From Vitrella brassicaformis CCMP3155 (taxonomy: Eukaryota > Protista > Chromerida), in the NCBI GenBank assembly GCA_001179505.1, contig CDMY01000611.1:1-42980 (forward strand): a stretch of DNA of 42,980 nt. The letters are read 5' to 3'. Numbering within the stretch: the first letter of the stretch is position 1; each line of letters opens with the position of its first letter. Positions 1 through 42,980 of this stretch are shown in pieces. The notes beneath the pieces are model-generated. The model had not been told where the DNA came from, ran no database searches, and worked only from the letters and a program-made list of their open reading frames with translations. The translations under genes were made by a program, and so were the position numbers.

Positions 1-3000
1 CCAGTGTGTGTGTGTGCGCGGTGCACGCACATACAGGGGCACCTTTTTGCACGTAAATAGACTGAGAGCAATCCTTGCCAGAGCAATGTACGCAGCAGAT
101 ATTATCACACCTGCCAACGCGAGACACATACATTCGCGCACGTGTCGCTCGCGTGCAATTGTGCGTATACCAATGGTGCTAAACAGCTTGTCCATGTTAA
201 GGGGTGTGCCATCTGCACACACATCGACACACACAGACAACCCCCTTCCCCCCACCCACCCCCCACCACAGCCACATAGATACCTTTGAGCATACGCAGC
301 ACGCGCACACGGGGAGCATTAACCTGCACACAATACGCACGCACACCCACCAAAGATATCTTGTGTTGTCTTCTCGCACATGCGTACATTTCTCAGCAGT
401 AGGTGCACAGCGTATGACAGCACCCAGTAGACGAAGAATATCGCCAGCAGTATGAAGGGGCTCGCCAGCTCAAATACGTACCTGCCCACACACACACACA
501 TTTCTGCAGATGGACGATGTGTGTATACGGACCGTCTCTCGAATGTGTTGACGCCGATGCACGAGATGCGTATAAAGGAAAAGTCCAGGAGAAAGACGTT
601 CAGGTACCGGAAATATGCCGAGAAAGACAGCGGCCTGCACGTGTGTACACATCCCCTCTCTCTCTCTCTCTCTGTGCTTGGGTATGGGTGTCTCTCCATC
701 GTACCATTGCACGGCATAGGAGTTGTAAGCGACGCCCAGCTGCTGTATGAAGTTGAGCGTGAGCCCCAGAGACAGAGACACGATCGAAGTCACAGTCGTA
801 CGCCTGCACACACGTACGCGTGTCTCTCTGCGTGTGCGTGTCTGTGTGTGGCTTGGTACGCGGTGAATTGCGAGTTGATGGCGACGTAGAAGGCGCCGCA
901 CAAGAGGGTGACCGCAAAGAGGAACAGCAGGGGCGTCGTATACCCTGCACCCACACACCCACACGTCTGCGTGCCGCGTGTGTATGCATTCGTACAAACC
1001 ATTGGTCGTGTTGCACTCTGTGCACGGCCCTGCACACACACAAATGGCACTCATGAATGTCCATCTTGCACACATACCGGTGTTTTGGGCGTCGACGGAT
1101 CCCCGTTTGCACACCCCGCATGCACGGCCCTCTCGATTGGCCGCACACGTGTCAGCCAGGCCACCTACACACACACATAGACAAAAAGAGGGAGAAAGAG
1201 GTGGCTGCAGGTACATGACTTAATAGACGGGTGTGAGGCACCCACCTGGGCAAGCACCGATTGGCTCGCATTGGTATATCTCGTAGCCATTAAAAGCCGC
1301 CTGTGTGTGTCAGTCAATTCATGGATTGATGGATGGTATGTATGTATATGATCTGTGCGGGCAGACTGGTGCGTACCACGTCTCTTTCTGAAATGGGTGA
1401 CGCCCAGTAGCCCGACAAGACGAGAGGCAGCTGCACGGGCGCCGGTACACACACACAAGTGGGTGGCCGTATGTGCACGGTGCATACCTCTTTTCCCCCA
1501 GTGCAGTTGTGTCCATCCCCCTCTCGGCACGTCACACACTGCTCAGTCTCCCTGCACACACACAACACCCAACAAACCCCTGGGTGCTTGCGTTTTCAAC
1601 AGGATGTCTTACCGACCGGTTGAAGTACTGCCCCTCGTCACATGTACACTCCGCCACATCAATCGCGCCATCGCGTGTGGTGGTGAGTGTGGGGGGGCAG
1701 TCAGTGCATTGAGGTGACCGGCCGACTGACGGCTGGTAAGAGCCCTGTTCGCACCGCGTGCAGAGGCCGGTGACCTCGTTGAATGAGTAACCTTTCTGCA
1801 TACATACAATACGCAGAGAGAGGGAGAGAGAGGTAGGCGTGTGCAATGCGCGAGAGAGGGGGGGAGGGAGGAGGGTTACCATGCACAGGCATTGGTCGAT
1901 GCTGGTGGCGTTCTCGGCTGTGGCGCGGCCTTCCCCCGGACACTGATCGCAACCCTGTCAGCGGATGCATGCACTTATACATGCACGCATACGCGTTTGT
2001 GTGTGTCCGTGTGTGTGTGTGTGTGTGTATACGCGATTGGCGGCTTCTTGTTTGTAGGACCCGCTAGGGCACGACACACAACGAGACAGATCGGGTGAGG
2101 GCGATCGACCGGGTGAGCAGACACACTGGACGCCGCCTCGACCTCCTTCTAATAACTTCTGTACAAATCTACTCACACACAGAAAGACATGCTCTTCGAA
2201 GGCAACATGCTCACAATGTGTGTGTAGATATGTACCCCTTTTCTTGGTCACATATGCAGTCTGTGGCGTCAGTGGATGCTTCGCTAAGCGTGATGGTTGA
2301 CCCGTCACTCGTGCATGGCGTGCAGGTCGTGTTGCCTGGAGGGCCACACAGAGACATGCACGTGCTGATGGTCGTATGTGTTGGTCAATGTGCTTTTGGT
2401 AGTGATGGTGGTGGTGGTGGTGGGTGCTGTGCACACCAGCTTGTGTCTTGTAGAAGCCGACTGGACACGGTGCACATCTATCTTGATTCCCAGAAATGGC
2501 ATACCCTTTCGCACAGACCTGCATACACACAGACGCATTTTGTATGATACATGCGCATCTCTATGTGTGTGGAATTAACTCCGTCTGTCTGTGCATCCCT
2601 CACACATTCATCTCGCTCCCGCGCCCCGGCGTTCTCGATCGTCATGTTGGTGGGACAGCGCAGACGGTCGTTGCCTTCAGGGCAGTAGAAGCCGGGCGTG
2701 CACCTGTGCATGCACATGGAAAAGAACGCCGCTTCTTTGCGGGAATGTGTGCTTGTGTGCTCAGACGTGCCTTATGCATGTGTCGTTGTTGCCGTCTTGA
2801 TCGAGGAAGTATCCGCTCACACACACGCACATTGCCTCGCTCGACGCGCCAGGTGTGTGCGTCGTTCTGAAAAAACACACGGTGAGGGGGACAGAGGATG
2901 AACGCCCTGAGTGGGTGGATGGCTACCTGAATGCGCCACATGAGCCACAGGCGCTGTCGCTCACAGAGGACTTGTACAGACTCTGCAGGCGCGTACATTT

Positions 3001-6000
3001 GTGTGTTGAGGTGCATGTCTGGGTGTGCGACGTACCTTCGGGCACATTTCGCATCGGTCGTCCGTCAGCAGCTGATACCCAGCGTCACACTTGCACTGCA
3101 TCCATGTCGAGATACACACGCACCCGTAAATGGATGGATGGATGGACGCATGTATATATGTACACACATGCCGACCTCTCTCTGCGACTGTGCGCCCTCT
3201 GTTTCTGTTGAGCGGTTTGCCGCACACGGCGTGCAATTGTACAGACCTGCACGCGTATGGATGGATGTGTTCGATTACTGTGTTTGCGTGGCGGTGTGGG
3301 TACCGTCCAGGTCGCTGCTCGTCTGCAGTCGGTATCCGCCGCGAGAGCAGGGCTCACACGAAGTGCCATTGGCAGAGGCACGCATCCCTACACACACCAC
3401 CGAACGCACAAATGCACTTGTGGATGTACGCCTTTGTGTGGTGCAGGGATACATACCAGCAGGGCATCCGACGAAGAGAGACACGCTCGTGTTGGTGGAG
3501 CCCTCTATATTGTAAGCGGACACAGTGTACCTGCACACACACACACACACACGGGAGGCCATCCGTGTCTCCCTGGTTGCATGCACATACGTACGTCTCC
3601 AGGGGGGCCGCTTTGCCTGGGGTGCCCTCGATGATGCCGCGATCGCTGATGCGCAGACCTATTTGTGTGCACACAGACTTGTGGAGAGATTGGAAACATG
3701 TGGATGTGTGTACCGTGTGGCAGCATTGAGTTTACAGCCCATCCCTCGAGGACGCTCTCGGTGCTGGCCAGGGTGGGCATGGCCATGAAGGGCGCGTTCA
3801 GGGGGATGTACTGCGACGGCTGCGGTATGCAAACAATGCACCGTTCGCCTCTGTGTGTGTGTATGGGTTGTTACTGTGTGCGTGTGGGTGGGTGTGTACT
3901 TGAATGGATGGGTAGAATAGGTTTGCAGGGGCGCCAACGACGCTGAAGACACGACCCACCTGCCAATACACACACAGAGGGGGACATCCACAGACATAAA
4001 AACGGCACATATCCATGCATGAAGGCCTGCGTGGATGGCTGCACACCTCTGATTGATGCGGCTTGCCAGAAGAGGGATTGACAGACCTGCAGCCAACCAA
4101 TCAACCCACCCATCCACATGACCAGCCGGGTGGATCATATGAATAGGCACACCAGCACACGTGGAACTCCCCCTGCTGCGCTATCTTGACACCCTCAAAC
4201 GCCAGAAATGTGCCGCCACCTAAAGACACACAAAGACACACACAAACACACACAATTACGCATACGCGAATACATATGTGTAAGGCCTTGTGTGCACACA
4301 CCGACCGATAGCTCGTGTGGGCGCCTGCACGATGGCCGGGTCGTTGTGTGTGGGCATGGCCGAGCAGGGGGTGGATGCGTTGACGATCACCACACCAGAG
4401 GACGGCTGCAAACCCCACCCCCCGATTGTCAGAGTGAACTCCTGCACACACACACACACACACACATACAGAGTGAGAGAGAGAGACATGTGTGTATATT
4501 TATATGGCCTTGCCTGTCCGATTCTAGCACTGAATCGGTGCGTGTCCTCTGGCCCGCTCACAATGAGACTCCCAACCTGCACACACGATTTTGCGCAAAC
4601 GTGTCACGTATACAAATAAATACACACATACATACCGTCTGTGTGAATTGTTCTGGCTGATCGCAGCTAAGGTAGCCGGCACACATGCAGATGCGATGCA
4701 CGCCTGCACGTGTGGCCACACCCAGGTCGAACGCCACTCGTGTGCGGGAAGGCGTGAGTGATGATGGGTCGGCTCTTGCTGGGTTGGTGGCGATGTCAGA
4801 CACAGAAGAGGCTGCCGGATCCCCACAACCTGCTCCCATGAATGTGCAGACACAAATGGAGGCATATTCGCGTACACACACATACAGATGCGCACGCACC
4901 TGCAAGTGTGTCGATGATGCGGATCGCGTCATTGGCAGTGAGCTCCACCCCGGTCGCACTGAGAGTGCAGTTGTAGGCGCGGACACACTCCTGCGCCGCC
5001 ATCTCTACCCACAGATACACAGACACACATATCTAGATGAACAGATCGAAGATCCGTCACATGCAAACCATCGACGCCCACAACGCGCAGAGAGCCTGTC
5101 GGCATGCTGCTCTGGCCTGCAAACAGGTATGGATCCACACAACCTTTTCTTTGCTCGTGTGCATTAGTTACATTGGTCTTGGTCATCGACTCTGCTGACG
5201 CACGCGCATAGCTGAAAGACACCTCGGGTGCTGGGCGACCCTGCACACACACAGACACACACACACACACACACACAGACATACACACACACGTCTACAT
5301 GTATGTATGTGCGCCTGTGGCAGAGATATGCGTATCCACCGGCACCGACCGAGATCGTAAGTAACACGCGTTTTGCCGCCCTGATTGACGTAGCCGAGCG
5401 GCAGATGTGACGACACAGAGGCCCCCTGCCCGCACACGGAGCCTACGAGACGGAGGAAGCTGTATGTGTGTGTATGCGCGTGTCTCTCCTACTTTCTTTT
5501 TGTCTCTCATACTGGCCGGAAGGGATGACTTGCAGTGCGTCAGGTGGTCGATCGCTCTGCTGTGTCATCTGCAGATACTCGTCGTAGCCATACCGCCAGA
5601 ACGACACACTGCAGGGCACATTCCTGCACAACAAATTAGACACACACACACACACACACACACACAGTGGGTTTGTATGTGTGTTTGCGTGTATGTGGCA
5701 GACGTGTACCGAGTGCAGTTGAATGGTGCCGTCTGCTGTTGTCCTTCTTGGTCTGTGAGGGCGTATGCGTGGCAAACCACTCGCAGAAACACCTCTTGGC
5801 TGCCGTCCACCGACACATACGCGAGAGACGGCGGCACGGCAGTGGGGAAGGCCGCTGACGCGATGAAGACACTCGTGCCGTCATCAATCTGCCATCTCCA
5901 TGTCGTCTCGTTCAGCACAACCCGCATGGCGCCATCCTGAAAACAGAAACAGGAGAGAGACACAGCAATGAAGATTTGTATGGATGCACTTACCTGTGTC

Positions 6001-9000
6001 GCAAAAAGCCCATTACTCTGACGGTAGTACAACGCCTCTAGCCGAGCGAAGTCACCATCAGTGGGTGTGGACGTCCCGAACTGCTCCTCATTCAACACAT
6101 GCACCGACACCACAGGACACCCCCCCAGCACCAGCAGCCTGCCCCCGCCGATCGTGTACTCAGCAGAGAGGGAACAGCCTGTCCGGGACGCGCAGTAGCA
6201 CAAACGCACCTCTCCCTCTGACACGCCAATGGCACCGAAATCGAGGCCGACGGCATCTGCTGTGAGGGAGGTGCCTCGAGCGGTTGCCAGGGGGACAGAT
6301 AGAGGGGAGCCGCACTCAGCTTCTCCATCTGTGAGCATCGCTCTGTGTCCTTCATCGAGACCGATCCCGGTCAGCACCACAGAGCACTCACGTTCCTGCC
6401 CAGATAGGCATATCGCATCCACATAGAGCCGCACACCTCTTATCTGCAACTCTCCCACAATGCGTGGAGGGTCGAACAGACAACTCTCCCCGTTGTCAAA
6501 GCAGAAACACACATCGAAGATGCCAGGCTGTGAAGGCACCCCGAGGTCAAAGGCGAGGGAGTCGATCAGCGTGTTTTGTGGGTCAGGCACGGCGGAAGAC
6601 GACACGTGAACCGCCTTGGCAAAGAGAGAGGGGAAGGGCGAGCACTCTGGCTGCTCAGATGAGGGCAGGGACACGGCCACGGCGTCTAGGCTGCCTGAAA
6701 GGAATGTCCCTGAGACGTCGAATCGGCAGGTCTGCCCGACGGAACACCTAAACTGGTGGTTCTCCTCTGCCAGTTTAACCACATAAAACGTCCCAAGCTC
6801 CTTTCTGTAAGCCGTGAAGGTGTCGCAGTCACCACCAGGAGCATCAGGTCCGCCTGCATAGCAGTAGCAGAGTGTGTATTCCCTGGGTGTGGCGAAGGCC
6901 TTTACATCCAGCACAACCTCGACTTGCGAGAAAGAGACGGCAGATGGAGACACGGGGTTGGCAACCAGCCCGCCGAAATAATCGAACCCGTATGTCTCAT
7001 CAATACACGACTCCGCCACACGCAGATTGGTGGCCTTGATGCGGTCAGCTGAGGTGAGGTCATACCCAGACACGCGGACAAGGCAGGTTTCTCCCTGCAC
7101 ACATACAGGGGGGCGGGAGAAGGCCTCTGCACCGTAGAGAGTGAGGAAAGCGATAGGACCGGCGGACGTGGGTGTGCATATGGGTCGTCTGCCGGATTTG
7201 TCGCGCCATGAAGTGTCTTCTGGGGAGAGCACCAGAAATGGAGCCATACCTGCAGACACACACATGAGACATGGCCGACCAAGCTTCCATGTCTTCAGGT
7301 TGTGTTTGTGCGGCTACCTGTGGTCTCGATGGTGACGTCAGCAGACCACCCCTGCTCACAAGGGAAGGTCCCTCCGCCCTCCAGCCCGCCATACCCACCA
7401 TATTGCCCTTCCCCTGTTTCCCCTCCACTCGTGAAGGAAAACTCTACTGCAAACGAGACACGTCTCTCCCCTGCCTGCCTGTCCGTGAACAGCACTTCCT
7501 GCTGTGCATCGAAAAACCGCACGGTTGTAAAACCATCATTGACGTGCACAGACGCGTGCGCATGGAAGACAGTGCGTGTGCCGAAAGATGGGGCCACGTG
7601 CAGAGGGCCGACCGAGTCGACCAGTGCGTTGAAAACCGTGCCATTCCCCCACTGCACGAAAATGGTGGCGTTGTGGCGCAGGACACCCTCACTCTCACCG
7701 CCCACACACATGACGACAGCATGGAAGCGGGCGAAGGCGATCAAAGAGGGGTGGGCAAAGGGAAAAGGCAAAGGGTAGACAAGCCCACCCCCATCAGTGC
7801 ACGTGTCTGCACCCGTCTCTCCCAGAACGATCCTCTCTTCCCAGCCCATTTTCATCTCAATCGGCCCAACATGACACACAGAGGTGTCGGTGTTGGTGCA
7901 CGCAAACTCGTCTCGCCACGGAAAGGCCGTAGGCAGCTCTGACCGATTGGATGGGCGGAAGACCACCAAGGGGTCCCTCCACCTCTCTCCCAACTCTGTC
8001 GCATAGCAGACGACGCCAATCTCCTCATTTGTGCTGCTCTTGCCACCATCGAACGGGATAAAAATATCCGCACCCTCGGCATCAGAGAGGGTGAGAGACA
8101 CGCCTTGTTGCGTGATGGTGGATGGGGAGATTGATGGAAGGGCGGATAGCGGAAGTGAGAGGCAGGAGACGGCCATGGGTGGTCGGTCCGTGCGGATGCG
8201 GGCGGACGGGGGGAGGGCGAGAGAGGGGAGCTCGATGGTCAACACGGGGGGAAAGCCGTCTGCAGGAAGGGAAAGAGAGAGGCACAGAGCCCCCAGCATG
8301 GTGTCTGTGTGTGGTGCGTGTGTTGGTACCTTCATTTCGACAGGCGATGCTCACGTATTCCGTCCACTGCTGTGCGTCATTCCTCCAACCTACACTCGCA
8401 TGCGGGCCATTCTCATCACCGATCTGCTCCACCAGACACGATCCCCCACCCCCACTGTCCTTGTCTCGGACACACCACTTGCCCTCTCCTTCGCCGAAGA
8501 CCATCTCGTACTGGCCTTTGGTGTACACACGGGTGTCTGTTGTGAGTGTGTACGTGCCGTCCAGCTGTGGGTTTGAGAAGCCGTAGGTCCACAGATAGGG
8601 ACAGAGCAGCGGGGAGGGACATTGCGTGCTGGAGGTGGGTGAGGGAGCTGGGCAGGCGGAAGAGCTGCAGGTACGTTTGTGCAGAGACAAAGAAACACAC
8701 GTGTGTCTCTGGATGGTTTTGTGTGTGTGTCGGCTTACTTGGTCCAGAAGTTGGTGCACGCATGACACGAATCGACGAAAGACCTGAGAGAGACACACAC
8801 TTACACTTGTGCATCGGTATTGGCCGCCCACCTTTCGTCGCAGCAGTCGTTGCCATCGAATGAAAACGACTTGAACAGGCACACGTCGTCACACACGCCG
8901 TCGCCAATCATATACGGATGGCACAGCACTGCACAGACACACAGATGGATGCCCATGGACGTGCGCACGTCCACGCATGCACGGACACAAACATACCAGG

Positions 9001-12000
9001 TCTGTTCAATCTGCAGAGCCCACAGCTCTCCTGGCAGTTGGTCAAAGCCTCTCTTGCATGGGGACATTCGTAGCACCTAGAGGGATCGGCTGCAAACCTG
9101 CATGATGTGTGCTTGGATGGACGCATAGACGCTTCCATTCATTCTGCGTTTCTGGGTACCATTCGCACGTGTGGCCAGTCGTAGCATCGACCCAGTCGTG
9201 GACATCCCCACACTCGGGCACTGATCACACCCATACACAAGGTGCATACAACGACAGGAATATGCGTTTTCTTCCTCTCTACCGAATAGGAACTCCTCGG
9301 AGTTTGACGCACGGCTGGGCAGGCCGTTTGCATCGACAACTCCCGTGCCCTCTCGTATGTGTATCGACACTCTTGTGTATGCCAGTGCCTGTCATGCCCA
9401 CACACAAACAGACACAGACGGAAGATGCACACCTCCCTGTGTATGTACGTTACGTGGATCTCGATGGCATATCGCCTCCGTGAGTTGGCGAATGGCTCGA
9501 TGGAGACGATACTGCCATTCTCCAAAGCCACAGACGATTCAGTGAAATTCTGCGCACCCACAAACAGCACTGTTGCGTGTGGGCAGCTGGCAGCTGGTTC
9601 ACTTGCTTTGTCACGCACATAAACGGCCTCGTTGTAAGTGACGTTGATGCGTATTGGGTACTCGTCGGTGATGGACTGACCAAGGGGAGCGATCGAGGGT
9701 ACTGGAGGAGTGGTGTCTGCATGGATACAAGAATAGACACATGTGTGTACGCCTCTGCGTGTGTGTGGCGCACCCACCATTCCACCAAGAGACACGTGCT
9801 GATGGGGCTGAGACAGACAGACAGACAGACAAAGATGCGTGTGTGGCGGACGTACGTGGATGGATGGATGGATGAATGGATGCACACATATCATACCTTT
9901 GATCCACAGCTTGACTTCGTTGACGTACGCCACTTCACCCGTGGCCTTCAACAACGGGCCGGGGATCGCTGCACACACCCACAGATGGATGGATGGATGG
10001 ATGTGTCTGCGTGGACAGATATATGTACCTGTCAGCTCAGAATGTCCAACCACGTATGCCCTCTCGTCTGCAGAGCCCAACATCACAAGGGATCGGTTGT
10101 CGCCCATCTGCATGGATGACAGATGCGTGCATCACTTGTTTACGGGAGAATATGTGTGTGTGTGTGTGTGTGCGTGTGCGTGTGTATATACCTGCAGGCC
10201 ACCAAAAACATATTCCGTGCTGCTGTCATGCTGGACACTTTGCGCGTCTTGTGCAAAGGGGGGTGAGGACTGCCGCCACGTGAGGGAATCGAACTCCTGA
10301 TTACACATGACGTGTGAGTGTATGTGTCTCCGTGTATGTGTGTGTGTGCGTACTGTATTAGGCCATTCCATCAGGAATGTGTAGACGCCCGTCTGCTCGT
10401 CCCGCAAATGCTCCCAATCCACAGTGTCCATCTGCGAGAATACCCGAGGGCAGCACGTGTCGATGTCTATCTGCGCACACCCAGCCACCCGCACAGAAAC
10501 AAGACACGTGGTTACGCTCACAGATGCATGTGCGTCTTTGCGTGCGCAAGTACGTATTCAGTTGGCCACAGTGAGGGCGCGATCTGATGCGCCAGCAGAA
10601 GCCACTCAGCTGCACAAACAGATAGACATGTATATGTGTGGGTATGTGTGGGTGCATTGTACGATGGGGCACGGCCGAATCAGCACAGCAGGAGATGCCA
10701 TAAGCCTGAATGGGTGGCAAACACATTACAGACATCCATGGCGTGCACTTATGCACAGATGGGAACCCACCGTGCTGCTGGTGTCGATTGGCGCGTATTC
10801 TCTCTCCGCGAAGGTGTGTATGTGAGTGTGGTTGCAGTGGGTGAGCGTCCACTGCTCTGCCTGCATGCTGCACTCACACCGGTGGGCATTCCATATGTGT
10901 ATGTGTAGGTATCCAAGCGTGCCTCGTGTTGACAAAGCAAGTGCTCATGAATCCGCCGTTGGTCGTCATGCTGACACGCGCGCACACACGTACGTGTGCA
11001 CCACAGCCCACAGCTCCATGTATATCTGTATGTTGGGGGTACTTGAACTGCAGCTCGTCGAACGAGCACAGCCTCGCCCCCCTCTGCTGGCAGAGAGACA
11101 CACCCTCCTCGTAAGTATCTGCACACACAAAGGAGTGTGTGTCTCTGTTTCTCTCTCCGCCCAATGTCGGTCGGTGCACACGTACATGTGGTGTCTGTCC
11201 GATTGGCATCGTCCGCCCGCTGCTCTAGTTCTGCACACGAGCGAAGAGACGCTGACACGAATGAGACACATACACGAAAGATGGAGGTCACAAAGGGGTG
11301 TGTGTGTGTATGTGTGTATACTGACTAATGTGGGGTGTGCCGTCAGCGCAGCACATGTGGTGGGCCGTGTCGCTCTCTGCCGATGAGCACTCCATCTGCA
11401 CACCTGACCGATGATTGATCGATGGACACACACAGACACACACACGGACAATACACTTCTGCGTCTTCCGTACCGGTCCACTGTACGCGCAGATGGCCGC
11501 CATTTGTGCACTGCTCGTCCGTCCACACAAATGCGTCGGTTGGCAAACTGTATGCGCAAAGGCGTGCGTGTGGGTCTCTGTATGCGTGTAGATGGATTGA
11601 GGGGCTTGCCTGCACGCGACGGCCGTCTGAATCGCCGAGCCACGAATGACATCTGTTTTCGTAAGTACATGAACGAATGTGTGTGCATGTAGGTCGTGTG
11701 GGAACCTTCGTGAGTGCACAGTCGTGCGCCCATCTCTGTGCACATCTGCAGGGAGGCTGCGTGGGTCAGCGGCCTGCATACACCCTCACACAGGAGACGT
11801 CCATCCATCCAACCCTACCTGGTTCCCTGTGTGTGCCCTTGGTACGCACGTGTCGCATTGGTCGGTGTGTGAGCACACGTGAGCGTTGTAAAGAGAGAAA
11901 GGCCATCTCAGCTGCGCACACGAGTTGGCCGATCCTGCACACATATGATGCATCCATCCGTGTGTGTGAGACGTGTGTGTCTCATTACTTTGGATGCGAT

Positions 12001-14873
12001 CGACCATGGAAAAGACTCTGACGGCCTTGACGCGCAGCGATCCACTGCCTTCATACCTGTAAGGGTGGGTGGACACATGTGTGCATTTCCGTGTCCGTGT
12101 GTGCACGTATACCTGATGCCGATTGTCTGTTCGTTTCTCTCTGCATCGACCGTCACGCTCACGGGTGGCGTCCTGCGTACATACACATCCACCAGATCGG
12201 TATGCACGGCTATGTGCGCGCCTTACCAGTGCCATTCTGATGTGTCTCCATCTCCGCTTGTGTGTGTGACGTAGGGAACCGATTTCATTGGCTCATCCTG
12301 TGCACACACCCAAACGCACACCGCTGTAGATGTGTGTACTTGTGTGCGCACGTATCATTGCACGGACGCGCACCTGGTACACAATCGTTGCTGGTGCCGC
12401 CAGATTGTCCACAAGGAATGAGACAGACACGCGAGAAGGGTTGCAATATGACAAAGAGAAGATCAGGTCGCTCAGGTCGCTGCACACACACAGAGAAAGA
12501 ATTGAATACTTGCGTGTGTGTGGGGTGTCTGCACCTTCATATGTTTGTACGTACGTGTTTTGTGTGAGAGTGGCGACAGTCTGTCCGCTATGTGTGGCCG
12601 ACTTGCTGACAGGCAGGTCACCCACACACTCCTGAGCTGCACGCATTCGGACACACGCATATGGTGGGGGGTGGGGGAAGACACACAATGAGATACGCAA
12701 TGCACGTCCGCACGTACCATTGAAGAGATCCACTGTGTTGGATTCTCTGTTGCGAACACAGCCATTACAATCGTCAACAGCACTCGATATCACACCTACA
12801 CACAGACACACAGAGCAAAGTGCATCTCTGGAGGCAGCAAGACATGCATGCGCAGACACAGACGTACCTTCCTGTATGCGTATTTCCACATCGCCGAGAG
12901 ACAGTGCCCTCAGCGTGACACTGAAATACGTGTGCTGGCCAGAGATGTCCTGCACAATGCAGTTGTCGAGCAATGAGGCATCGAAAATGCGATAGCCATC
13001 GATTATGCGATGTGAGAAGGTGACCGACAGCTGGAATAGCGGACCTACAGAGGCAGGCCACACACGCGTCGTGTGCTTGAAGGTGGGTCGGACGATACCG
13101 ATGATTGTGTTCAATGTGCTTGAAGGCTGCAGGATGGCAAGAGACACATTTGGGGGTGTGTTGTCTGCAAACACACATGCGTGCATGAACAAATGCGCTG
13201 GAATATCATCACACGAGTAAGTGCCTACCAATGCGCAGAAATGCGTCCGTCTGCAATGAGACATCCACCGCCAGTGTGGCGCCCCTGACCATGCCAGCAC
13301 TGCACACATACATCCATGCATATACAATATGTACGTACGCGATGGAGTGGATACACATCTCCACTCCTCGTACATTGTCTCATGTGTGCGGCATTCGAGC
13401 GTCGCGTATGAGAAATCAAAGCAGTGGCAGCCGTCAGATGAAAGACACCTGTGCACACAAGAAGACGTCCACGTATGTGTGTGCGTCCATCTGCGTGGGA
13501 CTCACACCTCTCGGCACAGAGCAGGGGGGTCGATGCTTCGGACGCAGTGGAGGTGTCTGCCTCGCCTGCATGTATAGACAATATAACCTGAGTGATCGAT
13601 TGTGAATCCGCAGAAGAGACACCCACGCGCTTTGTCGGTACACTGCTCATTTTGAGAGAAGAGGTAGGGGTTGACGAAATTCAAGGCCAGAGGAGACAGA
13701 CCTGCAGATACAAACACACGTGCAGGCCAGAGCGTGTGTCAGTTGTGAATGTATACCTCTCCTGATGTACACATATTGCGGCCAGAGCTCCGTCAGCACT
13801 TTGCTGTAGTATATCTGCACACAAGATACAGCTCGCGGCGTGTGTGCGTGTGGATGGATGAATGGATGGCATGCTACTCACTGCATATGGTTTGCCAAGA
13901 TGGCACGTCCACTGATTTGTGACCGTCTGCGCACACATTCCTGGGTGAGCGTGTGTGCACGATGCACACATACACACACATACGCCCACCGTCCTTACAG
14001 CTAAAATGACAGAGAAGGCATAGCAGTCGGCCAAACCCTCACATCTGCACACACACCAGGCACCCCACAAAAAAGAGAGCGAATGATACACTTCGGTTCG
14101 TCTGCGTCCCCGCGCACCTCCTGGCACACTCTTCCTGTGTGCTGAATATGTACTCAACGCGGTACACACCAATGCGCGCATCGATGATGCGCCGCTCGAA
14201 TGTGAGGAACGGATCTGGACAATTGCAAAGTGCGACAGCCAGTATTAATGTGAACAGGCAGGCAGTGTTGGTGTCCATGTACCTTTGCGTGTGTATGCCT
14301 GGAAGCCCACGCCGCTCATCCCAGTGACATTCTCTCGCGAGATGCGGCACGTGAAGGAGCTAAATGCACACACATACAGGGAGAGAGGCTGTTTTCTATC
14401 TATCTTCATCCGCACTCAATGACGCACTTACCTGTATGGGTACTTGAAGTCGAAACACGTACATGCTGCAATGGCCAGGCACCTGCACGCATGCACACAC
14501 ACATACGTACCAGCCACTTATCATGCATCTCACTCACTGTTCAGCGCATCCCTCCGCCGTCTCGATGCCGCTGTATGTCGTCAGTGTGTTGGAACAGAAC
14601 CTACATGCATCGAGCAACACATGGATGGTCACACACACGTGGATGTCCATGTTGAATGGCACACCGGTTGCTCAGCGGGTCATGGAAAAACGCGAGAGGG
14701 TCAAACGACTCAGCGGCGCCTGCATGACGACAGAAGAGGAGACTCATTGCCTCCTTTCCGTGCAGAATACCTGAGATGAGGCAGCAGAGTCCCGCCACAG
14801 TCAGCAAAACGACATTATGGACCTCCATTTCGAATCTCCGGATTTTTAGATCACCTTGGACCCCGACCGCCAT
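1..14873 (-). CDS. Giant multi-exon cysteine-repeat modular (CRMP-like) secreted multipass membrane protein; 3' end lies beyond window start
   Basis: Dozens of short exons separated by GT-AG introns rich in CA/GT repeats. Exon 1 encodes the signal-peptide-like MEVHNVVLLTVAGLCCLISG (ATG 14828, or in-frame upstream ATG 14873; donor GT at 14770). Downstream exons give PAN, Ig-like, LNR and GCC2/GCC3 motifs, a pre-TM motif (CAANREGRACGVCKRG) and TM segments (YTTPLLFLFAVTLLCGAFYVAINS; FELASPFILLAIFFVYWVLSYAVHLLL; IISAAYIALARIALSLFTC). Exon chain not fully resolved. Confidence 0.85.
1590..3520 (-). other. Array of GCC2/GCC3 (ephrin-receptor-like) Cys repeats
   Basis: CPAGMY..CEPCSRGGY; CDAGY..CEMCPKG; CTPGFYCPEG..CPTNMT; CAKGY..CAPCPVGFYK; CSPG..CVSCPSGSYK; CQKGY..CTRCEQGSYQ..CTDCPPTLTT. 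Confidence 0.85.
5994..7249 (-). other. Long 1256-bp exon with three ~100-aa Cys-containing repeats
   Basis: Acceptor CAG ends at 7250 and donor GTAAGT starts at 5993. Repeats: CVQGETCLVRVSGYDL..YTLCYC; CSVGQTCRFDVSGTFL..FDVCFC; CLSGQERECSVVLTGIGL..VRLCYC. A fourth, spliced copy probably lies at ~4140-4440 (FTLTIGGWGL..FHVCW). Confidence 0.75.
8830..9090 (-). other. ShK-like motif followed by an LNR (Lin-12/Notch repeat) module
   Basis: ADPSRCYECPHAREALTNCQESCGLC (C-x3-C-x2-C end typical of ShKT) and CHPYMIGDGVCDDVCLFKSFSFDGNDCC (GDGxCD..C...FDGxDC, LNR consensus). Confidence 0.75.
9290..9720 (-). other. Bacterial Ig-like (Big_12-like) module 2
   Basis: DTTPPVPSIAPLGQSITDEYPIRINVTYNEAV...FTESSVALENGSIVSIEPFANSRRRYAIEIH...EGTGVVDANGLPSRAS, paralogous to module 1. 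Confidence 0.6.
10690..12020 (-). other. Cys-rich repeats with 'C..xGARLC..EL ... VW..C ... (V/I)xCCAD' signature (at least 2 copies)
   Basis: ASLQMCTEMGARLCTHE, PTDAFVWTDEQCTNGGHLRV, SLRSCAEL, GVSLCQQRGARLCSFDELQF and YGISCCADS occur in successive exons. I cannot assign a named family with certainty. Confidence 0.55.
12720..13170 (-). other. Bacterial Ig-like (Big_12-like) module 1
   Basis: DNTPPNVSL...FQLSVTFSHRIIDGYRIFDASLLDNCIVQDISGQHTYFSVTLRALSLGDVEIRIQEG...AVDDCNG: D-x-T-P-P start, V-T-F-S strand and alternating beta pattern. Confidence 0.6.
13340..14605 (-). other. Three PAN/apple-like modules (spliced) in the CRMP-like protein
   Basis: Manually spliced exons: CSNTLTTYSGIETAEGCAEQCLAIAACTCFDFKYPYSSFTCRIS; VEYIFSTQEECARRCEGLADCYAFSV..NQWTCHLG; STPLLCAERCLSSDGCHCFDFSYATLECRTH. 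All match the PAN pattern C..C-x5-C..F..C. Confidence 0.7.
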
Positions 14874-14909
14874 TTTTCCCTTCTCTCCCCTCTCTCAACC
14901 ATTTCGACG

Positions 14910-17900
14910 ATGGACGGCTCACCTTCAAGGCGTCCACACATGCACCCCCCGCCCCCGCAGAGTGCCTCAGCTTCCGCCCCTCCCTCTCGCAACAAACGCC
15001 CGAGAGAAGAAGACGAAGAACTGCCAGCTGAGCAGGAGGCAGCAAGCAGCAACAGCAGTGCTCGTGGTCCAGATGGAGGACGCCGACGCACATCCACAGA
15101 CACAGCAGCGGGGGTCAGCAAGAAACAGCGAGTATGCAGCACAGAGGATGGTGCCAGTGGTGCGGCAGCTGCCGAGAGGGCTGGTGGCGGGGCAGGTCGG
15201 AGGACAGTGACGCTGGCACGCCCATGGGTGTGGAAGATGACATCGACATGCAGGTGGGGGAAAAGACAGTCATCATCTGATGAATGTGGGGACGGGACGG
15301 ATGGGTTTGTGTTATGCAATCAATCAACCAGGGTGGGCATGGCGACACTGCCGTCTTGTCGGCCCTCAGTGCCGTGAAAGCCAAGCTACAGAGGCAGCTG
15401 GCGCGCATCGAGGCGCAGTTCCAGAGGCAGCCCAGAGGCAGCTGGCACGCGTCGAGGAGGCAGAGGCAAAGGTGAACGATTGATACATGCATCCATCCAT
15501 ACATCCACTCGTGACTCAACAACCGCCTGTCTGCGTCTGTGTGTGCGTCTGGTATCTGGGCTGCTCAGGCACAGCATTTGTTTGCAGTGAGGGACGCCCT
15601 GCCGCCGCCCCAAACAGACGCACAGCAAAACCGAGTGCAGGTGAGGAGACCAACGCGCACCCACACGGGTGCAGCAAACATATGAGTGGCCCTTATTGTC
15701 TTGTGCTGTCAGGACATCGACCGCCACCTGCGAGTGCTGCGGTCTATGGTGCGGCTACTGACTCTCCCGCAGCTCGGGCACACGACAGCCGGCCGATTGA
15801 TGAAGCAGGTGGCCAGCAAGCTCGAAATGATCGAAGGCAAAATGGCCAATATCAACAGAGATGAGCAGGCGAGCAAGCAGCCAACAAAAGTATTGACACA
15901 CATCGCTCGCTGGCTGAGGATCGTATGTTCCTGTCTGTCAGGTTGAATGTTCATTTTTGGAGCGTGTGCCTGAGGCCCTCTGGATGAGCGACGGGAGGCG
16001 CATCGGCATCGGCGGCTTCCTGGGCTTCATTCCCTCTATCGAGTCCATCCTTCATCTGAGCACCCACTTTCGCTCTCTCACGGAGCAGCCAGCCATGCAT
16101 CCAATCGTCCAGCTCACCGACAGCCCAAAGCCACGCATCGCTGCCAGATGGACAGGTAAGAAATGGGCAACAAGCCACCAAACACACGAGCCGACACGGC
16201 ATCTGTGTGGGTGGGTGGGTGCGCATCAGGTCGGCTGTCGACGTGCCAGACATTCGTTGTGGACCACTGGCCAAGTCAATCGCTCGTCCAACTGCTCGAA
16301 GGCACTGCGCCGACCGTCCAGACAATCGACCTCCGTGGCCAGGCACCCCGAAGCAGAGGCGGCGGCTTGCCAGGCACCCTCTACATGAGGAAGAAGCAGA
16401 TAGCAGCAGAGAGCCTCTCACATGTAGAGGAAAGAGAAAAGGAGGTACAGAGATGGACGCACGAGGGAAGAACAACACCATCGGTGCATCTCTCTCGCTC
16501 TCTTTGTCTGTGTGTGTGTGGCCAGAAGCCGATCGTTTTCCCTAACCTGCGGAAGGTGAGCGTCCGTGGAAACTCCGGGTGGGGCAGCTATGCTGCCATG
16601 CGCAACTACCAGCTTCCCGCCCTCTCACACTTGACAGCGAGTGTCTTCAGTACGTCGGTTTCGTGGGCATGGATCAAAGGGGCCTCAGGGGGCCTCACAT
16701 CGATCCACATCGTCGAAGAGGTGCGCCAGGGACACACAGATGTGACGACCAAATGACAAGTGTGTGTATGTTTGCAGGAGCAGCATGTGGCACCGATGGA
16801 CCTCGATGCCGTAGCAGATTCACTTTTCGGCACCGTGACGCAATCAGGTGAGGGGTGGTAAGAGAGACCGACAGACAGGACTTGTCAATTAGGCCCAACC
16901 GACTGTTTTTCTCTTCTTCTCACGACCAGCCGCAACGCTCACGTCCCTGACTGGTCATCTCACGCCCCGGCCGGACAAGCTCAAGCGATTCGTCCGAGCA
17001 CTCGACGGGAGCCGCCTGCAGAAGATTGAACTGATGCTCAGGGATGAGAACGAACTCAGTTCCATCGAGGTACAGACGAACAATACCAACAGAAAATGAT
17101 GCTCTCAGGAGTACATCTGCACCATGATTGTGCCCCCATTCTTTCGGCAGATGTTGCACCGGTTTCGCACCAGCTGTCTCGCCGCCACTGCGGAGGAGAC
17201 GTACTACAGCTACAGCCTCGATAGCCCCTCATCCCCGCCATGCCCCGCAACGAAGAGAAGCTCTGGCTATGCCTCCCCCTGGCAAGCCACAACATGTCCC
17301 GCTACTGTGGGCCACGTCCTGGCGATAGATCAGCAAGATGGCTTCTATGGGCGGACAGGAGGCGCTCAAAGCCATCAAGATGATTGACTTCTGCAGCGTC
17401 CAAGAGAAAGGGGACCGCCAACAACGCTGCACTGATGGGGATGAGAGGCACACAGAGAGACCCGTCCTTACGCGGACCAATGGCAATTCGGTCAGTGATG
17501 CTCCTCGCCCGATGCGCAAAGGAAGCTCATCTTGTCTGTCTGTCTGCCTGCCTGCCTGCCTGTCTATCTGTCTATCTGTCTGCCTGTCGGTCTGTCCGTC
17601 CGTCCGTCCGTCCGTCTGTCTGTCAGGTGTGTTGGCTGAGGAACTGAGAACTGTGTTGCCAGAGGTAGCGCTCGAGAGCAGTGTGGACAGGGGGGACGAC
17701 AAGGTGCTGTACGTCAACCTGCCTGCCATGCTCTACAAGACCATGCACGCGACACAACACATGGCACACACGACAGAGGCACACGAGAGCGGGGCGGATG
17801 AGGCACGGCAGCCATAAGTGAGATCAGGCAGGAGCTAGCCAATCTGACAAGGGATACTCGAGAGATGAAAGCACTGGTGAGTGCCGTTGTGATCGATCGA

Positions 17901-18098
17901 TATGAGAGGGAGGGACGGCGGCAGCAGGGGGGACGTGGGCCGCCTCTGTATGATGGTGGGATCGATATGGTCCGTGGCAGGGGACGACTAATTGCATACA
18001 TGCGTCATACACATGTTGATAGAGTCCATGGCTCGGCTGGGGACATGGACCGTGGAAAGAGACATGGGTTGCATTGTATTTTCTCAGTGAGTGGCTGA
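14910..18098 (+). pseudogene. Multi-exon lineage-specific gene (low-complexity N-terminus, coiled coil, F-box/LRR-like region), probably disabled
   Basis: Exons: MDGSPSRR..KRPREEDEE..; ..GVEDDIDMQ|GGHGDTAVLSALSAVKAKLQRQLARIEAQ; DIDRHLRVLRSMVRLL; FLERVPEALW..IGGFLG; IVFPNLRKVSV; LTSLTGHL..LQKIELML; EELRTVLPEV; EIRQELANLTRDTREMKAL. There is a frameshift near 15195, an 11-bp tandem duplication (15422-15443) that shifts frame, and a probable stop or frameshift near 17326. Confidence 0.6.
17533..17626 (+). repeat. Compound tetranucleotide microsatellite (TGTC/TGCC/TATC/CGTC) in an intron
   Basis: Seen directly; ends in the acceptor ctgtcag before the GVLAEEL exon. Confidence 0.85.
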
Positions 18099-19289
18099 CG
18101 AGTCAATGCACATGCACACATGACGCGAAAGTGGTGATCACACGCTGGCTTCACCCGAGCACGGACACGCACAAATTCATCCCCGTCTCGCAAAATTCTC
18201 TGACCCCCGGTCACTTTGAGGTACGAAGCACTGTTGAATACGTCAGTCACAAAGAAATCACGTATTCAACCATAACTGTCACAACACCCATCAAATTGAG
18301 TTTCACGTCAAATTGAGGTTCACTCACTTATTCAGTGACGTGATACTGTTCCCATCATGTGACTGTCATGTAATATGATTGCAATGTGTTGTGCGTCTCT
18401 CAGTACATACGTAGGGACGGCCTCTGTGTACCTGTTGACTTGCAATTGTGCATATTTATACATGTGCACTGACCCATGGCCATTGATTCAACTCTCATCT
18501 GCCACCCGTGTCTCTCGATTGGTGTACGTATTCGATCGATCGATCAGATCGATCGTCACATTACGAAGCGACATACAGACAGATACACACAGACAGGCGA
18601 CATACAAACCCTCGAGAAATCCGAAGAATGGCATTTTACGTATTGTGTGTATTTTCGCAATTTTGCCATGTATACACATCGATCGATTGATCGATCGGCA
18701 CAGCACGTACAAAACAACTGAAGACCACTTGCCAAACAGCGGTGAGACGAATACGAAAAATAGCAAGAACAGCAACGTCTCTATGGTTGTGACACATCGA
18801 CTGCTCCTACCTGACTATTGCTCCCTCCTCTATCCGATTTCGAGAGATCAGTGCAGCGACAGTGCACACAGAACACCACCCGCCGACCCGCTCACCCCAG
18901 GTGTTGACTCACGAGCACTGACTCACGAGTGAGGCACATGCATTTTGGCGCCTCAGCACTTGAGTCATTCGTGCACCCCCCACATACAGAAAGTAGACAC
19001 AAGTCATGTCGACACGGAAAGCCCAGCGCGCCAACGTGCATACGACTAATGCAGCCGAAGAGCGCATCCATCTAAGAAAACGCGCTTATACACGCAAGTC
19101 CGAGACAAGACCGGCAGGTGACCGAAAGCAACGGCAGAAGAAGAAGCAAAGGCGCAGCAGCAGCACGAGCAATGCAAGCGAAATTCACACATGGGACAGA
19201 AAGGGCAAGCATCACATGCATATATGCAACAGATCGACAGCTTGGGTCGCTTCTTTGCCACAGAATCAGCACCAGATGGAACATCAATT

Positions 19290-20578
19290 AGTAGCTACCT
19301 GAAACAAACACCAGAGACACCAGAGTGTCAGACAAACAGACAGCCATGAAGAGGCACACATGGCAGATCGTTCTGTGTCGCCCTACTTGAATGACGAATG
19401 GTGAGCCTATTCGCTTTTGCCGTCTCGGCCTCCCGAGGAGGTCCCACTGTAAGAAACCAACTATCCATCCATTTATCACGCACACAACACATGCACATTC
19501 TTTCCATCGTGCTGGCTGGCTGGCTGGCTGTCTGCGTGTGATCTCATCCCTCTGGTTGGTTGCCTTACTAAGTGCGACACACGGCGCCTTCGGAACTGCC
19601 GGGCGCAGCACTCTCATCGCAGCAGCAATCAATTCCGCCGCCCTTCTTGACGCCCTTGGGACTACAGCAACAGGATTGTCCTTTCGAGCTCTTGATGAAC
19701 TTCTCGTAGCCATACTGCACACAACACATTCAGCTGTGCTTCCATCGGCCCCCGTGTCTGGTGGTGCGAACCTGCATATGATCGCAGGCCTTCTTTAAGC
19801 TGTCGCACGCCACCAAGTCGTCGGACATTACACTGCAGCCCTCCGCTGTCGCATCTGAAGCCGAGACAAACACACGCACACACAGACGTGTGGCACTCTG
19901 TGTATTGATGATAGATAGGTACCCTGCAGCGTCTTGTGTGGCGAGGAGTGAGTGTTCCAAGGAGAGGAAAGCAGCCGCACGTCATATCACATCACATGCT
20001 TGCAATTCAACCAACATAACAGCATCTGTCTGGTCTTCCCGCAATCACCTTGGCCTTCCGTTTTGCGTGCGTCACGTCGCCGGCCACTCTCTCCGAGACG
20101 GGAGCCATGACGATAAGCTTTTCTTGACTGATATCAGAGCTAGGCCCAGCCTTATGTCGCGATCCGTCACCTGCACAACGCAAACAGCAAGCACACACAT
20201 AGACAGTGAGTCGTTGAATAGTCGCGCGGTGTGTCGATACGTACCATCTGCTGCACGCAAGAAGGCGCTACGGTCTTCATTGGCTAGAGCGAGCAAATTC
20301 TGGAGGTCGACCAGCAGCTGCTGTAGCATCTGCCCGTCACGGGCACACAGAGCTGAGGCCGCCAAAGAGGAGCAGGCAGCAAACGAAGGGCAGACAAAAT
20401 GCAACACAGGCCATTCTCAATCCACAATACAAGTACGATTCAGGGCGACAAGGGCGGGTCTCGAGTCGTTCGTTTGGTTCCAGATGCCCTCTCTCTTGTG
20501 CGTTAGCGGCCTTCCGCAACGACGTTAACGATTCTTCGCAGGATAACAATGTCAGTCCTCGCTTCTCGTGGTCAGTCC
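19290..20578 (-). CDS. Fragmentary multi-exon gene of unknown function (5' exons not identified; may be a pseudogene)
   Basis: Open exons with AG/GT borders: TDHEKRGLTLLSCEESL..GLRMA; DGQMLQQLLVDLQNLLALANEDRSAFLRAAD; GDGSRHKAG..HAKRKAK; SDATAEGCSVMSDDLVACDSLKKACDH; FLQWDLLGRPRRQKRIGSPFVIQ. No family recognised. Confidence 0.4.
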
Positions 20579-20614
20579 TGAATGAAAGAATGCCTGACTG
20601 GAAGAGAATCCACT

Positions 20615-22140
20615 GATGAATGTCTCTGTGCGCACACCTGCATATACACGCGTCGACTTGGAGTGTGTGTATATGATGAATGTCTCTGTGCTCTCACGTG
20701 CGCATGCATGTTTGAACTTGGAGTGTGTGTATATGGTAAACGTCTCTGTGCGCATACCTGCGTATACACAGGTCGACTTGGAGTGTGTGTATATGATGAA
20801 TGTCTCTGTGCACACACCTGCGCATGCATGTTTGGACTCGGAGTGTGTGTATATATACGATGAATGTCTCTGTGCCCACACCTGCGTATACACGCGTCGA
20901 CTTGGAGTGTGTGTATATCATGAATGTCTCTGTGCGCTCACTTGCGCATGCATGTTTAAACTTGGAGTGTGTATATGATGAATGTCTGTGTGCGCAAACC
21001 TGTGTATACACGCGTCGACTTGGAGTGTGTGTATATACAATGAATGCCTCTGTGCGCACACCTGCGCATGCATCTGCGCATGCATGTTGGAACTTGGAGT
21101 GTGTGTATATATACGATGAATGCCTCTGTGCGCACACCTGCACATGCATGTTTGGCCTTGGAGTGTATGCGTATGATGAACGTCTCTCTGCACACACCTG
21201 CGCATGCATTTGTGGACTTGGAGTGTGTGTGCGCACACCTGCGCCTGCATGTTTGGACTTGGAGTGTGTGTATATATACGATGAATGTCTCTGTGCGCCC
21301 ACCTGCGTATACACACGTCGACTTGGAGTGTGTCTATATAATGAACGTCTCTCTGCGCACACCTGCGCATGCATGTTTGGACTTGGAGTGTGTGTATGTA
21401 TACGATGAATGCCTCATATACACGTTTGGACTTGGAGTGTGTGTACATATACGATGAATGTCTCTGTGCGCACACCTGCGTATACACGCGTCGACTTGGA
21501 GTGTGTCTACACGTTCATTATATACACACACTCCAAGTCGACACGTGCATACGCAGGGGTGCGCACACGGACATTCATCATATACACACAGAGACATCCA
21601 TCGAGTCCACGCGTACGCGTGGAGTTGGAGGGCGTGTATATGATGAGAGTTTCTGTGCGCACACGTGCACCTACACGGATGCATCGAGTTGAAGGGAGCG
21701 TGTCTGTGCGCACACCTGTGCATGCACGCAAAGACACGCAAACTGTATATGGGATCATTGTCTCTGTGCGCACACCTGCACATGCACGCGTCGACTTGCA
21801 AGGGGCGTATATGATGAATGCCTCTGCGCGTATGTTTGCGTATGAAGGCGTGGACTTGCAGACGGTGTAAATGTCTATGTGCGCACACCTGCACATGCAC
21901 GAGTGCCTCGAGTAGGAGGGAGTGTCTCTCTTGGCAAGGTGTGCGCATGCACGCAAGGACCTCCAGACGGAACATGGGATGAATGTCCGCACACAAGCGC
22001 CTGCACGCGTGGACTTGAAAGAGGTATCTCTGTCCGCACACCTGCGCATGCACACGTACGCGTGAAGTTAGAGGGCGTGTATGTGGTGAATGTATCTATG
22101 CACATACCTGCACAAAAACGTATGCGTCGAGTTGAAGGGA
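20615..22140 (+). repeat. ~60-bp minisatellite array with A/B dimeric higher-order structure, one inverted segment and a degenerate tail
   Basis: Unit gatgaatgtctctgtgcgcacacctgc[gtatacacgcgtcg | gcatgcatgtttgg]acttggagtgtgtgtatat starts at 20615, 20675, 20735, 20795, 20859, 20919, 20977 and onward. A reverse-complement segment lies at ~21514-21602; units are more diverged from ~21603 to 22140. Confidence 0.92.
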
Positions 22141-22179
22141 GTGTGGGAGTCGTTGGTGATGTTGTTGGATGGCCTTTAA

Positions 22180-22960
22180 AAGGACCTGAACCGCGTCATT
22201 AAGAAGCCCGATGTGGAGGAGCCAGACATCACCCGCAAGAAGCTCAGTGAGGGTAAACGAGAAGAGAAACTGGCTGTCGAAGCTGGTCCAGGCACCTTGC
22301 TACGCTTCCTACTGTGACTCACGAGTATGTAAACTCATCTTCAATCCATGCTTAGCAACACTTGCAATGTCGGTGTTGTGTCCTCGATCATCATTGCAGT
22401 CGCCTGTTTGTCACGCAATAAGGTCTCTTCTCGCGCAAACGCAGCAATCATGTCGGCTACATACCTCAGAGCTCTGAGTCGTGCAACACGCACAAACAGG
22501 TAGTCTGACCGCTTTCGTGTCTTCCTGTCTCCCTTTGGTGATAGAAGTGCCGCACACCCTTGAGAGGGAGAGCATGCAAGAGATGGATGCTTGTATGAGG
22601 AATGATGTCCCTATGTGTCTTGTCATCAACGTGTCCTGCCAATGAGAGAAGTCATCTGTCGATCCCTCCGCCTTAAGAAGGATGCTGGCTGAAGCCTTGA
22701 ATCAACACTGTGACTTCATTATCCCTGGCACATCACACGCATAGACGAAGAGCACACGTGATGACACGCCATTTTTGTCTACTTCTTTGCGTTTGCTTAT
22801 ACCAGAACGGATATTTAGAGCCTTTTGAAGAGTAGCAGCGCTTTTTGAAGAGTTATTTGCACTCTCAGTCGCGGTCCGCCGAGTGTTTTGGGAGCACAGG
22901 CCAATTGAATTTGCGGACATCTCTCTTGACGCCTATCGAGAGGCAGATCGAGCGACGATA
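22180..22960 (+). pseudogene. Decayed coding fragment of unknown family
   Basis: Protein-like stretches broken by stops: KDLNRVIKKPDVEEPDITRKKLSEG..; LRRMLAEALNQHCDFIIPG..FEELFALSVAVRRVFWEHRPIEFADISLDAYREAD*. Confidence 0.25.
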
Positions 22961-23008
22961 GATGCTTAGGGAATTCACACCTCCCTACACACAAGCAGGC
23001 ACACAAAA

Positions 23009-23212
23009 GGCAGCGGTTTCAGGAAATACCCTAAGCGGCGTGACGGCTTGATCCCATGTCTGTCCATCTCAACATGCAACATGCAACATGCGCCCCAACA
23101 TGCAACACGCAGCACGCAAAGGGCAGAAGCAGCAAACAGGTGGATATGCAATGCGCTGCGAACGACGGCAACATACGAGCAGGCACGTAACGTTGCACGC
23201 ACGCCATCCCAG
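23009..23212 (+). repeat. ~200-bp dispersed repeat, copy 1
   Basis: Aligns by eye with the reverse complement of 32966-33150 (ggcagcggtttc..accctaRg.ggc..acggc.tg.tcccatgt.tgtcca..(aacatgc)n..gggcagaagcag..gcgctgcga..ggcaRcatac). Confidence 0.7.
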
Positions 23213-23336
23213 CGTGGTATATAGCAAAAGCAAAATAATCATTACAAAAATTTACAAGCAAAAGCAAAATAACATATGGAGAAATGATAATATAGTATTA
23301 CCAGAGCGTATTGATTTAGATTTGTTTATATAACTA

Positions 23337-23897
23337 ATGGTACTAAATCAAGAAAAAGAGAAACATTAAAACATCTCTACTACCAATCGGGTTTCAATAA
23401 TATAAAGAATCAAAAAGTAAAGATAAAACTATAAGTGGATCTGATGTGAAAGAATTTATTGAAAACAAAGCATTTATCAGAGAATGCAGAAAATAGAAAT
23501 AAAATATAATTCATATATTCCTCCTGCTCCTCATTTTAATTATGAGGCAGATTTAGTCGATTATTCAAAATTCAGTCGATATGATGAAGGATATAAATAT
23601 ATCTTAAATGTTATAGACACATTTGTGAAGAAAGTTAGTAGTGCTGGACTTAAAACTAAAAGAGCAAATGAGGTATGATTCTATAAATGAATACAACAAT
23701 ACTAAACATTCAACTATCGAAATGAAACCTGATGAAGTTAATGATGAGAATGAAAGATTAGTATTATGGACATTAAAAGTGGAATATAAAAGGATTACAA
23801 CCCTTGAAAGTTGGAAATAAAGTTAAATTCAGAATACAGAAATCAAGTTAAATTCAGAATACAGGAATCAAAATTCGATAAAGGGTATCTACCATAA
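23337..23897 (+). pseudogene. Polinton/Maverick-type retroviral-like (rve) integrase relic in an AT-rich island
   Basis: MVLNQEKEKTLKHLYYQSG../SGSDVKEFI../YEADLVDYSKFSRYDEGYKYILNVIDTFVKK..LKTK../EYNNTKHSTIEMKPDEVNDENERLV../LKVGNKV..KFDKGYLP*. This matches the Polinton integrase pattern (xADLVD..GYKYILxxIDxFSK; YNNTxHSTIxMKP; FKVGDxVR..FxKGYLPNW). The centre is deleted, there are several frameshifts, and there is a 25-bp tandem duplication at 23820-23869. Confidence 0.85.
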
Positions 23898-23909
23898 TTG
23901 ATAGCAAAA

Positions 23910-23926
23910 TATTATGTATGAGATTG
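23910..23926 (+). repeat. Target-site duplication, left copy (tattatgtatgagattg)
   Basis: Identical 17-mer at 27478-27494, with a third copy at 29103-29119 inside the tandem duplication. Confidence 0.9.
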
Positions 23927-26900
23927 TGTGTGACATACGTTAACTCATAGCGCAACGGCAGGCAGAGTCTGTCGGTCTCTCATGAAAATATAAATGAACC
24001 GCATCAACATCGACCAACGCTCAATCATGCGACAAACATGCCAGCACCATCCTCAGCGCCCGCCTGGCGTATCTTCTAGCGGCGCCACCCACCACGCACA
24101 CACATACTCGCACTACGCGCTAACGCAACAGACAGACGAGCACCAACCCACCCCATCACCTGGTCATACCACTTCTCTGCCCACGCAGCTTTGATGCGCA
24201 GCTTCTCAACTAGGCGGCTGAAAAAACCATTAGCGTCTCTGCCTTACACACCATTCACCGTGACGCACAAGGGGGTGAAGTGGATGGACTTGTCCTTGCA
24301 CACACGACTATGATGGGCCTTTTTGGCCTTGTTACTGAGGATGGAGGCGGTAGATTGCGTGCGATAAGACGGTGCGTCAGCGTTTGTCACGCATAAGTCG
24401 AACGACACGTCCTTCTGCCTCTCCCACACCCCTCTCACTGTCCGTCCGCACCCCCTTCTCCCCCTCCTCAGGCTCCACAATCACCACCTCCTTCGTGACC
24501 GCCGACTCGCCCCAAACCTTGGCAGACAGATCGCACAGCACGTCCACCACGTCGTTGTACCGCCGAATTACCAACCCACCCACCCCACGGTTGAGGGCGT
24601 GGTCGAGCGAGTATGCAGCCCCGCAGCCGTCGCAGTGGGTGGGCATCTTGGGAGGCTCATAGGCGTACCGAATGGCCATGGTCGCGATCGTCAGGCGTCA
24701 GGTCGGTGTGGTCCTCTGCGTCAGGCCGGCAAGTCACCCACCCGGCCGTCTTGGCCTTGATCGCCTGATGGACCGCCCGTCGTCTCTCTGCGGGCAGCTG
24801 CTGGAGGCCGTCCTTGAAGCGCTCCTTGGCTGCCTCATCTGTCGCCCGCCGCTACTCCTTGACCGCTTGCTGTATCTCGGTGTGGTGCTGGAAGGGGTTG
24901 AATGGAGGGCCGTCGGGTGGGTTGCCGTTTTGAATGGTGGACACCAGCAGGGAGGTGCCCTTGGTGGATGTCTCGTATACCGCCGCTACTCGCTTTGTCG
25001 AGTCCCTCACCCTCATCCCCTTATGACGCGCAGGCAGCATCGTCAGCTGGGCCTTAGTAGCGGTCACCGCATGGTTGGAGAGCTGGATGAGGTAGTGGGT
25101 GAGGGCATCTCGCAGCGACTCGAATGTCGCCCGCTCCTCAGGCATCACCCGCATGAAGAAATCCCACTCGGCCTGCAGAGACGTTGTGAGTGCTGTGTGG
25201 GCTGCCTGCGGGTACTTGGCCGCTGCGTCCGCTATCCGGTTGACACATCGCTGCCACTCCTGCACCCTCTCAGTGGCGTAGGCTCGCTTGCCCTTCGCGG
25301 TCCTTACAAATCCTCCCATATATCGAGCACCACTCACAATCTCCACGTCGGTATCGCCAAACACCTCCCGCGCCCGATCCTTGCAACCTGCCCGCACCAC
25401 CAGCTTGCTCTTCTTGTCGTTGGAGTGATAGCCCCTCAGTGGCCCTCTCCGCTGCAGCTCATCCCATCAGTCGCGCACCGGCTGAAGGTCTCCCACCTTG
25501 GCGGAGTCGTCGGCAAACCACGCCTGAGAACCCTCCTCTGCTTGCCGCTTCATCTCCCACACGAGCGAAAGGGTGGCCACAGAGTAGAAGAGGGAAGCCA
25601 AGGGGTCGCCTTGTGTGGTCCCTTCTCGACTTCACAGCAGCGCGAGTTGGTCGCGCATGTAGAGGGCCGCATGGCCGCGATAGGTATTAAACAGGAAGCG
25701 TGAGCACCGCAGCCACAAAATGCGGACATTCCATATTGCGGCAGGGCGATTCATTGTATTGTAGGCGTTCATCGTATCCACCAGGATCGCACACTTTACG
25801 CCACTCGAGTCGAACTCGCCGGATACCGCATGAATGGCACCCTTCACGCCCCCCTTGAGCCCGGCGCATAGCTGGTCTGCACCACATACAATCTCCGCAT
25901 CCACCCCGACCGCCTTGGCTATCGCCTTGCCCATGATGCGCATCAGGACCTCCTTGATCCCGATGGGCCGCACACTTGGTTGCTTGTCCAGACCGATAAG
26001 CCGACATGCATGCAGGGCCTGCAGCCGCTCCTAGGGCACGTCCTCGTTGGCGATGTGTGAGGCCATGGCCGCTAACTCACTGCGCAGCTCCGCACTTGTC
26101 GCGCCGCCCTTGAGAAGGAGAGTCTTTCACACAGATGACTCGGCACCAACAGGGCCGGCGCCTCCCCTTGTTGCCCGTGCCGCCCGCTCGATGTGGTTGG
26201 CGGTGATCTCGACCTGGGTGAGGGGAGGGAGGGGCCGGTCGAGGAAGCAGGACGGGTCAGGGTCACTCTGGTTGGAGTACTTCGACTCGAGGACCTCCCG
26301 AATGGTGCGGCCCGCAGGGTCGGCCTCAGCCAGATCGTTGGAGTTCAGCGCGCCTCGCCCTCCCCACTCGGTCAGGAACCGGACGGCCTGCTTGACCTTG
26401 CCCTTGTCGATCAGGCGACGGAATTGACGCAGCGTGGCCTCGTTGGCGTCGTCCTTGCCAACAGGCCTGGTGGCCAGAAGGGCGTTGTTCCGCTCAGCCT
26501 CCTGCACGAGCTGCTCGAAGTCGCCCTTCTCCCATTGGTCCATCCGCCGCTCCACCGTCTTGGCGATGTCCTTGCTGCCAGTGACATCTGGCGCCCGATA
26601 GAGATTCGTGCACGCGCAGATGAGGATGCGCTTACTCGCCAGCTGCTCCTCACGCCACCGACGAGCCTCGGTGGCGAGCAGTCGGGCCAGCCGCTTCGTC
26701 GAAGCACCCGGTGGATCCCAAAGGCACCCTCGCAACGGGCCGAGGCGGGCGTGCCAGCGCTGCCAGTCGGTGTTTATGAGGCCGCTCTGCTGATTGAAGT
26801 CGGTGGCTCCGAAGGCCTCGTGCATCTTCTCTCGGACGAATGAAGACGTCGGAGGGCCAGCAGGGGGAGCAAGGGGTATGCCGGGAGGCGGGCGGTGGGG

Positions 26901-27477
26901 AGTCTCGACCGCATTGCAGAGGCAAGCGTAGCAGATGCCCTTGCTCGAGGACGCCGGGCGGATGTGGCAGCTGGCATACTGGGGAGCGACATACGATGCG
27001 GATCCGCCTCGTAGCGAAGACTCATCCGAGTGGAAGCAACGAGGATGAATGGAGGGGGAGTTCGAATCCTCGGCGGTACAGTTATTGTCCTCGGGCTCTC
27101 GATTCTCGCATATGCCTAGGTCACAGGAATGGCAGTTGGTGCACTTCTTGCCCTTCTCCAAGCAAGGGCAGCCCCGCTCTTTCCCCTTCCTCTTGCATCT
27201 CGATCCAGTGGTCTTGTTCCGGTTCTTGTTGCATGAGCAACACCGCACAGGACCAGCGGCTGGCTGCAAGGGCGGGGCATCGTCTCCCGGCACTGCAGAG
27301 ACGCCCTCTTGAGACGGCGGGGGCGGATGGGCTGAGTCTGTTGAGACTGGGGTCGATTCTGCACTCATTCTCCAGAGCTGCTCGAGCTGGATATGATGCT
27401 GGCAGGTGTGGCCCGAGCAGCCGTCATAGTAAGGAGAAAAAGGGCCTCAGGCCCTGCGAGCTCAGACAAGCAATCAT
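23927..27477 (-). mobile_element. Full-length CRE-like non-LTR retrotransposon (RT + restriction-like endonuclease), decayed
   Basis: ATG at 27368 and an N-terminal Cys cluster. RT motifs: GAGPxG, LDKQ..VRPIGIKEVLMRI, DTMNAYN, GTTQGDPL (~25600-25625), WFADD (~25507-25521). Zn knuckle HCDGC..DHAL and RLE RTD..RGVW..FDLCVTNADAPSY..FTPLCVT. Several in-frame stops and frameshifts; flanked by a 17-bp direct repeat. Confidence 0.92.
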
Positions 27478-27620
27478 TATTATGTATGAGATTGCAATGA
27501 ATGAAAAGATACTTCAAAATTCAAAAAAGCAAAACGTAAATGTGGATTCACAGGTGTTTGTATCGAGTGTATAGAAAACAAATGTAAAAACTCAACTTAA
27601 ACTGTAGTCTTGCATTTTTT
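27478..27620 (+). other. Right TSD copy plus continuation of the AT-rich viral-like relic
   Basis: AT-rich composition resumes right after the retroelement. Rejoined across the TSD it reads KYYV*DCNE*KDTSKFKKAKRKCGFTGVCIECIENKCKNST*. Confidence 0.65.
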
Positions 27621-27750
27621 CTTTGCCACCCCCGTCCCCCTTCTACATGCCTGTCCACACCCTCGTCCTTTTAAACTTTATCACATTAGGACTTTCACAG
27701 GGGTTTCCACTTCTTTTCACGCTTTTTACCCTATCCCTTTCATAATCTCC

Positions 27751-27810
27751 ATACGCTGGGAGTTTGACTTCGCTTTCGAACGCGAAAGCGAAGTCAAACT
27801 CCCAGCGTAT
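27751..27810. repeat. Perfect 28-bp inverted repeat with 4-nt loop (hairpin/cruciform)
   Basis: atacgctgggagtttgacttcgctttcg-aacg-cgaaagcgaagtcaaactcccagcgtat. Confidence 0.95.
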
Positions 27811-28041
27811 AGTCCTCCCTGTCCTCACCGGCCTTTTCGCACGATGCCCCTACTAATGTGAAGCCCAAACTGAAAAAAAGCAAAGATTCTCAAAGTCGCC
27901 ACCAATCATGCGCACGCCAACGCGAATTGGAATTCTGGACGAATTTTCGTCTCTTTTTTTTCATACAAGTTTCCATATAAGAATGTTTTGGGAAGGGTTC
28001 AGAGTTCAAAAACGCATCGTCCGCGGTACGCCGAATTCAAC

Positions 28042-28285
28042 CGTCAGAATGCTCTCGCATGTTGCCATTGATATTGTACTCTGGTAGCGTTTCCACTATG
28101 TGGAAAGGCCGGTAAGAGCCTTCCCGAATCAGTTGAATAGCTGAGGATCAACTGGGCGGTAAGTCGTAGAGTCAAGAGTGCTTTCACTTCACTGAGACGG
28201 ACAGGTCACACATTAGTGATATACTGGTGTCTATCCATAGGATGCATCGTCAGGCTACATGGACACAGATCTGCTTCGGTGACGG
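28042..28285 (-). mobile_element. Truncated copy of the solo LTR created by the tandem duplication
   Basis: Near-identical to 29668-29911 and cut at the duplication junction. Confidence 0.8.
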
Positions 28286-29376
28286 GACGAGCCTCGGTGG
28301 CGAGCAGTCGGGCCAGCCGCTTCGTCGAAGCACCCGGTGGATCCCAAAGGCATCTCGCAACGGGCCGAGGCGGGCGTGCCAGCGCTGCCAGTCGGTGTTT
28401 ATGAGGCCGCTCTGCTGATTGAAGTCGGTAGCTCCGAAGGCCTCGTGCATCTTCTCTCGGACGAATGAAGACGTCGGAGGGCCAGCAGGGGGAGCAAGGG
28501 GTATACCGGGAGGCGGGCGGTGGGGAGTCTCGACCGCATTGCAGAGGCAAGCGTAGCAGATGCCCTTGCTCGAGGACGCCGGGCGGATGTGGCAGCTGGC
28601 ATACTGGGGAGCGACATACGATGCGGATCCGCCTCGTAGCGAAGACTCATCCGAGTGGAAGCAACGAGGATGAATGGAGGGGGAGTTCGAATCCTCGGCG
28701 GTACAGTTATTGTCCTCGGGCTCTCGATTCTCGCATATGCCTAGGTCACAGGAATGGCAGTTGGTGCACTTCTTGCCCTTCTCCAAGCAAGGGCAGCCCC
28801 GCTCTTTCCCCTTCCTCTTGCATCTCGATCCAGTGGTCTTGTTCCGGTTCTTGTTGCATGAGCAACACCGCACAGGACCAGCGGCTGGCTGCAAGGGCGG
28901 GGCATCGTCTCCCGGCACTGCAGAGACGCCCTCTTGAGACGGCGGGGGCGGATGGGCTGAGTCTGTTGAGACTGGGGTCGATTCTGCACTCATTCTCCAG
29001 AGCTGCTCGAGCTGGATATGATGCTGGCAGGTGTGGCCCGAGCAGCCGTCATAGTAAGGAGAAAAAGGGCCTCAGGCCCTGCGAGCTCAGACAAGCAATC
29101 ATTATTATGTATGAGATTGCAATGAATGAAAAGATACTTCAAAATTCAAAAAAGCAAAACGGAAATGTGGATTCACAGGTGTTTGTATCGAGTGTATAGA
29201 AAACAAATGTAAAAACTCAACTTAAACTGTAGTCTTGCATTTTTTCTTTGCCACCCCCGTCCCCCTTCTACATGCCTGTCCACACCCTCGTCCTTTTAAA
29301 CGTTTATCACATTAGGACTTTCACAGGGGTTTCCACTTCTTTTCACGCTTTTTACCCTATCCCTTTCATAATCTCC

Positions 29377-29436
29377 ATACGCTGAGAGTTTGACTTCGCT
29401 TTCGAACGCGAAAGCGAAGTCAAACTCCCAGCGTAT
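29377..29436. repeat. Second copy of the hairpin (one mismatch)
   Basis: Left arm has gctgag instead of gctggg. Confidence 0.9.
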
Positions 29437-29667
29437 AGTCCTCCCTGTCCTCACCGGCCTTTTCGCACGATGCCCCTACTAATGTGAAGCCCAAACTGAA
29501 AAAAAGCGAAGATTCTCAAAGTCGCCACCAATCATGCGCACGCCAACGCGAATTGGAATTCTGGACGAATTTTCGTCTCTTTTTTTTCATACAAGTTTCC
29601 ATATAAGAATTTTTCGGGAAGGGTTCAGAGTTCAAAAACGCATCGTCCGCGGTACGCCGAATTCAAC

Positions 29668-30044
29668 CGTCAGAATGCTCTCGCATGTTGCCATTGATAT
29701 TGTACTCTGATAGCGTTTCCACTATGTGGAAAGGCCGGTAAGAGCCTTCCCGAATCAGTTGAATAGCTGAGGATCAACTGGGCGGTAAGTCGTAGAGTCA
29801 AGAGTGCTTTCACTTCACTGAGACGGACAGGTCACACATTAGTGATATACTGGTGTCTATCCATAGGATGCATCGTCAGGCTACATGGACACAGATCTGC
29901 TTCGGTGATGGCTGGACAGATCGCTCTGCACTGCCAAACATCCATATACTCATGCATTTATGCATCTACATGACCCGTGGCCAACAAAGATCCACTCTCT
30001 AGCTCGCATTCCTCCCTAGTTCGCCTTGCTGGCTGGTTTTGACA
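29668..30044 (-). mobile_element. Solo LTR (377 bp) related to the Copia LTR at 39924-40317
   Basis: On the minus strand it starts TGTCAAAACCAGC and ends ATTCTGACG. It aligns with 39924-40317 (cagccatcaccgaag-cagatctgtgt; gacttaccgcccag..gatcctc; accggccttt). The flanks tcaac/tccac look like a 5-bp TSD with one mismatch. Confidence 0.8.
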
Positions 30045-30258
30045 TCCACTGCTGCAGTATAGTTTATTTCGGAGCCATTTTTACGGACGATCACTTCGAT
30101 CGACAACTTGAACAGGAGGGGTCCGCCAGAGGCAGAAGCTGAAGGACGAGCATTTGAAGCACTTGCGCCGGCTTGCCCGCATTCTGCAGAGTTGCCGACA
30201 CGACTGGACTTGCCTTCGCCTCTCCGGCAAGCTTCTTGGTGGAACTAAGCTCGCCGCT

Positions 30259-31348
30259 ATGGGAAGACTGCGGTCGTATCTGTTTTTTCTACTCATCGGC
30301 TCGGTGCTGGCCACTTCGGGAAACTTTCCAGCCGGTTTCCTTCGGATTCCATCGCGTCGTCCGGTGGCACGGAGGGCCGGCGAAAAGCTAAGGAGCTAAA
30401 CATTGGAGAAATATATGATTGAGATACCCACTTTCTCCTCCGACGGCGTCACCTCTCCACAACCCCACGAGGAGGTCACAGGCCGAATCTGGCCTCCTAC
30501 TTTACTGTTTAGATTCCCCGAGGATGAAGTCGAGGCTTACAAGACGAAGGATAGCTTCGACATTTCCTTTTCTAGCGGTGGAACGCGGTCAGCCGCAATG
30601 ACGATGGGCCAGCTCCGCGTATTGAAGCGATTTGGCATTCTGCAACAGGCGAAATACATCTCCTGTGCCTCCGGAGGGTTGTGAGCGGCGGTGCTTTTCA
30701 CGTACCTGGACAAGAACGCTTCACATGAGAGCTTCCTTGGAAAATGGGAGGAGCCGATGGATATCAAAGCCTGTGAGCTGAAGCGAGAGCCAGACAAGGG
30801 GAGTTTGGCGGGGGCGATTTCGAATTCAGGCTTCATCGAACGCTGGTTCAAGAACCCCCCCCAGGAGAGCGACGAGCGTTATTCTAGGACGGTCGAGCGT
30901 ATCTTCCTGAAGCCCTTCGGACTTTTTGACCTAAAGAAGTTTTTCTCGCTAGACCAGGCTACCGTTAGGGAGATTCTCCAGTATAATACTAATACGAAGC
31001 TGCAAAAGAAAGATTTTTACACTGCCAAGGGCATCAAGGGCTATGACTATCGCCCGTACCTTCTGATCGGTGGGACTATCTTTATTCGACGCAAAGAAAA
31101 GGCAAAGTTGCTCAACTTCTTCTACCCGAAGCCAGCCCGCTACCACTTCGAGATGACACCACTATATATTGGCTCGGGCGCTTTCCATTTCAATGCTGGC
31201 CCTAAGGGCCGTCGACCTTGCTGAGAAGGGGTGGAACTACGAGAAGAATGTTGTTTTCAATGGGGGCGACGAGACGTTCGAAACATTCAAGAACAAGCTG
31301 ATCGAAAAGCATGAGAAAAATGTTCCCCCCTTCAACGACGAAAAATAA
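30259..31348 (+). pseudogene. Intronless secreted patatin/cPLA2-superfamily phospholipase pseudogene
   Basis: Signal-like MGRLRSYLFFLLIGSVLATS, then ISFSSGGTRSAAMTMGQLRVL..KYISCASGGL* (oxyanion Gly loop and nucleophile SGGxW with W changed to a stop), RPYLLIGGT and FEMTPLYIG. In-frame stops at 30397 and 30682; a frameshift/deletion at ~31210 leads into a C-terminal piece ending NDEK* at 31348. No catalytic Asp (DGG) segment seen. Confidence 0.75.
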
Positions 31349-31471
31349 GCCAAAAAAAGTATGGCTTGATGAGCCACAAGGAAGCAATAAAAAAGATACG
31401 ACGATCCTGAACTCGAATCAGACAGGACGCGCCTGCACTTATTGACTTGGATCCAGTGTATGTAGATGTTA

Positions 31472-31690
31472 GCACGCAGACATTTATGATATAAACGCAC
31501 TCCAAGTCGACACGTGCATGCGCAGGGGTGCGCACACAGACATTCGTCAGATACACACACTTCAAGTCGAGACGTGCATGCGCACATAGACATTCATCAT
31601 GTACACACTCCAAGCTGCAAGTCCAAACGTGCATGCGCCAGTGTGCGCATACAGAAATTCAAACTTGCATGCGCAAGTGTGCGCATTCGA
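31472..31690 (-). repeat. Short remote array of the same 60-bp minisatellite, reverse orientation
   Basis: cactccaagtcgacacgtgcatgcgcaggggtgcgcacacagacattc is the reverse complement of the 20615 unit; 3-4 degenerate units. Confidence 0.85.
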
Positions 31691-31835
31691 CTTCATTTTC
31701 ATCGGCGCAAAGGGTGAGAACATACCGAGGACATGAGCTCTTGAGACGAATTGAGACAACTCGCACGCAGGAAGGCGGAAACTTTGTCAATTCACGATCA
31801 TCTTTCTATCGTGCTTAGTGGTTGGTGTGTTCAGG

Positions 31836-32790
31836 CCTGGCTATCGACCCTCAGGACAAGGGCAGCCTCACTTTAGCCCAGCACGGCACGACTCGGGTTT
31901 CAAAGCTCAAGCTCCAGCCGTTGATAGAGTTTGATGGCAGTGTGGTGCGCATCAAACTCTACGAAACCGTCGTCGACAACTTCCAAGACATGTGGAAGTT
32001 GTCGCCCTTTAGCAGCCCCGACACGTGTAAGTACGCCACGCCATTCCTCCCTGCACGCCACACACAGGCGGACGCAATTTGTGTGTGCGGTTGCCTCCCT
32101 TTCCAACTTTGTGCGTGCAGCTTTTGGTCGGCAGGCGTTTTTCGGCGAGCCGCGTATTGCGGGCGACCAACGGAATGACGATAAATGCAGTATGTCATGG
32201 CTTGTCACCCCTCATCCTTCGTGTGTCGTGTCGTGTGGCCCCAGGGACTCACGAGGCGAGGGTGATATTCAACAAGATCTACCGGCCCAACGGCATTGGC
32301 ATCAGCAGTGATAACAAACTGATAACTGTGGGCGACAGCCTAAATAAGGAGTCCGACCTCACTGACTTACCGGCGACTTTCCCAAGTACGTCCATCTGTC
32401 TGTCTGTCACACTCACAGCCACACACACGCGCGGGCATCGTGACTGACCATGTATGTACGTATGTATGTGTGGTTGATGCAGGGTGGACCCGAACAACCC
32501 GCAGCTGTCTGACAACATTCTGCTCGTGTCTGAGAAGGAGTTTGCCGCCAAGGTGGACTTCATTAAGTCTGGCTTAATCGCCATCGACGTCTTCCCCCCC
32601 GGGTACGTTGGAGAAGACGTATTCCCCAAAGCCGACGATTGCCTGAAGCCGACGATGTTCATTCGGGTGATGCGGGCGCCCATATCCTCGCCGTGAACGC
32701 CGAAGTGGCGCCAATCTGGCCGACGCATCAAGCCGGGCATTTCCAGATGCCACTGATTCATGTCATATCCACCGGCGGGCAAATACCCGG
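31836..32790 (+). pseudogene. SMP-30/gluconolactonase-family (SGL beta-propeller) gene fragment, spliced
   Basis: GLAIDPQDKGSLTLAQHGTTRVSKL..FSSPD| (cf. NGL..D..HG.R.V..NSPND); RPNGIGISSDNKLITVGDS (PNGI..SPD..V.DS); PKADDCLK followed by a probable frameshift. Donors gtaagt/gtacgt present; 5' exons not found. Confidence 0.7.
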
Positions 32791-32965
32791 ACTACTCAGT
32801 GTTTTGTTGCGTTTTTGTGCGGTGCGCTGTGTGTGCAATGTTCTCTCGTGTCTGCTGTCTCTGTGTGTCTGTCTGGGTGGTAGTGGTGGGGATTGGGAGA
32901 AAAGGAGACTTTTTCTTTCGCCAGCTGTGCTGTGTCTGGCATCGTGCTTTCCCCATAGCCGTCTG

Positions 32966-33150
32966 CTGAGTGACATGCGTGCGCTGTTGCATGTCTACCT
33001 GTATGCTGCCATCTCTCGCAGCGCCTTTGCAGATCTTCCTGCCTGCTTCTGCCCTCTTGCATGTTGCATGTTCCATATTGCGTGTTGCGTGCTGGACAAA
33101 CATGGGACCAGGCCGTTGGGCCACCTAGGGTTTTCGGTGAAACCGCTGCC
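32966..33150 (-). repeat. ~200-bp dispersed repeat, copy 2 (inverted relative to 23009-23212)
   Basis: Same alignment as copy 1. Confidence 0.7.
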
Positions 33151-35235
33151 GCTAAATATCATAAAATCGATCGAGACCAGACCTTCTCCCTCCATTCTAA
33201 CGGCCCCTGCGCATGTGTAGCATGCGTGAGTTTCCGTTTGCGTGTGCATGACAGACAATGGGACTACGCCAGCGGCCACATAAGAGATCTCACTGCCTGC
33301 CCCATATATCTGCCTATATATGTCTGCCTATGTGTCTATATATATGTGTCTGGCTGGCTCTGTTTTGGATGCACACGTACCTGTCTCTCTCCCTGTAGGT
33401 GAAGTCCCTGCAGTAGTTGGAGCAGACCATGTGGCTTCAGCCCTCTGTCTTGGAAACCACCGCGCCGCAATGAGGACACACATTCATCCGGTGATGCTGA
33501 ATAACTCGGTGTATGAATCACACACAACACACAAAGATACACACACACACACACACACACATCATGCAGCGATCTATCTCTTGGTATCGGAGGAATGCCC
33601 TTTCGCCCCGTGGGTTTTCGGCCGCAAGTTTCTGCTGAATTTGCTGACTGCATGCATGTAGGTAAGTGCACCTCGAACGCGATGGCCTGATTGTCTGTAT
33701 GTCTGTGTGTCTGTATGTGTTGGACGGGCTTCATCTTCTCTGCGCTCGCTCGACGTAAGCCCCTTTGAGTACACACACCTCTCCCTTCATTCGTTATGTC
33801 GTTCGACGAGCCCGTAAGACCTGCCACACAAGGTGTCTCGCCTATGCCTTCGCGCATGGGCAGGGGCTCCCAGCCCCCGATGAGCCTTCGGGGGTTTAGA
33901 GCGGGAAGTCACCGACGACTATTGATTCGATCCAGCTTGCAATGAATGCGAAGTCAGTTTGTGAGATGGTGCAGTGTGTTGAATGATGTATCTCACTTTT
34001 CGTGTCATCTATAGCTGCAGACCTCTGTAACCTCATGGCCAATGCGATGCAGCCGTCAAATGATGAAGCGGCATGAAGAGTGTGTGAAACTTGTTGTGCC
34101 TCAGAATAAATCAATGGTAACGAATTCATTGTCAAAGACACAATTTATCAAACAGAATAAGCCCGAGCGCGCCACGTCGAAAGCATTATCGCCCACACTC
34201 ACATACAAGGTCTGTCTGACACCGTAGGTGACATGACACAGTACAGAGGCGAGGCGCTGATTTCAGAGTGAAGAGGGCAGAAGGATGAGAGAAGAAAGGC
34301 GAAGCGACCCTTTTCCCAAAAAGGCATTTCACGATTTGGACGCTTTCAGGCTCTCCATCTGACAGGCTTCTTAATCACCCCCATCAACGGTACACCGGGT
34401 GATTTGCATGCGGTCAAAGTGTGTATGTACCTTCCTCCAAGAAGACGATCACGGATGAGAAATAGAGGGTGTAGTCCTTCAAAAAGACGGTCACGGATGA
34501 CCAACAGAGGGGGCAGTAAAGTTCAAAAGTAAGAATCCCAATCACGCTCGTACGCGGCATGGAAACGACAGTGGATGCAGAATTGGAGGCCGGTGGAAGA
34601 GAGAAACAGCAAAGCACTCTCTTGCTATGCTATTAGCGCAACCGTACTCTCAGGAGCAGCACCCTTGTGAGTCGCAATCGACTTCAGACCGCCAGAATAT
34701 CTAGAAGCACTCAGTGATGCATATGCTCGACCATATGATGTCGAGAGCAAAAGAAAAGCGAACACGTCTGGATGACGAAGAGAAAGCCGCAAAGAAAAGA
34801 CAGTTCTCGTCATTCGTATCTTTCATACAGTTCTTATACTCCTTATCGCGTAGAAGACCAATCATGCCTACACGCCGAGTGTCTACATACGTACAAGTCG
34901 GAACGACGAAGGCACATGCAGTGAGACGAAAAAGGAACTTTCTGTATGAACCAAGAAATCATGAAAACAACGTAGCCCCATACCACCATGCGCACTATGC
35001 GATAGAATGAGGGAGGTCTCAAATTGACAGTAAGAAAGTACATAAGAAAGCGGCACTGCAAAAAGGGGCGACTATGAAGCCTCCTTGCCAGACCTGCCTC
35101 CCTCTTGTGGAGATGTTGAAAGAGCACGATTTGTCCTGCACTTCCGGTTCGGACGCCTGAAGGACAACAGCAAGTAGCAACCGTCGGGAACGACTGGGCA
35201 CTATGTCGGCAGACCACTGCTCTGTGTTCGTTTAC

Positions 35236-35502
35236 CTATTGTGCTGCAGTATCAGACTGCTCAATGCCGGTCACAGCACCAGCAAGTTCACGGGGGACTT
35301 CTGCATCACCCTTGTAAGCCACTGCTCCTTTAGGCATGTCCTCTGGGGTCCGCAAGAGTTCACGACGCGTAGGGCGGCAGCAGGCACCCGATGGTAGGCA
35401 GTAAGGAGGAGAACATCCGGAACCAGGGCAAGGGACACACTGTTGCACCGACGGCTGAAGGACGGCCAAAAGAATGACGAGAGCCAAGACGAGCTTCATC
35501 AT
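35236..35502 (-). CDS. Intact 88-aa secreted peptide precursor with a six-Cys defensin-like core and C-terminal pro-region
   Basis: MMKLVLALVILLAVLQPSVQQ-CVPCPGSGCSPPYCLPSGACC-RPTRRELLRTPEDMPKG..EQSDTAAQ*. Single exon, ATG at 35502/35499, TAG at 35238-35236. Confidence 0.7.
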   Translation of the reverse strand: MMKLVLALVILLAVLQPSVQQCVPCPGSGCSPPYCLPSGACCRPTRRELLRTPEDMPKGAVAYKGDAEVPRELAGAVTGIEQSDTAAQ

Positions 35503-35794
35503 GCTTGCGGGGTGGATGAAGAGGCAATTCAAAGCTGGCAATAGACACGAAGGAGTTCGTCGATCCGCAGGGAGAAGAAAGTTCTCGCCCTCCCGTTTTT
35601 CCTTCGCAGATCAGCCTTTTGAACGCTGAGATCTCTGGGTTCGGCCGCTGAACGGACCTCTCTTGTACCTCATCTCTAAGGGCAAGGACGTGCCGCTGAC
35701 AGTTCGAGGTTCCCGGCTGCTCTCCTTCCGGACGATAGATCTGACTTCTCCCGCCCATCCGAGCGGTCCTGCCCTGCTCCAGGACCCGAGCGGG

Positions 35795-37581
35795 ATGGCG
35801 ACAAGAGTGCCGCCCGCCTATCCGCCACCAGGAGATCCTCCCGACTCGGCCATGCAGCCATTCTCGCAACCGGAGGACTCCCAGTCAGCCCCTCGCGCTC
35901 GTCACCTCGTGCTCGTCACTCGTCACCAGTCCTTCCTTTCTGCCTGGACCTCCCACGGCGTGGATGACTCCCGCGCGCAGACCTTCCACGTGGCGTTCAT
36001 GATGATTCGGTGGTCGGGAGGAGTGGAAGCGGCGCGCACGGCGCTCGACAACCTCACCCGGCAGGCATTCGGCGACCCCGCCATGCGGGAGGCGGTGAAG
36101 GCGGCCTCCTCGCCGCTACTGATTGGCATCGCCGAGTCGCTCGAGTACTCATCCGACCCCGGGTCGTCGCCGAAGCGAAAACGGCGGTGCCAACGGGGCA
36201 AGAAGGGTCGCCCGATCTGGTCGGGGGGCGGCTTCGATGCGTCCTAGGGCTTTCCAGGGCGCCGGCCGCCCAATCAGCGGCGGCGGTGCCCTCCTACCCC
36301 GCCGCCACCGCCATCGCCACACCCTCAGCAGGGGAGTCATCGGACGAGTCCCTCGACGAGTCGCCGGTGGAGGCCGCCCCTCTGGAACGCCTGCCCACCC
36401 CCAGTGCCCTCTTCCGCGACCAATGGAGACAGCGGAAACGCCTCCGGAAGTGCTTCGGCTCTCCTTCCCCCCCACCGGACCTCCGCCGGCCGCTCACTCG
36501 CAGCTCGAACGGCTCCCGCACTGCCCTCTCCCGCCGCGCATGCGGTCCTCCCGGGAGTCCTCACCCGCGCCCATCCCGTCGCCTCCAGTCTCGTCCTCCG
36601 AGCACACCTGCGCAAACTACAGCCCAACTCGACAGCGGCCGGCGTGCGGAGCCGGCTGCGGCAGGGGGCTCGTTCATCGGCCACGGCCCTGCTGCGGCAG
36701 CCGCTGGACCGGCCAACGCGGCTAGTGCCGGATCTGGGCACGCAGGGATCCGATGGCAACGATAGGGATGCGGACATGGACGGATGGGGGGACGGGGAAG
36801 AGGATGAGGACGAAAACGGCAGCCGGTACCCCCTGCCTGTGGCCGCCCTCCAGCAGCTCGCGACTTGAGACATCAGCCATTCATGCAAGGGCAGATCCCC
36901 ACGATCAACAAATGGGTCGCCCGTCGGGAGTTCGCTATTCGCGCCGCCCGCGCCAACGCTGTAAGATGGTGAGAGGCAATGTAATCTTCCGGCACACGGA
37001 GGTGCTGGACGTCCTGTGCGACATCTCTGCTCAAGCATTCGGTGCCTCGGCAGTGAGGAAGGAGGTCGTGCTTATGGAGGGAGACGGGGAATGGCAAAGG
37101 GGCTGAAGGTGGACATGGTAGTGAGGGGTGTGTGGGAGTGGTAGAAGGATGCGTCGTTTGACCTTTGCGTGATCAACGCTGACGCGTCTTCCTACCGTCT
37201 CACCTCAATGACCTCCGTCATCCACAAGAACGCGCGAGACAAGAAGACAAAGCACCCGCGTGTCTGCGAGGATCGGTCCATCCAGTTCACCCTTCCTGTC
37301 GTCACCGTGGATGGAGTGTGGGAGAGAAAAGGCAGAGCACTTTTTCGATCGTGTGGTTGATACATTGCATTCCGAGTCTGGCTGGCATGAGAAGTCGCAT
37401 GGGCAAGTGTTGGGATGAGTGCGTGCTCGTGTGTCTGTTGCGCTGGCGCGTGGTGTGAGTGTTTGTATGGGTGGGGCATGTTTGTTGCTGATTAGTTGTT
37501 GACTGGTTGGTCTATGCAAGCTTTTCGATGGACTGATGGACAATTCGTGCCATCGCACTATGCGTTGATACCTGTCTCTCA
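35795..37581 (+). mobile_element. Internally deleted CRE-like non-LTR element (5' region joined to the RLE end, RT missing); 5' boundary uncertain
   Basis: GNVIFRHTEVLDVLCDISAQAFGASAVRKEVVL..LKVDMVVRGVWE..DASFDLCVINADASSY..VCEDRSIQFTLPVVTVDGV (~36970-37330) is homologous to the RLE at 24250-24570 (-). The 3' terminal motif matches that element. No RT motifs between 35795 and 36970. Confidence 0.75.
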
Positions 37582-37900
37582 TGACTCGCACACAAAGGGA
37601 ACGGAATGAAAGCTAGCTTGCTGGATTGTATTGGCATAGTGGTATTGCTTGGCTTCCCGCTTTTTCATGGTCGCTCCGACTTTCTGGTTGGCTGTATTGA
37701 TGGTCATGATGGATTGGCGCTCATTTTCGCCATGCCATGCATTTTCTACTTGTGTTCGCACTATCTGATTATCATCAGACTCTAGTCAATGGCCACCGAT
37801 CCTTTCAGGGAAACCCCTCCCCCTTTTTTCCCCATTTTTTATGTCTGTTCGGCACAAAGACATGACGCGTGCCTTGTCACTCTTTCTAATCAGCGCTTGT
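37579..37900 (-). mobile_element. Possible decayed RLE C-terminus of another non-LTR element, truncated at the 3' end of the CRE-like derivative
   Basis: ..ATMKKREAKQYHYANTIQQASFHSVPFVCES* resembles the RLE K..Y......F.P(F)..E(S/T).G end. Confidence 0.3.
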
Positions 37901-38289
37901 TTTAATCTCCACCCAGCGATAAATCCTGAGTAACTAACAAACTGTGACTGACGATGATGTAAGATCAATCAATGTTTTCTACAAAGTATGTGAGCATTGC
38001 GAAGTGAGTGAGACGTTATGCTGTTTCTCAATCAACTCAACAATTGACATTTGTCAACTGCTAGGGTATACAAGCATACTTCTTTCAGTCATACACCATG
38101 CCTGCAATTCAATCTTTGTCTCCATCTTCCTTATCCTCATCTCCCTCCTCCTCAAGTCCTCATCTGTATAGTCAGATTGTACATACAAGGTATGCATATC
38201 TATGTTTCCCTCCCTCCCTACCCTTCATGTTCAGAACATATACTATGTACCATCATCATCGTCGTCATCATTGTCAGCATATCCGTCTA

Positions 38290-39720
38290 AGCCACCAGAC
38301 TGACCATCCTCATCTTCATACTGCAGAGAGACAGACGGACGAGAACAGGTACAGAAAGAATTTCACTGAGAAAATACAAACAACTCCAATCTTTCTCAGC
38401 GCCATCCCTTTTTCTGGCCTGCTCGTTTGATAACTCCAATACCATCCTCATAACGGACTCATTCTCGAAGTACCATCTATGACAATTGCCTCTCACTTGG
38501 TCCCAGAGAAGGAAGCGATGGGTTCCATGACCACGCAAATCGACCGGAACGCATCGTCGTACCCCATAAGTTCGATATTTCCCTATTCCCTCGGTCTTCC
38601 AGCACCCGTAGTCGAGCTAAGCGCTTGTACTGACATAGCCACGCCCGTACTGTGCGCAACGATGGTAATGTGAGTGTACAGAGGATCCTTCTTATTCACC
38701 ACGGCCAGGATCGCATTCTTCACACGGTCACAGATCATCGACCGCACTCGTGCGTCTTTAGTGGTCACAGCCTTGCTGAGAGGGGCATTGATCAGATACT
38801 TTCGGCCGAAATCAGTGACGTTGACGATAAAAAACAGTGGGGAGATCAAGAACATTATAATGGACGCCATCCATAGCGCCCAGCTGACGCAATAAAACCA
38901 GCTCAAATTGTTGGACAGCGGATTTTCACCACTGGGTGAGGCAGCGGCGATGAGAGTACACGGCTAAAAACAGTGTGCCGACGAACCACAGGAACAGGAC
39001 GAAGGCCGTGAGAAGAAACCCACATGCAAGTTTTCCCTTGTAGCAGCTGGCCCACATTGAGGAGCAGCACCAGAAGAAAATCAAGCATATGCCGCGCCAC
39101 ACCTGAATGGCCAAGTTCTCGTCGCCCATTTTATCGATAAAGTCGCCCCAGAAGGCCTCATATATATCGACACGGCAGCTGTTCTTCTTGATGAACACAC
39201 TGGTGCGGCTTGGGTGAGTTGGATGGTCGGTAAGGTTGGCGAGCCCCGTTTTCCTCATGCCTCTGACCAGCAACTTAAGCTTCTCATCCTTCACTATGTC
39301 GTCATAGCCGGGCACCAGGATGATCGCCCTCTGTTCCAGCACACGAGAAAGAGGAGTGAGATGCCTTGTGTCAGATATGTATTGTGTGCTTACATCTGGG
39401 TTGGGGGGGCGCTAGCCCTCTCCGTATCGGCATGCAAGACCTCCATTATGTGCGCCCTGCTGAAGCACACATCCGTACAGCATCCCTATCACCTCCCGAA
39501 CCGACACTTCGCACGGCATGCCTATCAAGCATGAGCGTAAAACTGCATCAAGGTATACTCACAGGTTGCATATTAGCAGCCGTCTGTATAACCACCTCCG
39601 TCGGTACATGACCATGGGGCTGCTCAATATCATGAGGGGCTGCTTCTCGAGCTGCCATTCCGTTGGCCCGCGGTTGATGCTTCATGAGTGCTTTCTCGTG
39701 CGGAAAGACTGCACACACCG
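38290..39720 (-). pseudogene. Membrane-associated alpha/beta-hydrolase (lipase-like) pseudogene
   Basis: AIILVPG, VDIYEAFWGD, hydrophobic TM stretches, lipase box ITIVAHSTG (~38640-38670) and a His motif NCHRWYFENESV (~38460-38495). Frameshift at ~38920, stop at 38583. Two small 5' exons (~39564-39710, ~39394-39510) end in gtgagt/gtaagc donors. Confidence 0.65.
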
Positions 39721-39923
39721 AGACACACACAGATGTTATACATACACACGTAGAGCTGTATTGGTCAGCACTTGTACCTGCGTGTGTGAGCCAGTGCCAA
39801 AATACGAAGGGCTGAAAACCAACTAGAACGCACCTATATGCGCGTCACATGTACGTGATTCATATGGCGCCCAGCCATAGAAGCACTCATCATATATGTG
39901 TGTGTGTCTGTCGCTCTCAGTAC

Positions 39924-40317
39924 TGTCAGGAATGCCAGCTTGGCAAGACGAACCACTATGAGCTTGTGAGCTAGGGTAGATTACTGTGTAACGGAGAGAG
40001 AGAGAAGAAGACAAGGAAAGACAGACAAGGACATATACTGATGAGACACGATCTTATCAGCCATCACCGAAGTCAGATCTGTGTTGACCACCCTTCATGA
40101 TGCCATACATGGACAGAAACAACTTTGACTGACTGGCCAGTCCATCGGTCTTACTAAAGTAAAAGCACACTCTTCACTGGGACTTACCGCCCAGCAGATC
40201 CTCTATTCAGTTAAGTACAGGAAAGGTCCTCACCGGCCTTTTCTCACTTGGGCGCAGCAACTTGGTTCTTGCTTATCTGAGCCGAAGCCCTCGCCAGCCG
40301 ACTGACAGATTCTAACA
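39924..40317 (+). mobile_element. Copia-type 5' LTR (394 bp)
   Basis: TGTCAGGAAT...ATTCTAACA termini (imperfect inverted repeat), followed by a leader and gag; homologous to the solo LTR at 29668-30044. Confidence 0.75.
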
Positions 40318-40429
40318 GGTCTATCAGTGTCTTGCGCAGTATCATCAGCAGCCAACTACAGTATCAGCAGTAGTCAACTACTAGCAGTACCTGAAGAAAG
40401 ACAACAACTACATCAACAAAGCAGACAGC

Positions 40430-40840
40430 ATGGATGACACTCAACCTAGAGACAAAAGCCACCTTCCCCGTCTTTACCGGCAGGAGTGGCGAGAACAACA
40501 TCAAGTGGCGCGAATGAGACTTTACTCTTAGAGCCTACTTAGCAGCAAGAGAGATGAATGCGAAAATATATTTACCTACTAAGGATGAGGATGTCCCGCC
40601 GATGAAAATAGCGGTGCCACAAATGGACGGCAACAATCAGCCCGTGGTGAACCAGCAGGGACAGCCAATCCTGATTGAGCAGGACAGCTCCAACCCCAAG
40701 AACCTCCGATGGCTGTTCGGCTTCCTCGCCCTGCAAACAGCAGACAGGGCTAAGCGACTGATTCAAGAAGCATGCCAGAAGCACGGCGAGAATGATGCAT
40801 GGGCGTATCTCGAGCTGCGAAAGCGGTTCATACCTGATCG
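40430..40840 (+). pseudogene. Copia gag N-terminal fragment
   Basis: FPVFTGRSGENNIKWRE*DFTLRAYL..RAKRLIQEAC..NDAWAYLELRKRF: Copia gag F.G.N...W...AYL and LI....AW..L...F pattern, with a frameshift and a stop. Confidence 0.65.
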
Positions 40841-42810
40841 TATGCAGGTATACATAGGGCTCCTGAGGGTGACGAAGGAACCTTTTGTTGAGTAGTTAGT
40901 TGTAGAGAGTGACATTTCATACGCGCGGGGCTTCCTTGAGGCCATACAATGCCTTCCGTAGACGAACAACATGGCCGGGCTTCTCATATCCAGGTGGGCA
41001 CCGCATAAAGACAGGCTTGTCCAGCGGGGCGTTGAGGAATGCTGTGTTGATGTCCATCTGATGGATCTCTAGGTTAAATTGATTCGCCAGGGCAAACGCT
41101 GATCGAACAATGTGGTAGGAAAGCATGGAAGAAAACACGTCATCCACTTGGTTGCCATCTTGTTCGAATCCTTGCGCGACAATGCGGGCCTTGTACTTGT
41201 CAGGCTTGAGGGCAAATACCCATCTGCATAAGATGATTTTGGTCGTTGCGGCTTTCTCCGGCACGTACTCAAACACTCTCAGGTCTTCAATCGACTTCAT
41301 CTCACGATCCATGGCTTCTTTCCATTAGTCTGCTGCTGTTGACTTCATCGCTTGGGTATAGGTTTTAAGTATGGTTGGCTGGAATAGCTGTAGGAGTGAT
41401 GGGTCTTCTGTCATCTCGTCATCTTCATTCACAAAGAGCAGGTCAGGATGATCGAAGAAGTGGTCTTCATAGATGCGTCCAAAGATGCGTCGCTCATCTT
41501 TTGTTCTTGTCGTTCTTGTTTGTTGCTTATCAGTGTCTTCCTCTTTTTCTTGACCATTGCCTTCCTCAATGACCTTCATGTCATTATGGGCGTCATTTGT
41601 CTCCTGATAATGATGTGGTTCGTTGTTGTCATCGTGTATGTCCTCGATTGCTGGTAAGGGCTCACTCACAGACGCCTCGGGCCGTTGTGAATAGATAAGA
41701 TCGATTGCTGGTGGTGCTCGTGGCTTCTTCTCTTGTCCAGGCAGTATCGCCTCATCAAACAGCACATCGCGTGACAGCACCAATTGCCGTGTGTGCGGCA
41801 GGTACACGAGATAGCCGTCCTTGGTCGCTGGGTCATACCCAAGTAAGATGCCGATCTGCGTGCGAGAGTTTATCTTGCCAATCGTCTCTTTCCTCTGGTT
41901 GATGTGTGCCTTGCAGCCGAAGGTGCGAATGTGGCCGACATCGGGTGGATAGCCGATGAAGAGCTCATGTGGTGTCTTCATTCCCTCGTTGGCTGCGGTT
42001 GGCGTGCGGTTCTTGATGTACGTCGCTGTGGCCGTCGCATAACACCAATAAGATGCGGGTAAGCCGGCAGTGAACAACAGTGCACGCGCCATAGCACAAA
42101 TCACACCAATGGCTCGCCCAGCCACTCCATTCTGGGACTGATGATATGGCAAACTCCTCTCTTGTCTTATCTGGTTTGTCTCGCAGAACTCTTTCCACTG
42201 GCCCTTGATGAGCTTCGCCCCTCCATCTGTCCTCACTGCCTTAGGCATGCGGACTGCAGTGCAGTACTGGATGAATGCAGGAGGGGCATTCCGATTTCTT
42301 CTTGAGGAAGTAAGTCTGCAGCCACCTTGATGCATCGTCGACCACCACCATCAGGTACTTGTATCCTCTCTCGCTTGGCTGTTTGATCTGTGACAGGTCG
42401 ACGTGGATGAGATCACTAGGGTATTGGTGTCAATACGCACCTCCTGCATACGGCAGTTGCTTCATTTTGGCCTTCGGACACACTTCACACTTGGTCTTCT
42501 CGTCGTCACTGTTGTTCTTCTTTGCTGTTGGTGCGTGTTTTGTCACTTCAGGTAGTTTCTTGATGTATCCATCATTGACGTGGGCAAATCGCTGATGCAG
42601 TCGCTCTTGTGTGAGGACTTCTGCGACTAACACGTCTGTTGTCATCACATTCGTCGGTTCTTCATTCTTATCGTCCACCGATGATGTGTGCGGCTGCTCC
42701 ATGACGTCAGCCACTCGCTCATCGGTCGCATTCGAGCAGTCGGACGGGTCCTTGTCGATGTTGAGGTACCAGAATCGCCCTTCACGCATCAATGGGTACA
42801 TATCTCCTCT
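40840..42810 (-). mobile_element. Ty1/Copia pol fragment (GAG-pre-integrase, integrase, N-terminal half of RT), inverted relative to the flanking gag and PPT
   Basis: LHQRFAH..CEVCPKAK; LIHVDL..YLMVVVDDASR; VRTDGG..QNGVAGR; RTFGC; SRDVLFDE; WKKAMDREM; CRWVF..KARIVAQGFEQ; HQMDINTAFLN; LRKALYGLKEAPR. Integrase precedes RT, as in Copia. Confidence 0.93.
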
Positions 42811-42814
42811 CTTT

Positions 42815-42980
42815 AGGGGGGGGGAAACTGTCATTAACCGTAACACTCGTCTGTGTGTCCGTGATACTCATACAAATACAGTCCCATCAGCACGCAGACT
42901 CAAACAGGCTCAAGGGGAGGAGGGATCAATCCCCGCCCCATCAGCACACCCCAGTCCCGCAAAGCCTCCCCTCCCTCCCC
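42815..42980 (+). mobile_element. Polypurine tract (42815-42827) plus the start of an LTR (from 42829), truncated by the window end
   Basis: A-G9-AAA-C then TGTCATTAAC; beyond TGTCA it does not resemble the 39924 LTR. Confidence 0.6.

Follow-up and report, generated by a model that had tools for sequence, protein, structure and literature searches.

An 88-codon reading frame with a signal-like N-terminus and a six-cysteine core

Does a short, uninterrupted reading frame on a repeat-rich scaffold of Vitrella brassicaformis belong to a gene for a small secreted cysteine-rich protein, or has it merely stayed open by chance? Chromerids are the closest photosynthetic relatives of the apicomplexan parasites, and accounts of what they secrete have been confined to large multi-domain proteins (PMC4501334). 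The frame lies in the complete scaffold C611, the 42,980 nt stretch of DNA that was analysed as a whole and is referred to below as the window. From the letters alone, a sequence-only reading had proposed an intact precursor at 35236–35502, composed of a signal-like N-terminus, a six-Cys core, a dibasic site and an acidic tail. This layout was confirmed on the minus strand, where 88 uninterrupted codons run from the ATG at 35502 to the last sense codon at 35239 and are closed by a stop codon at 35236–35238.

The first 21 residues (35440–35502, minus strand), consisting of MMK, a hydrophobic stretch of 12 residues and QPSVQQ, have the composition of a signal peptide, which would be cleaved after Q21. 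Their best 10-residue Kyte-Doolittle mean, 3.59, was the highest among the 215 ATG-initiated ORFs of at least 60 aa in the window, and AlphaFold2 placed a helix at residues 2–14 of the 88-aa protein. The core occupies residues 22–42 (35377–35439, minus strand) with the spacing C-x2-C-x4-C-x4-C-x5-CC, and 19 of its 21 residues are invariant across the two subfamilies described below. The dibasic RR (residues 46–47; 35362–35367, minus strand) stands in the context RPTRR followed by EL, and the alignment places it within an invariant block, TRREL, making it a candidate proprotein-convertase site. The remaining 41 residues (48–88; 35239–35361, minus strand) form a Cys-free acidic tail (pI 4.3, charge −4.2) that is predicted to be disordered. 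The predicted mature part thus comprises 67 aa with six Cys. No second membrane span, GPI signal or KDEL/HDEL motif was found in the 88-aa protein, the end of the tail being polar and free of any hydrophobic stretch.

To place this layout among the other frames of the window, the same 215 ORFs were compared for cysteine clusters. Six or more Cys within 21 residues occurred in 16 of them, and most six-Cys clusters among the window ORFs derive from TG/CA-rich simple repeats. The combination of a signal-like hydrophobic N-terminus with a six-Cys cluster was found in this ORF only (1/215), and none of the random Markov sequences of the same composition combined such an N-terminus with a Cys cluster.

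Two other destinations were considered. PEXEL/TEXEL-like export motifs take the form RxLxE/Q/D or RRL, and a motif of this kind at RRELL was rejected since its residues misfit both forms. In targeting to complex red plastids, an aromatic or Leu residue typically follows signal cleavage; plastid targeting is unlikely here, because the residue that would follow cleavage is Cys, neither aromatic nor Leu.

The gene is transcribed and spliced in the sense of the reading frame

Four public runs were compared over positions 33800–36000 of the window, two of them with transcriptome-sized contig sets (X1 and X2) and two with genome-sized sets (X3 and X4). X1 and X2 each contained a contig of 193 nt in which 35156 is connected directly with 35236; the skipped sequence has the ends CT..AC on the plus strand, which are GT..AG on the minus strand. 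Coverage in X1 and X2 was exactly zero over the skipped segment 35157–35235, whereas X3 and X4 read through it; coverage was likewise zero to the left of 34082 (X1) or 34172 (X2), where X3 and X4 cover the flanks. The spliced contig showed zero mismatches to the C611 copy vs. at least 18 to any paralogue. The C611 copy itself is therefore transcribed and spliced, and in the sense of the ORF, since this copy-specific contig carries a minus-strand GT..AG intron. The doubts that the sequence-only reading had attached to its own proposal, that the frame might have no transcript or might lie antisense to a transposon segment, are thereby answered by the contigs in X1 and X2 and by the strand of the intron. 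Expression of C740-like and C778-like copies was likewise evident from variant contigs.

Read from its 5′ side, the gene begins with a conserved segment of ~76 nt (35503–35578, minus strand), a leader or proximal promoter at which homology among the copies starts. Its identity between subfamilies is 0.71 vs. 0.39 further upstream, and in family members it is free of ATGs, and position −3 relative to the start codon is a purine. The 88-codon ORF starts at the first ATG downstream of this leader; the spliced mRNA contains no longer ORF, the next-longest having 66 aa and no conservation. Its stop codon, TAG, forms the last three bases of exon 1 in a position conserved among the copies, and the 79-nt GT..AG intron (35157–35235, minus strand), defined by the X1 and X2 contigs, follows directly. 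Exon 2 (34082–35156, minus strand) is a 3′UTR of ~1 kb delimited by the two ends of RNA coverage given above; its end was mapped in the C611 copy only, where the repeated unit reaches its limit at the same place (~34173). Upstream, a contig in X1 continues for more than 700 nt beyond the ATG, through a neighbouring two-copy segment.

Several smaller features of the transcribed region were recorded. Between subfamilies the 79-nt 3′UTR intron has an identity of 0.77, little below the 0.83 of the CDS. Inside the 3′UTR lies a 42-nt tandem duplication of 81% identity (34433–34516), and the distal 3′UTR at 34101–34436 is 96% identical to C870:10946-11280 (L013), which adjoins no family member; this stretch is another low-copy repeat that overlaps the end of the gene. 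At position 35469 the assembly has A, but all four runs, DNA and RNA alike, have G. The change is synonymous in the ORF (Leu, TTG to CTG), the other subfamily-A copies carry C on the minus strand, and the discrepancy likely reflects an assembly error or a strain difference.

Eight loci in the Vitrella brassicaformis genome

The genome of V. brassicaformis CCMP3155 (72,700,666 bp in 1064 scaffolds) was searched with protein and DNA queries. Eight loci on seven scaffolds were found, namely C611, which carries the 88-codon ORF described here, C929, C740, two loci in opposite orientation on C778 (C778a and C778b), C1032, C1001 and C622. Queries with the Cys core alone or with the subfamily-B protein returned the same eight loci and added none. 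The copies are 69–93% identical, have a reading frame of 88–90 codons and fall into two subfamilies, A being distinguished by SPPYC and CCRPTRR and B by VPEYC and CCDPN(N)TRR. All six Cys and the RR are kept in 8/8 copies. Homologues that keep the Cys spacing, which the sequence-only reading had expected of a real peptide family, thus exist as paralogues at these loci within Vitrella only, and they conserve the RR as well.

The stop position is kept in all seven copies that could be aligned across the 3′ end, C929 having TAA. The CDS differs by only two indels, of 3 and 6 nt, both in frame and both separating the subfamilies. The intron is exactly 79 nt with GT..AG ends and no indel in 7/7 aligned copies (C611, C929, C740, C778 ×2, C1001 and C622); GT(A/G)A directly follows the stop codon in the aligned copies, and 79 nt on there is a polypyrimidine tract ending in CAG. 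Individual copies carry lesions or variants: the start codon is lost in C778a, codon 1 of C740 is changed from ATG to ATT while its second Met is unaffected, an assembly gap interrupts C1032, and the tails of C740 and C778b each contain one additional Cys, the seventh.

The subfamily-A copies share a unit of ~1.4 kb, corresponding to 34173–35578 of the window. Between A and B only ~500 bp are homologous, running from the 76-nt leader through the ORF and the intron to ~60 nt into exon 2, and outside the shared unit the flanking contexts of the copies are unrelated. Only about four independent lineages are represented among the eight copies (C611; C929/C740; C778a/C778b/C1032; C1001/C622), so any statistic drawn from them is limited accordingly.

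Searches for relatives in sequence and structure databases

A word-based search of 5.8 billion clusters matched only two proteins, P0001 and P0002. P0001 is the C740 copy itself (C740:22542-22805, L003), annotated as a 147-aa ‘unnamed protein product’ from CCMP3155. Its public model adds ~60 upstream residues by way of a predicted intron, and this N-terminal extension is probably a prediction artefact explained by the ATG-to-ATT mutation of C740. The second match, P0002, is a fragment of 83 aa from a JGI contig (L029; JGI 3300017297, Ga0186270_106881, 1590 nt), which is 99% identical to and collinear with the C778 copies. The contig retains the intron and was for that reason rejected as an independent spliced transcript; it may come from the transcriptome of another Vitrella strain, as unspliced RNA or DNA carry-over.

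An exhaustive profile search of 1.84 billion representative proteins gave four weak matches (P0003–P0006), none with the six-Cys module, and these were rejected as homologues, being tandem-repeat proteins that score by summing short stretches. A scan of JGI metagenome contigs produced 133 pattern matches, none of which was confirmed. Pfam-A hmmscan at E ≤ 10 assigned no family to the full protein or to the mature parts of six members, NCBIfam gave no match to the family protein, a PDB sequence profile search produced nothing above noise, its sole hit being a scorpion kappa-KTx (E = 9.8), and a search of the ESM Atlas by features yielded no relative. Therefore, no relative outside Vitrella was detectable in the databases searched (proteins, structures and JGI contigs). 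The exact products of five intact copies, C611 included, were absent from a 15-billion-protein collection, so the family is essentially unannotated; a product is on record for at most one of the eight loci, C740, which shows that gene prediction missed this class of protein.

Coding constraint and alternative explanations

Constraint on the reading frame was estimated from the paralogues. The Nei-Gojobori dN/dS was ~0.55 overall (A vs. B, dS 0.29 and dN 0.17), and dN was below dS in 20 of the 21 pairs. Within the core, dN/dS was 0 in subfamily A and 0.38 between subfamilies, vs. 0.6–0.7 in the tail; variable residues numbered 2 of 21 in the core vs. 18 of 27 in the distal tail. Two Cys codons have changed among the copies, both synonymously (TGC/TGT), and no Cys has been lost in any of the eight. 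Neither the codon-position bias (p=0.21) nor a Fisher test of synonymous and non-synonymous changes in core vs. tail (p=0.22) was significant, variable sites made up 25% of the CDS vs. 32% of the intron, and synonymous variants numbered 4 in 21 core codons vs. 18 in 48 tail codons. Under neutrality, all copies would remain open with a chance of ~0.03–0.10, before the in-frame indels are counted. The dN/dS among paralogues that the sequence-only reading had thought worth examining is thus below 1, lowest in the core, with no single constraint test reaching significance. Its argument that the frame stands intact among pseudogenes counts for less, because the copies are young and might by that neutral estimate have stayed open anyway. 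Together these values suggest that the family is young, its core constrained and its tail nearly free, the constraint being modest.

These data are probably best explained by a two-exon multigene family of eight loci, confined to V. brassicaformis, that encodes small six-Cys proteins predicted to be secreted. A rival origin is a transcribed low-copy repeat or lncRNA in which chance would have kept the 88 codons open, the youth of the copies would have spared them from decay, and the core would be conserved as DNA or RNA or by gene conversion rather than as protein. Such an origin would account for the weak overall constraint, for an intron nearly as conserved as the CDS and free of indels, for a synonymous rate that is also lower in the core than in the tail, for the neutral chance of an open frame given above, and for a gene that has no relatives anywhere searched and sits on small repeat-rich scaffolds. 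Against it, both CDS indels are multiples of three, the Cys-codon changes are synonymous and the stop position fixed, dN lies below dS in all pairs but one, and no other ORF of the window pairs a signal-like N-terminus with six clustered Cys. The homology between subfamilies (leader, ORF, intron and ~60 nt), moreover, centres on the ORF, and we consider the repeat or lncRNA origin unlikely.

It is very unlikely that the ORF is part of a larger protein, with an upstream exon spliced in frame and the hydrophobic stretch internal rather than a signal. P0001 is annotated in this way, with 147 aa for the C740 copy, the frame is open upstream of the ATG in all copies (124–309 codons), and RNA contigs extend upstream of the ATG. 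But the family homology ends 76 nt upstream of the ATG and the sequence farther upstream is unrelated between copies, the C611 copy has no in-frame upstream ATG within the open frame, and no upstream splice joint was present in the four runs. The C740 model is a poor guide in this respect, as the change of ATG to ATT forces the gene predictor upstream, and a downstream extension is excluded by a stop that lies in exon 1. We regard it as more improbable still that the ORF is a passenger of a small mobile element, the 1.4-kb unit being a non-autonomous transposon transcribed by chance. The unit does occur in unrelated contexts on seven scaffolds, other repeats abut both of its ends (that shared with C1037 from 35557 upward, that shared with C870 at 34101–34436), and a copia fragment lies 5.4 kb away; yet no terminal inverted or long terminal repeats were found at its boundaries and no transposase, RT or other mobile-element domain within it. 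Only eight copies exist, the limits of the unit coincide with those of the mRNA, and none of the copies has lost its spliceosomal intron, which shows that they did not arise as retroposed cDNAs.

Predicted structure and comparison with known cysteine-rich families

With the shallow family alignment, AlphaFold2 modelled the core at pLDDT 72–78 with only short beta-bridges; residues RREL formed a short helix, and the tail was disordered, at pLDDT below 50. Fold searches gave no match to the core with Foldseek against the PDB, none at Z ≥ 2 with VIA-align against 48,161 chains, and a best TM ≤ 0.35, nothing meaningful, in a shape search of the ESM Atlas. The structural comparison by which the sequence-only reading had hoped to place the peptide thus ended in a core of moderate confidence that matched no fold in these collections. 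The charge of the core is +0.7 in subfamily A (+2.7 with the RR) and about −2.3 in subfamily B, and the core is rich in Pro, Gly and Ser with few hydrophobic side chains.

The Cys spacing of beta-defensins is about C-x4-8-C-x3-5-C-x9-13-C-x4-7-CC, and their fold is a three-stranded beta-sheet tied by disulfides 1-5, 2-4 and 3-6. The Vitrella core has in common with beta-defensins and big defensins the Cys order C-C-C-C-CC, the terminal CC and secretion by a signal peptide, which is predicted here; however, its loops are far shorter (2, 4, 4, 5), and it is weakly charged rather than cationic and amphipathic. Membership of the beta-defensins accordingly fails on the Pfam profile (no match at E ≤ 10), on loop lengths outside the beta-defensin pattern and on cationic charge. 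No fold match was obtained either. The assignment as ‘defensin-like’ in the sequence-only reading is not supported as a statement of family, and the term is an analogy of Cys order only. The WR1/Lustrin cysteine-rich domain, which that reading had offered instead, was likewise dropped for want of a Pfam match at E ≤ 10; there is a loose likeness in Y-C ... G-x-CC, but WR1/Lustrin modules form arrays in large proteins, whereas Vitrella has a single module in 88 aa. Knottins (ICK) and conotoxins are marked by the framework C-C-CC-C-C with a 1-4, 2-5, 3-6 knot, or by a conserved conotoxin signal sequence; they were rejected because the framework here is C-C-C-C-CC, and no Pfam toxin family was matched.

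Class II plant defensins have an eight-Cys CS-alpha-beta fold and an acidic C-terminal propeptide. The layout of signal, Cys-rich peptide and acidic Cys-free C-terminal tail is alike, but the Vitrella core has six Cys in 21 residues and no homology to them, and the neutralisation of charge by the tail that applies to class II plant defensins is inapplicable to subfamily B. The broadest resemblance is to small secreted cysteine-rich proteins such as plant CRPs, fungal effectors and mollusc CRP-I (PMC4558851), with which the Vitrella proteins have in common a signal peptide (predicted here), a length below 100 aa, six Cys able to form three disulfides, a lineage-restricted multigene family, repeat-rich DNA and a pro-region bounded by a dibasic site. 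They differ from these groups in having no sequence or fold similarity to them and in carrying the pro-like tail at the C-terminus. Of the features that define this general kind, a predicted signal, small size, six invariant Cys and an mRNA are all present, and the conservation expected of the cleavage site in a dibasic prepropeptide is seen in the RR that is invariant in both subfamilies. As judged from the predicted protein, it is only this generic class of small secreted cysteine-rich proteins that the family fits.

Proposed processing and possible role

In the model that we favour, exon 1 supplies a short leader and the whole reading frame, the 79-nt intron directly follows the stop codon and exon 2 stays untranslated. 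The translated protein would enter the ER co-translationally by means of its cleavable signal peptide, and the 21-residue core would fold into a compact module held by three disulfides. The product may then leave the cell or reach the cell wall or a secretory organelle, destinations that are proposed because neither a membrane span nor a GPI signal or retention motif is present in the protein. A Kex2/furin-type convertase may cut at the RR and free a peptide of ~24–26 residues from the disordered acidic tail; given the invariance of TRREL, such dibasic processing is plausible, although we hold it only tentatively.

With regard to function, a ligand or a wall-associated binding module seems more probable than a membrane-active defensin of the cationic kind. 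An invariant, presumably rigid core joined to a variable disordered tail would better suit a ligand for binding or signalling, or a wall module. Membrane lysis by a cationic peptide is unlikely, given the acidic core of subfamily B, the small number of hydrophobic side chains in the core and the fact that the core is the conserved part. The antimicrobial or toxin role that the sequence-only reading had entertained appears weakened in the same way, as an invariant core with a variable tail is the reverse of what arms-race toxin precursors display. A bolder reading would have Vitrella make a new class of disulfide-knotted secreted peptides, their cystine framework being new and its loops very short (2-4-4-5, CC), released at the RR from an acidic propeptide and serving as extracellular signals or as allelopathic or antimicrobial agents in a coral-associated community, as part of a wider chromerid repertoire of Cys-rich peptides; we consider this rather doubtful.

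If the proteins are indeed secreted, a very small Cys-rich family would add a layer to what chromerids release or build into their walls, and peptide chemists would take an interest in the core if it proved to be a stable mini-fold with three disulfides and a new framework. Leaving function aside, what has been obtained is a well-supported orphan gene family, new as a family within a well-known general kind.

Scaffold context

The sequence-only reading had described the surroundings of the gene as a pseudogene graveyard, and this was verified only in part. A fragmented Ty1/copia-type retroelement lies at 40917–42846 on the minus strand, its Pfam domains distributed over separate ORFs: gag-pre-integrase at 42430–42846, an integrase SH3-like domain at 41325–42335 and RVT_2 at 40917–41312, the last covering only profile positions 11–128 of 244. 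For 19 of the other window ORFs that were scanned, Pfam gave no match. No telomeric repeats were found in the window.

The segment 35557–36700, upstream of the gene, has one other copy of 96% identity, on C1037:2976-4128 (L031). The C1037 copy is transcribed, as seen in X1 and X2 contigs, and its variants occur in all four runs, including an 8-nt insertion after 35593. A plus-strand ORF of 194 codons at 35663–36247 had no Pfam match. Further to the left, two minus-strand ORFs at 26127–27368 and 28250–28993 have the same first residues, at least 70 in number, and a CCSC...C-x-C cluster, again with no Pfam match, which suggests that they are two adjacent copies of one element. An AT-rich island at 23001–24000 has a GC content of 0.34, compared with 0.50–0.69 for the scaffold. 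Finally, the plus strand at ~20.5–21.1 kb and other TG/CA-rich stretches contain Cys-rich simple-repeat ORFs with patterns such as ECLCAHTC and LECVY, and ORFs of this kind are a source of false cysteine-rich-peptide calls in this genome.
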